Made by a program: the position numbers and the translations under genes. From a virus (taxonomy: Duplodnaviria > Caudoviricetes), in the IMG/VR virus record IMGVR_UViG_3300037286_000119, positions 1 to 54,697 of that record: 54,697 nucleotides of DNA, one strand, 5' to 3'. The notes under the pieces were generated by a model, which saw only the letters and a list, made by a program, of their open reading frames with translations, was not told the origin of the DNA and made no database searches. This document shows, one piece after another, positions 1-54,697 of the stretch; the first letter of the stretch is position 1; each line of letters begins with the position of its first letter.

Positions 1-466
1 CTCCACTCCATCTCGCGGCGGCTGCTGTTAAAAGATCATGGAAATACCCTAAATGGATTCTTTTTTTTGGAGATATCTTGATAGAAACTTGCCACTTTCC
101 AAGATTTTTATTCCACACCACTCCAGGGACGCCGGATTTATTGTCTTTGCGGAGGCCCCTGTTTCTTGAGTTGCATTGAGGCGTCTTGTGAACCAGGTTT
201 TCCCATTTATCATTATCCCTCACCCGGTCTTTATGGTCGACTTCATGTTCCGGGAAATATCCTTCCATATAAAGCCAAGCAAGCCTGTTGGCCCGGTATG
301 GTTTCCCATCAACAACTATATATCGGTATCCATTTTTAATATGCCCTGCAATATCACCAACCCTTGCTTCCTGACTCCGATAAACCAGCCATTTGAATAT
401 TCCGGTTTCAGGATCATAAGAAAGGAGTTCCCTTAATCTTTCTTGAGTTAATTTATTTTTTGTCAT
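1..466 (-). CDS. HNH endonuclease with C-terminal AP2-like DNA-binding domain (partial, runs off window; not in ORF track)
   Basis: Manual translation from ATG at 466: MTKNKLTQERLRELLSYDPETGIFKW...YRANRLAWLYMEGYFPEHEVDHKDRVRDNDKWENL...NKSGVPGVVWNKNLGKWQVSI...RIHLGYF, the typical HNH-AP2 phage homing endonuclease pattern; GGAG RBS upstream. Confidence 0.85.
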   Translation of the reverse strand, partial: MTKNKLTQERLRELLSYDPETGIFKWLVYRSQEARVGDIAGHIKNGYRYIVVDGKPYRANRLAWLYMEGYFPEHEVDHKDRVRDNDKWENLVHKTPQCNSRNRGLRKDNKSGVPGVVWNKNLGKWQVSIKISPKKRIHLGYFHDLLTAAAARWSG

Positions 467-502
467 GGCGATTAATTCTCCTGTTTAAATCTGAGTTTCA
501 TT

Positions 503-721
503 TTATCCCCTATGATTCCAAAGTCCCCGGACATGGTTCCCGGTAAACCAAAGGCTGACCAGGAACATTCCCCATTGACCGGCGGAATAGGTGGTGTAAA
601 TCCAAAACGGCTGGCCGATGAGGCCGAATATGAACCCGAGCCGCTTGTATTTTGTCCCGGCGAATGCCCAGATTGAGGCTCCGGAACAGAGCATTATTAT
701 TGCCTGTTGGATGTGGTTCAT
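503..721 (-). CDS. Small membrane protein (PnuC-like fragment family)
   Basis: Hydrophobic 72 aa with GQPFW and QWG motifs; clear paralog at 40535-40780. Confidence 0.7.
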   Translation of the reverse strand: MNHIQQAIIMLCSGASIWAFAGTKYKRLGFIFGLIGQPFWIYTTYSAGQWGMFLVSLWFTGNHVRGLWNHRG

Positions 722-1150
722 TTAAAAAGCTCCAATTGGGTTTCTATTATTCTTTTTGAATGAGGTGGGGGGGGGTAACGCCGCCCTCCTGACTTTTTCA
801 TCCGCGTCATAGGCGAGGTGGCACTTCTGGCACATTGCCTTTAACCTGTCGTCGCTCACGGCCTGGTTCTGTTCGTCGTGGTCCAGGTGGGCCACGGTCA
901 GAATCACCCGGACTTTTTTGATCATCCACTTGGTAAGGCTTTTTATCCTGATTGTGTCTCTCTTATCAGTGAACCATATCTGATAATATCCGGTTTTCCC
1001 CTTCCCGGTAGCTATCCTGAGCTTGCAGGAATAAACCTCGGATCTGTTTGGTATGCCGCAGACCTCGCACCGGTTTTTTGCTCTGGCAAGGATCCTCGGC
1101 ACGATTTCAGATTTCCAGGTCGCTGGATATTTTTGGTAATCTATTGGCAT
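722..1150 (-). CDS. HNH-like zinc-binding nuclease family protein
   Basis: RAKNRCEVCG...LTVAHLDHDEQN...LKAMCQKCHLAYD (CxxC / H / CxxCH pattern). Confidence 0.75.
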   Translation of the reverse strand: MPIDYQKYPATWKSEIVPRILARAKNRCEVCGIPNRSEVYSCKLRIATGKGKTGYYQIWFTDKRDTIRIKSLTKWMIKKVRVILTVAHLDHDEQNQAVSDDRLKAMCQKCHLAYDADEKVRRAALPPPTSFKKNNRNPIGAF

Positions 1151-1151
1151 T

Positions 1152-1547
1152 TTATAAGCTCATTCCCGGCAACACATATTCGACATCGAAAAAGGAAAGT
1201 TTTCCTGGGCAGGGCATGAACGGCAGTTCCTTCGGATTCTCAAAAACAAAAGCCTTTGGGCCGAAGAACCATTCGGACGGATGATAGGTTACACAATCAA
1301 TCATATTGACTGCTCCTATTATCCCGCCGCGCTCCTCCTGGGAAGCAAGAGCGATTTGATAGTCGGGATTGAATAGGTCGTATCCGTATTTTTCAGCAAT
1401 CCATTTAAGCGCCTCTCGGTCAAATACCTTTGATGCGTGAATCAATAATGGTCCCCGGTAATTTGATTTCCATGTCCTGTTTTCCACAGGTTTAATCCCG
1501 GCAATGATTAATGAGGCCCATGGTTGACGAATTGACAGGGCTTTCAT
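1152..1547 (-). CDS. ASCH domain protein
   Basis: MKALSIRQPWASLIIAGIKPVENRTW..YRGPLLIHAS (GxKxxExR signature). Confidence 0.9.
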   Translation of the reverse strand: MKALSIRQPWASLIIAGIKPVENRTWKSNYRGPLLIHASKVFDREALKWIAEKYGYDLFNPDYQIALASQEERGGIIGAVNMIDCVTYHPSEWFFGPKAFVFENPKELPFMPCPGKLSFFDVEYVLPGMSL

Positions 1548-2185
1548 TTTTCACCTCTCTGCTTAACGGCCTTGTCTGAGCATTGCCATGATATAGGCTC
1601 ATGTTTCTCAAGCTGGTCGTTAAGATCATCGATCAAGTCCAAAACATCTTGATCTATCAGATCACGAACATCTGCATCGTATGTGTCCGGAATATGGTTT
1701 TCAAAAAAGGAATCAACATCAATCGACGGCATGACCATAGGTTCGCAATGGCAAAGCTGCAGGTCCTCAATATTGCAGCCATGCTCATCACAATAATCTT
1801 GGACCTCTTCTATGCCGTTAAAAAAATACTGGTCATTGGCAAAGCTACAAACCGGAGATTCACCGTCCCATTCAACACGTTCAAGAGCAGCATATTTTTC
1901 ATCTTGGCGTTTTTCCCAACACGGGCGGCAATATGCGTTCTTTTCAAATACCCCGCCGCATTTTTCACATTTTCTGTGAGTGCTGCCGTCATACCGGGCC
2001 ATTCTTTCGTCTTTTCCCCAAAACCTACCGTCACGGCTTACCCATCCTTCTATCCCGGTTTGATATGTTGCGGCTTCCGGGCTGTCTTCCAGGATTATTT
2101 CCTTAGCCTTGCAACCACTGCACAATTGTTCCCATGGTTTAATGATAGTATTTTCACATTCTGGACATAGTTTACCGGTCATCAC
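1544..2185 (-). CDS. Hypothetical phage protein, Cys-rich zinc-ribbon motifs
   Basis: Several CxxC pairs; ATGA coupling with neighbours. Confidence 0.7.
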   Translation of the reverse strand: MMTGKLCPECENTIIKPWEQLCSGCKAKEIILEDSPEAATYQTGIEGWVSRDGRFWGKDERMARYDGSTHRKCEKCGGVFEKNAYCRPCWEKRQDEKYAALERVEWDGESPVCSFANDQYFFNGIEEVQDYCDEHGCNIEDLQLCHCEPMVMPSIDVDSFFENHIPDTYDADVRDLIDQDVLDLIDDLNDQLEKHEPISWQCSDKAVKQRGEK

Positions 2186-2544
2186 ATCCTCCTTGAGTTT
2201 TGTATATCAGCGGCGTGCCGTGCATAATCGGCCGCCGATATTTCATAGCCTCTCTGTAGTCCCCTAAGTGATTGGGCAAGAGTAGGGGCAGCACATTTGC
2301 CCAGCCATAGGGCTTTTTCCCCAAAACCTGCACTCATTGATTCATATTCTATCGAGCCGCTCCTGAGACTTACCCTGACCATTATTGTGGATGTCCTATT
2401 TTTTCCGGCTGTTGTTATCCCGGTAGCCTCCAGGAAAGTTATTGTGGAAGAATATACCGTTCCAGGATGATGCACTGTCCACTTGTGACCCGGTAAACTT
2501 TTCATGAGGGCTTCCCTAAATTCTTTTTTCTTTGGTAATTCCAT
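2182..2544 (-). CDS. Hypothetical phage protein
   Basis: 120-aa ORF coupled within the leftward early operon. Confidence 0.6.
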   Translation of the reverse strand: MELPKKKEFREALMKSLPGHKWTVHHPGTVYSSTITFLEATGITTAGKNRTSTIMVRVSLRSGSIEYESMSAGFGEKALWLGKCAAPTLAQSLRGLQRGYEISAADYARHAADIQNSRRM

Positions 2545-2555
2545 TGCATCAACCC

Positions 2556-2771
2556 CTATTTATAAAATTTCCCCATTCTCTTCCGGATAGTCCGGCCCTT
2601 AACCCCGCTCCGGCTGTCCGGCATCCTGAAAAACAGGATCGCCCTGGCGGTTATTCCGATTAGTTTTTTTAAAATTTTCACCATGGGATATTCCACTTTA
2701 TGGCGGTTAATCAGACGGAGGAGATACCTGTCAAATTGTGGGCAGATATGATATTCGATATAAAACATCAC
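2556..2771 (-). CDS. Hypothetical protein
   Basis: Fills the gap in the operon, 4-nt overlap with sbcC-like gene. Confidence 0.45.
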   Translation of the reverse strand: MMFYIEYHICPQFDRYLLRLINRHKVEYPMVKILKKLIGITARAILFFRMPDSRSGVKGRTIRKRMGKFYK

Positions 2772-5341
2772 GCCACCATCCCAATATCAGATTCAGAAAC
2801 AATGCCGCCCTTCTGGAACACGAGCGAATGATCAGCCATAGCCTGGCACTCCGGTATATGGGAAATAAAGAACAGCTTTTCAAAATTTCCCTGAACCATT
2901 AAAGCCCGGTACATCTGGATAAATCTCTCGGCCTTCTCTTTGTCTAGGGCGCCGGATTCCTCGTCCGCAAAGCAGGTCGCAAAATGGATGCCGGACTTTT
3001 CAGTATTGACCAGGATCTGAGCCGCCTTAAATGCCTGCAATATCCACACGGATTCCCCGCCGGAAAAATCACAGAGAGAATATGTTTTTCCATCTTCCCT
3101 GGTAATCATGATATCCAGGATCTCGGCACCGGTTTCCGGGTCCTGGGTGATCAGGTCAAGGTAAAATTCGCCACCATAGGCAGCGTGAAGCAAGTCGTTT
3201 GCTATTCCGGTGAGCAGAGGGGCGGCCGCCGAAATTTCCAGGGCCTGCAGTCCGGACTTTGAAACAGCATCCCGGATATAGGACCATTTGGACAGCTCTT
3301 CCCGGATAAAGGATTCCCGTGATTTTAACCGGGCTATTTCTTCGATATCCTTGGCCGCTGCCTTGGCTTTGTCTTCAAGTACTGCAATCGTTTTCTCTAT
3401 ATCTGAGGCTTCCCTGACTGCGTTTTTTAAGCCGATGTCTGTATGGGCCATGGACTGATTTGACAGGTCAATGTCAATTTGAATATCAGCCTGAGTCCTG
3501 GCAGGCGTAATCATCAATATTTCTGCCGACAGGGGAGCGGCGTCCAGTTCAAGTTTTTCAATCTTCCTCTGAATATCGGAATCACCCAGAGCAAAGGCCT
3601 GGTTCTTTTCAAGGATCGATTTTTCAAGTAGACCGAGTTTTTGTTCGGCCAGTTCTAATTCAGGTTTTTTGTTTGCCAGGGCTTCGAGGTCTGCGATCTT
3701 GCCGGGGACATCTTTGAGCTTTGTATTCACTGCCAGATATGCTTCAGACAGGGCGGCCTTCCCTTTTTCAAGGCCTGCTTTTTCTGAGAGAAGTTCCGCT
3801 TCTTCCTCTGAAAGTTTTTTCAGGTTTTCCTCGGCAAGTTCTTTTTTGTCTTCCCTTTTAATCAACAGGGATGCCAAGTTCATTTCAGTGTTTACGATGG
3901 ATGATTCCCATGCCACCAAGGCCGGTTTTGTTTCGGTAATCAGCCCTTGATTCTTTGCGATAGCATCCGCAATCTCCTTTTCCTTTGCAGGTTTCATGGA
4001 AATCTTTTCAAGAGCATTTTTGATAAACGGGCAGGCGTCTATGAGGCAAGCGCCCGGCCGGAGTGCCAACAGGGATTCAGCGGCCTTGAATTGTTCAAGT
4101 TCTTTCTGCATGGCTTTGATTGCCGGATCATCGGAGATGGCAGCAATCCTGGTATTCAGTTCTGCAATCTTTCGTTCGGTGTTGGCTTTCTCATCGTTGA
4201 GGGCCTTGATCTGTTCTTCAAGGCTTTTGAGTTCGGGGTCATTTTCGATGTTGAGCCGGTCGGTTTTGATGTTTGCAATGGCCAGGTCTATCCCGGATAT
4301 TTTTTCTTTGAGGCCGTTGCCCTTAACGGTTACGTCATTGAGTTCATTCCTGAGCAAAGAATCGTGCAATTTAAGCTCTTTGATACTCTGTGATGCAGTG
4401 AGGATCATTTCTTTCTGGTCTACCAACTCATGCAGGGGGGCCGTTTCCTCTGCCATTTTCTCAATCCATTCATTGTGCAGGCGCACAACCTCGGCCTTTT
4501 CTGCCCGTAAGCTGATGATCTGGTCCGTGATGGCCGCAAGCTGCTTATTCTTTTCAGCAAGGACGGCCTCTTGTTTTTGGGCTTCTGCTGATTCCTGGGC
4601 GAGCCTGGACAATTCTTCCCGGATGGCAGCGGCCTTTCTTTCAAAACCTGAAATTTCCGTTTTTTTGACATCAACTGAGGCCAGGTTCTCTTTCAATGAT
4701 GTGGAGTTTCTCAGGATTTCCTCTTCCCGTGTCGAATAATATTCCAAATCCCTGAGAACTTCGGAGAGGGCGCTTTCACACTCTTTGATACAGGCCCCGG
4801 CATTGTGCCAGTATTCATTGTATTTTTTCAGACCAAGGAGTTCTATCAACAGGTTTTTAAAATCTCCCACTGTCAAGTCTGTCAACTTTTGTCCACCCTG
4901 ACAGCTAAAAATGGATGAATAAAACAACTTCTCGCTCCCGAATAGCTCAGACACCACCCGCTTATATTCGCTTATTTTCCCCTTAACCATGGGCGCCCCG
5001 TCGCAAGTTATATATCCTTCCGGGGACATGGTTGTGCCTGCCGGGATCTCAACCCTGAAAACATACTTTTTGCCCTGGTGGAGATAACATACTTCTTTGT
5101 ATGAGTCCCGGAGCCGGAATTGCTTTTTGAAATTGTATTTCTGAGGGTTCTTTTGCTGTCGGCTGGGGAACAACGGGAAAGGGGAAAGCATTTCCATAAA
5201 TGTTGTTTTCCCCTGGCCATTGTTCCCGGCCAGGTTAATCAGGCCGGAAAGGTGTTCAAAATTGACGGCAATCTCATCCACGCCCAGGCCGTAATGGATG
5301 CCGTATGATCCTTTTACTTTTATATATTGCAGGTTTGCCAT
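2768..5341 (-). CDS. sbcC: SbcC/Rad50-like SMC ATPase
   Basis: Walker A GNNGQGKT, long coiled coil with central Cys pair (CLIDAC, zinc-hook-like), signature FSGGES, Walker B FADEESGALD, H-loop ISH. Confidence 0.9.
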   Translation of the reverse strand: MANLQYIKVKGSYGIHYGLGVDEIAVNFEHLSGLINLAGNNGQGKTTFMEMLSPFPLFPSRQQKNPQKYNFKKQFRLRDSYKEVCYLHQGKKYVFRVEIPAGTTMSPEGYITCDGAPMVKGKISEYKRVVSELFGSEKLFYSSIFSCQGGQKLTDLTVGDFKNLLIELLGLKKYNEYWHNAGACIKECESALSEVLRDLEYYSTREEEILRNSTSLKENLASVDVKKTEISGFERKAAAIREELSRLAQESAEAQKQEAVLAEKNKQLAAITDQIISLRAEKAEVVRLHNEWIEKMAEETAPLHELVDQKEMILTASQSIKELKLHDSLLRNELNDVTVKGNGLKEKISGIDLAIANIKTDRLNIENDPELKSLEEQIKALNDEKANTERKIAELNTRIAAISDDPAIKAMQKELEQFKAAESLLALRPGACLIDACPFIKNALEKISMKPAKEKEIADAIAKNQGLITETKPALVAWESSIVNTEMNLASLLIKREDKKELAEENLKKLSEEEAELLSEKAGLEKGKAALSEAYLAVNTKLKDVPGKIADLEALANKKPELELAEQKLGLLEKSILEKNQAFALGDSDIQRKIEKLELDAAPLSAEILMITPARTQADIQIDIDLSNQSMAHTDIGLKNAVREASDIEKTIAVLEDKAKAAAKDIEEIARLKSRESFIREELSKWSYIRDAVSKSGLQALEISAAAPLLTGIANDLLHAAYGGEFYLDLITQDPETGAEILDIMITREDGKTYSLCDFSGGESVWILQAFKAAQILVNTEKSGIHFATCFADEESGALDKEKAERFIQMYRALMVQGNFEKLFFISHIPECQAMADHSLVFQKGGIVSESDIGMVA

Positions 5342-5343
5342 AA

Positions 5344-5676
5344 TTATTTCCTCACTCTCTCAAGAATGGTTTCAACACCTTTCCTCAAAAGGAATCTAAA
5401 ATCATCTCTGATCGTTGCGTTTTCCATGAGCTTCTTTATATCGTTTCCCATTTCAGTGACGATTTTATTGACAATTTTTTGAGCGAGTTCTGTTTCTAGA
5501 AGCTCTGTTATGTTTGAGCGGACCCGGTCATAATCAATGGCGGATAAAGCGGAATGTAACTCGTTGGATATGTCTATTCTTTTATCAAACGGGAGTTTAA
5601 GCGCCTCCCCATTCTGAATCATTTTAATAATAGCGGTTTCAAAAGCTTTTTCTATTTTCATAGTATCTATTTCCAT
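5344..5676 (-). CDS. Hypothetical protein between sbcD-like and sbcC-like genes
   Basis: 110-aa helical, AT-rich ORF coupled to both neighbours. Confidence 0.65.
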   Translation of the reverse strand: MEIDTMKIEKAFETAIIKMIQNGEALKLPFDKRIDISNELHSALSAIDYDRVRSNITELLETELAQKIVNKIVTEMGNDIKKLMENATIRDDFRFLLRKGVETILERVRK

Positions 5677-7034
5677 TATGCCACCTCTCTTTCTTTCTCA
5701 ATTTCGTTGACGATTACAGCCGGTTTGTCCTGATTAAGCCGTGCCTGACAGTATTTAACCAGGTCGGCCGGGCTCATAGCCTCCACATTTTCCAGCATTT
5801 CAAACACGCCGGCCGGCACGGGCTGGCTCCGGTGGTTGGCCAGGGCACGGACCTTATCAATCAGGGTTTCGGCTTTGATAATTTCTTCTTCCCGGGAATT
5901 CTCCCGGCGCACTCGTTTAATTTCGAGGACAACATTGTCGGCCCCGGCTTCTTTGATGGACTGTTTCAATGCGGATTGGTTGATCCTGCGGATATCATCT
6001 ATCCAGAGAGTTATTTTCACCTTTGCCCAATATCCGGGTTTCTCCTGACCGCCATTGTCCAGGATGTCGGAAACCACCCGCTGGATAAAATTTTCTTTGA
6101 TCAGGTCCGGATCAGAGACACAGTTATAATCCACCTGGATCATTTCCCGGGTGGGGGTCTGAATAAATTCATGCAGGTCCGGTTCATTGTCGTCGCAGAT
6201 ATCGTGGACGTAGAATCCCTTTGCCATCCCTTGCTCTCCAAAATCCTTTCTAAAGATGGACCCGGCGTGGAAAGCTTTTTTTCCGGCAGGGAGAGCATAT
6301 TCCTGAGCGTAATGGATATGGCCGAGAAGGCAGATATCGGCCAGAGCCATGGAAAGAGTCTCGGTATCAATGGCAATGTCTGTGCCGGGGAGGGTTTGAG
6401 TTTCGGAAATCTTTGAACCCTTCATTGAAAAATGTCCGTTGAGGACGTGAATTGAATCATATCCGTTAGCCATAACCCCAAAGCTTGCAAATATAGACCC
6501 CATGGCCTGGGCTATGTTTTGATTATCGATTTCGGCGCCTTGGCGGTTTTTCCAATTCTCTTTGGTCGGTGGAGGGATCTGCGTGACGATCATGACAATT
6601 TCCTGGTTCGGGATCATAACCGCTTCCATATCCTCTGCCGTCACCCAGGAATAAACATGGTGGGCGGGGACTATTTTGTTCACAAGCTGAGACCTGAGAT
6701 AAATCTGCTCAGGCTTTGTGCTGACATGGATAGGATTTTTCCCGGAGACATATTTCAGGAGTTCCGGCGTCTGTCCATCGTGGGAAAATGTCCCACAAAC
6801 GACGGCAACCGGTGCGATATCCGATAATTTCCGGAACACGCTGGATATCATCTTTGCCGACTTGGTATCGGCGGCAAGATATTGGCTGTTTGTCACGTCC
6901 CCTGAACAAATAATCACGTCAGGGCGTTTTTGTTCAGCGGTTTTAACCATAAAATCAAGACACCGCTGAATTTCTTCACTGTTTTTTTCTTCTGCATGAA
7001 CGTCGGCAAAATGCAAAATTCTTGTTCCCATCAT
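5676..7034 (-). CDS. sbcD: SbcD/Mre11-like metallophosphoesterase exonuclease
   Basis: HFADVH, SGDV, GTFSHD, LLGHIH, HAGS motifs; adjacent to SMC ATPase. Confidence 0.9.
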   Translation of the reverse strand: MMGTRILHFADVHAEEKNSEEIQRCLDFMVKTAEQKRPDVIICSGDVTNSQYLAADTKSAKMISSVFRKLSDIAPVAVVCGTFSHDGQTPELLKYVSGKNPIHVSTKPEQIYLRSQLVNKIVPAHHVYSWVTAEDMEAVMIPNQEIVMIVTQIPPPTKENWKNRQGAEIDNQNIAQAMGSIFASFGVMANGYDSIHVLNGHFSMKGSKISETQTLPGTDIAIDTETLSMALADICLLGHIHYAQEYALPAGKKAFHAGSIFRKDFGEQGMAKGFYVHDICDDNEPDLHEFIQTPTREMIQVDYNCVSDPDLIKENFIQRVVSDILDNGGQEKPGYWAKVKITLWIDDIRRINQSALKQSIKEAGADNVVLEIKRVRRENSREEEIIKAETLIDKVRALANHRSQPVPAGVFEMLENVEAMSPADLVKYCQARLNQDKPAVIVNEIEKEREVA

Positions 7035-8071
7035 GCGGCTCCTTTCTTAGAGTTTAAGATGTGTTTGAAATAATCTGTTCGGCCGTCCTGGTTCCACATA
7101 TGGAGAGGGGGATTATCTTTCATATCCTGGTCATAGAATTTGTATCCAATGTTCTTGATCAGGGCCAGGATGGTTTTTTCCTGGTCTTCTGGGGACTGGT
7201 TTTCGAAATCTACGGTCTGGCCGTCTTCTGATTTGGTGCCCGGAACATCCGGCTCAATATCTTCTTCCTGTGTTTCTTCCGGGAGTTCTTTTATCCTGGG
7301 CGGTGGCAATACAGGGGGAGCGGCTCCATATATGTTCAGATTTGCTTGATATAGGCCTGCTATTTGGACCCTCTGCACTTCCACGTTTGTGGGATCGAGA
7401 ACATATTTTACTATATAGAAATATTTTGAGACGCCATCGTGTTCATCCCCATTTTTCTTATAGGGAGAAAATGCCGCAGGGAGATGTAGAATATTTCGAA
7501 CAGCCCTAACTTGGGCACCTGATTCGCATCGCTCATCAATCACGTCTTTAATCTGATTGATGTCCCTATTCGTGAAATACCTAATAAAATCCTGTTTGTC
7601 CTGGGGCCATGGTTTTTTTACGTCGTACCCATTTGGTCCTTTGCCGCCGCCGAACTTGTTTTTATATTCCCAATCTTCGGCATATTTAGCGTCTAAAGCT
7701 ATTTTCTTTGCATCGAGGTCGATATGTTTGCTGGCCGGCAACTCGATAAATAATCCGGTATGCGCTCGATACCGGGCCACAACCCTGAAAGTGCAACGGT
7801 TTGGATTTCTCCCGTCATCCCACCGGCCGACCCTGCCGATTTCAGAAACCCACTCTATCCCTGCCCCGTCAGCAAGTTTCATGGCGGCATGGTGGTGGAG
7901 TCCGAATTTCCCGGAGATAGTGTAAAAATCATCCGGCCGGAGTTTGATTTTGTTCAGAACCGGGACGAATATCCCATTAATCTGGGGCAGGGGTGTTGAC
8001 GGCACAAAGATAAAATGGCCGTCTTTTTTTGCATGGGTGAGTTCTTCGCGGAGCTCTTTGTTCTGATCCAT
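7031..8071 (-). CDS. Hypothetical protein, candidate recombination/ssDNA-annealing partner of SbcCD
   Basis: 346 aa, directly upstream of sbcD-like gene, acidic/Pro-rich C-terminal linker; function inferred from position only. Confidence 0.6.
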   Translation of the reverse strand: MDQNKELREELTHAKKDGHFIFVPSTPLPQINGIFVPVLNKIKLRPDDFYTISGKFGLHHHAAMKLADGAGIEWVSEIGRVGRWDDGRNPNRCTFRVVARYRAHTGLFIELPASKHIDLDAKKIALDAKYAEDWEYKNKFGGGKGPNGYDVKKPWPQDKQDFIRYFTNRDINQIKDVIDERCESGAQVRAVRNILHLPAAFSPYKKNGDEHDGVSKYFYIVKYVLDPTNVEVQRVQIAGLYQANLNIYGAAPPVLPPPRIKELPEETQEEDIEPDVPGTKSEDGQTVDFENQSPEDQEKTILALIKNIGYKFYDQDMKDNPPLHMWNQDGRTDYFKHILNSKKGAA

Positions 8072-8652
8072 TATTCCACCGCCTTTCCGGCCACGATATC
8101 AACGAACCAATATTTATCAACTTTCCGCAGATCGATCTCGTTGACATTTTCTATGATATATTCCCGGACGCTGTGATCCGTGATAAACCACATATCACCG
8201 CCTTGGTTGGCGGTTCTGGCCGTACCTCTCCGCTTGGCCTTCAAGCGGCCCTCTTTAATAGCCCTCGTGACAAAATGGGAGTCTTCACCAAGGCACATGG
8301 CAAGGCTGGTCGCCGACTGGCCCCGGAGATTCGATAACATCCGCATTCTTTTGCGTTTTAAAATGATGCCGGTTAAAGAGCGTGTGAACCCGGCGGACTT
8401 CAGCCTGATTTTTATTCTTTCCGGGGTGAGGTGTGCCCATCGCTCCAGGATCTCAAGTTCACGGTCTGACCAGACGGGTTCTTTCTTTTGTTTTTGGACC
8501 CAACCCTGATGAAGGGCATACCGGGAAACCCTCCATCTTGGCAGCCTGAATTTTTTGGCGATGTCTGCGACTTCTCCCGCCCCGGTACCGGACATGTAGG
8601 TCCGGAATATTTCATCATGGGCTTGGCTGGATATATGATATCTCTGAATCAT
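8071..8652 (-). CDS. Multi-HTH DNA-binding protein (Myb-like segment plus excisionase-like HTH)
   Basis: WSDRELEILERW...RSLTGII and LAMCLGEDSHFVTRAIKEGRLKA...WFIT; start set at MIQRY (ATGA overlap with upstream gene). Confidence 0.6.
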   Translation of the reverse strand: MIQRYHISSQAHDEIFRTYMSGTGAGEVADIAKKFRLPRWRVSRYALHQGWVQKQKKEPVWSDRELEILERWAHLTPERIKIRLKSAGFTRSLTGIILKRKRMRMLSNLRGQSATSLAMCLGEDSHFVTRAIKEGRLKAKRRGTARTANQGGDMWFITDHSVREYIIENVNEIDLRKVDKYWFVDIVAGKAVE

Positions 8653-8834
8653 CTGACCACCCCCATGCGGAAACCACGAATCCAGGCATGGGCGTTGAAT
8701 GGCTGGAAATAGATTGTCTTTTTTGAAAATGGATTGATGTAGGTTTCGGCCTGATTCGGCCTGTTGGAATTCGTGCGGAAGCAAAAAACCGGAACGGATT
8801 TGTCCGGCTCTTTGGTGTGGATCTGTTTTTTCAT
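8649..8834 (-). CDS. Small hypothetical protein, first gene of leftward operon
   Basis: GGAGGG RBS before ATG; stop overlaps next start. Confidence 0.55.
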   Translation of the reverse strand: MKKQIHTKEPDKSVPVFCFRTNSNRPNQAETYINPFSKKTIYFQPFNAHAWIRGFRMGVVR

Positions 8835-8889
8835 GTTGCCCTCCCGTGAAGGAGGGTCTTAGGGATCTGTGACGGGATTCCTGATGGTT

Positions 8890-8918
8890 ATCGTCTCAAG
8901 AAAAAAATAAAATGTCAA
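8890..8918 (-). promoter_or_regulatory. Candidate sigma70 promoter for leftward early operon (PL-like)
   Basis: Minus strand TTGACA-17 nt-GACGAT with TG extension. Confidence 0.5.
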
Positions 8919-8946
8919 ATGGTTTTTTGTGTGATACTTTCAGGGC

Positions 8947-9306
8947 ATGAAAAAGGCAATCATTTTATTTTTGATATTCCCGGGGTTGCTTTGGGCTGGT
9001 CACCTTCACCCCGAAAAATGGTATCAGGATAAATGGTGTGCTGAAAATGGCGGGCGTGCTGAGGTGGTCTTGCAGGATCAAACCCGGTGTGATTGCATCA
9101 CGGGAATGAACGCCGTTGAGGTGGACTTTGCCCGGAAATGGTATGAGGCAATAGGACAATCTTTATATTATGCCATGCTGACCGGGAAGAGGGCGGGAAT
9201 TGTCCTGATCATTGAATCAGAGGACGATATGAAATATTGGAACCGGATGAAGGCGACCATTGAGCATTTCGGGTTGCTGGTGGATTGTTGGAGAGTAAGC
9301 CCTTAA
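8947..9306 (+). CDS. Signal-peptide-bearing protein with PD-(D/E)XK-like nuclease motifs
   Basis: N-terminal MKKAIILFLIFPGLLWA; RCDC...AVEVDF...WYEAIGQSLYY pattern resembling the restriction-endonuclease-like fold. Confidence 0.6.
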   Translation: MKKAIILFLIFPGLLWAGHLHPEKWYQDKWCAENGGRAEVVLQDQTRCDCITGMNAVEVDFARKWYEAIGQSLYYAMLTGKRAGIVLIIESEDDMKYWNRMKATIEHFGLLVDCWRVSP

Positions 9307-9572
9307 TCGCACCCACATGATGGGCTAAGTGTCCCGTCACAGCATTTCGCACGGCCTCCTTGACAGCCGCAGACTCCGCCATGATGAGAACAGCATCCCC
9401 TTTTTTCTACCACTACTTCCTTTTCAGGAATTCTATCTTCGTTTGTAGATACTGCAATTTGGGCCGGCTCTGTTTTTTGGGTCGGCTCCGTGCCTGATTT
9501 TGTGGGTTCTTGGGCAAAAGCGATATTGCAGGTAAGAAATACAAAAAAACAGAAATAATGAAAATTTTTCAT
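9303..9572 (-). CDS. Small secreted cysteine-rich protein
   Basis: Signal peptide ending AFA; C-terminus RGCCSHHGGVCGCQGGRAKCCDGTLSPSCGC. Confidence 0.75.
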   Translation of the reverse strand: MKNFHYFCFFVFLTCNIAFAQEPTKSGTEPTQKTEPAQIAVSTNEDRIPEKEVVVEKRGCCSHHGGVCGCQGGRAKCCDGTLSPSCGCD

Positions 9573-9611
9573 GACAGTCTCCTTTTTGTTATGGGGTGTT
9601 TTTATTGAATA

Positions 9612-10253
9612 TCACTGTATATTTTTTGATTTGTTCTTGAATCCATCGTTCATTTTCAGACCAATTGAAGTATGAAAAAGAGGAAAGCCCACGAGAAGTA
9701 GAAGATTTATAAGACTTGATATATCCATTCGCTCTATCATTATACCCACAAAACAAAAGATTACCGTATATATTTGAGCAAATAGCATGGCCAGCATTGT
9801 TCCAGTTGCGTCTGGTCCATCATATTTTGCCATATAAGAAAGCGGAAACATTGCCGTAGAATAGCCAAATAGAAGAAACGGAACAAGATTGTGCCCATCA
9901 GATTGCCTTACAAACATGGTAACGATAATTAATATCCAAAAAGCAATGATGCAATAATTGATAAAAGAACCGATAAAGCCAATGATTCTTGGGAATAAAG
10001 GAATTCCACGCTGCCCAAGTTTCATTCCAAGCAAGCTAATTCCGGTGCCAGGTAAAAGTATTAATGAAAAAAGTAGTGCAGGAAAAAAAACTGTGAGACC
10101 AAAACCAATCAGTACAAGTTTCCATTTTCCAAGAATTAGTAACCATATACCACCGACAATGCCTGAAGAAAAATTTAAAAGAAACAGTGGAATTGTCAGC
10201 ACAATTGCTACGGCGCCTAACGCATCAATTATGCTTTCTTGTATCTTTCCCAT
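9612..10253 (-). CDS. Multi-pass membrane protein (moron)
   Basis: About 6-7 hydrophobic segments, AT-rich; start at MGKIQ with GGGAG RBS. Confidence 0.75.
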   Translation of the reverse strand: MGKIQESIIDALGAVAIVLTIPLFLLNFSSGIVGGIWLLILGKWKLVLIGFGLTVFFPALLFSLILLPGTGISLLGMKLGQRGIPLFPRIIGFIGSFINYCIIAFWILIIVTMFVRQSDGHNLVPFLLFGYSTAMFPLSYMAKYDGPDATGTMLAMLFAQIYTVIFCFVGIMIERMDISSLINLLLLVGFPLFHTSIGLKMNDGFKNKSKNIQ

Positions 10254-10286
10254 AATCACTCCCGAATACATTGGATAAATACTTCC

Positions 10287-10679
10287 CTATCCAGCATCCT
10301 CCCTGAAATATCGTTTATAAAAATTCCCGGAAGCCGCCAGTAAAAACCGCTTGCGCTTGGACCGGTCAGCCGGGTTGTCATACACCTCATGAACGGCAAC
10401 CATTGAATTATCTATTTTCTGAATCAGCCACAAAAAAGCAAAGTCCCCAACAGAATACGAATGCCATGTATGGCCGTTTTCAAAAGCCCTTCGGATGGCC
10501 TGGGCGGTTGACACTGATTCCCCCGGCGGCATGAATTCCAGGATACTTTTTCCCATGATCGAGCTTTTATCAAATGCATCCATGCTCTCCTGTCTTGAAA
10601 AAGTGAGCCTTAAATCATGATCGAAATAATGAACATTGTAACCATAGCCGGACCTCAGCGGGATCGTGGCCGCTTCCAC
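10287..10679 (-). CDS. Stand-alone PAS-like domain (possibly fused to the repressor by -1 frameshift)
   Basis: VHYFDHDLRLTF...IMGKSILEFMPP...AIRRAFENG matches the PAS_4-type pattern; starts 2 nt after repressor stop. Confidence 0.65.
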   Translation of the reverse strand: MEAATIPLRSGYGYNVHYFDHDLRLTFSRQESMDAFDKSSIMGKSILEFMPPGESVSTAQAIRRAFENGHTWHSYSVGDFAFLWLIQKIDNSMVAVHEVYDNPADRSKRKRFLLAASGNFYKRYFREDAG

Positions 10680-10681
10680 AC

Positions 10682-11161
10682 TTATTCCCCCTGGGCCTCC
10701 GCCGGGGGTTGGGGTTCGCTTTTTAACGTTTTCACTTTGCCCTTTATTCTACCGACAATAGCATAAAACTCTTCACTATTAAGCTGTTCAAGCTCTATCA
10801 GGTTTTGGTTTACTTCATACCCAGCCACCTTGTCTTTAAATTTTAAAGTTAACGCCTGGTGGTCTTGTTCGATTTTGTCGAAGGCATATATATTATTTTC
10901 TGCCTTCTTGCCATCTATTATATTTTTCCCTAATTGTAAAAAAGATAAATAGGTGTGCCCGCATACGTTAGCTATTTTGGTTTGGCTTTCAAAAGGGATA
11001 GGCTTTTCCCTTTTTGGGTTTAAATACCGGCTGATAGTCCCCTCTTCCGTTTTTAACCCGAGGGCCAATATTTTTTGGGCTGGGTCTTTGTTTTTTTTCT
11101 TCTCAGCAACCCAACCGTTTAGAGCCGCCATAAAATATTTATATGCAAGATCTTCTTCCAT
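10682..11161 (-). CDS. CI-like repressor (HTH, no S24 peptidase domain)
   Basis: QKILALGLKTEEGTISRYLN HTH; divergent from cro-like gene. Confidence 0.75.
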   Translation of the reverse strand: MEEDLAYKYFMAALNGWVAEKKKNKDPAQKILALGLKTEEGTISRYLNPKREKPIPFESQTKIANVCGHTYLSFLQLGKNIIDGKKAENNIYAFDKIEQDHQALTLKFKDKVAGYEVNQNLIELEQLNSEEFYAIVGRIKGKVKTLKSEPQPPAEAQGE

Positions 11162-11189
11162 AATTAGAGCCCTATACCATCCAGTCTAA

Positions 11190-11258
11190 ATTAGGAAATA
11201 AAAAAACTTGTCAATAAGACAATTTTTTATTGACATATACTTTCCGATATGACAAGTT
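11190..11258. promoter_or_regulatory. Lysis/lysogeny switch region of prophage 1 with candidate operators
   Basis: Divergent TTGACA boxes (11209-11214 minus, 11230-11235 plus); palindrome TTGTC-N5-GACAA at 11208-11222, a related site at 11241-11255; inverted repeat AACTTGTCA/TGACAAGTT. Confidence 0.6.
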
Positions 11259-11480
11259 ATGACCATGGAACCCATAAAACAAAACATAGCGGCTCAGAAA
11301 TTAAAAATATCTGAAGGGCATCTAAGCCATATATTAGCAGGGAATAGAAATTGTGGCCCCAGGCTTGCAAAACAACTTTCCGAAATGACAAGAACTACCA
11401 TAGAAACATGGCTGTTTAATTCAAAAAAAAATATATCAACCAGACAACGGGCCTTCGACCAGCTCAAGGGGGCCGCATAA
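11259..11480 (+). CDS. Cro-like HTH protein
   Basis: QNIAAQKLKISEGHLSHILAGNR XRE HTH, 73 aa. Confidence 0.8.
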   Translation: MTMEPIKQNIAAQKLKISEGHLSHILAGNRNCGPRLAKQLSEMTRTTIETWLFNSKKNISTRQRAFDQLKGAA

Positions 11481-11524
11481 GATGAATTTTTCATATTTTA
11501 ATAATATCTCCCCCAACGACCAAC

Positions 11525-12016
11525 TTGAAGGCCGAAATGAATAGGGAAACGACCACGGCGCATATAGGGACCTGGCAGTTTTTTTCATCCTGTATTGAGA
11601 TTTTTAAGCCCCTGTCCTCAACCGGCGGCAAAGGCTACCTCTCAAAGCTTTTTAATGTGTCAACCCGGCAAATTGAGCGATGGTCTTGCGATCCGGATTT
11701 CTCGGAAAGCTCACAACGCAACCCCATGGACAAATATGAAATGGCCCTGAAACGCCTTGTTGAACTCGGGCGCAAGGATATGGCTATCGGAGCCGTCAAC
11801 CGGCAGGCTGAAATAATAGGCTGTGTCCTGACGTGCGCCGGTGCGGAGCCTGACAAGGCAAGTGTTGCGGATGAGCTTTTGGATGATCTGCCGGCCGTGT
11901 CCGCTCTTCACAATTCCATCAGGGAAAACAGAGACATCCAGGAGGTCCGGGAAAACCTGACCAAGGCCCTGGATGAGATCCGGCAGAGTTATGAAATTTT
12001 TGTAAGGCAAATATGA
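11525..12016 (+). CDS. CII-like phage regulatory protein
   Basis: HTH LSKLFNVSTRQIERW followed by NPMD; position after cro; start may be at 11537. Confidence 0.6.
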   Translation: MKAEMNRETTTAHIGTWQFFSSCIEIFKPLSSTGGKGYLSKLFNVSTRQIERWSCDPDFSESSQRNPMDKYEMALKRLVELGRKDMAIGAVNRQAEIIGCVLTCAGAEPDKASVADELLDDLPAVSALHNSIRENRDIQEVRENLTKALDEIRQSYEIFVRQI

Positions 12017-12188
12017 AATCAAGCTCCCCCGTTCCGGGTTTTGCAACCGGCTACGGCCAACAGCACAAGGGCGGGAAGGCTGAGATAGAGGCAAAGCAGA
12101 AGTTAAAATTTAATTTTAGGGAGGGTCTTGGGGGTTCTGTGACGGGATTCCAAGACCCCAAAAGGAGTGATTTTTAAAGGAGGCTAAA

Positions 12189-12317
12189 ATGCTCGAAGAA
12201 TACCAGAAGGCTGAAAAATTTTCAGAAAGGCTTATAAAAATTTTACCCTGGGGATTATTGTTTTTTCTCTCCGGGCTGTTTGCCGGGTACGCCTGGGCAC
12301 TGAAGCATTTCACATGA
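12189..12317 (+). CDS. Small membrane peptide (42 aa; not in ORF track)
   Basis: AAGGAGG RBS; MLEEYQKAEKFSERLIKILPWGLLFFLSGLFAGYAWALKHFT; ATGA overlap with next gene. Confidence 0.6.
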   Translation: MLEEYQKAEKFSERLIKILPWGLLFFLSGLFAGYAWALKHFT

Positions 12318-12664
12318 AAGACCACCACGATCTCACAAAGCTCAAAAATGCCTACATCCAGAAGTGCAAAGAGCTTGAAACTGCCCTTTCTGAGTATAAG
12401 GCATTTGCAGAGGATGCAGCCGCAAAAGAACGGGTTTATTTGATAGCCAAATCTCAGTCTATTTTGAGGCTGAAGCAAGCGGGCCAGCCCGTGACGTTGA
12501 TACCTGCTTTGGCAAAAGGGGAGGCTGCAAGTCACAGATTTGACTATCACGTCGCCGATGCTGTTTTTAGCGCTTGTAAGGAGAATATCAAGAGGCTTCA
12601 TGCCAATCTTGATGCCTATCGCTCTTTACTCTCAGTTGCGAAATCTGAGATGGAGGTCAGATGA
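12314..12664 (+). CDS. Hypothetical coiled-coil phage protein
   Basis: 116-aa helical ORF coupled in the rightward operon. Confidence 0.65.
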   Translation: MKDHHDLTKLKNAYIQKCKELETALSEYKAFAEDAAAKERVYLIAKSQSILRLKQAGQPVTLIPALAKGEAASHRFDYHVADAVFSACKENIKRLHANLDAYRSLLSVAKSEMEVR

Positions 12665-12787
12665 AAAAGAAAACACCTCAATTCAACAAGACAACGCTCG
12701 ATTATTTAAAGCGGCATATCCGGGAAACCTCAAGGTCTGAAAAGGAATATCAATTCAGGGTCCAGGAGCTTGCAAGGCGGTTGAATA

Positions 12788-13603
12788 ATGGCAAGAAGTA
12801 GGATGATTAAGCCTGAGTTTTGGGATGATGAGAAAGTTGCAATAAATACAAGCAGAGACGCACGCCTTTTGTTCATAGGCCTTTGGAATCATTCTGACGA
12901 CTATGGAGTTGTAAAAGGAAATTCTGGGTGGTTAAAAAACCACATATTTGCCTATGAGGACTCACTGAGTATTCAAGAATTTGATCGATGGCTCACTGAG
13001 TTGGAAAAAATAAAATGTATTCTCCCTTTTTTAAGTAACGGTGAAAAGTATTATTTTATAAGGACTTTCTTAAATCATCAAAAGGTAAATCGCCCATCAA
13101 AACAAAGAAACCCGGCACCTCCAAAACATTTTCTTGAGGGCTCAGTGAGTGCTCATGGAATATTCACTGACGAAACAGAAACAGAAACAGAAACAGAAAC
13201 AGAAACAGAATATATCCCCGGCAAGCCGGGGCCTGAAAATTCTGAAATCAAATCAAAAGGCTATAAAGCTCAGACTATAGAGTATTTCACATCTATCAAA
13301 GAAAAATGCTCAAAGATAGAATCCCTTCCTGTCAATGGTCTTGATCCTATAAATCCCCACAAATGGGTACAAGTACAGGTCAATGAAAAAGTTCATCCAG
13401 GTGCTATTGATCTTGCTCTCGGAAGATTGATTGAGCGATGGGACAAGGTGGATCGCACGCGCTTTGGTTTTTTAACCAAGATAGTCAAGATAGAATCTGG
13501 AAATTTCAATGAAAAAGAGGCAATCGAAATTCATAAAAAATTGAAAAAATTAATGCCTGATCAGTTGTTGTCTCTGACCAGGGGATTGCTAAAGGAAATG
13601 TGA
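12788..13603 (+). CDS. Phage replication initiator (replisome organizer type)
   Basis: MARSRMIKPEFWDDEK...ARLLFIGLWNHSDDYG...FLNHQKVNRPS and ETETET linker typical of this family. Confidence 0.8.
   Translation: MARSRMIKPEFWDDEKVAINTSRDARLLFIGLWNHSDDYGVVKGNSGWLKNHIFAYEDSLSIQEFDRWLTELEKIKCILPFLSNGEKYYFIRTFLNHQKVNRPSKQRNPAPPKHFLEGSVSAHGIFTDETETETETETETEYIPGKPGPENSEIKSKGYKAQTIEYFTSIKEKCSKIESLPVNGLDPINPHKWVQVQVNEKVHPGAIDLALGRLIERWDKVDRTRFGFLTKIVKIESGNFNEKEAIEIHKKLKKLMPDQLLSLTRGLLKEM
13172..13210 (+). repeat. (GAAACA)6 tandem repeat encoding the ET linker of the initiator
   Basis: gaaacagaaacagaaacagaaacagaaacagaaacagaa seen directly. Confidence 0.9.
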
Positions 13604-14271
13604 AGGCAGAGAGAATAGAAATGCCCAAGAAATGTACAAAACTCATCCTAAAAACCCAGGGCCGGGCCCGGACCGTTGCAAAAGGCATGTCCATCAAATC
13701 CGGTGAGCCATTCGACACATACTATTGCAAAATTTGCGAGGGCTGGCATGTCGGGCACTCTGCAAAAAAGAGAACGGCTATTTTGAAAAAGCAGATTATG
13801 GAAAACAATTCAGCGGTCCTTGGTATTGATCCAGGAAAAACAGGGGCCATGGCGCTCATTTGTGGCAAACATTTAGAGATTCACGACTTCAAGAATACAC
13901 TTGCCTCACAAAAGGTTTTATCGGTCTTAAAAGGCAAATTTTCGATTAAATTTTGTATTCTGGAAAAAGTCTGGCTCCGGGCAGATGAGAGGGATGTGAA
14001 AAAAGCCGAAACGCTCATCAGAAATGCTCAGATGTGGGAAGATTTATTAACCCTGAACGGTATTGATTATGAAAAATACGCACCTGATACTTGGCGTAAA
14101 GGGTTGGTGCCTGCTGCCGGCAGCAAGGAGAGGATGACCCAGAAAGCAATTCAACTTTTCCCGCTTTATGAAAAAGAATTTTACCGGCATGACCGGGCGG
14201 AAGCGGCGCTTATGGCATACAGGGCACAGAGGCATATTGAGGCAGGTAGGCCCACGAGGTTGGTGGCGTGA
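13600..14271 (+). CDS. RuvC-like Holliday junction resolvase with N-terminal zinc-ribbon extension
   Basis: VLGIDPGKTGA, LEKV, PDTWRK, HDRAEAAL; N-terminal YYCKICEGWHVGH. Confidence 0.75.
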   Translation: MKAERIEMPKKCTKLILKTQGRARTVAKGMSIKSGEPFDTYYCKICEGWHVGHSAKKRTAILKKQIMENNSAVLGIDPGKTGAMALICGKHLEIHDFKNTLASQKVLSVLKGKFSIKFCILEKVWLRADERDVKKAETLIRNAQMWEDLLTLNGIDYEKYAPDTWRKGLVPAAGSKERMTQKAIQLFPLYEKEFYRHDRAEAALMAYRAQRHIEAGRPTRLVA

Positions 14272-14392
14272 TGAAAACAATATCTTGTTTATATCTTGCA
14301 ATAGTTTCCTTTATGGCTTGGTTTTTATGGCCGGTGATTGTTTCATGGGTGTGCTGCGGTCAAAAGATTTTGGTATTTTAATGGGGGCTTGA

Positions 14393-14650
14393 ATGACAGA
14401 AATAAACTGCGGGGAGTGCGGGAGGTATCGTAGGGATGATTGCAGGCCTGATATCTGTAAGCCGGGCGGTCTCTTTAAACTCTTTCTCGACCCAATGACA
14501 GATCCTAAAAATTATTGCTACCTATGCGGCCAACGATTAAAGAGGTCCCATACCGACAAATATTCGCCAGAATATAGAGAGATAGACCTGGCTTGCCCCG
14601 TCCATGGTAAGGTTGGTAAGCTATGTGAGCAGTTTGTAAAAATTCAATAA
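14393..14650 (+). CDS. Small Cys-rich hypothetical protein
   Basis: CGEC, CYLC, CPVHG motifs. Confidence 0.55.
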   Translation: MTEINCGECGRYRRDDCRPDICKPGGLFKLFLDPMTDPKNYCYLCGQRLKRSHTDKYSPEYREIDLACPVHGKVGKLCEQFVKIQ

Positions 14651-14755
14651 ATAAATCAACTCCATTTTCCGAAAAATGGAGGATGTTTTTCTTTTAATAT
14701 TTTAAAATATCCTGGACTATAGGCCATTCGAAGCAAATTTTATGAGGCTGAAAGA

Positions 14756-15268
14756 ATGGCTGAGCAGGGAGAAAACAAGGATAATAGGCTTACCCCACAA
14801 GGAAGGAAAAACTATGTAAAGTTATTCGATTTTTTATCCGACCCGGACAAAGATTGGCCAAAGCGATCCGATTATTCTCAACTTGTCTTAAAATACAAAA
14901 AACCCCACCAAATTTATTCAACCTTAACTCCCCAAATCATTACCGAAATAGAGATTAAGGCAAGCGATGTTCGTTTAGAGCGTTCATCAGGGCGAAGAAT
15001 GAAGGTCAGGGATGCACTTTATGAAAGGGCAATTGGCTATAGCCATCCAGATGTCCATATAATTACCAACAGGATTAAAACTATAAACTTAGACGGATCT
15101 ATCACAGAACAAACCGAGCCGTTGATTGTCCCCATTAAAAAACATTACCCTCCTGATCCTGTCTCAGGGCGAGAATACCTGGATCGCATAGAGGGCAAGG
15201 TAAAAGAGGTTAGAGATATCAACCTCAAAACAACCCTGGAGGATTTGATTGTGGGGCCTGATGAGTAA
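14756..15268 (+). CDS. terS: Terminase small subunit
   Basis: VRDALYERAIGYSHPD...KKHYPPDP motif; directly upstream of large subunit. Confidence 0.8.
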   Translation: MAEQGENKDNRLTPQGRKNYVKLFDFLSDPDKDWPKRSDYSQLVLKYKKPHQIYSTLTPQIITEIEIKASDVRLERSSGRRMKVRDALYERAIGYSHPDVHIITNRIKTINLDGSITEQTEPLIVPIKKHYPPDPVSGREYLDRIEGKVKEVRDINLKTTLEDLIVGPDE

Positions 15269-16706
15269 ATCTAAACAGGCAAACGCAAAAATTCTATCTT
15301 GGCGGGAATCCCCCGCTCAATACGTCCATGATAATTTTGCTGTTGACCCGGATAAGTGGCAGATTGAAGCTCTTAATAGCCTTGGAGGGAGCGGATATAA
15401 TCCACAACGGAGATTGTGCCTCAAGGCATGCACCGGTCCGGGGAAATCGGCTGTTCTGGCCTGGAACGGTTGGCATCGCCTGACTTGCTTTGCCGGAAGA
15501 GGGGAACATCCAAAAGGGGCGGCTTTATCAATTACCCGTGAAAATCTTAGAGACAATTTATGGACAGAGCTTGCAAAATGGCAATCAAGGAGTGAATTTT
15601 TAAAGACCTGTTTCACTTGGACCAAGGAACGGATTTACAGTAATGATCATTCAGAGACATGGTTTTTATCGGCTCGATCTTTTGCAAAAGATGCAGATGA
15701 GGACGCAATAGGAAGGGCTTTGTCCGGCCTGCATAGCAAATTCCCCTTTATTCTCCTTGATGAAATAGGAGATATGCCAATCCCTGTTATCAAAGCTGCT
15801 GAACAGATTTTTACCGGATCGCCGATTGATGCTTTAATCCTGGCAGCCGGGAACCCAACGAGTTCAGACGGCCTTTTGTATCATCTCTGTAATAAACTTA
15901 GGCATCTTTATCACGTCATCACCATTACGGCAGATCCTGAAGATCCCAATAGGACAGCTCGGGTTGATATCGAACTGGCAAGGCAACAGATCAAAGAATA
16001 TGGCCGAGATAATCCATGGGTTATGGCAACCATTCTCGGATTATTTCCGTCTGTTGGTTTCCGTAATCTTTTGGGCATTGAAGAGGTTGAGGCCGCGATG
16101 AATCGGAAATACGAACCAGGGAAATTCTCTTTTGCTCCCATGATTGTCGGGGTTGATGTTGCCAGGGAAGGAGATGATAAAACCGTAATTTTCCCACGCC
16201 AGGGCCTTTCCGCATTTCCACCCACAGCCCTTAGGAGTGCAAAATCTCATGAGGTAGGCGGAGCCGTGGCGATCCGTGAGGATGAGTTAAAGAGCGATGC
16301 CACGATTGTTGATGGTACTGGCGGATGGGGTTCCGGTGTTATTGATTGGTTGTCACAAATCGGCAGATCCCCGATGGATTGTCAATTTGCCGGGAAAGCG
16401 GATGACCCCAAATATGCAAACAAACGGGCAGAAATATGGTTCAAGATGGCTGATTGGATCAAAAAAGGCGGGTCTTTGCCCAGGGTTGATGCTTTGATAG
16501 CTGAATTAACCACGCCAACATACACATTCAAGGGTGACAAGTTTTTGATTGAGCCTAAAGAAGATATTAAAAAGCGTCTTGGCAGGAGCCCGGATTATGC
16601 GGATGCGCTGGCCGTCACCTTCGCCTTTGAAATTGTTAAGAGCCTGAGGTCTACATCAAACCAAAGCCGGGGCGGAACAGATTACGATCCGTTGGGACAC
16701 CTATGA
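15261..16706 (+). CDS. terL: Terminase large subunit
   Basis: Walker A ACTGPGKS, Walker B ILLDE, GNPT coupling motif, nuclease VGVDVAREGDD and SPDYADAL. Confidence 0.93.
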   Translation: MSKSKQANAKILSWRESPAQYVHDNFAVDPDKWQIEALNSLGGSGYNPQRRLCLKACTGPGKSAVLAWNGWHRLTCFAGRGEHPKGAALSITRENLRDNLWTELAKWQSRSEFLKTCFTWTKERIYSNDHSETWFLSARSFAKDADEDAIGRALSGLHSKFPFILLDEIGDMPIPVIKAAEQIFTGSPIDALILAAGNPTSSDGLLYHLCNKLRHLYHVITITADPEDPNRTARVDIELARQQIKEYGRDNPWVMATILGLFPSVGFRNLLGIEEVEAAMNRKYEPGKFSFAPMIVGVDVAREGDDKTVIFPRQGLSAFPPTALRSAKSHEVGGAVAIREDELKSDATIVDGTGGWGSGVIDWLSQIGRSPMDCQFAGKADDPKYANKRAEIWFKMADWIKKGGSLPRVDALIAELTTPTYTFKGDKFLIEPKEDIKKRLGRSPDYADALAVTFAFEIVKSLRSTSNQSRGGTDYDPLGHL

Positions 16707-17194
16707 AAAAGTATTATTTCAACCATGTTGCCCATTTGACTGATGATGAAGTCGGCAATCTGTTTGATTCTATGTCTGATCAAAAGATGTTTGATATCGT
16801 GTTTTATGTGCAAAAGATGGACAAATATGCCTTTATTTTGTTTGCCAGGAACCCTGCAAACTGGATGATAGAGATCAAAAACAGCTCAGGTAAAACCTGC
16901 GGGTTCTTTTGGTTGAATGGCTTTTACGGCAAAGCGGCTATGATCCATTTCTGTATCTGGAAAACCGTCGAAGACAAGATCGAGGTCGGGAAAGAAGCCC
17001 TGGCCTGGCTCAAAAAGACTGGATCATTTGACAGCCTGTATGGCCTGACACCCAAGCCATACCGTCACGTCAAGGATTTCGCCGTGGCTATCGGGTTTAA
17101 AATCACCGGAGAGTTAAACGGGGCGTGCTATCTCAAAAGCAGAGACAGGCACGTTCCTGGATTTATATCAATCATTAATTTGGGAGATAAATAA
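16703..17194 (+). CDS. GNAT-fold virion assembly protein (putative)
   Basis: CGFFWL...IHFC...LYGLTP...GFKITG resembles GNAT-like podovirus proteins. Confidence 0.55.
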   Translation: MKKYYFNHVAHLTDDEVGNLFDSMSDQKMFDIVFYVQKMDKYAFILFARNPANWMIEIKNSSGKTCGFFWLNGFYGKAAMIHFCIWKTVEDKIEVGKEALAWLKKTGSFDSLYGLTPKPYRHVKDFAVAIGFKITGELNGACYLKSRDRHVPGFISIINLGDK

Positions 17195-17409
17195 TGGGGT
17201 TAGGAAAAGCGGCAACTCCATCGGCAACATCGGCAACATCGGCCACCGTCCCGGAAGCCGATCCTGTCCCGACGCCTGAAGCAACTCAAGAGCCGACGGC
17301 AAAGGCGGTGCGGGATGAAGAGGCCAGGAAATTGAGAGAGAAGAGAGGTTATTCTGGGACTATCTTGACCTCACCTCTCGGCACTGATCAGAAAACACTT
17401 TTAGGATAG
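17194..17409 (+). CDS. Small virion assembly protein, paralog 1
   Basis: MG start, Pro/Ala-rich, C-terminus SGTILTSPLGTDQKTLLG; upstream of portal. Confidence 0.7.
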   Translation: MGLGKAATPSATSATSATVPEADPVPTPEATQEPTAKAVRDEEARKLREKRGYSGTILTSPLGTDQKTLLG

Positions 17410-17418
17410 GGGTAAGAT

Positions 17419-17670
17419 ATGGGCGGAGGGAAAAAACCAGCAGAGACCGTGGCAACACCATCAGCGGAACCAGTGGCGGAACCAGTGGCGGCAGCGGAAG
17501 AAAAAAAAGAAACGAAGGCTGTTAAAAAACCGACATATGAAAGCGAGCGGGAACCGACATCAAAATCAGCGAGAGATTCCGAGGCTACCACCAGGCGCCG
17601 GGGATCATCCGGTAATATTTTAACCAATCCGCTCGGGACGGCTCCCGGCAGCAAAACAATTTTGGGATAA
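17419..17670 (+). CDS. Small virion assembly protein, paralog 2
   Basis: C-terminus SGNILTNPLGTAPGSKTILG homologous to previous gene. Confidence 0.7.
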   Translation: MGGGKKPAETVATPSAEPVAEPVAAAEEKKETKAVKKPTYESEREPTSKSARDSEATTRRRGSSGNILTNPLGTAPGSKTILG

Positions 17671-17675
17671 ATAAA

Positions 17676-19367
17676 ATGCCTGTCACCGAAAAATTAAAAG
17701 ACGCTCGTGATATCGTTAAACATCTTGAGGGCGAGCGCCAAAGGACCGAAGACCAGGATGCAAAGATAATCTCCGAATATCTTTTGCCACATCGGGGCTT
17801 TTGGCCGTCCGATGGTGATGATAAGACCACAATCCTGCAAAGGGGCAAAAAGAACATCAACCCGGCCGCCACCCTATCCCTCGAAAGGGCTGCCGGTGGA
17901 TTAACCGTGGGTATGACGCCAGAGGGGTTGCCCTGGTTTGAATTAAGGACTCCTGACAAAAAGCTCATGGAAGCCCCTGGGGTCCGTGAACATTTATCAG
18001 ACAGAACCGAAAAGATAGGTGCCATTCTCCGGGAAGGCGGTTTTTATCAGTCAATATATGAATTCAATATCGAATTGCTTGGATTCCCGGGAACGCTTCT
18101 TTACGGTGATTCAAGTCAAGAAAAAATAGTCCGGTTTGAATCCTGCACTTTTGGGACTTACGCCATTGCTCTGGACGATGAGGGAAATCTTGACACGGTT
18201 GTCAGAAGGATAAAAAGATCAGCCAAACAGCTCAAGAAAAAATATGGTGAAGACAAGCTCTCGCAGTCCACCAAAGAGCTGCTTAAAACCGCACCATACA
18301 CCCTCGTTGACATCATCCATCTTGTAAGGCCCAGGGAAGACCGGGAGCATGGCAAGATAGATTCCAAAAATATGAAGTACCAGTCTATCATATATGAAGA
18401 ATCTTCGGCAAATGATGGAGCCGATGTTAAGGATATTCTGTCCGAATCAGGATACCATGAAATGCCGTACTTTTTCGGTGTGTATTCCAGGTGTGGTGGA
18501 TCCGAATATGGGATGTCGCCAGGGCATTTGCTGATTGGGCACACGAAACAACTCAACGAAACCGAGCGTCAAAAACTCATAGCCCTTCAAAAAATCATTG
18601 CGCCTCCAATGAAAAAGCCAGCCAATTTTAAAGGGCGGCTTGATGTGGGACCAAATGCAGAGAATGCTGTTTCATCGGCAGACCCGAAAGGGGTCTCTCC
18701 TCTTTATGAGGTTCCGGTCCAGGGATATCAATATGCTTTGCAGGAGATCCAGGACGTTATGCAGCGCATAGCAGCGGTTGCAAAGGCGGATTTGTTTTAT
18801 GATCTCCCGGCAGAGATGAGGCCGAAAGACATGACGGCCACAGAATATATGGAACGCAAAAGGGAGCGGATGCAGCAGATAGCTCCGGTTGTGTCCATTT
18901 ATGAGCCCTATGTTCTGGATAAGGTCATAGAGCGAGTTCACAACGTCCTTGACCGGATGGGCGCTTTCGGGGAGCCTCCACCTGTCCTGGTAGAGGCCGG
19001 AGCCATAAAGATTGAATATGTTTCAACGGTTGCAAAGGCATTGAGGCAAGTGGGGGCAGAGGCCACCAGATCATTACTGCTTGATGTCAAGGGCCTCGCA
19101 GAAATCCAGGTTATGGGCGGAGGTCGGGCCACGGTACTTCATAAAATTGATTTTGCACAGGCCGTTGATGAAATTGCTTCTGGGGTTGGTGCCCCGGCCA
19201 GGATTGTTAGAGATGACGCAGCCTATGAAGAGTTGATTGACGCTGAAAACAAAGCCCTCGCAGAACAATCTCAAAAACAGGAACAGCTTGCCGCCATGGA
19301 CAGCGCCGCAAAATTGGGGAATGTCAGAAATGACGGAATAATCGGGGAGGCTTTAAAGCAAGCATGA
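17676..19367 (+). CDS. Portal / head-to-tail connector (T7 gp8-like)
   Basis: 563 aa; YLLPHRG, TPEGLPWFEL, YGMSPG, MTATE, IEYVS motifs of podovirus connectors. Confidence 0.9.
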   Translation: MPVTEKLKDARDIVKHLEGERQRTEDQDAKIISEYLLPHRGFWPSDGDDKTTILQRGKKNINPAATLSLERAAGGLTVGMTPEGLPWFELRTPDKKLMEAPGVREHLSDRTEKIGAILREGGFYQSIYEFNIELLGFPGTLLYGDSSQEKIVRFESCTFGTYAIALDDEGNLDTVVRRIKRSAKQLKKKYGEDKLSQSTKELLKTAPYTLVDIIHLVRPREDREHGKIDSKNMKYQSIIYEESSANDGADVKDILSESGYHEMPYFFGVYSRCGGSEYGMSPGHLLIGHTKQLNETERQKLIALQKIIAPPMKKPANFKGRLDVGPNAENAVSSADPKGVSPLYEVPVQGYQYALQEIQDVMQRIAAVAKADLFYDLPAEMRPKDMTATEYMERKRERMQQIAPVVSIYEPYVLDKVIERVHNVLDRMGAFGEPPPVLVEAGAIKIEYVSTVAKALRQVGAEATRSLLLDVKGLAEIQVMGGGRATVLHKIDFAQAVDEIASGVGAPARIVRDDAAYEELIDAENKALAEQSQKQEQLAAMDSAAKLGNVRNDGIIGEALKQA

Positions 19368-19663
19368 GTTCAGATCAGGCCGTTAAAACATATTTGATTG
19401 ACCTTAAAATGGTTTCCGATAAGCCGGAAGGACAGCGGGTCTTTATCTGGATACTGGATCAGCTCGGGACGTTTGACCCCTCTTGGACACCCAAAAACCC
19501 GGAGCTTGCCAAAGCGGCTGTCTTGAGAGATTTCGGACAAGCCCTGCTTGATGATATTGCTGTTGCCTCATCCGAGGCCCATGACGCTATCGTTAAATCT
19601 ATGAGGATCAGCCGGACGGCTGGTTTCACCAATAGACTTTTTAAAACAGAAGAAGGAGAATAA
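19364..19663 (+). CDS. Small conserved head protein (Bbp19-like)
   Basis: PEGQRVFIWILDQLG...RDFGQALL; located between portal and scaffold. Confidence 0.65.
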   Translation: MSSDQAVKTYLIDLKMVSDKPEGQRVFIWILDQLGTFDPSWTPKNPELAKAAVLRDFGQALLDDIAVASSEAHDAIVKSMRISRTAGFTNRLFKTEEGE

Positions 19664-19664
19664 A

Positions 19665-20363
19665 ATGACAGATCCGATTCAAACCCCAGCGCAGGGAGAA
19701 ACACCCGCAGCAGATCATGGGCCACAGAATCAAGGGCAATCACCCGTTGCCGATGCAGCCGCACAGGCAGCACAGGCCCAGGCAGAGGCAAAAGAATCCA
19801 TGTGGTATTCCGGATTACCGGAAACCACACATGAGAAGCTCAAAGACTTCAAAAGCCCGGATGATGCCATCAGCGCAATGGAGGCCGGAAAACAGTTCGT
19901 ACAGGCCAAAAGCATTGATGATTACAAATTTGAGCTTGGGGAAGATGTTGAAGTCGCTCCCCAGGTAGTAGGGTTTAAAAAATTCTGCCTTGAAGAAAAG
20001 ATCGCACCCTCACAGGCTCAAAAGCTTCTTGGTTTTCAGGAAAAAATTCTTGCAGATGCCAATGAAGTTGCCAGGGTGGAAGGCGAAACCGCTCTCCGGA
20101 AAGAATGGGGGAATGGATTCGATAATAATATCAAAAAAGCTTTTTCAGCCTTGGCCGCAATCGATCGCAACCTGGGCGGAACTCAGTTAAGCGCAGAGCT
20201 TAAGCGGATTGGCGGAGGGAATAATCCCGCAGTCATTAAGGCCTTGCTTTTCGTTGCTGACAAGATCGGTGAGGACAGCCTTGGGGCAGGTGGCCCCGGT
20301 GGCGCCCCCGAGAAATCAATGACCACCGAAGAGGCATACTCTGCCTTATTCGGTAAAAAGTAA
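19665..20363 (+). CDS. Capsid scaffolding protein
   Basis: Low-complexity N-terminus, WYSGLPE, LRKEWG, NNPAVIKAL...IGED; precedes capsid gene. Confidence 0.75.
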   Translation: MTDPIQTPAQGETPAADHGPQNQGQSPVADAAAQAAQAQAEAKESMWYSGLPETTHEKLKDFKSPDDAISAMEAGKQFVQAKSIDDYKFELGEDVEVAPQVVGFKKFCLEEKIAPSQAQKLLGFQEKILADANEVARVEGETALRKEWGNGFDNNIKKAFSALAAIDRNLGGTQLSAELKRIGGGNNPAVIKALLFVADKIGEDSLGAGGPGGAPEKSMTTEEAYSALFGKK

Positions 20364-20387
20364 ATCTTAAACGAAAAGGAGTTAATA

Positions 20388-21299
20388 ATGGCAACCTATA
20401 ATCTGAAAGAAATTGCGAACATGTTCGCAAAAAAGCAGCCCAAAATGGTCGATGACCTTACTTTTAAAACTCCCATACTTGAGCGGTGCCGGTGGGAACC
20501 CGCCAGTCATGGCCTCTGGAACATGGCAGAAAAGGCCAACGACATCACCGGAGCACAGTTTGTCAATGCTGATGCTGCCCTGCCGACAATCGACGCATCC
20601 AGCGATCTGGTTAAAACCGATCTTGCCATTCTGGGCGGTGAAATGGAACAGGCACAGGATACCGTTGATCAGTTTGGTGGACCGGCTGCATATTTTGCCA
20701 AAAAGGAACCGAGAATCCTGAAACAGGCCGGAATGGATACCGAGCGGAAACTCTACTATGACAACTGGATGGCAAAGGCGATTGCTGACGGTAAGATCAA
20801 AAAGGCCGGGGCGTCTTCAGGAACGGTTTATTCTATTGTCGTCGTCCGGATTGAAGAAGGTGTGAACTGTGGCCTATTCGATCCCACAGGGTTCAAGCAA
20901 GGCGCATTGCTCAACCGGGAATTGATTAATGGCGGAGCCTTGTATCACCTCAGGTCAAAAAATGGGGTTCTTGGTTATGGGGTGGCATTAAAGGGCCGTT
21001 TCGGATGGCAGAATCTGTCCAACCGTGCGGTTGGTGCTGTTGTGAATATCCAGGCCGGCTCTTTGCCGACCGCATTGATGATTGATGATATGATTGCAGA
21101 TGCCCACGGATCTCCTGCCGACACCATGATTCTCTGTCATCCCAAATGTCACAACCTGGCCATTGCCCCCCTCAAGGCAACGGCTCTACAAATGAGCGTA
21201 AATGACACAGAGTACAACCGGACCATTGATCACTGGAACAAGATTCCGATTATTACATCCTATAACCTTTCAGACGGACTTGAAACTGTTGTCCCATAA
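20388..21299 (+). CDS. Major capsid protein
   Basis: 303 aa after scaffold, AAGGAG RBS, C-terminal WNKIPII typical of HK97-fold capsids. Confidence 0.8.
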   Translation: MATYNLKEIANMFAKKQPKMVDDLTFKTPILERCRWEPASHGLWNMAEKANDITGAQFVNADAALPTIDASSDLVKTDLAILGGEMEQAQDTVDQFGGPAAYFAKKEPRILKQAGMDTERKLYYDNWMAKAIADGKIKKAGASSGTVYSIVVVRIEEGVNCGLFDPTGFKQGALLNRELINGGALYHLRSKNGVLGYGVALKGRFGWQNLSNRAVGAVVNIQAGSLPTALMIDDMIADAHGSPADTMILCHPKCHNLAIAPLKATALQMSVNDTEYNRTIDHWNKIPIITSYNLSDGLETVVP

Positions 21300-21351
21300 C
21301 AGAAACAGTAAAAACCTTTTGCAATAAAAAAAGCCTTAGGAGGGCTTAAAA

Positions 21352-21771
21352 ATGTATAAGCATAAATTGCAGTTTAATGATCAGGTTTTTCAGCAGGGAA
21401 TGACACTTCCGGTCAATACGTCTGCCTCGGCAACCAATGCGGTACGGTGCGCCGGAGCCCCCGGAAGATTGGCAATAACCATGGTTGCCAATGGAAGCGT
21501 GGCCCTGGCAAATACCAAAAAGCTCACCATGTCCATTCTTACCTGTACCACGGAAAGCGGGTCTTTTGTCGCGCCAAAGCATGCGCCGTCAATGGTTGTG
21601 ACGATGAATGGAGCCTATGCTCCGGCCAAAGGGGATGTTATGGCATCGATGATTATGCCCGTCGGATACCTTGAAGGCGAATCAGCAAAGTGGGTAAAGG
21701 CGGTTGTTGCCACGGACGACGCAGCGGCCGCCGGGACCATCGATGTTTTTCTGGAATATCTGGGCAGTTAA
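21352..21771 (+). CDS. Capsid cement/decoration protein (Bbp16-like)
   Basis: 139-aa beta-rich protein right after MCP. Confidence 0.6.
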   Translation: MYKHKLQFNDQVFQQGMTLPVNTSASATNAVRCAGAPGRLAITMVANGSVALANTKKLTMSILTCTTESGSFVAPKHAPSMVVTMNGAYAPAKGDVMASMIMPVGYLEGESAKWVKAVVATDDAAAAGTIDVFLEYLGS

Positions 21772-21781
21772 TTTTAAACCG

Positions 21782-21807
21782 TGCGGGGCTGATCATGCAG
21801 CCCCGCA
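21782..21807 (+). terminator. GC-rich hairpin after capsid/decoration genes
   Basis: TGCGGGGCTG-atcatg-CAGCCCCGCA perfect 10-bp stem; weak U-tail, so terminator or mRNA stabiliser. Confidence 0.45.
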
Positions 21808-21828
21808 TATCAAAGCAGGAGAAATAAA

Positions 21829-21990
21829 ATGCCAACCTTTACATGCATAAAACCGACAAACTTTAATGGATTTATGGTTCAACCGGGCAGAGAAATCACC
21901 CTTGCCGGCAAGAAGGCCGAAATACTCAAAGATAATCCGTGCTGGGAGCAAAAGGCTGAGCCGGTTAAACAGGAAAAGACCCCAAAGTAA
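21829..21990 (+). CDS. Small hypothetical virion protein (53 aa; not in ORF track)
   Basis: AGGAG RBS; MPTFTCIKPTNFNGFMVQPGREITLAGKKAEILKDNPCWEQK... Confidence 0.6.
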   Translation: MPTFTCIKPTNFNGFMVQPGREITLAGKKAEILKDNPCWEQKAEPVKQEKTPK

Positions 21991-21999
21991 AGGCATGAA

Positions 22000-22617
22000 A
22001 TGAGCTCATTGCTTGTTATTTCAAAAAAAGCCCTGCGTAAAATAGGGGTAAAAGAAATCAGCAGTATGACGGAACAAGGCCGGGCTGCAGATCGTTGCAA
22101 TAGTGCCGTCCGAGATGTGGTGAAAGAGGTCTTAAGGGCACATCCATGGAGCTTTGCGACGGAATGGAAGTCTTTACCAAGATTGATATCAGATCCTCCC
22201 TTTGGATACCAATATGCCTATCAGGCCCCGCAAGAAGCTGAAAAGGTTTTTGACGTGAGGTCGATTGATAACCTGACCTATCCGAAAGAAGACTTTGATA
22301 TGGTCAGGGGGAAGATTATTTACACCGACGCAAGCCCGTGTTTCGCAAGATATGTGGTTTATATCGAGTCGGATCTGTCTCAGGCACCCGCTGATTTTAT
22401 TGATACCTGCGCCTTTAAACTGGCCGCCGAAATATGTATCCCTCTCGCAAAATCAAACTTTTTGCCAGATCTTATGAAGGCCTATCGGCTTTCGCTTGAT
22501 GAAGCAAAGCTCACGGATGCCGCTGCCGGGAAAGAAAGAAGAGAAGATGAGAATATAGGCTGTAAATTTCTTTCTGTCAGGAATTACCCTGGTGTGACGG
22601 ATGCAGAGGGATATTAA
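22000..22617 (+). CDS. Tail tubular protein A / adaptor (T7 gp11-like)
   Basis: ALRKIG...VLRAHPWSFA...YAYQAP...FKLAAEIC pattern. Confidence 0.8.
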   Translation: MSSLLVISKKALRKIGVKEISSMTEQGRAADRCNSAVRDVVKEVLRAHPWSFATEWKSLPRLISDPPFGYQYAYQAPQEAEKVFDVRSIDNLTYPKEDFDMVRGKIIYTDASPCFARYVVYIESDLSQAPADFIDTCAFKLAAEICIPLAKSNFLPDLMKAYRLSLDEAKLTDAAAGKERREDENIGCKFLSVRNYPGVTDAEGY

Positions 22618-24702
22618 ATGCCTACGCTGATAAATCAATCCTTTAATGGCGGGGAAATATCCGAGCTTTTGAGGGCAAGGCCCGAACAGCAAAGATATCA
22701 ATCTGGATGTTTCCGGCTAAAGAATATGGTTTGTCTTCCCCAAGGCGCCGCAACCAGACGGCCGGGGTTTAAATATCTTGGGTCTGTTAAAGAAACCGAT
22801 CTTGCAAAAAAAGTGATCCTTGTCCCTTTTGTTTTTTCAACAACTGAAAGCAGGGTTCTGGAATTTGGGCATAATTATATCCGGTTTTGGTCCGGAGACA
22901 GTCTGATTTTGAGTTCCGGATCTCCGTATGAAAAAGTTACGACATATGGGACTACACATCTAAGGAATCTCAGGTTTGCACAATCTGCCGACGTTATTTA
23001 TATTGCCTCACCAAACCATAAGCCCGCGAAACTTTCCAGATTTTCAGACACAAACTGGGTGCTTTCAGATATTAACTTTATCCCGGATACTGAAATCCCG
23101 CATACTCCCACATTGGCCGCAACGGTTGGAGTGCCGTCTACTGGCAAAAACACGTATAAATATGTGGTCACGGCAATTGATGCAACCGACGGTGAGGAGA
23201 GCCTGCCAAGTGGCGTGGCATCCATCACCACTGATATTTTGAATAAAACTGACGGCAATTACATTGACATCTCGTGGGCAGCCAATGCGGTCGCCCCGCT
23301 TGAATATAGAATTTACAAATATGAGGCTGGCCTTTATGGGTATATAGGGACTGTGAGCCATCCAGCGCTGACATTTAGAGACGATAATATTGGGGCCGAT
23401 GAAGACGATACCCCTCCGCAGGGCAAAAATCCATTCACATCTGCAAATAATTATCCTTCTTTGGTTTTTTTCTGGCAACAGCGCCTTGGATGGGCAGCAA
23501 CCAACAATAAACCATTTACTGTGTGGCTCTCTCCTTCGGCTCAGTTCGAATCATTATCTGCGTCTGTCCCTCCGGTAGATGATGATTCCATAGAAAAAAC
23601 GTTGGCGACCACTCAGGCGAACAGAATCCAGTGGATTGCAGGAGACAGAACGCTTGTCCTTGGAACAACTGGAAACGAATGGTCAATGGGCGGGACTGAT
23701 GGGGAAGTCCTGACTCCGAAAAGCGGAGGGTTCACAAAACAGGGAGGCAAAGGAAGCGAGGCTGTCCCGGCTTTGTATACCGGGGATGCTCTTCTGTATG
23801 TCCAGAGGGGTGGTGATATTATCCGGGAGTTCGTCTATTCCTACAACACTGATAAATATGAGGCCCCGGATGTTTCAATAATTTCCTCTCATCTTCTTGA
23901 CGGGAAAAAAGTGGTTAACTGGTGTTACCAAAACAGACCGTTTTCTGTTGTTTGGGCCGTCCTTAATAATGGAAGCTTGATCGGAATGACATACGTCAGA
24001 GAGCATGAGGTCATCGGATGGCATCATCATTCAGGTGGGTTCATAGAAGACATTTGCTCTGTTCCTGGCCCGGGTGATTTCGATTTGGTTTATGCCGTAG
24101 TGAAGAGAGTTATTAACGGATCAACCGTAAGGTTTGTCGAGGTAATGCAAAATTATTTTGTTAGACAAAATGATCCAGAAAAAGCCTTTTTTGTTGATTC
24201 CGGGGTAATTTATTCCGGGGCCTCCGCAAAGACATTGACCGCCATTGCTCCCCACTTGGTGGGCGAAACCGTAAAAGTATGGTCAAATGGCGTCGAGCAT
24301 CCTGACGTGATTGTCCAGGCCGGTGGAACGGTTGTTTTGAGCAAAGCCACCACATACGCTGTGATAGGGCTTCCCTTTGTATCTGATCTCATTCCATCGC
24401 GCCCAGAAATCCTTTCAAACGGGGAAACCTCTTTGACAAGGGTTTATAAGGTGAATTCCGCAAACCTAAAATTGTATCGCTCAATGGGAGTTAAGGCCGG
24501 AGCGTCAGAAGATGACCTTGAAGAAATACTTCTTCATGATGCCAGCGACCCTATTCCTCCTATTTATGGAACAAAAACGGTTGAAGTCCCGGTTGATACC
24601 GGATGGGAAGACGAATGGGGCCTACTGATAAGGGCCGATGGAGCCGGGCCGATGACTGTTCTTGCCGCTATTTATGACGTAGAAATCGGGGAGGTGTTGT
24701 AA
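22618..24702 (+). CDS. Tail tubular protein B / nozzle (T7 gp12-like)
   Basis: QSFNGGEIS...PQGAATRRPG...YPSLVFFWQQRL...EHEVIGWHHH. Confidence 0.88.
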   Translation: MPTLINQSFNGGEISELLRARPEQQRYQSGCFRLKNMVCLPQGAATRRPGFKYLGSVKETDLAKKVILVPFVFSTTESRVLEFGHNYIRFWSGDSLILSSGSPYEKVTTYGTTHLRNLRFAQSADVIYIASPNHKPAKLSRFSDTNWVLSDINFIPDTEIPHTPTLAATVGVPSTGKNTYKYVVTAIDATDGEESLPSGVASITTDILNKTDGNYIDISWAANAVAPLEYRIYKYEAGLYGYIGTVSHPALTFRDDNIGADEDDTPPQGKNPFTSANNYPSLVFFWQQRLGWAATNNKPFTVWLSPSAQFESLSASVPPVDDDSIEKTLATTQANRIQWIAGDRTLVLGTTGNEWSMGGTDGEVLTPKSGGFTKQGGKGSEAVPALYTGDALLYVQRGGDIIREFVYSYNTDKYEAPDVSIISSHLLDGKKVVNWCYQNRPFSVVWAVLNNGSLIGMTYVREHEVIGWHHHSGGFIEDICSVPGPGDFDLVYAVVKRVINGSTVRFVEVMQNYFVRQNDPEKAFFVDSGVIYSGASAKTLTAIAPHLVGETVKVWSNGVEHPDVIVQAGGTVVLSKATTYAVIGLPFVSDLIPSRPEILSNGETSLTRVYKVNSANLKLYRSMGVKAGASEDDLEEILLHDASDPIPPIYGTKTVEVPVDTGWEDEWGLLIRADGAGPMTVLAAIYDVEIGEVL

Positions 24703-25296
24703 ATGGACCCATTTTCGATATTTTTGATCATCACTTCTCTTGTCTCTGTGGTTCAGACCTTTTCCAATGCCGAAGCCAACCGGAAACAGAAAGAATACGA
24801 AGCACAGATTGAACGGAATAACGCCATTGCCAAACAGCAACAGGCTGAACTCACCAGAAAAAAAACCGAAGTTGCTGCCAGGGCCAAGGGCGAAGACGAG
24901 AAAAAATTAAAACGAGAATATACTGCTGCTGCCGGCACGAATCGGAGTCTATTGGCCGCCGGGAATGTTGACTTAACCACCGGCTCCGCCCTGGATCTTC
25001 TGGAAGGCAATTTCAACCGATTTGCCGATGATATGGGAGAACTCGAATATGAGAAGGCCCTGACAAATTGGGAAGGCCGTCGGGAGGCACAGCTTCAAAA
25101 TTGGGAGGCCGATGTTCATTCGAGCAATGCCAGCTATCTTGAGAAATCTGCCGGAAGCATAGGCACATCACTCCTTTCTGCTGGATTCTCAGGGTTGAGC
25201 ACTTACGCATCCGGAAAGCTTCTATCCGGTCTTTCGCCATCATCGACGGGGGCAACTGGTTCAAACGCTTACAATTATAGAATGGCGGTTAAATAA
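24703..25296 (+). CDS. Internal virion (ejection) protein, gp14-like
   Basis: Hydrophobic MDP start, AAGNVDLTTGSALD motif, position after nozzle. Confidence 0.7.
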   Translation: MDPFSIFLIITSLVSVVQTFSNAEANRKQKEYEAQIERNNAIAKQQQAELTRKKTEVAARAKGEDEKKLKREYTAAAGTNRSLLAAGNVDLTTGSALDLLEGNFNRFADDMGELEYEKALTNWEGRREAQLQNWEADVHSSNASYLEKSAGSIGTSLLSAGFSGLSTYASGKLLSGLSPSSTGATGSNAYNYRMAVK

Positions 25297-26942
25297 TGCC
25301 CATCAAATTACAGACATATCAAAGCAATGTCCCGGCTGCCACCCTTGGGAGCACCCCGGCAGCCGTCCAAGGAGCCCCGCTTAATGTCAAGGATTCGGCA
25401 GGGTTCAGGCTTTCCCAGGGCGTTTTATCCGATATGGGGAAACTCGGTTCGGATCTGATGGCCCGTGAACAAAAGCTCAATGAAGAAAGAAAAGCCGCTG
25501 ACATCATGGATGAAGCCAATAAATATTATGAGACCACAAGGCTTTTCGAGCATGAATATCAGTCCACAAAAAAGGGCGGTGATGCCAGGGATGCCATAAA
25601 AGATTTCGAAGAATTCCACACCAAACAGTATCAGGAACGATCTGCCAGATTCCAGGGAGATCCCAGGCTTGAAATGATGTGGAAAAAACAGGCCGGCCAG
25701 ATTCAGATGGGCAGCACCGGGAGAGCTTTGGATTATGTGGAACAGCAAGACCGGGTTTATAAACAAAATGTCACCAAGGCAAAGACAGAGCTGTATTTCC
25801 AAAAAATTGCAGAAGCCCCCAACGATAAGGCAGTCAATAATCTGAGGACGCTTTATAATGCAGAAATCAGAGCCATCAACAGCCCAGAGGTTGCCGATGT
25901 TTTGATGGCCGAAGCCGATCAGGGAACAGCCGTTACCAGGATAAACACAGCCCTTGCGAAAGACCGGGTAGAAGAGGCGGAAAGGCTTCTCTCCGAGTAC
26001 CGGGAAGCCGGTGTCATAGGCCTTAAAACAGATGAAATGGTTAAAGCGGTTGAGGCCGCTAGGACTGGTGCCGAGGCCTTTAAAATATCAGAGGAAATCA
26101 GAACAACCATGCCGGGGGCCACCAAAGAGGCGAAGCTTGACAAAATCAAGGAACTTGCTGGAGATAACCGTGAAATCTTCAAAGCTGCAAGGGGCCACAT
26201 GCTTCAAGACCACAGTGATACCCTGTCAATGCAAAAAGAACAGGATGAGCTTATCTCGGATATGTTCGAGGCCAGAATCCAGGCAGCAGGAAACCCCGAA
26301 GAAAGAAAGGCAATTGAGCTTCAGATATTGTCAACCCCCATGCGATCAAATGTCCGGACCGGGCTTCTCTTAAAAAATTCCCAGGGATTAAAACAACCGC
26401 TTGTGTCTGATCCCGCCAAATTAAGAGAGCTTGAGGGGATGGTCGCCAAAGAGGCCATCACTCAGGAAGAGATTGACCGGCAATATAAATGGTATCTTGC
26501 GGATGATGATTATAAAACACAGCGATCAAGGGTTAAAGAGGTTGGCGGAAACAGAATTGGCGCTTATTCGTTGTCCCTGGAGGATAGAATGTCAAAGGCT
26601 TTTTCAGAAGACAGTTCAAGGACAAAGGCAAAAACATCCAGGTTTAAAAAAGAAATGGAGTTATTCGTTAAAGAATTTCAGACCAATAACAGCCGTCTTC
26701 CATCTGACAAAGAATTGGCTGAGCATGAAAATTGGCTGCTTGAAAAAGTTGTTTTTGATGAAAACTGGTTCGGAGATAGAAAAACGGAACGGTTTCTCCT
26801 GGACTCCCTGGAAGATAAAAAGTTTGACGTACCGGCAGAATATGCCACGCAAATAAGATCCCAATTGAAAGCATCCGGTATAGAGCCGACAGAAGATCAG
26901 GTTATCCAAATTTACAAGGCCTATTTGAAGGATCGAAAATAA
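25296..26942 (+). CDS. Internal virion (ejection) protein, gp15-like
   Basis: 548-aa helical protein between gp14-like gene and the giant gene. Confidence 0.65.
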   Translation: MPIKLQTYQSNVPAATLGSTPAAVQGAPLNVKDSAGFRLSQGVLSDMGKLGSDLMAREQKLNEERKAADIMDEANKYYETTRLFEHEYQSTKKGGDARDAIKDFEEFHTKQYQERSARFQGDPRLEMMWKKQAGQIQMGSTGRALDYVEQQDRVYKQNVTKAKTELYFQKIAEAPNDKAVNNLRTLYNAEIRAINSPEVADVLMAEADQGTAVTRINTALAKDRVEEAERLLSEYREAGVIGLKTDEMVKAVEAARTGAEAFKISEEIRTTMPGATKEAKLDKIKELAGDNREIFKAARGHMLQDHSDTLSMQKEQDELISDMFEARIQAAGNPEERKAIELQILSTPMRSNVRTGLLLKNSQGLKQPLVSDPAKLRELEGMVAKEAITQEEIDRQYKWYLADDDYKTQRSRVKEVGGNRIGAYSLSLEDRMSKAFSEDSSRTKAKTSRFKKEMELFVKEFQTNNSRLPSDKELAEHENWLLEKVVFDENWFGDRKTERFLLDSLEDKKFDVPAEYATQIRSQLKASGIEPTEDQVIQIYKAYLKDRK

Positions 26943-29900
26943 TGACTGACTTCCTGAAATATTTGGATTCCACCGAAACAACAGGGAATGATTTTTCTGT
27001 TACAAAACCTATTGAAAATCAACCGATAGATTTTTCGAAGTACATTGAAAAGAAAGGCCCCGATCCCACCATATTCAAAACAGTGGTCAATTCCACGACG
27101 CCAGACCGGGAGGCAGAAATATCCGACCTGTCAAAGAGAACCGGACTTGCCGAAGAAATTGTCAGAAGCAATTTTGATTCTGCGAAAATAAAAGCCGAAC
27201 ATGGCCGGATCTCCGATCTGGTGAAAGACACGCCTGCCCTTTCAAGGTTTATTGGAAACCCCAAAGAACTCGCAGCCGTTCATGACGATATTGACATGCT
27301 GGCCCAGGTGGAAATTGAATCATCCAGACAAATGATTGATATGATGGGCAGGGGAGTACAGGCGGCATTGAAGACGGCTCCCAGGGCGGCGAACATTCTA
27401 AAAAGATCCGGGTTCAATGTCATGGCTTTCGGATCTGCATACCTTGACAAGTTCGCTGATGCTGTTTCAAAAGTGACCGGGTTTGATAAGGGCGGCCTGT
27501 TTGAGGCCATTCAAAACGAAGCCCTTGGAATGTCAAGACTGACAGAAAAAACCCTGAATGAAAGCATAATTGCACCAACAGAAGCCATCAAAGGGAAGCG
27601 CCTATTTGATAATCCGGAATTGATCGCTGACCCGGAATGGTTGATTCAAAACATTGGGGATGCCGGGGCGTCCATGATACCGGTTGTTCTTTCTGCCGTG
27701 GCAGGTGGGCCGGTTGCTGCCGGAATGACGGGCGGTAGCATGGAGGGGGCCGGGCTGTTTGATGAAATGATGAGAGAAGGCAAAACAGACCGTGACACTG
27801 CCCTGAAAGCCTCAACGGCTTACGGTATCGTTTCTTCTTATCTCAACAAACTCGGTATCGACAAATGGATGGACACCACGGCAGCCAAGACATTAAAGGA
27901 TCGGCTGTTTAAATCATTCGCTGCCGGCGGAACCGAGGGCCTTACCGAATGGCTGGAAGAACCGGCACAAGCTTTTATCAAAACTCTGGCCGAGGGTGGA
28001 GCAGGGCAGGAAATCCTTTCCGCAGTCACCGAGGCCGCAAAAAATATTGATGTCATACCAGGCGCTTTCGTCATGGGTGGCGGGATGTCTTACATGAACC
28101 AGGGCCAGGATATCAGATCCCAGGCCATGGCCGAAGAATTCCGGAACCTTCACGAACGAATAGGCGCCGCATCCGACCAGTCCAAAACAAAAGAGCGTTC
28201 CCCGGACCATTTTGAAAAGTTCCTGGACACTGTTGGCTTTGGGGAAACCGGTTTTATCACTCCGGAAGGCGCAGAAGTCCTTTTTCAGTCCAACCCGGAA
28301 GCCGCCCAGGTCATCATAGAAAAATTGGGCCTTGATCCCCAGGAAACCATGGACCATGTTAAAAATGGCCTGGATATCCCCGTCAAAATGAGCGCCATCC
28401 ATGCCAGGTTGCTACCGGAAGAACGGGCGGCCATCCTTGACGATCTGAAACCGGCCCCGAGCGCCATGAGCAAACGGCAGGCGGATAATATTGACATTGA
28501 GGGTAATCTTGCGGCCATGGCCGACAGATTTTCCGATGCCATGGCCGAAGAATCAGCGTTTAAGACTGAACTTGACCGGGTAAAAACGGAAGCCATCGCA
28601 GCCGGCGCATTGCCCGAACAGGTCCAGGAATTCGGGAAGCTGATTGAAAAGTTCTCTGACCGGATGGCCCTGGAAGGGCAAAGCCGGGTTGATACCCTGG
28701 GGAAGATCAGAATTCAGGGGCGGGGGCTTTCTGAGTTCGAGCAAGGGTCTGGGTCTTTGTTTCAGGGCGGGGTTAACGGCAATCTATTCAGAACCGGCCT
28801 GAATGATTATTTGTCCGGAAACATAAACCCAAGGAAGGCCATAGAATTCGGAACAACCCCAATTGTTCTTCAGGCTGTTGGAGCCGGTCCATTGCCTTTA
28901 AAAATCAATCAAGAAACATTAAAGAAAGTCCTATTTGACAAACACAAACTTTCAAAAGAACTGATTTCTCGGTTGCCTGAAAAAATAGCAGACCCCATTA
29001 TGATTTTTAAATCGGCCACGGTTGAAAATGGCCTTGTTGTAATGACAGAACTTGAACATGATGGAAAAACAGTCGTGGCTGCTGTCCACCTGAATATTAA
29101 AAAAGGCGGAAATTTTATTAACAGGATATCCAGCGTTCATCCAAGAGAAGAAAATTCACACTTTATCAATTGGATAGAAAAAGGATTATTGCGGTATAAG
29201 AACAATGAAAAGACGAAAGGCTGGTTCCACTCCAGGGGGCTACAATTGCCCGAAGGGGGAAACAGCCTTTCTGATAAAAAAATACTCTCTGAAAAGGATA
29301 TTGTCAATAAAAACATTTTATTCCAAGACAAACGTGGAGCCGTAACCATAACAGACCAAGGCTATCTTATCAGCCTATTCAAAGGCGCCGCCGATCCGTC
29401 AACCCTCGTCCACGAAACCGGCCACATCTTTCTTGAGGAAATGCAATCCCTTATTTCCCTGGGGAACGCCTCAGAATCCCTTATAAAAGACCACCAGACC
29501 GCCATGAAATGGCTTGAGGCCACAGACGGCCAGCCATTAACTACCGAACAGAAAGAAAAATTCGCCCGTGGGTTTGAAGCCTTTTTGATGGAGGGTAAAT
29601 CTCCTTCTGCAGAACTGGAACCAACCTTTGAACGGTTCCGGAAATGGCTTTTATCCGTTTACAAATCTGCCCTTAACCTGAATGTTGAGCTGACCGAAGA
29701 GATTCGGCAGGTGTTCGGAAGAATGCTGAATGCTGAGACCGCCATCAATATGGCAGCGGCAGAAAATCAAATGGAAATGCCGAGCAAAAAGATCATGGAT
29801 GCCCTGGGGATTAATCAGGATGACCGGGAGTACATGAAGCGGCTTTTAAAGAATGCCATCGGAAACGCAGAAAAACAGATAGTGAAAGACCGGAACGCAG

Positions 29901-32900
29901 ATAATCAGATGCACAGGAAGGCGTGGGAGGCAGAAGCCAAAAAGCAGCTTCAAGAACTTCCCGGATATCAGCTTCTTGACGGGCTGTCAAAAGGCGGAGG
30001 CCTCAACACCCGGGAAATGGTTTATCTCTACGGCAAAGAGAATGTATCCAGGATTCCCCGGACCAACCCGCCTGTTGTTAAAAAAGAAGGAGTATCCCCC
30101 ACCATTGCCGCCGCAAAATTCGGCTATGATTCGGTTGATGAAATGATGGAGGTTTTGACCGGCATCATCCCCAAGAAAGATTTTGTCAAGGCTTATGTCG
30201 AGAGCAAGCAGGCTGAGAATGACGCCCGGTTTAACCCGGCCGATTATTTGATCGGGACCGATGAACATTCTGACTATCTTTTCATCATGGCAAAATATCA
30301 GAGCCGGGCCAATGGATCGCAGGTTGATGTTCCACCCACAAAGGCATTTAAGGCATATGCCCGAAAAACGTTTAATAAGTACAAAATCAAGGACGCAACC
30401 CGGATTGATAGATTCCTATCCGCTTTAAAGAAATACTCCGGGATCGAAAGAAAAAGCGCCATGACCGGAGATTTTGGAGCGGCTTCCCAGGCAAACGAGA
30501 AAGTCCGGTTAAATCACGAGCTTTCCGGGCTGAGCATTAAACAGCGGAAGGCTGTTGAAGGGCTCATTAAAAGAGCCGGTAAAATAATCGGATCAAAGGG
30601 AATCAAGAATGAGTATAAGCAGCAAACCCTAAGAGTTATCCAGCGGTTTGGCCTGTCAAAAAGAGAGATTGCCCTTGACCAGGACCGGGTATCAATCGGA
30701 GAGTTTTTTGCGGACCTGAGGTCTCATGTCGATGTTGAGGCCTGGCAGATGATCCCCACGTATTCGGATTTCCTCACCACGGATTCCCTGGAAATGGATT
30801 ACCGGGAACTGACGGTTGAACAGTTCGAAGAACTCAACGACCTGGTAAAGTATCTTCAAAAGCGTGGATACAAAGCCAAGAAAGATTATCTGTCTGATGG
30901 GAAAACGGAAACCGAAACCATAGCCAATGAGTTGGCCGTACCGATTATTTCAAGGAAGCGTCAGAAGAAAAAATACGAAGAAGATTCCATTCTCGCAAAG
31001 CTGACCAGCAAAACCAGAAAATTCTTTGCCACCCATGACAGCCTTATTTTTATCACGAAACGGCTGGACGGATTTGTCAGTAATTTAAAGGGTGGGCCCG
31101 GACCGAACGAGATAAATATCAATCACCGGATTATGGATGCTGATAATGCTTTTGTGTCTCTGACCGCCGAGATTTCCAAAAAACTCGATCCGATAACCAA
31201 ATATTTCCAGAAACGGGCCAAGGAATTTCCCAAGAAAATACTCGATACCGGCGTGAAAGTCCCGGAGGTCATGAACCGGGAAACTGAGAAATCATGGACC
31301 TTTGACCGGATACTTGCCGTTGCCCTGAATCGTGGCAATAAAACCAATCTCCAACGGCTTACCGGCGGATATGGCCTTTCTGAGGCGGATATTGAAAAAC
31401 TGACCAGCATTTTGACTGATGAGGATTGGGACAAGATTCAAGAAATATGGGATATTGTGGATTCACTCTGGCCTCAAATGGATGCCGTTTTTTACCGGAT
31501 CAATGATTTCCATCAAAAGAAGGTCCAGCCGGACGCATTCAAAACAACTTCCGGGAAAGAAATGAGAGGCGGGTATTATCCTATCATGTATGACCGGTCC
31601 TTGAGCATGAAGGCCGGGGAGTGGAAAGAAAAAGAAGACCTCATGAATTCTTATGAGGCCATGTTCCAGCCGGCCAATCCCAAACAAGGTATGCTGCAAA
31701 GCAGGGTTGCCGGTAATGTTCGTATGCCGGTGAGGCTGGATCTGACAGTTTTATATTCCCATTTGAATACATCGATCCGGTATATCACCCATGCCGAAGC
31801 GGTGAATGATATTAACAAGATATTCAAGAACAGCACTTATCAGGCCGCTGTAGAGAAGGCCGAAGGCGTGGCGGTTTATGAAATGCTCCGCCCGGCCCTG
31901 GCCGAAATTGCAAGGCCAAATGCTTTGAAGCTTGACCAGATAGATTCAATGGCCTTGGATCAGGCGAGTAAGGCCACGGCGTATATTCTTGGTTATAACA
32001 GGTCGGTAGCCCTGAAACAGCTTGCAGGCTTTTTCCCGGCCATAAATGATCTTGGTGACGGCAACCCGATAAAGGGGACGTACTGGCTGATCAGAGGACT
32101 TGCAAAAGTATCCGCCAGCCCCATAGATGCCTATGAGGCTATGAAACAAGTCTCTCCATATATGAAAAACCGGTCGGACAACAAGGACCGGGATATCCGG
32201 CGCAATGTGGATATGATCCGGGCCAGGACCAGGAATTTTAAAGGAATTACTTGGCAGGATGTCCAGGACACTGCTTTTGTATTCATCAAGGCCATGGATT
32301 TTGCCGTGGTTTTTCCGGTCTGGCATGGCGCCTATCAAAGAGGCATGAAAATCCACGCCGGGGATATGACGGCCGCTATCCGGTACGCAGATTCGAAAGT
32401 AAGAGATTCCCAGGATTCGGCCCAGGAAATTGACTTGAGCCACCTTCAGCGGAGCCGGAAGGGCTGGCACAGGGTTTTAACGATGTTCTCGACCTTCACC
32501 CTTAAATATGGTCAGCGGCAACGTTATTTTTATAATGCTTACCGGAACGGCACGATAGGGCGTTCAAAGCTTTTATCCATCATAGCGGTTGAAATGATAG
32601 CGCCTCCTGTCATGATCGGGCTCATGTTCTCTTTGCTTTGGGGAGAAGATCCGGACGAAAAAGAACTCTTTTATGATGTGATTGCCTCCCAGTTTATGGG
32701 CATGCTCGGGTTCAGGGAAATAGCTGGGCTTGTCCAGGGAAATTTGAGCGGATTTTATAGAGACACTCTCAGCTCTCCGGTGGCCACCGGTGCTAATCTG
32801 GCCATAAGGTTTTTGACCAACCTTATAAAAAGTTTGGAGGATATTGATAATGACAAAAAAATGGAGAAAGCACTGCTCGCCTTGATAGAAGTATTATGCT

Positions 32901-33028
32901 TCCATTTCAAGGCACCGGTAACAAAGATTCACAGGGAAGTAACCCAAGGCATAGACCAATACGAACGGGGAGAAGGCACATTGTTCAATATCATATCCAG
33001 AAACCCGGAAAAAATAAGAAGGGATTAA
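26942..33028 (+). CDS. Large ejection/polyvalent protein with MuF-C-terminal-like domain and HExxH metallopeptidase motif
   Basis: 2028 aa; TPIVLQAVG..PLPLKI...LPEKIADPIMIFKS...NRISSVH (MuF-C-like); ADPSTLVHETGHIFLE...EKFARGFE (zincin-like). Confidence 0.75.
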   Translation: MTDFLKYLDSTETTGNDFSVTKPIENQPIDFSKYIEKKGPDPTIFKTVVNSTTPDREAEISDLSKRTGLAEEIVRSNFDSAKIKAEHGRISDLVKDTPALSRFIGNPKELAAVHDDIDMLAQVEIESSRQMIDMMGRGVQAALKTAPRAANILKRSGFNVMAFGSAYLDKFADAVSKVTGFDKGGLFEAIQNEALGMSRLTEKTLNESIIAPTEAIKGKRLFDNPELIADPEWLIQNIGDAGASMIPVVLSAVAGGPVAAGMTGGSMEGAGLFDEMMREGKTDRDTALKASTAYGIVSSYLNKLGIDKWMDTTAAKTLKDRLFKSFAAGGTEGLTEWLEEPAQAFIKTLAEGGAGQEILSAVTEAAKNIDVIPGAFVMGGGMSYMNQGQDIRSQAMAEEFRNLHERIGAASDQSKTKERSPDHFEKFLDTVGFGETGFITPEGAEVLFQSNPEAAQVIIEKLGLDPQETMDHVKNGLDIPVKMSAIHARLLPEERAAILDDLKPAPSAMSKRQADNIDIEGNLAAMADRFSDAMAEESAFKTELDRVKTEAIAAGALPEQVQEFGKLIEKFSDRMALEGQSRVDTLGKIRIQGRGLSEFEQGSGSLFQGGVNGNLFRTGLNDYLSGNINPRKAIEFGTTPIVLQAVGAGPLPLKINQETLKKVLFDKHKLSKELISRLPEKIADPIMIFKSATVENGLVVMTELEHDGKTVVAAVHLNIKKGGNFINRISSVHPREENSHFINWIEKGLLRYKNNEKTKGWFHSRGLQLPEGGNSLSDKKILSEKDIVNKNILFQDKRGAVTITDQGYLISLFKGAADPSTLVHETGHIFLEEMQSLISLGNASESLIKDHQTAMKWLEATDGQPLTTEQKEKFARGFEAFLMEGKSPSAELEPTFERFRKWLLSVYKSALNLNVELTEEIRQVFGRMLNAETAINMAAAENQMEMPSKKIMDALGINQDDREYMKRLLKNAIGNAEKQIVKDRNADNQMHRKAWEAEAKKQLQELPGYQLLDGLSKGGGLNTREMVYLYGKENVSRIPRTNPPVVKKEGVSPTIAAAKFGYDSVDEMMEVLTGIIPKKDFVKAYVESKQAENDARFNPADYLIGTDEHSDYLFIMAKYQSRANGSQVDVPPTKAFKAYARKTFNKYKIKDATRIDRFLSALKKYSGIERKSAMTGDFGAASQANEKVRLNHELSGLSIKQRKAVEGLIKRAGKIIGSKGIKNEYKQQTLRVIQRFGLSKREIALDQDRVSIGEFFADLRSHVDVEAWQMIPTYSDFLTTDSLEMDYRELTVEQFEELNDLVKYLQKRGYKAKKDYLSDGKTETETIANELAVPIISRKRQKKKYEEDSILAKLTSKTRKFFATHDSLIFITKRLDGFVSNLKGGPGPNEININHRIMDADNAFVSLTAEISKKLDPITKYFQKRAKEFPKKILDTGVKVPEVMNRETEKSWTFDRILAVALNRGNKTNLQRLTGGYGLSEADIEKLTSILTDEDWDKIQEIWDIVDSLWPQMDAVFYRINDFHQKKVQPDAFKTTSGKEMRGGYYPIMYDRSLSMKAGEWKEKEDLMNSYEAMFQPANPKQGMLQSRVAGNVRMPVRLDLTVLYSHLNTSIRYITHAEAVNDINKIFKNSTYQAAVEKAEGVAVYEMLRPALAEIARPNALKLDQIDSMALDQASKATAYILGYNRSVALKQLAGFFPAINDLGDGNPIKGTYWLIRGLAKVSASPIDAYEAMKQVSPYMKNRSDNKDRDIRRNVDMIRARTRNFKGITWQDVQDTAFVFIKAMDFAVVFPVWHGAYQRGMKIHAGDMTAAIRYADSKVRDSQDSAQEIDLSHLQRSRKGWHRVLTMFSTFTLKYGQRQRYFYNAYRNGTIGRSKLLSIIAVEMIAPPVMIGLMFSLLWGEDPDEKELFYDVIASQFMGMLGFREIAGLVQGNLSGFYRDTLSSPVATGANLAIRFLTNLIKSLEDIDNDKKMEKALLALIEVLCFHFKAPVTKIHREVTQGIDQYERGEGTLFNIISRNPEKIRRD

Positions 33029-33031
33029 AAA

Positions 33032-35446
33032 ATGACAGTAAACGGGATATATGAACCATCAAAATATGTCATAACCGCGGGACAGGTTGATTTCAACATT
33101 GCCTTCTATTTTGTCAGTTCTGGACATATACGGGCCCGGATAACAGACACGACCGGGGTTGATACAGAATTGACGCCAGGGGTTGATTTTAATATTGTAA
33201 ACACCACCCTATCCACTGTCTTACAGCAAACAGTGGGTTATCAAATGACCATTTATCTTGACATGCCGTTTATCCAGCAAACCGATTATAAAAACACTGG
33301 AGACTTGGATCTTGAGAATATAGAAGCCAGTTTTGATGCCGCGACCCTCGAAAGACAACAAATGAAGGAGCGACTTGGCAGGACATTGTCGGCCCCTGTG
33401 TCGAGTCTTCCAGGGGTTGATTTTGCCCTCCCCGATTATGCCCCCGGTGAATACTTCCAATGGCATCCAAGCCTTTTAAAAATGAGGTCAATTCTTATCC
33501 CTGGAGCTGAAAACAGGGTAACAACCTCGGATTATTTCATAGTGAAGGATCTTGTTTCTGATATCGCCTCTGCTGGAAGCTCCAGGAAACGAATGGTTAT
33601 AACGAATTCTCAGGCGTTGACAGCAAATATGACAGTCCCTGAGAATGTTAGCCTTGATATCAAAGAGGGCGGCATGATTACCGGGGCACGCACCTTAACC
33701 ATTAACGGTTCAATACAGGCCGGAAATTATCAGATATTCGGGAGTGATGTAACGGTAACCGGCAACCCTCAAATTGATAAGGTCAACGTTAAATGGTTTG
33801 GAGCCAAGGGAGACAAGTCGAACAGCGATACGGCGGCAATTCAAAGGGCCATAAATTTTGTAGATTCAACCTATGACCTTGAAACAGTGATTTATTTCCC
33901 AAGGGGATTTTATAAACATTCTGAGCTTGACGCTTCGAATTCTCTAAAAAAGGTTTCGTTTATGGGAGAGGCCCCAAGGTCAGTAATTTTGATCTATATC
34001 GGGGCTGGCGGTGCGAATTCTTACTCAATACAGTTTCCTGCTGCCGGCAAATCTTTTGGTAAAATGGAGAATATAACTATAATAGGATATGACGATACCA
34101 ATCCTTCTGGTGGGATCGCTGAACATAATCTCGTATACCAGGGGTCTGTTGATTCGCAACACAGGCTCGTCAACTGCCAGTTTCAAAAGTGTTTTGGTGA
34201 TTCAATCAAATATACCGGCCTTATTACAAACATCCATGTGGATCATGTCAGGCTTGACGGTATCGGGGGATATTGCTTTAGCTGGGCTGGCGGCGTTGGC
34301 ATGGAGGCAAGGCCCGTATCGGTCGAGAAGTTTACCGTGGATAATAATATTACCGGGGCTTTTGCTACCCGAGCCCAAGCTTTGGGCTATTATGACGGCA
34401 CCCGTTGGGGGAAAGGGGTTGCTTTTCTCGGCGCCCTATCCGGTGCATATCTGTCTTTTTCAAATGCCAGGATAGAAATGAACAAAAAGATGATAGCAGA
34501 TCCAAGTGGCCGGGTGTCTCTGTTTTATTCGGCTGCTACCACGGGATATCCTTCTTTGAAATTGAAGAATATGGGCGGCTTTACACAGCCTGCCGATTCT
34601 GGCGCGGTTGTTCGATCTGTAAACAATCGAACAAACTTTATAGGTGAAGATTTGTTCTTTTACAATATGTCTTCAATCCTTGAAGACACTGCCGGAAATG
34701 TTATCCATCCGTTTTCCGCACAAGACAGGATTTCTTTCCATGCCAATAAACAGCAGAACCAAGGGCTTTGTATTCAAGGCCAGTTTTTAGAATTCAGGGA
34801 TGGGGCTCCGGATTCTACTGTTTTTAATCGGTATCGCAAGGGGGATATCATTTTTGACAACACTCCCGTTAAGGGTGGGAATATTGGCCATGTGGTGACG
34901 ACCCCAACCACTGGTTACGGGGTGACGTCAGGCTCAAATATAACGACAGCGGCGGTAGTAACGGCGGGATCTGCGGTTATATCAGGATTGTCTGGCGTAC
35001 TTCAAAATTGCATGCCGAGATTGAATATTACTGTCGTTGGGGCCGGGGCCGCCGGAGCTGATCTGCTGACATATATAGTCTCGGCGGATCAGGTAGCCGG
35101 AACGATAACCGTGAATACCGCCCCCTCAACCTCTGTAAATCCGGCAACGATCAAATATACCGTCCCCGAGTTCACCAAATGGGGGAATATTGAGTTGCTT
35201 GGAACTCTGGTATGGGACCCAGGGTCACTCGCTACCGGGTCAGGGGAAACATCTGGCACTATTACGGTTTCGGGGGCAGTCGTGGGTGATTTTGTTCTTG
35301 TGGCCGCTCCCTATGATCTGCAGGACTGCGTGGCCACTGCCTACATACAGCAAAACGGTTTGGCAGAAATAAGACTGCAAAATTTTTCAGGTGCCACCCG
35401 TGACTTCGCAAGTGGGACGTGGAAAGTCAGGGTTTTTAAACAATAA
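33032..35446 (+). CDS. Tailspike / tail fibre with T7 gp17-like N-terminal anchor and pectate-lyase-3-like beta-helix
   Basis: FNIAFYF...QQTDY...IEASFDAATL anchor; VNVKWFGAKGDKSNSDTAAIQRAIN...IYFPRGFY. Confidence 0.85.
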   Translation: MTVNGIYEPSKYVITAGQVDFNIAFYFVSSGHIRARITDTTGVDTELTPGVDFNIVNTTLSTVLQQTVGYQMTIYLDMPFIQQTDYKNTGDLDLENIEASFDAATLERQQMKERLGRTLSAPVSSLPGVDFALPDYAPGEYFQWHPSLLKMRSILIPGAENRVTTSDYFIVKDLVSDIASAGSSRKRMVITNSQALTANMTVPENVSLDIKEGGMITGARTLTINGSIQAGNYQIFGSDVTVTGNPQIDKVNVKWFGAKGDKSNSDTAAIQRAINFVDSTYDLETVIYFPRGFYKHSELDASNSLKKVSFMGEAPRSVILIYIGAGGANSYSIQFPAAGKSFGKMENITIIGYDDTNPSGGIAEHNLVYQGSVDSQHRLVNCQFQKCFGDSIKYTGLITNIHVDHVRLDGIGGYCFSWAGGVGMEARPVSVEKFTVDNNITGAFATRAQALGYYDGTRWGKGVAFLGALSGAYLSFSNARIEMNKKMIADPSGRVSLFYSAATTGYPSLKLKNMGGFTQPADSGAVVRSVNNRTNFIGEDLFFYNMSSILEDTAGNVIHPFSAQDRISFHANKQQNQGLCIQGQFLEFRDGAPDSTVFNRYRKGDIIFDNTPVKGGNIGHVVTTPTTGYGVTSGSNITTAAVVTAGSAVISGLSGVLQNCMPRLNITVVGAGAAGADLLTYIVSADQVAGTITVNTAPSTSVNPATIKYTVPEFTKWGNIELLGTLVWDPGSLATGSGETSGTITVSGAVVGDFVLVAAPYDLQDCVATAYIQQNGLAEIRLQNFSGATRDFASGTWKVRVFKQ

Positions 35447-35462
35447 TAGAGGGCCTCTACCA

Positions 35463-35717
35463 ATGACCGGAATCACAAAAGAGACATTTACAAGAGCTGA
35501 TATAGAGACACAGATGGGTATTCTTTATGATTATCACAGAGACACCAGTGAAGGGATAAAAGATATTCAAACTCTTTTACAAAAGCATCCGTCAGACTGT
35601 GAGAAAAGGTTTGTTGCCCTGGAAACCAGGAAAATAAAAGATACTGCTATTTCAGGCGGGATGGGTCTACTCGGAGGGTTTCTTACAATGGCCGCAAAAT
35701 TGAAGTTTTGGGGGTAA
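35463..35717 (+). CDS. Small protein with C-terminal TM helix (lysis-module associated)
   Basis: Start MTGITKE; CEKRF coiled segment then hydrophobic tail; upstream of endolysin. Confidence 0.6.
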   Translation: MTGITKETFTRADIETQMGILYDYHRDTSEGIKDIQTLLQKHPSDCEKRFVALETRKIKDTAISGGMGLLGGFLTMAAKLKFWG

Positions 35718-35718
35718 A

Positions 35719-36174
35719 ATGAAAATCGAAACAACGGCATACCATATTGCAGAAAGGTTCCTCGGCCTGAAAGAAGTCAAAGGCGCCGTGGATAATCCTC
35801 AGATTATGGCAATGCTGAGGCTGGATAATCAATGGCCTCAAAATGATGAGACACCATGGTGCAGCGCATTTGTTAATTATGTGGCCTGGCTTCTAAGGCT
35901 TCCGAGATCTAAGGATCTCCGGGCCAGGTCATGGATTAATACCGGAGTACCGGTGGACATGGATGATGCCGCTGTTGGATTTGATATTGTGGTGCTCACC
36001 CGGGCGGGGGATTTGTCCGGGCCGGACGTCATAAAAGCCCCTGGCCATGTCGGTTTTTTTGCAGGTAGGAATTCAAGCTCGGTCCTGGTGCTCGGCGGGA
36101 ACCAGGGTGACAGCGTCAGTATTTTGGGGTTTGACCCGGTCCGAGTGCTGGCTATCCGCAGGCTGGCTGGATGA
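35719..36174 (+). CDS. Endolysin, TIGR02594-type NlpC/P60-like peptidase
   Basis: DETPWCSAFV...ARSW...GHVGFF...LGGNQ. Confidence 0.88.
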   Translation: MKIETTAYHIAERFLGLKEVKGAVDNPQIMAMLRLDNQWPQNDETPWCSAFVNYVAWLLRLPRSKDLRARSWINTGVPVDMDDAAVGFDIVVLTRAGDLSGPDVIKAPGHVGFFAGRNSSSVLVLGGNQGDSVSILGFDPVRVLAIRRLAG

Positions 36175-36228
36175 TATGTTCCGGCATGTGATGGCCGGTA
36201 TATTGTGGAGAAAATAAGGAGAAAAAAG

Positions 36229-36459
36229 ATGGACCCATGGTATTTGAGCAAGAGGAATTATGCAGCATTAATTCTGGTGATTGTGGCTTTGGCGAAACTG
36301 TTTGACATAGAGCTTGATTCACAGTTTCAGGAAAAGCTTATGGACTTTCTGTCAACGGCTGGGATTCTTGTTGCCGGGGTGCTGGCGGCGTGGAGCAAGT
36401 TCAACGAGAAAAAAAAGGCCTCTGATAAAGAGATCGGTTTAACCCGTAAAACAGGGTGA
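36229..36459 (+). CDS. Putative holin (2 TM)
   Basis: PWYLSK...two hydrophobic helices, basic tail; AAGGAG RBS; alternative in-frame GTG start at 36205. Confidence 0.65.
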   Translation: MDPWYLSKRNYAALILVIVALAKLFDIELDSQFQEKLMDFLSTAGILVAGVLAAWSKFNEKKKASDKEIGLTRKTG

Positions 36460-36579
36460 TAGCCTCCCGGATCGGAGGCGGGGCCAGCGGGCACAATGGC
36501 TCGGGTCGAGCTTTGGAAGTTCTCAGAAAAACGATACCATCCAAAGCGCCATGAAAAGGCAAACCGGTCTGCCGTGATC

Positions 36580-36658
36580 AATAAAAAACCCCCTGCCGGC
36601 TACCCGTTCCGGAAGGGGGTTTGGAGAAAAATTTGAAACATTTCAAAAAACGTCTCAA
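36580..36658 (-). ncRNA. Candidate small RNA with two hairpins and intrinsic terminator
   Basis: TTGACA at 36687-36692 (minus); hairpin TTGAGACGTTT/AAATGTTTCAA with G-U pairs; linker ATTTTTCTCC; terminator AAACCCCC...GGGGGTTTTTT. Confidence 0.4.
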
Positions 36659-36793
36659 TGCCTTTTTAACTATTTTCTTTCCCGGGTGTCAATGAAATTT
36701 TGAATTCGGTCTAAGGGGCCAGGGCAGCTTTAACAAAGAGGAAACCCCGCAAGGTTTCCTCTTTGTTGTGTCTCAAAACTGTATCGTTTTGGG

Positions 36794-36817
36794 AAAAGGC
36801 CGTAAAAAGGGCCGTAA
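36794..36817. repeat. Tandem 12-bp repeat, candidate integrase arm-type sites (prophage 1 side)
   Basis: AAAAGGCCGTAA AAAGGGCCGTAA. Confidence 0.5.
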
Positions 36818-36825
36818 CTTGATAA

Positions 36826-36862
36826 GAAAAAAGGGTTAAAAGCCATAGCTATTAACCCTTGA
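36826..36862 (-). terminator. Intrinsic terminator following the tRNA 3' end
   Basis: Minus strand AAGGGTTAA-tagctatggctt-TTAACCCTT followed by T run. Confidence 0.7.
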
Positions 36863-36874
36863 AACTCTTGTTAG

Positions 36875-36937
36875 TGGCGGAGAAAGAGAGATTCGAACTC
36901 TCGATACCGGTTTCCCAGTATACTCGCTTAGCAGGCG
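36875..36937 (-). tRNA. 3' fragment of tRNA-Ser(GCT), att core at the prophage junction (not a complete tRNA)
   Basis: Minus strand CGC-CTGCTAA-GCGAG-TATACTGGGAAACCGGTATC-GAGAGTTCGAATCTCTC-TTTCTCCGCCA: anticodon loop, long variable arm, T arm, CCA; D arm and 5' acceptor strand absent. Confidence 0.88.
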
Positions 36938-37059
36938 TGGGAAGCATAAAAACTATGATTTTCAGAAAGCGGCCATTTTTTTTAAAAACCTTTAGTGGCA
37001 AGACTTTTTAAAGTACAATGATTTTCTGAACCCACCCGTTTTTGTCCGTTATTTCTATA

Positions 37060-37083
37060 AAATGACCGACCAAATGACCGACC
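37060..37083. repeat. Perfect tandem 12-bp repeat, candidate integrase arm-type sites (prophage 2 side)
   Basis: AAATGACCGACC x2 between att core and integrase stop. Confidence 0.6.
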
Positions 37084-37089
37084 GATATG

Positions 37090-38259
37090 TTATAGCCGGT
37101 CAGGGTATCCGATGACTCTTTTTTCTTCTGGTTTGATATCTTGTTCCTTGGATTCAAAATCATCCAGTGCGTTTAATCCACGCCCGGTATTCATATCAAC
37201 TATTGATTTCAAATATACGTCTGTTGTTGAAGCTCTTTTGTGCCTCAGGATGCGCTGCATTTCAGCAACGGAATACCCGCAATTCAGGTACAGATGAGCT
37301 GCGACATGATGCCGGATGGCCTGGAAACCAAAAGACTTTATCCTCTCATCAGCCTTTCTGTTTTTATTGAGTTTCTTAATGATCCTGGGCATAATATTGT
37401 CGAGGGTGCTCTTTGACAGCCGCCCGGATTGTTCGGACGGGAAGATATATTCACTGTTTGCTATCCTGACCCTTCGGTAAAGGATTTCATAAAGGCTGTT
37501 GTTCATATCCACGCTGCCGCGGTCAATGGATCCACCCTTTCTTTTTCTCGTTGAAAACCACACTTTCCTGTTTTCAAAATCACAGTCAGAGCATTTTAGA
37601 CGCCTAAGTTCAATGGATCTGGCAAGTGTGTGATATGCCGTTCGGATCAGGTCTTTCTCAAACGCCCAGGCAGATTCTATTACAAGCTTGATATCCTCAG
37701 GTGGCGGGACATACTTTTTGAACTCTTCCTCTTCGAATTGTTCAATCGGAGTGGTTGGGTTATCTGAAATATACTTACGATTCATCATCCATGTGAAAAT
37801 GGTGTTGAATTCACGAAGAGACCTGTTGGCCTTTTTCCCGCCCTGAATTTTATACTCATTGGTAAGATATGATTCGAGAGTGACGGTTTGGATAGGGAGA
37901 TACGGATCATATCCACAAAAGCTGATAAAATTCCTGATCAGCCTGGCTTTGTATTTAAGGGTTTCCCGACCCTTGAATCTTGGTTCGGACAGGTTTAGAT
38001 ATTCGGTTGATACCTGAGAGAAGGTTAAACGGATCGTCGGGGATACCTGTGTGGAAACGATTAAGTCCCAGTGCTCCGTTTCCCACTGGGTCGCATCCCT
38101 CTTTAATGCAAACCCGGCTTTCGATTTCCGGTAAAGGAATGTGTCCGGGTCCGGTTCCGTCCAATTTTGAAGGCGTGCAAGGTGAGCTAAATGGTTGCCT
38201 TGAATTTTTTTCCGGACTGAACCGACCCACCATTTTCGTTTTTGATCGTAGGATGGCAT
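37090..38259 (-). CDS. int: Tyrosine recombinase / integrase
   Basis: TLARSIELRRL, FQAIRH, ILRH, TTDVY catalytic pattern; adjacent to att; start set at MPSYD. Confidence 0.9.
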   Translation of the reverse strand: MPSYDQKRKWWVGSVRKKIQGNHLAHLARLQNWTEPDPDTFLYRKSKAGFALKRDATQWETEHWDLIVSTQVSPTIRLTFSQVSTEYLNLSEPRFKGRETLKYKARLIRNFISFCGYDPYLPIQTVTLESYLTNEYKIQGGKKANRSLREFNTIFTWMMNRKYISDNPTTPIEQFEEEEFKKYVPPPEDIKLVIESAWAFEKDLIRTAYHTLARSIELRRLKCSDCDFENRKVWFSTRKRKGGSIDRGSVDMNNSLYEILYRRVRIANSEYIFPSEQSGRLSKSTLDNIMPRIIKKLNKNRKADERIKSFGFQAIRHHVAAHLYLNCGYSVAEMQRILRHKRASTTDVYLKSIVDMNTGRGLNALDDFESKEQDIKPEEKRVIGYPDRL

Positions 38260-38446
38260 TTTGCCTTTCCGTATAATCTCTATAGTACATATAATCCAGC
38301 ACGTGCTCGACATTAAACCTTGCTGATTTCGCAGTCCTGCCAAGCCCTATAAAGACATGTGGATACAAATGCCATGTCTTATATAATGTCTGCATAGAGC
38401 ATTTCAATACCTTAGAAAGCTCGTTTATGTCAATAAGAGCTACCAA
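37955..38446 (-). CDS. xis: Excisionase-like HTH protein (long out-of-frame overlap with int)
   Basis: LIDINELSKVLKCSMQTLYK...ARFNVEHV winged-HTH pattern immediately upstream of int. Confidence 0.6.
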   Translation of the reverse strand: MVALIDINELSKVLKCSMQTLYKTWHLYPHVFIGLGRTAKSARFNVEHVLDYMYYRDYTERQNAILRSKTKMVGRFSPEKNSRQPFSSPCTPSKLDGTGPGHIPLPEIESRVCIKEGCDPVGNGALGLNRFHTGIPDDPFNLLSGINRISKPVRTKIQGSGNP

Positions 38447-38450
38447 TTGA

Positions 38451-39182
38451 TTACAAGGCCTTCATCCTGTTTTCTGATGATGCAGGATCCCGCATGTATT
38501 CCAGAATGGATTCAACAATTGCATTCCGTTCAAGGTCCGGCATTTGTAAAAGTCTGGAAACCCACCTGTCCTTCTTTTTTCTTATCCTTTCCCGCTTTTT
38601 AAAATCATCCCCAAGAAATGAATAATCATGCAGTACGGTCGGCTCAGGATAATTGAACCATAGAAATTCGGTGGCCGGCCCACCTCTGGTCTGTGCTTCA
38701 AAGCTGATCGAATTCCATTTGGAAAGAAGGCGGCCATATAGCTCAGACCAGTATCCGGATATCATTACATTGCATGGCAGGCCCTTCAAAATCTCTATCA
38801 GCCCGACGTGATCCTCAGTTGTATATTCAAAGTTGTAGAGCTTCCCTCCCTTTCGTGTTTCCATTAAATAGGGCGGATCAGCATAAACAAACTCACGGCC
38901 TGTAAATTGATATTGTCTGAGCCATCCGGACGCATCTTCATTTATGATGGTGAGGTCCTGCCGGGTCCCTGCCCAGGCATTGGTCACGGCCGGGTCGATA
39001 TCAATGCCGATATTTACAGACGCCTGCTTTTTATTCCGAAGGATTGCTCCGCTGCCCAGATGGGTTTCGATGTATATATCATGAGGCGGGATAAGGTTGA
39101 TGATTTTCTGGTATACCCCTGATCCTCCTTTCCCACCTGGATAAGTGGATCTGTTATCTTTAATTTTGATGGTGTCGGACAT
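38451..39182 (-). CDS. D12-class N6-adenine DNA methyltransferase
   Basis: YPGGKG, YIETHLGSG, FVYADPPY, MISGY. Confidence 0.88.
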   Translation of the reverse strand: MSDTIKIKDNRSTYPGGKGGSGVYQKIINLIPPHDIYIETHLGSGAILRNKKQASVNIGIDIDPAVTNAWAGTRQDLTIINEDASGWLRQYQFTGREFVYADPPYLMETRKGGKLYNFEYTTEDHVGLIEILKGLPCNVMISGYWSELYGRLLSKWNSISFEAQTRGGPATEFLWFNYPEPTVLHDYSFLGDDFKKRERIRKKKDRWVSRLLQMPDLERNAIVESILEYMRDPASSENRMKAL

Positions 39183-39189
39183 GGTTAAT

Positions 39190-39864
39190 TTATTTCACAG
39201 AAGGAAACTCTTTTATTTGTTCTGGATAGTTGTAGTTATCCTTCACCCATACTGGTATACTGGCGGATCTGGCCTCCCGGATCAGAAAATCAGCCCAGGC
39301 CTTAGGTGGTTTTTTGGCTCCCCTGGTGGAGTCGGCGCCAATAATGATCCAGTCTAGATCGTAAAAATGCGAACTGATCATAGGGGATTCTATCAGCGGT
39401 TCAAAAGACACGAATTTGACAGCCGTTTTGGGGACCGAATTTACTAAATAAAATAAGTTGTCAATAGTTCTGTGTGTGCCGTCAATCGAAGTTCCGAACC
39501 AAAAATTATCCAGGCCATCCAGAATGAAATCAAAATACCGCTGTGGATTCTTGGTCAGAAACTGGAAAATAAGGTCAGGCCTCTGCATGGCTGCTTGAAG
39601 AACAATGGAAATGTTCCCGCCAAACATCCATCGGCCAAACATGTCCCCGGAAGATCCTACGAAAATTTTATCCCCAGGTTTTAATTTCCTGAACCGCAGA
39701 TCCTTGAGGTATTCAGGCCTGTACCTTGGCTTCTTCATGATCCCCGGAAATCGTTTTTCCATCCGTTTCATATAGCAATACGAACACCCGTGCAGGCATC
39801 CGGTGATGGGGTTCCATGTCCAATTTGTCCAGTCGATTTTACCTGGCCCCTGACAGTTCAGCAT
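39190..39864 (-). CDS. DUF5131 (phage Gp37/Gp68) radical-SAM-like protein
   Basis: IDWTNWTWNPITGCLHGCSYCY, SSGDMF, LTKNP, SFEPL, WIIIG. Confidence 0.88.
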   Translation of the reverse strand: MLNCQGPGKIDWTNWTWNPITGCLHGCSYCYMKRMEKRFPGIMKKPRYRPEYLKDLRFRKLKPGDKIFVGSSGDMFGRWMFGGNISIVLQAAMQRPDLIFQFLTKNPQRYFDFILDGLDNFWFGTSIDGTHRTIDNLFYLVNSVPKTAVKFVSFEPLIESPMISSHFYDLDWIIIGADSTRGAKKPPKAWADFLIREARSASIPVWVKDNYNYPEQIKEFPSVK

Positions 39865-40154
39865 TTACGATTCCCCCCTGCCTCTGAGTTATGCCTGATC
39901 CTGTCGGATATCATCATTGCAAAATTGGCGCTGTCGACACATATTTTATCAAGATCAAATGGGGTGCATGCTTCATTAGTCAACCAAGCGTTGTCAATGG
40001 CTTCTTGAATTTCTTCGGCACAATTTTTTAATTTCTCAGCCACATATTCAATATCACAATCATCCTTAAGCCAGCCTTCATGCCCGTATTTCTCATCTTT
40101 TTCCTGAAACCGCTTTTCCATTTTGTTTGCAAAAATCTCAACACTTTTTCTCAT
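39858..40154 (-). CDS. Hypothetical phage protein
   Basis: FANKMEKRF...CVDSANFAMMISD; coupled in operon. Confidence 0.65.
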   Translation of the reverse strand: MRKSVEIFANKMEKRFQEKDEKYGHEGWLKDDCDIEYVAEKLKNCAEEIQEAIDNAWLTNEACTPFDLDKICVDSANFAMMISDRIRHNSEAGGNRKC

Positions 40155-40180
40155 TCCTCATCCTCCACCTTTATCTTTTA

Positions 40181-40521
40181 TTAAATATACTCAAACCGGA
40201 TGAAATTAAGCGGCTTTGTCAGGCTTGCTTTGCTGTTATGAACCATGAACATTTCCGCAAACTCAATCGGCGTCAGCTCAGGGAATCCCTCCATTACGCA
40301 CAGTTCCGGAGTGACATTGATCAGCATTGACTCACGGGTTGACACGACACGGATCAGCTTGAGCCGGCCGATCTTCTCCCCCTTTTTTAAACCCTGGCAC
40401 TGCTTAACGCGTTTAGGATTTCACCCTTTTTCAGGTTCCACCATCCATCCCGGATAGTGTGGGTTTTTGTCTCTTCCTTCACCTGCCTGGTTGTCAGCAT
40501 AAAACTCATGTTCCTTGGCAT
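40181..40521 (-). pseudogene. Frameshifted ASCH-like gene (not in ORF track)
   Basis: MPRNMSFMLTTRQVKEETKTHTIRDGWWNLKKGEILNA, then frame change near 40405-40410 to VKQCQGLKKGEK...MEGFPELTPIEFAEMF...FIRFEYI; span 341 nt (one base short of frame); GGAGG RBS. Confidence 0.75.
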
Positions 40522-40534
40522 GGTTATTCCTCCA

Positions 40535-40780
40535 TTAATTTTTATTTATTATCCAGAAATTCCAAATGCCCCTTGCCCACGATAGGGTGTACCAGCAGGC
40601 CAGAAGTAAAACGCCCCATTGACGGTTCTGGATAGCAGACCAGAACCAGAACGGCTGGGAAAGAAATCCGGCAATGTATCCCCACCGCCTCACCTTCTCT
40701 TTTTTACAGGCCAGCAGCGTTATGGCCGGCATGCCGAAAACAACAATCCCTATTTGAGTGATGTCCATATCCATATCCAT
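40535..40780 (-). CDS. Small membrane protein, homolog of 503-721
   Basis: GYIAGFLSQPFW...QWGVL...RGIWN. Confidence 0.7.
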   Translation of the reverse strand: MDMDMDITQIGIVVFGMPAITLLACKKEKVRRWGYIAGFLSQPFWFWSAIQNRQWGVLLLACWYTLSWARGIWNFWIINKN

Positions 40781-40799
40781 ATTGGAACCTTTTTAATCG

Positions 40800-41039
40800 T
40801 TAGCATGTAAAACCGTGAGATATGAGGATCGCCTCGTTGATGTCAGATCTAATACCGTCCCCACCGTCAACGCTATCTACGATAGAACCATCCGGTTTTT
40901 CCAAACAGACATCATATCCTCCATTTTCAATTTTGATATTTATCACATAGTTTGAAGCTATATGTTTTGCTGCCTTTTCGATACATTCGTCTATGGTCTT
41001 TGGTATGCAGCACATTTTATATTCTTCCTGTTTTTTCAT
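40800..41039 (-). CDS. Hypothetical protein
   Basis: AAGGAG RBS, 79 aa. Confidence 0.55.
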   Translation of the reverse strand: MKKQEEYKMCCIPKTIDECIEKAAKHIASNYVINIKIENGGYDVCLEKPDGSIVDSVDGGDGIRSDINEAILISHGFTC

Positions 41040-41081
41040 ATAGAGACTCCTTGGTTTAGAGTATATCCTTTGTTTGTAAAA

Positions 41082-43760
41082 TTATTTTTTAAAAATCCAG
41101 CACCTGACTATTTTACCGACCAACTTTACCCGGATGGACCGGTTGCTTTCGATGAATTTATGCCGTTTGCTCTGGGGCAGAATCTTCTTCAGCAGGGTCA
41201 GATCCATGACCTCCTGGCCGTGCGCCACGCACTGGGCCCGGAAATGGTTCAGGTTGACGGCGATAAAACCGGCGTCATTGGAAAAATCCAGGCTGGTGAC
41301 TTCATTTTTCTCGGAATTAATATAATGGAAAGTTTCCCAGAATTTTTCCACCATGGGGTGGTCGGCAGCGATTCTCTCCTCCCGGATCAGCGCCCGGTTA
41401 CCGAGATAGGTAATCAGATCATGGAGCATATCACGGGTCAGATTGGGGAATATCACCTGCAGGGCATGGGCGCATGCGGCAATCTGGGCATGGTTTTTAA
41501 TGATACGTTCGTTTTTAATCTGGCCGTCGGCAAAGAATTTTTCCATTTCCGTGAAGGCCTTGAAATAGGCCCCCAGGATCGGCTTTTCATTTTTCAGGGC
41601 CAGTTCAAGAAACCCGCCCACGGTGGCGGAGGTCTGACGCTCAAACCACCGGGCGATTTCCCGTGTTCCCGCGCCGTGGTGCTTTTTATCCACATGGCAG
41701 TGGACGATTCTTTGCAGCAGGGCCTCTGATCCGTCCACCTCTGCATTTTGGGAAATCAATAGGGAAGCCTGGAACAATTGCTCATCCACATCATTGCTCC
41801 GGGTGGCCACGCCCAGGGTGCCGGTGGACCGGCCATTGTAAAACGGCTTGCATTCATCAAAATCAAATTGCATGGGCTTTTTTTCATTATCGCCCCGGTC
41901 CCGGTCGGACTCGATGATGACAATGGGCAGGTTGGACACCTGGTTGAATGCCCGCCGCCGCCCGGCCTGTGATGATTTTGCGATATCAAACCCCTCGTAT
42001 TCATCCCGGCCCACCAGCTTCCAACAGAATTCCAGAACCGTGGACTTGCCAGAGCCGGGTTCACCGGTGAACTCCAGAAACGGAAAGGTCTTGTGGGCCT
42101 CCCGGATCTGCTGGGCGAACAGGGTGCCCAGCCAGAAGGCCAGCACGGTCAGCCCCTGGAAATGAAATGCCCGGACATAGTCCGGCAGCCAACCCGTATC
42201 AAACTCCCCGTCCGTGTTCAGGGCGAAACTCCCCAGGCTGGTCTTGATCCCCTGGCGGCCCAGTTCAAAATAGCCATGCTCGTTCAGCTTGACTTTCCGG
42301 CCGGTCTGGAAGGCATTGTCGTGAAAGACCCAGGCCTTGGATTTTTTTTCATATCCAATGAACGGGATGGACTGGACTTCCAGCATCCGCCGGTCCAGCC
42401 ATCGTTTGGTGAGAATGGCAAAGGACCGGTTATCCCCGGAATACCGTCCGCCGTTGGTATTGTTCAAAAGCGCCTTGTTGAAAACTTCCCCGCCGGTCAG
42501 GGATGATCCGTCAATGGAGATGATCTTGGTCGGTGTTCCGTTTTTGTAGTCGATCTGGAACACGTATTTTTGTTCATCCATGAGATCGTCCTTTTCCATA
42601 TAAAGAAACCTGGGCGCCACATTGCAGATCATGTCTATGGTGACGGCCAGGTGAAACCGGTTCTTGGCTTCCGGTGAGTCCATGGGCACATCTTCTCCCC
42701 GGAGTTCCGAGGAAAACTTGGAATCCACCTCGGCCGAATAGATTGCGTTTTCAAATTCAACAATATGATGCCGGCGGGTCGGATACCGGCAAAACACCTG
42801 CCAGACCCTTTCCAGGACATTGTCCGCGGAAAACAGCCGCCCCTGGTAAAAGCATTCTTCAAAAAAGGCATCGTTCAGGCGGCCTGCCTGCCAAAGATCA
42901 TCCCAGTCCTGCCGCCCGTCCGGCAAAAGGCATACCTCCACCGTCTCGCCCAATTCCACTATGGCATTGCGGTGTTTGGCCATGTACTTTCGGCCAGCCC
43001 GGTCCCCGTCCATGGCCAGGACCCAGATAACGCCCTTGCCTTTATTGGCTTCGATCAGATTTGCCGGAAAATTGGAACTGCCTATGGCGGCGGCCACTTT
43101 TTTCCCTGCATGAATCAGGGCAATGGCGTGGAAAATGCCTTCCGTAATAAAGCAGTGTTCACCTGACTCCAGGATCTGGCCCGGCGGGGTCCAGGCATCC
43201 CCCCGGTACATGGACCCGTCCGCTTTCCTGGCGCCTCCGATATGGGCTTTCTGGCCGTCAGCCTTGGTCTTGCCGATCAGGCGCTCCCAGTACCGGGTCC
43301 GCTCCGGGTCCAGATAAAACCGGATGGTCGGCACAAACTCCCCGGTATCCTTGAGGCGGTGGCCTTCCTGTTCATACCAGGTCCGGCATTTGGACGGCAG
43401 AAAGCCCCGGTCCTCCATCATATAGGCATCTGCCGTGGCCTTTGGATTTTCACTGGTCGGCGGATGCCGTTTCAGGTAGTTTTCAAACAGGTGGGGCAAA
43501 AGCTCCTTGGCCGCCCAGCTCGACCCGCATTTGTTTTCGCGGCTGCAGGCAATCCGCCAGGGCTGGGCCTTCAGAACATACAGCTCCTTTTTCCCGCAGT
43601 CCGGGCAGATCCCGCCACGCAGGTACCCGCCCTTGTCATGAAAACCAAACCGCGAATCTTCCAGCAGTCCCCGGACAATTTCCGACGCCCGGGCGGCATC
43701 GTTTCCATCAAACATATCGGTACCCCGTTTCCAGCAACCGGATGCAATCGGAAATATCAT
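41082..43760 (-). CDS. Zn-finger/Toprim primase fused to P-loop helicase (phiCTX-type replication protein)
   Basis: CPDCGKKE...CSRENKC, ITEGIFHA, MDGDRAG, DWDD, Walker A GEPGSGKST; AGGAGGT RBS. Confidence 0.88.
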   Translation of the reverse strand: MIFPIASGCWKRGTDMFDGNDAARASEIVRGLLEDSRFGFHDKGGYLRGGICPDCGKKELYVLKAQPWRIACSRENKCGSSWAAKELLPHLFENYLKRHPPTSENPKATADAYMMEDRGFLPSKCRTWYEQEGHRLKDTGEFVPTIRFYLDPERTRYWERLIGKTKADGQKAHIGGARKADGSMYRGDAWTPPGQILESGEHCFITEGIFHAIALIHAGKKVAAAIGSSNFPANLIEANKGKGVIWVLAMDGDRAGRKYMAKHRNAIVELGETVEVCLLPDGRQDWDDLWQAGRLNDAFFEECFYQGRLFSADNVLERVWQVFCRYPTRRHHIVEFENAIYSAEVDSKFSSELRGEDVPMDSPEAKNRFHLAVTIDMICNVAPRFLYMEKDDLMDEQKYVFQIDYKNGTPTKIISIDGSSLTGGEVFNKALLNNTNGGRYSGDNRSFAILTKRWLDRRMLEVQSIPFIGYEKKSKAWVFHDNAFQTGRKVKLNEHGYFELGRQGIKTSLGSFALNTDGEFDTGWLPDYVRAFHFQGLTVLAFWLGTLFAQQIREAHKTFPFLEFTGEPGSGKSTVLEFCWKLVGRDEYEGFDIAKSSQAGRRRAFNQVSNLPIVIIESDRDRGDNEKKPMQFDFDECKPFYNGRSTGTLGVATRSNDVDEQLFQASLLISQNAEVDGSEALLQRIVHCHVDKKHHGAGTREIARWFERQTSATVGGFLELALKNEKPILGAYFKAFTEMEKFFADGQIKNERIIKNHAQIAACAHALQVIFPNLTRDMLHDLITYLGNRALIREERIAADHPMVEKFWETFHYINSEKNEVTSLDFSNDAGFIAVNLNHFRAQCVAHGQEVMDLTLLKKILPQSKRHKFIESNRSIRVKLVGKIVRCWIFKK

Positions 43761-43902
43761 GGCTCACCTCCTGGGTGAAGCCCGGCAAAAGATCATCCCG
43801 GTACTCCGGCGGAATGGTGGGCAGCGCCTCCACCGTCCCCATGCTCTTGGCCATGACCTGTTTTATTTGCGTGATCTGTTCTTTGGTATAGGCAATGTCC
43901 AT
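43708..43902 (-). CDS. Small hypothetical protein
   Basis: AAGGAG RBS; fills gap between antirepressor and primase. Confidence 0.45.
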   Translation of the reverse strand: MDIAYTKEQITQIKQVMAKSMGTVEALPTIPPEYRDDLLPGFTQEVSHDISDCIRLLETGYRYV

Positions 43903-43913
43903 ATCCGTACTCC

Positions 43914-44525
43914 TTATCCTTGCGTTTCAGGGGTTGGAAACAAGCTGTCCCGGTACAATTTCTCAAGGGCTTCCAGGGTCATGGCCTTCAGCCTGGGGCA
44001 ATCATCCAGATCAGCTATGGACCCATTCCCCCGGAAAATGAGAACAGCCTCTTTCTGAGCCTGATCTCTCATGCACATCCCTGTTTTTCTGAAATTCAGT
44101 TCAAGGCGGCTGGCCTGAATCGTGTTTTTCAACCGCCCCGCCTGTTTTGGGGAATGGGGGAAAAAATGACGGTAAAGAACCTGGTAGCATTCCTTCTGAT
44201 ACCGGATGATCTTGGCCTGGCTTTCACCTTCATACCGGGCAGGGCTGATCTTGAACAGCCATCCGTTGAGATATGAAAGGGGCAGGCAGACCATTTCCCT
44301 CTGCTTATTATCCTCACCAACTGCCTGTATAATACAGGCAGTTGAAGACAAAACGGCATCCCTTTCAATGAGCTGCCGCTGCGCCTCAAAATCCAGCCCG
44401 AGGGCGGTACAGATGGGTTTTATCGCAATAAACGGTTCGCTGTTCTTTTCAATCCAAGAAAGCGGGTGATTGTCAAAAACAATTTGTCCGATCTTTAAGA
44501 TCGATTCTGTTGTGGCGGTGTTCAT
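43914..44525 (-). CDS. Antirepressor with P22 Ant N-terminal domain
   Basis: PFIAIKPICTALGLDFEAQ...REMVCLPLSYLNGWLFKI...YQKECYQVL; AAGGAGG RBS. Confidence 0.85.
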   Translation of the reverse strand: MNTATTESILKIGQIVFDNHPLSWIEKNSEPFIAIKPICTALGLDFEAQRQLIERDAVLSSTACIIQAVGEDNKQREMVCLPLSYLNGWLFKISPARYEGESQAKIIRYQKECYQVLYRHFFPHSPKQAGRLKNTIQASRLELNFRKTGMCMRDQAQKEAVLIFRGNGSIADLDDCPRLKAMTLEALEKLYRDSLFPTPETQG

Positions 44526-44600
44526 TTTTCCTCCTTTGGGCCTGGCTTTGCGGCTCTCACCCCGGCAAATCACCGGCCCGGTTAAAAAACAGTTAATATA

Positions 44601-46055
44601 TTATTCGATCAACTCCCTGCATAAAGCTTCAGCCGTTCTGACAGGCACTGCATTTCCGATCTGCCTGACGATTTCAGTCTTGTTCCCGGCAAACTTATAA
44701 TTCGACGGGAAAGACTGAGCTGCTGCCAACTCGTGTGGTTGGAGCATTCTAAGCCGGATATCAATATCCGGATGCCGACGGAAAGTTTCAACCAGTGCAA
44801 ACCGGTCTTTTGTGGTGATGGTGTCCAGGGGTTTGTTTATGCTGCCGACAGTTCCGGTGCCGAAGTATTTAAGGATGAAAGGCTCAACCAGCATTTCTGC
44901 CGCTGTCGTTGTTATAGTCGTCAAGGGCTTTTCTATTGAGCGGACACGGAGCTGATTCTTCCTGCCGGCTTGTTGTGGTAAAATAAATGCTTCAACAAGC
45001 CCATATCTATTGCTGGTATCAACCACTGGCAAGGGACATGATACGTCATGAACTCTTTTTTCCGAGCCTTTGCCGCCATGAAACCGAGTCAGAAAAGGTT
45101 CGCAAAGATATAAATGCTGCTTTGTAGTAATGGTTGGAAGGGGACCATTGATCGACTTTGACTTGCTCCGGCCCTTATGTATTGCGATAAACGGCTCGCA
45201 AACACCAAAATGAGTTCCGTTAGCCGTGACTGTCGGTAAGGGGTCACTCAGTGAAACCCCTTTGCCGGTGCCGAAGAACTTGACAAGGAAATCTGATCCA
45301 CCGAATTTCCTAAGGCCATATTCGATCCTGGCCAGTGTTTTCTCAGCAAGGGGTTTTTTCCGGTGAAAAATAGATTGCCCTGGAAGGGACCAATCAATGA
45401 TATCTCTGGCTGGCACCCAGGGTCGGGTTGCACCGAAAAGATTTTCCCGCCCCGTTTCGGTATGTGTCGGCTCAGGCCACCGGATCTTTTTGTTACCGCG
45501 CCGGGCGATCATGAAGAGCCTATTGCGGGCTTGAGGGTCTCCATAATCGGCCGCGTTCAAAACCCGGCTCTCAACTCGGTATCCCATGGATTGCAGGGCA
45601 ATTTTGAAGGCCTGGAACGTCTGCCCACGCTTTGATTTCATCGGCAGGCCGTCAATTCCCAAGGGCCCCCATGATTCGAATTCCGGGACGTTTTCAATCA
45701 GAATACTGTCTATATAAACAGTGCTTGCCCATCTTACTATTTCCCAGGCCCCTGCCCTGGACTGATCCGAACTCGGACGTCCGCCGCGGGCCACTGAGTG
45801 GTGGGTGCATTCCGGGGAAGCCACAAGAAGATTGATCCGTCCGCCAGGGAAAAGTTTGCTTGGGTTCAGGTTGTCTATGGATGAACAAAGATGTCTGGCA
45901 GATGGATGGTTTTTACTATGGGTTTCGATTGCCACGTCCCAATGATTTATAGCCGTGAGTTGCACATTCCTTTCGGCGTTTTTTGCTGCCCGGATCAGAC
46001 CTGTACTTGTCCCGCCTGCACCGCAAAAAAGATCTGCTGCGATAAATTTTTTCAT
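44601..46055 (-). CDS. C5 DNA cytosine methyltransferase
   Basis: DLFCGAGG, SPEC, ENV, QARNR, QIGNAVP. Confidence 0.92.
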   Translation of the reverse strand: MKKFIAADLFCGAGGTSTGLIRAAKNAERNVQLTAINHWDVAIETHSKNHPSARHLCSSIDNLNPSKLFPGGRINLLVASPECTHHSVARGGRPSSDQSRAGAWEIVRWASTVYIDSILIENVPEFESWGPLGIDGLPMKSKRGQTFQAFKIALQSMGYRVESRVLNAADYGDPQARNRLFMIARRGNKKIRWPEPTHTETGRENLFGATRPWVPARDIIDWSLPGQSIFHRKKPLAEKTLARIEYGLRKFGGSDFLVKFFGTGKGVSLSDPLPTVTANGTHFGVCEPFIAIHKGRSKSKSINGPLPTITTKQHLYLCEPFLTRFHGGKGSEKRVHDVSCPLPVVDTSNRYGLVEAFILPQQAGRKNQLRVRSIEKPLTTITTTAAEMLVEPFILKYFGTGTVGSINKPLDTITTKDRFALVETFRRHPDIDIRLRMLQPHELAAAQSFPSNYKFAGNKTEIVRQIGNAVPVRTAEALCRELIE

Positions 46056-46519
46056 TTTGTGCCGCACTTCTTAATGGCCAGATAAAGCCCGGCAAATGCG
46101 GCCAGGGCGTCCCAGGTTTCTTTCTCGCAAGCCTCCATTTCATCGGGTCCCATTTTGCCGTCCAGGATGGCATCGGCCAACCGGGTTACGGCCTCGCCGG
46201 ATTCCCTGGCAATGGTCGCGCAATATTCCATCCAGGTCATATTGGTGAAGCCCTGGGACGGCTCCGGGATCGGCAGGCAGATCCGGTTGAACAACCGGTT
46301 TGCCGTATCCAGGCTGGAAAGGTCGCCACTTTTAGAAAGGATCACCAGCCAGTCCAGAAACCCAAGTTTGTTGGTGCGGCGGCCGATGCTTTTGGGATCC
46401 ACATCTGCATAGAGTGTTTGGGGGGCGATAGAAAGCAGGTCTGCAAGGGCCTTGACCCCATTCTGTTTAACGGTTGCCTGCACAATGGCCAGGACATTGA
46501 TCTGATCTTGCGTGTACAC
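46052..46519 (-). CDS. CII-like phage regulatory protein
   Basis: KALADLLSIAPQTLY...RESGEA..LADAILDG typical of P2/186-like CII family. Confidence 0.7.
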   Translation of the reverse strand: MYTQDQINVLAIVQATVKQNGVKALADLLSIAPQTLYADVDPKSIGRRTNKLGFLDWLVILSKSGDLSSLDTANRLFNRICLPIPEPSQGFTNMTWMEYCATIARESGEAVTRLADAILDGKMGPDEMEACEKETWDALAAFAGLYLAIKKCGTK

Positions 46520-46619
46520 GATTCAGCCTCCTTTATTCCTGTTTTTTATTCAGGAAAATTTTTTTAATATCCTTGCTAATTGGGTTTGATTAACTTAATT
46601 AATAAACTTAGTATGGAAA

Positions 46620-46820
46620 TCATTTGGGCCAGATTGCTTTCACAGGCCGATTGATGACCCTGGCAATGGCCTCACGGACACGCAGGCTGACGGCGGTTCC
46701 GTTGATGACTTTGTTAATCATAGTTTTGGACACGCCGCATTCAAGGGCGATCCTCACCTGAGTGCAACCTGCTTTATCCAGGGCGTGTTTGATTTCCATG
46801 GGTGTCATTGGTTTTTCCAT
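46620..46820 (-). CDS. Cro/Ner-like HTH protein
   Basis: MTPMEIKHAL...TQVRIALECGVSKTMINKVING...IWP. Confidence 0.8.
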   Translation of the reverse strand: MEKPMTPMEIKHALDKAGCTQVRIALECGVSKTMINKVINGTAVSLRVREAIARVINRPVKAIWPK

Positions 46821-46869
46821 TTGTGACTCCTTTTTATAAAAGGTTGAGTTAAAAAATTAAGCTGTGATT

Positions 46870-46898
46870 AAATTACATATGACATTAAATTTTGTCAA
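46870..46898 (-). promoter_or_regulatory. Early lytic promoter of prophage 2
   Basis: TTGACA-17 nt-TAATTT with TG extension; flanked by repeated TTAAGCTG (46857, 46906), candidate operators. Confidence 0.65.
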
Positions 46899-46915
46899 AT
46901 AAAATTTAAGCTGAT

Positions 46916-47380
46916 ATGAAAAAAATTGATCTGAGATTAGATTTTGACAAAATAAGGTCCAGGATAGATCTTGAAAGAGAAAGCTATAAACCTGGTGCTT
47001 GGGCTGAGCTTATCGGTGTTTCACTCAATGTGGTTTCCAATATTCACGGAAAAACGAAGCAAAATCCATCCTTGGAATATATCGTTGCTGTATCAAAGGC
47101 CACCGGCAGATCAGTTGATTATTATCTCTTTGGCCATGATCAGGAATCACCCCAGCCCCAGAAGAAAGAATATTCAAAAATCACCAAGGTCATTATCGAG
47201 CACCAGGATATTGTGAAAAAATTCAAAAATCCTGAAATAGCAAAAGCAATGAATGAAAAGCTGCTTGAGATAGAGGCGGCCGATGCGGAGCTTTTTAGTA
47301 AAGCGGATGCTTATATCCAGGGCCTTCATGATTCAATAAAGACATCAAAAAAAAAGAAGACAAAACGATCTACAGGCTAA
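46916..47380 (+). CDS. CI-like repressor (HTH, no S24 peptidase domain)
   Basis: WAELIGVSLNVVSNIHG...PSLEYIVAVS...SVDYYLFG XRE HTH; divergent from cro. Confidence 0.85.
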   Translation: MKKIDLRLDFDKIRSRIDLERESYKPGAWAELIGVSLNVVSNIHGKTKQNPSLEYIVAVSKATGRSVDYYLFGHDQESPQPQKKEYSKITKVIIEHQDIVKKFKNPEIAKAMNEKLLEIEAADAELFSKADAYIQGLHDSIKTSKKKKTKRSTG

Positions 47381-47742
47381 ACTCTCGGGCCGATTTTTCA
47401 CGGAAGCCCGATCGACTGCCGGACACGGTGGCCATTGTAAATATGGCAGGGGTGATTTTAGGAGGATACAAATTGAAACTCAGACGACATGAAATCCTTT
47501 TCGATTATGTCTCATCTTCCTGCAATGTCGGTGTCCTGAAGACGGCCCTGGCCAGCGCCACGGAAATCAATCCCCAGGACGTGGAAATTGGATTCAGATA
47601 CAGCAGCCGGAACCAGCAATACTTTTGCCGGATTTTTCGGAACATCGATTGCTATTTGATCGGCGGGTGGCAGCTCCCCAAAAACCTGATCTATTTCCCC
47701 GGCCGCTCGAACGCAATCAACAACGGATCAATGGAAAACTGA
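47332..47742 (+). CDS. PAS-like domain in -1 frame of repressor (open from 47332; first start codon GTG 47428)
   Basis: LPDTVAIVNMAGVIL...LFDYV...LKTALASATE...YFCRI resembles a divergent PAS fold; no convincing RBS. Confidence 0.5.
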   Translation, partial: FNKDIKKKEDKTIYRLNSRADFSRKPDRLPDTVAIVNMAGVILGGYKLKLRRHEILFDYVSSSCNVGVLKTALASATEINPQDVEIGFRYSSRNQQYFCRIFRNIDCYLIGGWQLPKNLIYFPGRSNAINNGSMEN

Positions 47743-47758
47743 TTAAGCTGGAGGAATT

Positions 47759-48628
47759 ATGCACATCTGTAAATTTTTTGCACTTTGTTTATTGGCTTTC
47801 ACTCTCTCTGCTTGCGGAGATCAGCCCATTTCTCCTGGGAAAGTAATCCTTGTTAGTGCGTTAGATGAAGCCAAAACAGTCAGTCTCTATTTCGGCAATG
47901 ATCAGGAAAACTATATTGATGTGGGCGTGAAATCAGGACTTATCCAACAAGGCAAAGAACTCAGATCAGAAGATTCCAGCCTTTCAGATGGTTTAGACGC
48001 TTCCGCTTCATGGGGAAATGTTAATTATTTTTCTTCATCAAAACACCCTACATTCACATATTTCAAAATCGTTTCCATCAACATGGCAGAGAAAAAAGCA
48101 GTGGTTGAGGTGGCAGCCAAACTGGTAAACCCAGACTCTGGAAAATACATTGAGTTCACTCAAAAAACATTCGAAATAACAGGAAACTTTTTTGATGAAT
48201 TCACACGATTCATTGGCAAGGAAATATTAACAACAACTGCCGAACAAAGAGATATGATTGAAAAATCATGGGGTGGTGTTCTATTCGCCCATCAGAAAAA
48301 AATTGAAGATATGTTTAATAGATGTAAACCAGATAACTATCAGGATTTTGCTATATATAAAGTGCAAGATTGGTTGCCTAAAATTAGCCAAAACACAACC
48401 AAAATGAACAATTTTTGGGAAAAACTGGGACACCCAATAACGCCAGAATACGAAAACATAGGAAAGATCATTATAGCTATGATTGATTTGAATACAACTT
48501 CAATAACGATGCAATCTTATTTAAAGAATAACAAAAAAGAAGACCTGGAATTTGTAAACAAAAAGATTTCTAAAATATCAGAAATATCTTCACAATACGT
48601 TGAGTATCAACCCAAGTCGAATCAATAA
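47759..48628 (+). CDS. Lipoprotein moron
   Basis: Lipobox LSAC after hydrophobic leader; AT-rich; GGAGG RBS. Confidence 0.8.
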   Translation: MHICKFFALCLLAFTLSACGDQPISPGKVILVSALDEAKTVSLYFGNDQENYIDVGVKSGLIQQGKELRSEDSSLSDGLDASASWGNVNYFSSSKHPTFTYFKIVSINMAEKKAVVEVAAKLVNPDSGKYIEFTQKTFEITGNFFDEFTRFIGKEILTTTAEQRDMIEKSWGGVLFAHQKKIEDMFNRCKPDNYQDFAIYKVQDWLPKISQNTTKMNNFWEKLGHPITPEYENIGKIIIAMIDLNTTSITMQSYLKNNKKEDLEFVNKKISKISEISSQYVEYQPKSNQ

Positions 48629-48830
48629 ATTCTAAAACATCTTACCATCAGAATATGAAAATTGATTAAGGAGGTTCTTATTCATGGCTCTGATGAATTT
48701 GAAATAATTGCGGTCAAGCGTTAATTAATCAAGTTTCGATATTGACAATCTGCCTATATCTGGATATTCAATAATTCTCTCACCTCGGCAGGTCACCGGT
48801 CCATATCCGTTTATGGAGAGGACCGCTATC

Positions 48831-49124
48831 ATGGAATCACAGACCAGAGGACACCACGCAAAAAAATACGATCTGCCGGTTCAAGAAATCAAACGCATTT
48901 TGGATGAAGGCCTTCGCCAGATAGATGTGGCATCACTTTTCGGGGTTTCCCAGGCAACCATTTCACGCATCGCAAAGACAAAGCCGCCTGCCACGCTAAC
49001 CAGTAAATGCAAAACAGAATTATGCACGTGCTGTGGACTGCGACCGATTGCAACCGGAAACCGGTTTCTTTGCTCATACTGCTATCATAGCTCAGACCAT
49101 GAAGATCACATGATCTGGGCGTGA
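48831..49124 (+). CDS. HTH plus C-terminal zinc-finger regulator (possible late activator)
   Basis: GLRQIDVASLFGVSQATISR and CTCCG...LCSYCY; own TTGACA box at 48742. Confidence 0.7.
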   Translation: MESQTRGHHAKKYDLPVQEIKRILDEGLRQIDVASLFGVSQATISRIAKTKPPATLTSKCKTELCTCCGLRPIATGNRFLCSYCYHSSDHEDHMIWA

Positions 49125-49156
49125 TAGGGCTTTTGAAGAGCATTCCTCAAAAGCCC
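49125..49156. terminator. Hairpin after HTH-Zn gene
   Basis: AGGGCTTTTGA-agagcattcc-TCAAAAGCCCT. Confidence 0.5.
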
Positions 49157-49275
49157 TGAATAGGCCCCCCGGACTTGTCTTAAGATGTTGTGGCCACAAA
49201 AATAAAAAGCATATTAGATCCGCTTTCAATGCTCTTCTCCGCCGTTTTGTCATTCTGCTTATAACACCTGCCTGA

Positions 49276-49430
49276 TTGCAATTTCCCGCAATTCTTTGCA
49301 AAGTTTGCAATTCCCCTAATTTTCGTCATACGTTTGACGGGCGCTTTCTTGACCCTTTATTTCACTCTTATAATCATTGCAAAAAATCGCTCCAAAAAGG
49401 CGGCAGGTGTGGTGTGGAGGAGTGATTTTT
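49276..49430 (+). other. Candidate cos/packaging site of prophage 2
   Basis: GCAA repeats phased ~10 bp apart (49278, 49288, 49298, 49307), then AAAAAGGCGGCAGGTGTGGTGTGGAGGAGTG resembling G-rich P2-family cos cores. Confidence 0.4.
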
Positions 49431-49630
49431 TTTGGGGGTTTGAAATTTTTTTAAATAGGGTATGGGGGTAGGGCAGATGACAAGAGGGAAACAGCTTTGA
49501 TAAACTGTTTCCCTCTTTATTTTACTGCAGCGTCTTGATATCCGGTGGTGTCCCCTGGGGGCATCACCCTTTTAGGCGATGTTGCCGGCCGCATCATTTA
49601 AAATGATGATGAGAGATCCGGCATATCCGG

Positions 49631-50386
49631 TTATGGTGTGATGATAAGTTCCTTTGCCGTGGTGTTTTTTGTGCCGACCGTATAGGTCAAGGATACCTGA
49701 TTAAGTTTGAAGCCATTGAAGACTTTTCTCATTTCAGGATGGTCATTAATACTGAGAATGAATTTGCCTTTGATGGTGGACAGAGTTTCAGCCAGGGCAA
49801 TAAAATCATCCAGTTCAAAATTATGTTTATATTCCGGTGCCTGATAATAGGGTGGATCACAATAAAAAAAGGTATCCGGACGATCATACCGTGGAATGAA
49901 TTTGGCCCAGGATAAATTTTCGATACGGACATTTGAAAGCCGAAGATGAACCTCCGACATCTCTTCCTCAATTCTCAAGAGGTTGAACCGCGGAGTTTTG
50001 CTTTTAATGTCAACCCCGAACGACCGGCCCCTGACTTTTCCTCCGAACGTCAATCGCTGGATATAATAGTACCGAGCGGCCTTTTGGATATCTGTCAGGC
50101 CGCGGCCTTCGATCTGATCTTTCCAGTCCTCGAACCATTCTCTTGACGCCAGACACCACTTGAACTGTTTCAAAAATTCCTCGGGATGGTTGCTGACAAC
50201 CCGGTAAAAAGATATAAGATCGCTGTCCTTATCGTTCAGGACTTCAACACGGGATTCAGGTTTCCGGAAAAACACCCACGCCGCTCCTGAGAAAACCTCG
50301 CAATAGGTTTTATGTTCAGGGATCATGGAAATGATTTGTTTTGATAGTTTTGATTTTCCGCCGATATAGGCCAAAGGGCTATTCAT
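49631..50386 (-). CDS. D12-class DNA adenine methyltransferase at end of late operon
   Basis: SPLAYIGGKSKL, YCEVFSGAAW, FFYCDPPY; AAGGAG RBS before MNSPL. Confidence 0.92.
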   Translation of the reverse strand: MNSPLAYIGGKSKLSKQIISMIPEHKTYCEVFSGAAWVFFRKPESRVEVLNDKDSDLISFYRVVSNHPEEFLKQFKWCLASREWFEDWKDQIEGRGLTDIQKAARYYYIQRLTFGGKVRGRSFGVDIKSKTPRFNLLRIEEEMSEVHLRLSNVRIENLSWAKFIPRYDRPDTFFYCDPPYYQAPEYKHNFELDDFIALAETLSTIKGKFILSINDHPEMRKVFNGFKLNQVSLTYTVGTKNTTAKELIITP

Positions 50387-50436
50387 GTTTGGACTTTCTC
50401 CTTGTGTAGTTAAGTTAACTTTGATATACCCCTGAT

Positions 50437-50545
50437 GCTCGGATCCGGGCAAAGGGAGTTGTCGCGTTATCGTGATGTCTGGTCTGGAGCTTCAGTCCAT
50501 TCGCCCTGAGAGTGTTGGCTCACTCATCAAGGCAACTTCCTTTCT
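50437..50545 (+). ncRNA. Candidate cloverleaf-like RNA antisense to MTase leader
   Basis: Promoter TTGTGT-17-TATACC (50402-50430); 13-bp closing stem AAAGGGAGTTGTC/GGCAACTTCCTTT fully paired only on plus strand (G-U); inner TGATG/CATCA, TTCAG/CTGAG, AGTG-ttggct-CACT. Confidence 0.55.
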
Positions 50546-50570
50546 GATTTTCCTCCTATTTGAAAATGGA

Positions 50571-51290
50571 TCATTCCTTGAGAGTGCCAAGAGATGTATT
50601 GGCCGTTCCGACAGCCGTGGCCTTTGCGGATATGGACGCTGATTGCGAACACGTTCCGACACTGGGGTGGGTGTGTGTTGCCAGAATATCCAGGGCGTCC
50701 TTGATATTCGCAAGGGCGCTGGTGATCAGGGGCAGGACGCTCGGGCCGCCATTTGGGGCACCCATCACAATGGTGGGGGCTGTAATCCTGTAAACCTTGG
50801 CGGTCGTTGATTTTTCATTTCCGGCCGCATCATGAATATCTTTATCGGTTTTTCTCTCCCAGTTGCTGTCCGGGTCAACGGTTTGATGCACGCCCGGCCG
50901 TTGCTGCCATCGGCCCATATCATCGGGCACGGCAGGCAGAGACAGCCCCATGGGATAAACATGCTGGATCACCGGGTGATCCGGACGGCCTTCGATCCAC
51001 CGGACCGTGACAATGGTTCCCGGCCGGGGCCACAGGAAAAACCCTTCATCCGGCCCGGCTGCAAGAACGGGCAGGGGAACGGCCTCATACTTTGGAAAAC
51101 CGGGCGCCGGTGTGCCTTCCGGTGTCATGATTTCGATATCCGCAGCCCAGTATGGCCTGAAGCGGTTGCAAATGACACCCTCGGCCGGGGGATCGGAAAT
51201 TTTCAGGATCCTGGCATACCGGTCCAGATGATACCCGCCGGACAGCTCCGGAAACATTCTTAAAATGATTCGCTTAACTGCTTCGCGCAT
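50571..51290 (-). CDS. Baseplate spike/assembly protein (gpV-like)
   Basis: OB-fold-like PRPGTIVTVRWIEGRPDHP, C-terminal HTH motif (ATHTHP); tail operon context. Confidence 0.65.
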   Translation of the reverse strand: MREAVKRIILRMFPELSGGYHLDRYARILKISDPPAEGVICNRFRPYWAADIEIMTPEGTPAPGFPKYEAVPLPVLAAGPDEGFFLWPRPGTIVTVRWIEGRPDHPVIQHVYPMGLSLPAVPDDMGRWQQRPGVHQTVDPDSNWERKTDKDIHDAAGNEKSTTAKVYRITAPTIVMGAPNGGPSVLPLITSALANIKDALDILATHTHPSVGTCSQSASISAKATAVGTANTSLGTLKE

Positions 51291-51964
51291 GTCACCACCA
51301 TAAAATGTTCCTTTAATTGAAGACTTGATATGTACATGCCGTTCAGCATCACCCCAGGGCGCAACCCTGGGACGGCCTGCATGGTTTTGGTGCCGTCAAG
51401 CTGCACGTCCTGGAAAAATTGCTCCGGAACGGAAAACGGCTTTCCGGCCCAGCGGCTGTCCTCCCATGATCCAACATAGACCTGCCCGTTGCCTTGTTGC
51501 TGCCAGATATAGTTTTTAATGCCGAATACGGCCCCCAGGGAATCCAGCCCGTGGACCCCGGAGGCCATCGTCTGGAAAGAAGGGCAGGGGGTTACGGCGT
51601 AAGGTTTGTCCGGGATCGCAAACGACAGCCCGGTTTTTCGTGAATAAACGCCCAGAATATCCGTGAGCGATGCATTCCGGATGGATACGGGAATGATGCC
51701 CCACATCACGGAAGAAAGCTCCCGGCAGAAAATCCGCTGCTGGGACCCGTCCACCGTATGGCTGCCGGTAATAAACCCGGTGAAAAATTCCACAGAACCG
51801 CCCTGACCGGCGTCACCAATAGACATCTGCACCACCCCTTTCAGGGCCGCAGCACTGCGGACGGTAAATTCAGCCCGCCCCGGGGTGGACAGATCCAGCC
51901 AGACATGTTCCCGGACAAGCCCCATGGGCTTTCCATCAATGGTTATGGACTTGATCAGCTTCAT
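51260..51964 (-). CDS. Baseplate hub / tail protein (gpD-like)
   Basis: LDLSTPGRA...WQQQGNGQVYVGSW...PGLRPG in HP1/K139-like tail operon order. Confidence 0.6.
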   Translation of the reverse strand: MKLIKSITIDGKPMGLVREHVWLDLSTPGRAEFTVRSAAALKGVVQMSIGDAGQGGSVEFFTGFITGSHTVDGSQQRIFCRELSSVMWGIIPVSIRNASLTDILGVYSRKTGLSFAIPDKPYAVTPCPSFQTMASGVHGLDSLGAVFGIKNYIWQQQGNGQVYVGSWEDSRWAGKPFSVPEQFFQDVQLDGTKTMQAVPGLRPGVMLNGMYISSLQLKEHFMVVTCAKQLSESF

Positions 51965-51965
51965 A

Positions 51966-52433
51966 TCAGAAAAGAAGATTCTCGGCGTTGGCCAGAATTT
52001 GCTTGTATTGGGTCGGGTCAGTGGCCGATATCAGCCCGTTGCTCCTGCTTTCGACCCGCTCCGGATTACTCAGATATTCTTTCAGGCTGAACGAGACATT
52101 CCACATCCTGAGCGCGTCCGCCTCTTCCCAGTTAAACTGCTCGAAAAATCTGACTTGCCGGATCCCGGCCGCATTGGCGGTCAGGTTGGTAATGGTATAG
52201 ATCTTCCTCTCTCCGGATGCGGAAACCGCCTCAGCCGCCTTTACCATGGCGGTCAGATCAAGCGGGGTTTTAAAAGGGATGGATACGGATACGCGCAGCA
52301 CTTTCGGCTTGGTCCCTTTTTCCACCGAATCCGTCCCCGAGGTTTCCCCGGCAATGTCCTCGGTCCGGATCTCAAGGTTTCCCTTCACATTCAGGTTTTT
52401 GCCGGGAATCCGGAAATCGTCAAGCTGCATCAT
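51966..52433 (-). CDS. Baseplate complex protein
   Basis: DIAGETSGTD..EKGTKPK...WNVSFSLKEYLSNPE; context. Confidence 0.6.
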   Translation of the reverse strand: MMQLDDFRIPGKNLNVKGNLEIRTEDIAGETSGTDSVEKGTKPKVLRVSVSIPFKTPLDLTAMVKAAEAVSASGERKIYTITNLTANAAGIRQVRFFEQFNWEEADALRMWNVSFSLKEYLSNPERVESRSNGLISATDPTQYKQILANAENLLF

Positions 52434-52436
52434 GGG

Positions 52437-53009
52437 TTATTCCTGCACCGGCCCTGCAGGCCATGGTATCGGATCAACAATAGTTTCCAGCGTCTCCGGC
52501 AGATCCCGCAATGCCTGCCGGTAGGCAACCCATTGCCCGCGTTGGGTTTCAGTGATGGGATAATCTGAAAGCATATATTTGTCCGTTTCGGCCAGCTTTA
52601 TATCCCGCCCTGGCCTGACAACCTGATCCAGCCAGAGATCATGATCATCCGTCCATCCGACACCGTCCCATACCTGTATCAGTCCGGGCTCCAGATCCGT
52701 CCACCCCGGATCCGGCTCAACCCCTATCTCACTGATTTTATGTCCCTGCTTTGTGGCAATATCCCAGTATTGCTTTTCGCGATAATCCGGCCTCAGCACC
52801 CATTGCCCATCGGCAAGAACCGCCACCTCATTTTCGCCTGCAACCGGTGGCGGATGCAGGGATGATGTCCTGGGATTATAGAGATATTGATCCGCCTCAT
52901 CATGGGTTTCAGGGTTGTACATCGGATTTTCAAAGGCCACGGTGTCATGCCCTGCCAAATATGCAAAAGTTTCTGGATGTGCATTATATAAGGGTTGCAT
53001 CAGTAACAT
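52437..53009 (-). CDS. Tail fibre assembly chaperone (Tfa-like)
   Basis: WVLRPDYR, WDG..W, RDIKLAETD, WVAYRQALRDLP..IPWP. Confidence 0.8.
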   Translation of the reverse strand: MLLMQPLYNAHPETFAYLAGHDTVAFENPMYNPETHDEADQYLYNPRTSSLHPPPVAGENEVAVLADGQWVLRPDYREKQYWDIATKQGHKISEIGVEPDPGWTDLEPGLIQVWDGVGWTDDHDLWLDQVVRPGRDIKLAETDKYMLSDYPITETQRGQWVAYRQALRDLPETLETIVDPIPWPAGPVQE

Positions 53010-54067
53010 ATTCCTCCCCATTTATATCTGTTTTTTGGCCTGGTTTCGTTGCCGCCATTGCTGTTGCTGTATGCCAAAAACAGATTCCCGCTCACATAAT
53101 CAGAATAAAATCCGGATGCGGCCCCAACATCAGCGCTATAGGTATTTATAGAATGGGCATGGGATTTGAACTCATCACCCTGCTTAGACCCCACGTTATC
53201 ACCGCCGATCCCATCTCCCCTGTTTGTGCGTGAAGCTGCATCCGGATCAACTCCGGATGCATGGCTCCAGATCCTCGCAAAAAGCCCCCGGTCATCAGGA
53301 AGATTGAAATGAGTGCTGTCGGCAGCTCCATACATGGTTCCAAGGGCCGCAAACAAATCCGGAAAATCAACCCTGAGCAATGACGCGCCGTTTCGTTCAA
53401 GCATCCGCCTGTCCAGCATTTGCTGCGATGTCGGCACATATGGCAGCATGATCTCATCCCCGGCGCGATAGCCCCTATGCACAAAGCCGTTTTGAACATG
53501 ATCCCGCCATACCTTTGCCTGGGCGTCGGTCAGATGTTTCAGAGTTTCATCATCCGTGCTTTCCGGATTAACTCTAAGAACGGCATGATTTGTTAACTCC
53601 GCAGAAAAATCAAACTGCCATGAATCTGCCGCAATCGATATCCCGGTCAGGGCCTGGGCGTCCTGAAACGCCAGCATCACGTTTCTTGTGATACAGTTGC
53701 CCGTGGTGTTGTTGGCCAGGTTGGTTTTTCGCTTCGGTGTTTCCGGGGTTGTGGTGACGGTGATCACAGTATTGGTAACTGCCTCGATGATCCCGATCCA
53801 GTTGAATGAAAAATCACCCACGTCTGATCCCAGAATCATGGAATAAACCACCTGATCCGGGTTTACATATCCCTTGTGGTCATCATCAATAATGTGGGTA
53901 TGGACAATATGTTCCTGGGCCGGCATCTGCTGGTTGCGGTTCACAGGCTCAGTGGGATCAAGGCCCGGAATCAGGGCCAGAATCATCCGGTCAATGACAA
54001 GGGGTTGTTCCAGCCCGAAAAGCTGATTGATCCGGGTCTGGCCCGTAATGGTAAAGGCGCTGCTCAT
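53000..54067 (-). CDS. Tail fibre protein with collar domain
   Basis: N-terminal VVYSMILGSDVGDFSFNWIG; collar FPDLFAALGTMYG..STHFNLPDDRG; ETRPKN. Confidence 0.85.
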   Translation of the reverse strand: MSSAFTITGQTRINQLFGLEQPLVIDRMILALIPGLDPTEPVNRNQQMPAQEHIVHTHIIDDDHKGYVNPDQVVYSMILGSDVGDFSFNWIGIIEAVTNTVITVTTTPETPKRKTNLANNTTGNCITRNVMLAFQDAQALTGISIAADSWQFDFSAELTNHAVLRVNPESTDDETLKHLTDAQAKVWRDHVQNGFVHRGYRAGDEIMLPYVPTSQQMLDRRMLERNGASLLRVDFPDLFAALGTMYGAADSTHFNLPDDRGLFARIWSHASGVDPDAASRTNRGDGIGGDNVGSKQGDEFKSHAHSINTYSADVGAASGFYSDYVSGNLFLAYSNSNGGNETRPKNRYKWGGICY

Positions 54068-54068
54068 T

Positions 54069-54608
54069 TTAATCCTCCCAAATGGCCAATGCTGTTAAAT
54101 AATCGTTGGAGAATTCCACTACCTGGACTTCCATGGCAATGGATGTGATGGTTTTCCATCCATACCGCCTGCAGGTCCGGCCGTAATGCTGAACCAGGAC
54201 CGTAAGAAGATCGATATTTTCGGCTAGTTGATTTGCGGACAGCCGGATATCCACCACATCCCAGTCCTGACCGTCGATCCGTTCCTCAATCTCGACATAT
54301 CCCACGCCCAGGCGGGCAAAAATCTTCTTAAACCCATCCACGCTGCCGGCATCCCTTGCATTGGCATGGGCATGTTTTACCCTCAGCCGGAATAGCTCCA
54401 AAGATTCGCCGGTGAATCTCGTGATATCCCGCTGCCATGCAATCAGATCCAGCACCGCCGGGCTGCAGGTCATGGGATCGAGCTGCCGGACATGCCATAA
54501 AGCCCAATCCCCCAGCAGGGTGAACCATTGCCTGGCTGCATCGGCCAGCTTTGCCGCTTCCCCCAGACACATCCATACCGGCAGTTTTAAATCAGGCGGG
54601 GTCTGCAT
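54069..54608 (-). CDS. Tail protein I (P2 gpI-like)
   Basis: QLDPMTC...LDLIAWQRDI...FRLRVKHA..NARDAGS. Confidence 0.8.
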   Translation of the reverse strand: MQTPPDLKLPVWMCLGEAAKLADAARQWFTLLGDWALWHVRQLDPMTCSPAVLDLIAWQRDITRFTGESLELFRLRVKHAHANARDAGSVDGFKKIFARLGVGYVEIEERIDGQDWDVVDIRLSANQLAENIDLLTVLVQHYGRTCRRYGWKTITSIAMEVQVVEFSNDYLTALAIWED

Positions 54609-54697
54609 CAGGCCTCCTCCATATTGACCGCAATTATTTCAAGGATCGGGATCTCAATGGCATTGACGATATCCGGAATGGAAAAGAGGATGCTGGC
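54608..54697 (-). CDS. C-terminus of baseplate J-like protein (partial)
   Basis: ASILFSIPDIVNAIEIPILEIIAVNMEEA-stop overlapping gpI start; J normally precedes I. Confidence 0.5.
   Translation of the reverse strand, partial: ASILFSIPDIVNAIEIPILEIIAVNMEEA

Follow-up and report, generated by a model that had tools for sequence, protein, structure and literature searches.

The window analysed in this study, the whole 54,697-nt stretch of viral DNA (Caudoviricetes) held as IMG/VR record IMGVR_UViG_3300037286_000119, contains a temperate-phage immunity cassette composed of a probable XRE/CI-type HTH repressor gene, a PAS-fold ORF, a gene for a membrane protein and a cro-like gene on the opposite strand. 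The PAS domain lies in the -1 frame relative to the repressor. The same relation was found at all six independent repressor-to-PAS junctions compared (the window and the related loci L003, L004, L005, L008 and L010), and at each of them the -1 frame is open from the PAS domain back to a canonical X_XXY_YYZ heptamer in the repressor frame. Judged from sequence, this type of cassette seems on balance to be built for -1 programmed ribosomal frameshifting, which would yield a repressor isoform carrying a PAS domain. The copy in the window is the weakest case, and there free PAS made by coupled translation is probably the main product, with the 291-aa fusion minor or lost.

In the mechanism proposed, some ribosomes nearing the end of the repressor gene would slip back by one base on a shift-prone heptamer, translate a short Gly/Pro-rich linker and continue into the PAS domain. 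Two forms of the repressor would be present in the cell, one with the HTH only and one with HTH, linker and PAS (291 aa in the window). The PAS-bearing subunits may mix with the short form through their common helical C-terminal part, and repression would answer to a signal sensed by the PAS domain in place of RecA-dependent cleavage. In the window copy, the ribosomes that finish the repressor would open a hairpin at the junction and make mostly the free 130-aa PAS protein.

The repressor gene of the cassette, rep1, was taken from the ORF list (positions 10682 to 11161, minus strand); it encodes 159 aa and ends with a TAA stop at 10684-10682. The AF2 model of the protein is all-helical, with residues 1-85 modelled confidently, a last helix at residues 129-147 and a disordered tail from about residue 148. 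The N-terminal part is a probable HTH of the XRE/Cro-CI type, and the C-terminal part is helical. When the model was compared with the PDB, the best rows were all XRE-family regulators, with weak scores (E of at least 0.055). The Pfam family HTH_3 was matched by two of the five aligned members of the rep1 family (best E = 1.1e-6), rep1 itself having no Pfam match, and no rep1 relatives were found in a k-mer-indexed protein database. Moreover, an S24 peptidase domain of the LexA/lambda CI type was absent from all five rep1 relatives in the Pfam search, and the C-terminal part of rep1 is predicted as all-helical. The divergent cro-like gene (11259 to 11480, plus strand) encodes a 73-aa HTH protein that matches phrog_1381 (E = 3.3e-6) and, weakly, HTH_3. 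Between the two genes (11197 to 11258) lie three 9-nt perfect inverted repeats with TTGTCA/TGACAA cores, which are putative operators. The same divergent layout of repressor and cro-like gene was seen in L003, L004, L008 and L010. The third gene of the same-strand block, also from the ORF list (9612 to 10271, minus strand), encodes a hydrophobic protein of 219 aa, and membrane or secreted proteins occupy this position in the relatives as well.

The PAS-fold ORF (10287 to 10679, minus strand; 130 aa) begins with a GTG at 10679, in the -1 frame relative to rep1. Its AF2 model (pLDDT 88.4, pTM 0.81) shows a five-stranded antiparallel sheet with flanking helices, that is, a five-stranded PAS core, followed by a conserved C-terminal helix at residues 103-125. 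In a Foldseek search with this model, 35 of 35 PDB matches at E <= 0.001 were PAS domains, including 3fg8, PYP, Aer2 and RpfR, in agreement with the PAS-like call made in the initial annotation. The Pfam PAS_4 match (E = 0.0014) reached 19.2 bits, under the curated cutoff of 23.1, and the profile of the family matches the PAS-B domains of BMAL1/ARNT at E = 1.3e-5. On the strength of the predicted structure, the ORF is confirmed as a genuine PAS fold, from a small family without a name. Complex prediction of rep1 with the PAS protein (alignments A6 and A1) gave a score of 0.01, which counts neither for nor against an interaction.

Among 1.84 billion cluster representatives, 22 relatives of the PAS ORF were found, 20 of which are 84-155 aa long; none of the 22 falls in the range of 250-400 aa, and no in-frame repressor-PAS fusion was found among them. 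Near-invariant residues are E98 and L113 in the family alignment and H97 in an 11-row alignment. The only invariant columns of the 11-sequence PAS alignment (I6, L8, Y14, H17 and Q30) are all N-terminal, and two core PAS strands are placed in the N-terminal residues by the AF2 model. Nine of the 20 small relatives in alignment A1, and likewise P0026, begin with M or V at one conserved column, and L005 has a GTG at that column. An internal start at Met33 (ATG at 10583, with AGGAG before it) was also considered. It occurs in the window alone, L003-L005 lack the AGGAG, and such a start would delete two core PAS strands; it is not favoured. Gene callers shorten the PAS ORFs to an internal Met in at least six of nine close relatives.

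For the comparison of junctions, L005, L006 and L007 were counted once, as they share one tail. The heptamers are A_AAG_GGC in the window, A_AAU_UUU in L003, A_AAA_AAG in L004 and L010, A_AAA_AAC in L005 and C_CCA_AAA in L008. In PMC4066793, the heptamer classes of all six junctions are reported to be shift-prone in E. coli, and A_AAA_AAG/A makes up 72% of the heptamers of IS elements. Repressor identity is 21-39% within each repressor subfamily alignment, and frame and motif are kept at all of the junctions. Two repressor subfamilies are represented among them, and their PAS sequences fall into three types that show no detectable similarity to one another; for L008, the PAS-like call comes solely from a language-model search (score 0.97). 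Furthermore, no ATG, GTG or TTG stands ahead of the first PAS strands at four of the six junctions (L003, L004, L008 and L010), GTG starts being present in the window and L005. In L003 and L004, the N-terminal PAS residues that have no canonical start include the only invariant columns of the alignment; in L010, the first canonical start is at residue 75, and the PAS_4 match spans residues 43-124. Relative to the predicted repressor helices, the slip sites fall at or beyond the last one; the tail encoded in the zero frame is disordered. The initial annotation had inferred a conserved repressor-sensor module controlled by recoding. The -1 relation with a heptamer at six of six junctions and the missing canonical start at four of them support that idea. 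Details of the annotation that were not sustained, on the hairpin of the window and on the PAS assignment in prophage 2, are treated below.

Structure after the heptamers was variable. A stem follows 7 nt after the heptamer in L004, and an 8-bp stem (-12.9 kcal/mol) follows 7 nt after that of L005; compared with 214 in-frame heptamers, these ranked at the 33rd and 10th percentiles, respectively, and are not exceptional. By the same measure, no structure was found after the heptamers of L003 and rep2 (the repressor of prophage 2). The junction hairpin of L003 belongs to the top 0.15% of local 45-nt windows. Scans for further loci gave nothing beyond L005-L007 in metagenome contigs and no locus in genome contigs, and several scans of viral contigs were empty; among cultured phages, there was no match for the PAS, rep2 or the L003 repressor.

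In a test that covered seven repressor genes, L007 being left out for its duplicate tail, 8 heptamers fell within the 140 codons where -1 is open, compared with 10 in 1135 codons elsewhere, a 6.8-fold higher density (Fisher p = 0.0003). A-rich heptamers are also present in the last 45 codons of L009, L011 and L013, which are rep2 relatives without PAS, and therefore the Lys-rich tail accounts for part of the enrichment. A -1 frame together with a heptamer in the open zone was seen in 1 of 55 non-repressor neighbour pairs (58 pairs examined), the background pairs being derived from crude longest-ORF gene calling that missed the pair of L004 itself. The 34 non-overlapping same-strand neighbour pairs of the window, L003 and L004 split 14/11/9 among the frames. 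The open -1 stretches measured from the repressor stop (7-28 codons) seem, by estimate rather than formal test, no longer than expected from about one stop per 13 codons, a rate taken from the -1 frame of rep1.

In the window, the open -1 stretch upstream of the PAS GTG (10680 to 10748, minus strand) covers the 3'-terminal 22 codons of rep1 and would supply the Pro/Gly-rich linker of a fusion. Reading in the -1 frame at the end of rep1 gives KRTPTPGGGPGGISVEAA, which runs on into the PAS ORF. The initial annotation had described a 159-aa repressor, a -1-frame ORF that begins 2 nt past the repressor stop, a -1 frame open back to 10748 and a -1 product that reads through a linker into the PAS domain; these coordinates and frames check out, and a fusion would be 291 aa long. 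The two tetramers that it had named in the -1-open zone, A_AAG and A_AAA (K147), are both present. The first of these, in ATA AAG (A_AAG, 10745-10742), is part of a canonical in-frame heptamer, A_AAG_GGC (10739 to 10745, minus strand; I139-K140-G141), which is located one codon inside the zone. According to PMC4066793, A_AA.G_GG.C is one of the motifs at which frameshifting in E. coli exceeds 0.1% when no stimulator is present. Folding of the window junction gave no structure 5-9 nt after A_AAG_GGC.

The GC-rich hairpin reported at 10687 to 10708 (minus strand) was found as well, with 8 pairs, a 2-nt bulge and a folding energy of -15.0 kcal/mol. It is unremarkable against shuffles of its own GC-rich letters (z = 0.09); taken with the adjoining small stem, it is among the top 0.11% when 2652 stretches of 45 nt from the surrounding +/-4 kb are compared. 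Its 3' arm is a GGGGG run, and this run (10691-10687) is the Shine-Dalgarno-like part of the start signal of the PAS ORF (10677 to 10691, minus strand), followed by a 7-nt spacer and the GTG (10679-10677). GGAGG-type sites serve other genes of the window's contig. As the Shine-Dalgarno for the GTG is part of the hairpin, translational coupling accounts for this structure at least as well as stimulation of slipping does. The slip signals of the window are weak and the PAS ORF has its own GTG with a hairpin-locked Shine-Dalgarno, and therefore free PAS is probably the main product. The caveat of the initial annotation that the PAS protein might be a separate co-regulator thus probably describes the main mode of this copy. 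An intrinsic terminator was rejected: downstream of the hairpin, the coding strand lacks a U-tract, the opposite strand has its T-run 7-12 nt away from the main stem, and the one plus-strand terminator given by a scan is within chance (1.4 expected). No Rfam family was found at the rep1-PAS junction, and no sequence variants were found in two DNA contig sequencing runs, one of which may be the source sample, the other containing just an identical 151-nt piece.

The competing account that survives best holds that no frameshifting occurs in the family. The repressor and the PAS protein would always be separate and coupled, with ribosomes that end the repressor melting the junction hairpin and restarting near the stop at GTG or at a non-standard codon (ATA, CTG or ATT), and the -1 relation would be the footprint of an ATGA-type stop-start overlap. 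We regard this account as unlikely but far from negligible. It is consistent with the GGGGG-N7-GTG of the window, whose GGGGG lies within the hairpin, with the conserved M/V start column in the nine A1 relatives and P0026, and with the lack of any in-frame fusion among the 22 relatives. It also draws on the frequency of the -1 frame in general, since 29 of all 58 same-strand neighbour pairs (50%) are in this frame because of 4-nt and 1-nt overlaps. The conserved start column of L004 is a CTG overlapping the TGA stop (CTGA), and an ATA overlaps the stop at the other five junctions (window, L003, L005, L008 and L010), so a non-standard restart could explain both the fixed frame and the missing starts. 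Low-level AUA initiation behind a G-rich site in E. coli is described in PMC4066793. Several points speak against this account. The conserved PAS start column lies at offsets of -1, 17, 20 and 41 nt from the stop, values that do not suit simple overlaps. In the window and L003, a spacing of just 1 nt separates the G-run from the ATA. Bacteria initiate very poorly at ATA and CTG, and five lineages would have to rely on these codons. Moreover, restart leaves unexplained why each junction has a shift-prone heptamer where its -1 frame is open.

A second alternative keeps frameshifting and concerns its strength in the window. The hairpin would drive efficient slip at TTA_AAA_AGC (10718 to 10726, minus strand; A_AAA tetramer at 10724-10721, K147), the non-canonical slip site proposed in the initial annotation, so that a substantial amount of the 291-aa fusion would be made and the GTG would be secondary. 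The hairpin is strong and locally exceptional, and the site coincides exactly with the point where the final predicted helix stops. In addition, TTA AAA AAG in L004 and TTA AAA AAC in L005 are each followed by a 7-nt spacer and a stem, and therefore the TTA AAA AGC of the window resembles a one-base variant of these signals. We nevertheless consider efficient slip at K147 quite improbable. AAAAAGC is not an X_XXY_YYZ heptamer, because the Ser tRNA cannot re-pair on AAG, and the Shine-Dalgarno and GTG of the PAS ORF are intact. Furthermore, the stem begins 12 nt after the A-site AAA codon (9 nt after AAAAAGC), whereas the usual distance from motif to stimulator is given as 5-8 nt in PMC4066793, where A_AA.A is also the weakest of six working tetramers in E. 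coli. The role of the hairpin as a stimulator for the A_AAA site was hence not sustained, and no stimulatory structure at about 5-8 nt from a motif was found in the window.

The same architecture had also been claimed for prophage 2, and this was partly borne out. Its repressor gene, rep2 (46916 to 47380, plus strand; 154 aa), is a distant relative of rep1 and carries in-frame A_AAA_AAA and A_AAA_AAG (47347-47356, within a run of 9 A, read as A_AAA_AAA_AAG); the -1 frame is open from 47332 and leads into the next ORF (47428 to 47742, plus strand). That ORF, in contrast, is an orphan with its own AGGAGG-N7-TTG at 47473, and its identification as PAS was rejected (hhalign probability 0.2%, no Pfam match, low-confidence Atlas model). 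Transcriptional slippage could operate in rep2, with its run of 9 A, and in L010, which has a run of 8; in the window, L004 and L005, where the runs are 5-6 A long, it was judged unlikely. The remaining idea, that the start-less PAS copies are decaying genes and that the shared -1 frame and heptamers reflect chance and the composition of the Lys-rich tail, would suit the tail heptamers of PAS-less relatives and the few junctions sampled (n=6), but is highly improbable, given that in four independent cases a start-less copy has retained an intact ORF of about 115-130 codons with N-terminal residues among the most conserved, and that random frames would place six of six junctions in -1 with a probability of about 0.001-0.004.

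The arrangement that we favour, a repressor extended by -1 frameshifting into PAS, has partial parallels in known systems. The interplay of the OrfA and OrfAB isoforms is a familiar feature of IS3/IS911 elements. The domain added here is a PAS sensor instead of a transposase, the context is phage immunity, and some members have an independent start for the second ORF. According to PMC4066793, the likeness consists in a small zero-frame HTH product, a 3'-end heptamer of the A_AAA_AAG type, often with structure, and a second domain that is reached by the -1 shift; both forms share an interaction region, and translation fixes their ratio. E. coli dnaX and the G/GT tail chaperone of phages likewise use -1 frameshifting on A-/G-rich heptamers to make two products in a fixed ratio, as described in PMC5009743 and PMC4066793. 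Unlike the cassette studied here, the shifted product of dnaX is shorter and G/GT is structural, and neither adds a sensor domain to a transcription factor.

On the side of protein architecture, PDB 3pxp of Chloroflexus aurantiacus, compared by its entry title alone ('PAS and DNA binding domain containing protein'), also has an HTH followed by a PAS domain, but in a single ORF with no recoding. It stood at rank 50 of the repressor fold search with a non-significant E = 1.7, and no homology is claimed. SaPI Stl is a further all-helical HTH repressor without a peptidase domain, and its chains were among the best, though weak, rows for rep1; Stl is released by phage proteins, whereas the partner proposed here is a PAS protein encoded by the cassette itself. 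Frameshifting in a regulator of the life cycle has likewise been described for phage A2 cro, where a -1 shift reportedly seen in E. coli alters only a short tail and is of uncertain relevance; unlike the present case, it involves neither a PAS domain nor a CI-side repressor. In FseA of a Mesorhizobium ICE (msi172-msi171), frameshifting also acts in a regulator of a life-cycle decision of a mobile element, but, as described in PMC5009743, the shift is +1 and FseA is an excision activator, without PAS and not a CI-side repressor.

In a full-text literature search, no phage repressor was found described that frameshifting extends into a PAS domain; the supplementary prophage frameshift clusters of PMC4066793 lay outside that search and might bear on novelty. 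We lean towards the view that these cassettes represent a widespread, unrecognised class of temperate-phage repressors with two translational isoforms, in which unrelated PAS domains would be plugged into one recoding slot and the switch would read an environmental or metabolic signal, perhaps the state of translation, without RecA cleavage. The induction decision of prophages that have no LexA-like cleavable repressor is largely open. Confirmation of the frameshift would make it worthwhile to screen the PAS family for ligands. If true, the reading would also establish a new functional class of bacterial recoding, regulatory and not of the structural or transposase type, which ordinary gene callers have missed. 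A repressor that acquires its sensor through a frameshift would represent a novel route by which a signal can reach the lysis-lysogeny switch.

The window, a 54.7-kb virus record, seems to comprise two prophage-like elements in tandem. Element 1 carries a terminase, a podovirus-type head-to-tail connector (17676-19367) and a 2028-aa MuF-type protein. Element 2 begins at an integrase (37090-38343) and is truncated where the contig ends; it also encodes a primase, methylases and a CII-like protein, and its genes for baseplate and tail fibre lie at 50571-54067. The repressor-PAS pair belongs to the element 1 immunity region, where three minus-strand genes were found: rep1, a 159-aa ORF with a TAA stop (10682-11161); the PAS ORF of 130 aa (10287-10679), whose GTG start lies 2 nt past the rep1 TAA in the -1 frame of rep1; and a 219-aa hydrophobic protein (9612-10271). 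A cro-like HTH gene of 73 aa (11259-11480) is divergent to this trio, and the stretch separating it from the rep1 side contains three perfect inverted repeats of 9 nt with TTGTCA/TGACAA cores. Directly downstream of the membrane protein gene, an 89-aa ORF (9303-9572, minus strand) is hydrophobic at its N-terminus and rich in Cys over its C-terminal third, with 11 Cys among the final 31 residues. A protein of 119 aa (8947-9306, plus strand), whose N-terminus resembles a signal peptide, is highly conserved in the related IMG/VR contig L003 (5696-6055, minus strand), which also holds a close counterpart of the window ORF at 12189-12317; the repressors of the two share only ~24-29% identity despite the conserved 119-aa protein. 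On sequence comparison, the two phages seem to be related yet heteroimmune, the repressor-PAS cassette having been swapped as a unit.

The PAS-like call made for the second ORF in the initial annotation was borne out. The match to Pfam PAS_4 was weak (E = 0.0014, under the cutoff), but the remaining lines of evidence were far stronger. Exhaustive profile searching across 1.84 billion cluster representatives recovered 22 relatives. The AlphaFold model, built on a 21-row alignment of relatives, was confident (pLDDT 88.4) and exhibited PAS topology with a C-terminal helix; all 35 PDB matches with E <= 0.001 were PAS domains, and the family profile matched the BMAL1/ARNT PAS-B domain (E = 1.3e-5). 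Two giant proteins among the relatives, P0008 (2931 aa) and P0015 (4769 aa), matched the family at 9 and 6 distinct places, respectively (best E = 9e-14), and appear to be arrays of this PAS type within very large proteins. Within the PAS ORF, an AGGAG lies 3 nt ahead of an internal ATG (10581-10583, Met33); this AGGAG is not conserved in L003, L004 and L005. Gene callers begin five of nine close relatives exactly at Met33 and one more at a Met close to residue 25, so the N-terminal PAS strands are hidden in such calls. As for rep1 itself, no match was found in Pfam or PHROG; it aligns to four repressors of related loci, and an HTH_3 match was present in two of these five proteins. Its predicted structure is helical throughout, with high confidence in the N-terminal domain and a disordered tail after the final helix (129-147), and its top structural rows were XRE regulators (ClgR, Stl, C-proteins), every one weak. 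Because rep1 has no peptidase domain, it is not a cleavable repressor of the lambda-CI/LexA type.

Few related loci were recovered, because the PAS family had no match in cultured phages or in the reference genomes searched. L003 and L004 are IMG/VR contigs, and L005, L006 and L007 are metagenome contigs with one common junction. Relatives of rep2, the repressor of element 2, added L008 (= L012), L009 (= L015), L010, L011 and L013 (identical to L014). Six independent repressor-to-PAS-like junctions were thereby available (the window, L003, L004, L005, L008 and L010). At all six, the PAS domain lies in the -1 frame, and no stop interrupts that frame between the PAS domain and a canonical heptamer, set in the repressor frame, within the final 8-29 repressor codons (A_AAG_GGC, A_AAU_UUU, A_AAA_AAG twice, A_AAA_AAC and C_CCA_AAA). 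ATG, GTG and TTG are absent ahead of the first PAS strands at four junctions (L003, L004, L008 and L010). Judged from alignment and model, the absent starts do not indicate decay. When 11 sequences were aligned, invariant columns (I6, L8, Y14, H17 and Q30) occurred only in the N-terminal part that lacks a start in L003 and L004, and this part corresponds to two core strands of the AlphaFold PAS model; in L010, the -1 reading matches PAS_4 at residues 43-124, and the first canonical start occurs only at residue 75. The L008 and L010 PAS sequences are unrelated to one another and to the PAS family of the window. The former was assigned by language-model search alone (score 0.97 to PAS clusters) and the latter by PAS_4 (E = 0.0026) and PDB 3fg8 (E = 0.049). 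The final 14 residues of the L010 PAS frame (~2825-2869, ending GGLLVINYEFGHVC) are repeated at the end of ORF 3506-3727 (~3685-3727), and the copies bracket a 212-aa ORF (3037-3675) with a hydrophobic N-terminus, an arrangement suggesting that an accessory (moron) gene was inserted here and left a direct repeat behind.

In the window, the junction features of the initial annotation (ATA AAG, TTA AAA AGC and a -1 frame open back to 10748) were all found in place, and the -1 reading passes through a Pro/Gly-rich linker into the PAS ORF, for a predicted fusion of 291 aa. ATA AAG forms part of a complete canonical heptamer, A_AAG_GGC (10745-10739), which lies within the open zone by one codon and is a recognised shift-prone motif (PMC4066793); no fold was found at the right distance 3' of it. 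AAAAAGC is not an X_XXY_YYZ heptamer, and the A_AA.A tetramer is the weakest of six working in E. coli (PMC4066793). The hairpin (10708-10687, -15.0 kcal/mol) was no more stable than shuffled versions of the same GC-rich sequence (z = 0.09); with an adjoining small stem included, it ranked in the best 0.11% of 2652 45-nt windows over the surrounding 8 kb. Its placement does not support a textbook stimulator role at A_AAA, as the stem starts 12 nt past the AAA codon and 5-8 nt is usual. The 3' arm is a GGGGG run 7 nt upstream of the GTG, whose credible Shine-Dalgarno is thus paired within the hairpin, so that ribosomes ending rep1 would expose it, as in classical translational coupling. The anatomy by itself does not favour frameshifting in this copy; the cassette combines a weak slip signal with an independent start that the hairpin masks. 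The PAS protein in its free form of 130 aa, a separate co-regulator already allowed for in the initial annotation, is probably the main product here, with the fusion minor or lost.

By crude longest-ORF calling on the window, L003 and L004, which missed the L004 pair itself, 29 of 58 same-strand neighbour pairs were in the -1 frame, mainly through 4-nt or 1-nt overlaps, and the 34 non-overlapping pairs (gap 0 or more) were split 14/11/9 among the frames. The -1 frame combined with an open-zone heptamer occurred in four pairs, three of them repressor modules (others 1/55). The other pair (19330-19370, with T_TTA_AAG) joins the end of the portal gene (17676-19367) to ORF 19364-19663; as these overlap by 4 nt, the heptamer may be incidental. 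Across seven repressor genes (L007, a duplicate tail, left out), shift-prone heptamers were 6.8-fold denser in the open zone (8/140 codons versus 10/1135, p = 0.0003). Several results point the other way. A-rich heptamers also occur in the last 45 codons of all three PAS-less rep2 relatives, so Lys-rich tails account for part of the enrichment. The open -1 stretches (7-28 codons from the stop) are apparently not longer than expected at about one stop per 13 codons, an estimate from the rep1 -1 frame. Among 214 in-frame heptamers, the downstream structures were unexceptional in L005 (10th percentile) and L004 (33rd) and absent in L003 and rep2. No in-frame fusion of 250-400 aa was present among the 22 database matches, and one conserved M/V column serves as the start in 9 of 20 aligned relatives and in P0026. 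Separately, the zero-frame tails of L011 (2465-2486) and L010 (2530-2558) finish alike (KNGTD...), which indicates that the unshifted tail itself is conserved, even with a PAS domain next in the -1 frame.

Restart at a non-standard codon overlapping the stop (ATA at five junctions, CTG in L004) is a real rival, which could explain both why the frame is fixed and why starts are absent. We judge -1 frameshifting to be the best explanation for the family, because it employs standard bacterial recoding motifs, would account jointly for frame, missing starts and heptamers, and puts the fusion point on a domain boundary; a main uncertainty is the small number of junctions (n = 6). The conserved recoding-controlled module proposed initially is partly supported: the related loci favour it, and the window copy is the least convincing example. 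The same architecture had also been claimed for prophage 2. There, rep2 (46916-47380), a distant relative of rep1, does carry an in-frame A_AAA_AAA_AAG (9-A run), and from 47332 its -1 frame continues without a stop into the following ORF. The latter possesses a perfect AGGAGG-N7-TTG of its own at 47473 and showed no relatives and no PAS signal. Start-less PAS-like domains fill this slot in L008 and L010, so the slot is conserved although its content after rep2 is not PAS.

Frameshift-made isoforms and HTH-PAS proteins are already known. In the literature consulted, frameshifts in regulators of mobile elements were limited to A2 cro (-1) and FseA (+1). The cro gene of phage A2 reportedly undergoes its -1 shift in E. 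coli. FseA is an ICE activator made by a +1 shift (PMC5009743). That literature, supplementary prophage frameshift cluster tables aside, yielded no description of a phage repressor on the CI side that gains a sensor domain through frameshifting. Under the frameshift reading, some ribosomes translating the repressor would slip -1 on the heptamer and then read the linker into the PAS domain. The proposed functional model draws on analogy with IS911 OrfA/OrfAB and on the occurrence of in-frame HTH-PAS proteins. In this model, PAS-bearing subunits would mix with HTH-only subunits, and repression may thereby answer to a signal.

Follow-up and report, generated by a model that had tools for sequence, protein, structure and literature searches.

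Genes that deliver two isoforms by recoding are well known from dnaX, IS transposases and phage tail chaperones, and runs of about nine A or T slip appreciably, for example in Thermus dnaX, in some IS elements and in Shigella mxiE, the product of which, MxiE, is reportedly obtained by transcriptional slippage. VqmA-Phi of phage VP882 is said not to be the repressor itself and to carry its PAS domain at the N-terminus and its HTH at the C-terminus. The heptamer A_AA.A_AA.G is tied to a high efficiency of -1 frameshifting in E. coli, where A_AA.G tops the tetramer hierarchy (PMC4066793). For FseA of ICEMlSymR7A a +1 frameshift (msi172/msi171) has been described, and for cro of phage A2 a -1 frameshift in E. 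coli, which alters 12 residues only and was considered to have apparently no bearing on infection in its own host, L. casei (PMC5009743). No lysogeny repressor lengthened by a sensor domain was met with in the literature searched; candidate frameshifted regulators and prophage genes are listed in the supplementary tables of PMC4066793 and in the GeneTack clusters.

The locus considered here lies in a window of 54,697 bases, which is the whole stretch of virus DNA that was analysed. Its 154-aa frame-0 ORF at 46916..47380 (plus strand) is, by position and HTH homology, a putative lysogeny repressor gene, and we estimate at roughly 75% the probability that this gene makes both a short form and a PAS-bearing -1 isoform via a conserved programmed shift. 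On the computational evidence, such a shift would be a new and conserved case of recoding in a lysogeny repressor. The ORF has an HTH at the N-terminus, a helical middle and a basic tail with KRSTG at the end. Its matches to Pfam are both below the cut-off (HTH_3, E 0.022; Phage_CI_repr, E 0.099), those to PHROGs are phrog_8 (2.4e-7) and phrog_4 (1.8e-4), and it has 30 homologues with lengths of 142-229 aa. It occupies the CI position, divergent from a cro-like HTH gene on the minus strand (46620..46820, 66 aa; Pfam HTH_3 1.6e-7, phrog_769 5.3e-9). A CII-like activator of the Phage_CP76 family (46052..46519, minus strand; PF06892 6.5e-14, phrog_101 2.3e-12) is gene 2 of the leftward early operon, and beyond these two lie methyltransferase, Ant-like and primase genes; an integrase is found at 37090-38343. 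The divergent intergenic region between the cro-like and the repressor gene (46821..46915) has the inverted repeat pairs I1-I3, and a repeat family, D1, with AAAAAATTAAGCTGTGATTAAATT-like units is present in 3 copies of 71-100% identity (46851, 46900, 46920). The D1 repeats and inverted repeats of this region are candidate operators and promoters.

The repressor ORF ends with ...ACA TCA AAA AAA AAG AAG ACA AAA CGA TCT ACA GGC TAA, and thus contains the shift site (47347..47356, plus strand), which consists of an A9 run (47347-47355) and, at codons 146-147, of the in-frame heptamer A_AAA_AAG (47350-47356), as had been noticed when the sequence was read alone. The -1 frame is indeed open from 47332 to 47742 (plus strand; 136 codons and TGA), reads ...RKPDRLPDTVAIVNMAGVILGGYK...LFDYV...LKTALASATE... 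and covers the final 46 coding nt of the repressor ORF. A PAS-like LPD (47418-47426) precedes the first ATG, GTG or TTG of this frame, which is GTG 47428; this part of the sequence-only reading holds as well, and so does the predicted size of the long isoform, 275 aa, composed of 147 residues from frame 0 and 128 from frame -1. By sequence arithmetic the trans-frame extension would begin at 47356 with EDKTIYRLNS... and comprise 128 codons followed by the stop (47356..47742, plus strand), and the peptides EDKTIYR, LNSR, ADFSR and LPDTVAIVNMAGVILGGYK, encoded ahead of GTG 47428, could stem from the -1 frame only. A9/T9 runs are scarce in the window (2, versus a mean of 5.43 in dinucleotide shuffles), and the other A9 run (11423-11431) is not followed by any long alternative frame. 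The length of the A9 run is matched with 0 differences and 0 gaps by contigs of the runs X2 (47332-47482) and X3 (47288-47438), which come from other samples and studies and contribute one 151-base contig each, of depth 2-2.6. A search for sequencing runs with this region turned up no RNA run. In the dual-coded 27-nt block (SSTKRR.NG in frame 0, IIYKEA.Q in frame -1), the synonymous/non-synonymous figures of 13/24 versus 15/22 do not separate the frames.

What the -1 frame would encode was proposed to be PAS-like, and structure prediction agrees: the AF2 model, compared by Foldseek, indicates an antiparallel sheet of five strands, two of them before and three after the helices, with the PpsR of Rhodobacter as best structural match. 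The PAS-fold core is predicted for model residues 20-111 (AF2; Foldseek; VIA-align model range 20..111), corresponding to 47413..47688 on the plus strand, with strand 1 at 47425-47442 and strand 2 at 47452-47469. The fold thus starts near 47413, upstream of GTG 47428, ATG 47443 and TTG 47473, and a conserved RxPxRxPD motif lies likewise upstream of every start codon of the window's PAS ORF. The -1 ORF of the related locus L014 matches that of the window (BLASTP E 8e-23) from nt 47401, which is 9 codons before the first start. A Pfam search with the window's -1 ORF gave 0 families at E<=1, the PAS gathering score not being reached; PAS_4 matches 4 of 29 members of the PAS family, with a best E of 0.002. 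In alignment A6 most family members retain a Cys in strand 4, which is only a lead as a possible clue to a cofactor or ligand. The prediction score for a PAS homodimer (0.00 versus a mark of 0.42) points neither way.

Comparison with related loci speaks for a programmed shift. Repressor searches and six-frame PAS searches in related prophages and genomes yielded 13 distinct repressor-PAS pairs, and random frame relationships, which would have spoken against the proposal, were not observed: the PAS ORF is in -1 and overlaps the repressor 3' end in 11 pairs, is in +1 in 2 and in frame in 0 (binomial p 2e-4 versus a null of 1/3, which is generous for this test, and with loci that are not independent, L004 and L058 being close relatives, four pairs coming from MAG G002 and two from MAG G003). 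A partial pair beyond the 13 (L051b) is likewise in -1. The pairs are scattered over a deep repressor tree with a median end branch of 0.69. Among the 11 loci in -1, an in-frame X_XXY_YYZ heptamer is present in the usable overlap of 10 (P(>=10 of 11)=6.7e-7, calculated for usable overlaps of 11-39 codon positions and a background of 19 per 1714 codon positions in the remainder of these genes); the one without a canonical heptamer is L013. A run of A>=8 occurs in the last 150 nt of 8/13 PAS-linked repressors versus 3/19 PAS-less ones (p=0.02). At 23 distinct PAS-less loci the -1 frame extends just 2-37 aa beyond the repressor stop, except at L018, where it runs 55 aa past the stop to the contig end. 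The PAS family is sparse among the genomes searched; indeed, in 401 genomes from the order of Desulfobacter vibrioformis PAS-family matches were found in 4 and strong ones in 2. A word-based homology search with the PAS ORF returned only the ORF itself, the relatives being surfaced by an all-protein HMMER search, and searches for related loci with the narrower alignments A3 and A4 yielded L002 again (as L023), and nothing.

The following mechanism is proposed. Standard decoding would end at the frame-0 stop TAA (47378..47380, plus strand) and give the 154-aa repressor. When the A9 run is reached, part of the expression would change to the -1 frame, where reading goes past TAA 47378 as far as 47742 and would thus produce a 275-aa isoform with the common DNA-binding N-terminus, a linker of about 20 residues and a C-terminal PAS domain. 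The route that we favour, though tentatively and at slightly less than even odds, is tandem -1 ribosomal slippage on A_AAA_AAG. One extra A inserted on the A9 tract by RNA polymerase would lead to the identical protein, and both may contribute.

A stimulatory element of the kind expected for -1 frameshifting, either a hairpin or pseudoknot 5-9 nt away or an upstream SD, is not found at the site. The potential stem that had been placed about 9 nt downstream did not stand up to folding: the minimum free energy of 47357-47440 is -20.6 kcal/mol, whereas shuffles average -19.3 (z -0.40) and 60 out of 200 are equally stable, and the first paired base is 14 nt past the heptamer. No shared structure was detected across five related loci (consensus -0.06 kcal/mol), the fold of the 47 nt upstream of the site gave z +1.14, and no SD-like sequence was seen by eye upstream of the shift site in the window. 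A stimulator is not obligatory, however; for IS1 (the A_AAA_AAC_1 cluster) PMC4066793 describes frameshifting without an established one.

Of the other explanations, the one that survives best accepts the fusion and ascribes it mainly to RNA polymerase slippage on A9, an extra A putting the PAS frame in phase. This route, which is possible but which we consider less probable than slippage of the ribosome, needs neither a stimulatory structure nor an SD, in agreement with the finding of none. The runs moreover exceed what the heptamer needs, being A9 in the window, L014 and L048, A10 in L050 and L054, and A8 in L002. In E. coli genes AAAAAAA is under-represented in every frame, and slippage during transcription or frequent indel mutation were suggested by the authors as possible causes (PMC4066793). 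Against polymerase slippage, a run of at least 8 is absent from 5 of the 11 loci in -1, where the sites are C_CCA_AAA (L004, L058), T_TTG_GGG (L015) and A6 or G_GGA_AAC (L051a), the fifth locus being L013; a single mechanism for the family as a whole is therefore more simply ribosomal. The two +1 loci were considered as a sign of polymerase slippage, since deletion of one A would there give the fusion. This was rejected as the simpler reading, since in each of them an ATG stands 43 alignment columns ahead of the PD motif.

Another possibility, which we regard as improbable, is that no fusion exists and that the PAS ORF forms a small gene of its own, the product of which would act as a second subunit beside the repressor. 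Initiation would then be at GTG 47428, ATG 47443 or TTG 47473, or else a non-canonical codon would serve for coupling or re-initiation. The statement of the sequence-only reading that a good ribosome-binding site is lacking has to be corrected in this respect, as AGGAGGA (47460-47466) lies 6 nt ahead of TTG 47473 and forms with it a strong-looking possible internal start (47460..47475, plus strand) for an 89-aa protein. In the public annotation the gene is called with ATG 47443 as its start and a product of 99 aa. Furthermore, four relatives have a PAS ORF with its own ATG, namely the +1 pairs L026 and L057 and the stand-alone copies L053 and L056, and the common 4-nt and 1-nt coupling overlaps likewise place the downstream gene in -1. 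The window holds a second repressor-like/PAS-like pair, with AGGGGG as SD and a GTG start, which is an arrangement also in favour of separate initiation; comparison of the PAS family with this second PAS-like ORF by hhalign showed no profile similarity (prob 0.1%). A natural in-frame repressor-PAS fusion was not found either, all 15 all-protein HMMER hits (self included) having 74-122 aa, nor among proteins of 252-2000 aa, which is weak evidence.

Several findings speak against separate initiation. The fold, which is modelled with confidence, would lose one N-terminal strand or both if translation began at ATG 47443 or TTG 47473, TTG 47473 lying past strands 1 and 2 so that its product would miss both. 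(A single-sequence AF2 model of the 89-aa TTG-start form has a pLDDT of 54, which is not comparable with that of the alignment-based model.) The SD-like AGGAGGA may be incidental because its GG codons belong to a partly conserved turn, GG being present also in the family members P0034, P0045 and P0047. A start at GTG 47428 would cost only the first residue of strand 1, but no SD-like sequence was seen by eye in the 21 nt before it, and the conserved RxPxRxPD is upstream of this start, too. An ATG/GTG/TTG before PAS strand 1 is missing in 10/11 of the loci in -1 (in L002, L013 and L048 the first start comes only after strand 2), whereas in all 4 PAS ORFs outside -1 an ATG is found 40-45 alignment columns ahead of the PD motif (Fisher p=0.0037). 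A coupling overlap requires a start codon at the junction, which is present in L054 only, with a GTG 5 columns ahead of the PD motif. Finally, independent initiation does not explain the enrichment of heptamers in the overlap. That the split instead reflects a mutation or a DNA-level switch (an ancestral fusion broken by an indel, an assembly error, or poly-A phase variation) is very improbable, for although A runs are indel-prone, the -1 relation recurs in 11 distinct loci of differing sequence, of which 5 lack a long A run. The PAS ORFs, too, are conserved and undamaged, in-frame copies, some of which decay or phase variation should leave, number 0/13 among the pairs and 0/15 among the library hits, and A9 is the length in all three runs, no indel being listed for any, even if contigs can mask minor variants.

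If the long isoform is real, then the programmed shift would offer a new way to wire environmental input directly into the master switch of a temperate phage, bacterial programmed frameshifting would be joined by a family that is neither transposon-borne nor structural, and gene callers would systematically mis-annotate such loci as a repressor plus a truncated ORF of 74-122 aa. The slip rate would fix the ratio of sensor-less to PAS-bearing subunits on common operators, and through the PAS part the lysogeny switch would gain a signal input (a ligand or redox) or one more protein contact. That ligand sensing takes the place of RecA cleavage is speculation, the sole support for it being that Pfam gave no match to Peptidase_S24 at E<=1, neither for the 154-aa protein nor for the -1 extension. 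It is conceivable, but in our estimation rather doubtful, that in a family of widespread prophage repressors of the sulfate-reducing Desulfobacterota a conserved and programmed frame change yields a fixed PAS-bearing minority of subunits mixing with plain repressor on operators, making lysogeny, in its maintenance or release, responsive to small molecules or redox without RecA-dependent cleavage, with the slip rate as a hard-wired sensitivity setting.

In comparison with known systems, the locus resembles lambda CI/LexA and 186 CI/P2 C in that the repressor gene is divergent from cro- and cII-like genes and has an N-terminal HTH; the CII-like neighbour is of the CP76 family of phage 186. It differs from lambda CI/LexA in that Peptidase_S24 was not found and in HTH matches that stay below the Pfam cut-offs, and for both the lambda CI/LexA and the 186 CI/P2 C families a PAS extension by frameshift was not described in the literature searched. 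E. coli dnaX, from which tau and gamma are made, is a single gene with the same heptamer, A_AAA_AAG, and gives two isoforms that share their N-terminus; however, the dnaX shift truncates and is assisted by an upstream SD and a downstream hairpin, whereas the shift proposed here would add 128 residues and neither stimulator was found. OrfA-OrfAB of IS1 and IS3 come close in organization, with a short HTH product and a longer one that takes its second domain from a startless overlapping -1 ORF by frameshifting at A_AAA_AAC or A_AAA_AAG. Their added domain is the catalytic domain of a transposase, while here it is a PAS fold on a CI-position repressor of a phage immunity region, and a stimulatory hairpin was not found. 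FseA, A2 cro and MxiE are regulators of mobile elements or virulence, the full forms of which need a frame change near the end of the first ORF; none of them is a lysogeny-maintenance repressor with a sensor-domain extension. PpsR and VqmA-Phi are both encoded by single in-frame ORFs, and from the VqmA type the predicted isoform is set apart by its architecture: the order of the domains is reversed, with the HTH first and the PAS last, and the two are split over two frames.

The repressor gene (46916–47380, +) ends with ACA TCA AAA AAA AAG AAG ACA AAA CGA TCT ACA GGC TAA; its A9 run (47347–47355) contains A_AAA_AAG in frame (47350–47356), and an open −1 frame spans 47332–47742, with GTG 47428 as its first ATG, GTG or TTG. 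What is established is an arrangement conserved across loci, namely a slippery site and a startless, overlapping −1 ORF with a PAS fold, and from it we consider it probable (about 0.75) that a repressor-PAS fusion is made. A fraction of expression would shift at the A run and yield, alongside the 154-aa repressor, a 275-aa protein composed of residues 1–147 from frame 0 (ending ...TSKKK) and 128 residues from EDKTIYR onward. This core interpretation, already put forward in the sequence-only reading, withstood the refutation tests named beforehand, which concerned the PAS-likeness of the ORF and the randomness of the homologues' frames; the observation behind it is real apart from remarks on a downstream stem and on the ribosome-binding site. 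Runs of A9 or T9 are scarce in the window (2 versus a shuffle mean of 5.43). The A9 length is not a quirk of one assembly, since contigs from two other samples (sequencing runs X2 and X3; single 151-base pieces, depth 2–2.6) span the run with zero differences. The second A9 run of the window (11423–11431, +), close to the 3′ end of a 73-aa, cro-like HTH ORF (11259–11480), is an internal negative control: no long alternative frame lies behind it, the +1 frame extending to 11544 and the −1 frame opening only at 11486.

The −1 ORF had no match in Pfam or PHROGs, and a word-based search returned only the ORF itself; with HMMER against all proteins, 14 relatives (74–122 aa) were recovered, which together with related loci form a 29-row alignment. 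On this alignment AF2 gave a PAS-like model (pLDDT 82; strand-strand-helices-three strands), in which residues 21–110 average 90–98 in 10-residue blocks, and the Foldseek matches listed from the PDB are all PAS-domain proteins (HTR-like PAS, TodS PAS1, HIF-2a/ARNT, phytochrome, PpsR). PAS_4 is the sole Pfam family matching several members (4/29, best E 0.002, sub-threshold). The fold begins near 47413 (+) in the AF2 model and thus, as had been claimed, upstream of the first start codon; similarity to the −1 ORF of locus L014 (BLASTP E 8e-23) starts at nucleotide 47401. Ahead of the fold, several members have an RxPxRxPD motif and an IIYKEA.Q-like linker, which overlaps the 0-frame tail of the repressor (SSTKRR.NG); synonymous/non-synonymous counts in this overlap (13/24 vs 15/22) do not separate the frames. 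In the alignment, a basic tail containing a motif like K/R-x-(N/S/T)-G-(T/S) (e.g., ...NLKNGTDG, ...RRTNGK, ...KRSTG) closes the C-terminus of many repressor-family members, PAS-linked or PAS-less; where a PAS ORF is linked, the same nucleotides also code for the linker start. Most PAS-family members have a Cys in strand 4; a homodimer prediction for the PAS domain returned no verdict.

The repressor has 30 homologues of 142–229 aa, which, where the source is named, come from Desulfobacula, Desulfobacter or Desulfobacterales. Relatives' DNA was taken from viral contigs (10 loci), genomes (11 loci) and metagenomes (23 loci), and six-frame searches with the PAS profile covered four genomes (10 matches) and 401 genomes of one order (matches in 4, of which 2 strong). 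After removal of duplicates, HMM scans yielded 13 distinct repressor+PAS pairs and a partial one (L051b). The PAS ORF is in −1 in 11 of the 13 (window, L002, L004, L013, L014, L015, L048, L050, L051a, L054, L058), in +1 in two (L026, L057) and never in frame, and it overlaps the repressor 3′ end in every pair, by 37–167 nt in the full ones. The slippery site is conserved: within the usable overlap (11–39 codon positions), an in-frame X_XXY_YYZ heptamer is present in 10 of the 11 −1 loci (P(≥10 of 11) = 6.7e-7, relatedness ignored; elsewhere in these genes the background is 19 per 1714 positions). It is A_AAA_AAG in the window (A9), L002 (A8) and L054 (A10), A_AAA_AAA in L014 (A9), L048 (A9) and L050 (A10), C_CCA_AAA in L004 and L058, T_TTG_GGG in L015, and G_GGA_AAC or A6 in L051a; the L013 overlap has no canonical heptamer. 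Runs of at least eight A occur within the last 150 nt of 8/13 PAS-linked versus 3/19 PAS-less genes (p = 0.02). The PAS-less homologues that score as A9–A10 there (L009, at 3448–3456; L042, A10; L043) have alternative frames of at most 29 aa behind the runs, and long A runs in Lys-rich tails alone are therefore not a sign of recoding.

With respect to the route, ribosomal −1 slippage is tentatively favored, because A_AA.A_AA.G is associated in E. coli with a high efficiency of frameshifting (PMC4066793) and because five −1 relatives have no long homopolymer. Slippage of RNA polymerase on the A8–A10 tracts, which would give the identical protein, is possible with a lower probability; it would account for runs longer than needed and for the missing stimulator. 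Indeed, folding near the window's site and a search for structure shared with relatives revealed no stimulatory element, and the downstream stem that had been proposed does not exceed shuffled sequence in stability (z −0.40; 60/200 shuffles fold equally well) and is not common to its relatives. In the fusion, the PAS part would add a signal input (ligand or redox) or an extra contact, and mixed oligomers would tune the switch; a sensing role is speculative and in our view doubtful.

In some relatives the PAS part clearly functions as a protein in its own right, and no natural in-frame fusion came up among 15 library matches or, as weaker evidence, in a search of longer proteins. For example, locus L056 (reverse strand, 354–1800 in reverse-complement coordinates) has two tandem PAS-family copies with their own ATG behind an HTH gene, and L053 (1399–1797) a single copy with its own ATG behind a gene that is MaoC-like by eye. 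In the window, GTG 47428 and TTG 47473 may be additional starts, the latter with AGGAGGA 6 nt upstream, so that the absence of a good ribosome-binding site is not literally true. From the coordinates of strand 1 (47425–47442, +) and strand 2 (47452–47469, +) it follows, however, that GTG 47428 encodes the second residue of strand 1, that ATG 47443 lies past strand 1 and that TTG 47473 lies past strand 2. The first start codon of the PAS frame is likewise in strand 1 or later in 10/11 −1 loci (past strand 2 in L002, L013 and L048), whereas all four other PAS ORFs (L026, L057, L053, L056) have an ATG 40–45 alignment columns ahead of the PD motif (Fisher p = 0.0037). Thus the family uses normal starts as a separate gene and is without them exactly where it lies in −1 behind a repressor.

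The frames of the homologues are not random (binomial p = 2e-4 for −1 in 11/13), the null of 1/3 being generous because ordinary coupling overlaps of 4 nt or 1 nt likewise give the −1 frame. Such an overlap requires a start codon at the junction, however, and only L054 has one (GTG, 5 nt past the stop). A plain mutation at the A run is a poor fit, since it is the split state that is conserved. Behind the stop of the PAS-less repressors (23 distinct loci), the −1 frame continues for only 2–37 aa, apart from L018, where it reaches the contig end after 55 aa; the +1 frame continues for no more than 54 aa, apart from L010, in which the next gene is an ordinary one with SD and ATG. PAS-linked repressors are dispersed over a deep tree, whose end branches have a median of 0.69 substitutions per site. 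Their independence is incomplete, since L004 and L058 are close relatives and several pairs share a MAG. One Desulfobacteraceae MAG (G002) has four pairs among its loci L013, L048, L050, L054 and L056, and another (G003; L014, L051, L053) two pairs and a partial one; these several diverged module copies within one MAG suggest that each genome has numerous prophages or elements related to one another.

By its position, the gene at 46916–47380 is an immunity-region gene of the CI type. Its product matches PHROG 8 ("transcriptional regulator," 2.4e-7), PHROG 4 ("transcriptional repressor," 1.8e-4) and, below the Pfam cut-offs, HTH_3 (E 0.022) and Phage_CI_repr (E 0.099); no Peptidase_S24 domain was found in the Pfam search. 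Divergent from it are a cro-like HTH gene (46620–46820, −) and a CII/CP76-like gene (46052–46519, −), with methyltransferase, Ant-like and primase genes farther leftwards, and on its right are a lipoprotein-like ORF, an HTH ORF and tail genes. In or beside the cro/repressor intergenic region (46851–46943) there are three AAAAAATTAAGCTGTGATTAAATT-like units (71–100% identity), the third within the first codons of the repressor gene, and three inverted-repeat pairs, all candidate operators. The window is a complete IMG/VR virus record (54,697 bases), which may represent two adjacent elements rather than one phage; a tyrosine integrase gene (37090–38343, −; PF00589, E 1.5e-19) lies in mid-record between two immunity-like regions. 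A second repressor-like gene (10682–11161, −; 159 aa) is distantly related to the family over its helical part (hhalign probability 91.5%, E 8.7e-7) and is followed by a second PAS_4-like ORF (10287–10679, −; Pfam E 0.0014), so that one record has two repressor+PAS modules. In this pair (10287–11185, −) the open −1 frame begins at 10748, within the upstream gene, and has A_AAG_GGC at its start; the PAS_4-like ORF has a start of its own, AGGGGG with a GTG two bases past the upstream stop. A candidate for a small secreted Cys-rich peptide is the product of an 89-aa ORF (9303–9572, −), whose N-terminus is hydrophobic and whose C-terminus is rich in Cys and Gly (10 Cys among the last 29 residues).

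Of the known systems, OrfA-OrfAB of IS1/IS3 is closest in logic: the short product has the HTH, and the long product adds the domain of a startless −1 ORF at an A-rich heptamer. The heptamer of dnaX is identical to that of the window, and MxiE of Shigella uses polymerase slippage. FseA, a mobile-element regulator of an ICE, is made by a +1 shift, and cro of phage A2 undergoes a −1 shift in E. coli (PMC5009743). Unlike the two-frame arrangement of the window, PpsR (PAS-HTH), the best structural match, is encoded in a single in-frame ORF, as is, to judge from part of its source, the VqmA receptor (PAS-HTH) of phage VP882. In the literature searched, no lysogeny repressor was found that a change of frame extends to a sensor domain; the cluster tables of PMC4066793 and of GeneTack could bear on this. 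We rate the window locus, as judged from sequence, as probable programmed recoding, in itself a known kind of event, here affecting a lysogeny repressor that it would extend by a PAS domain.
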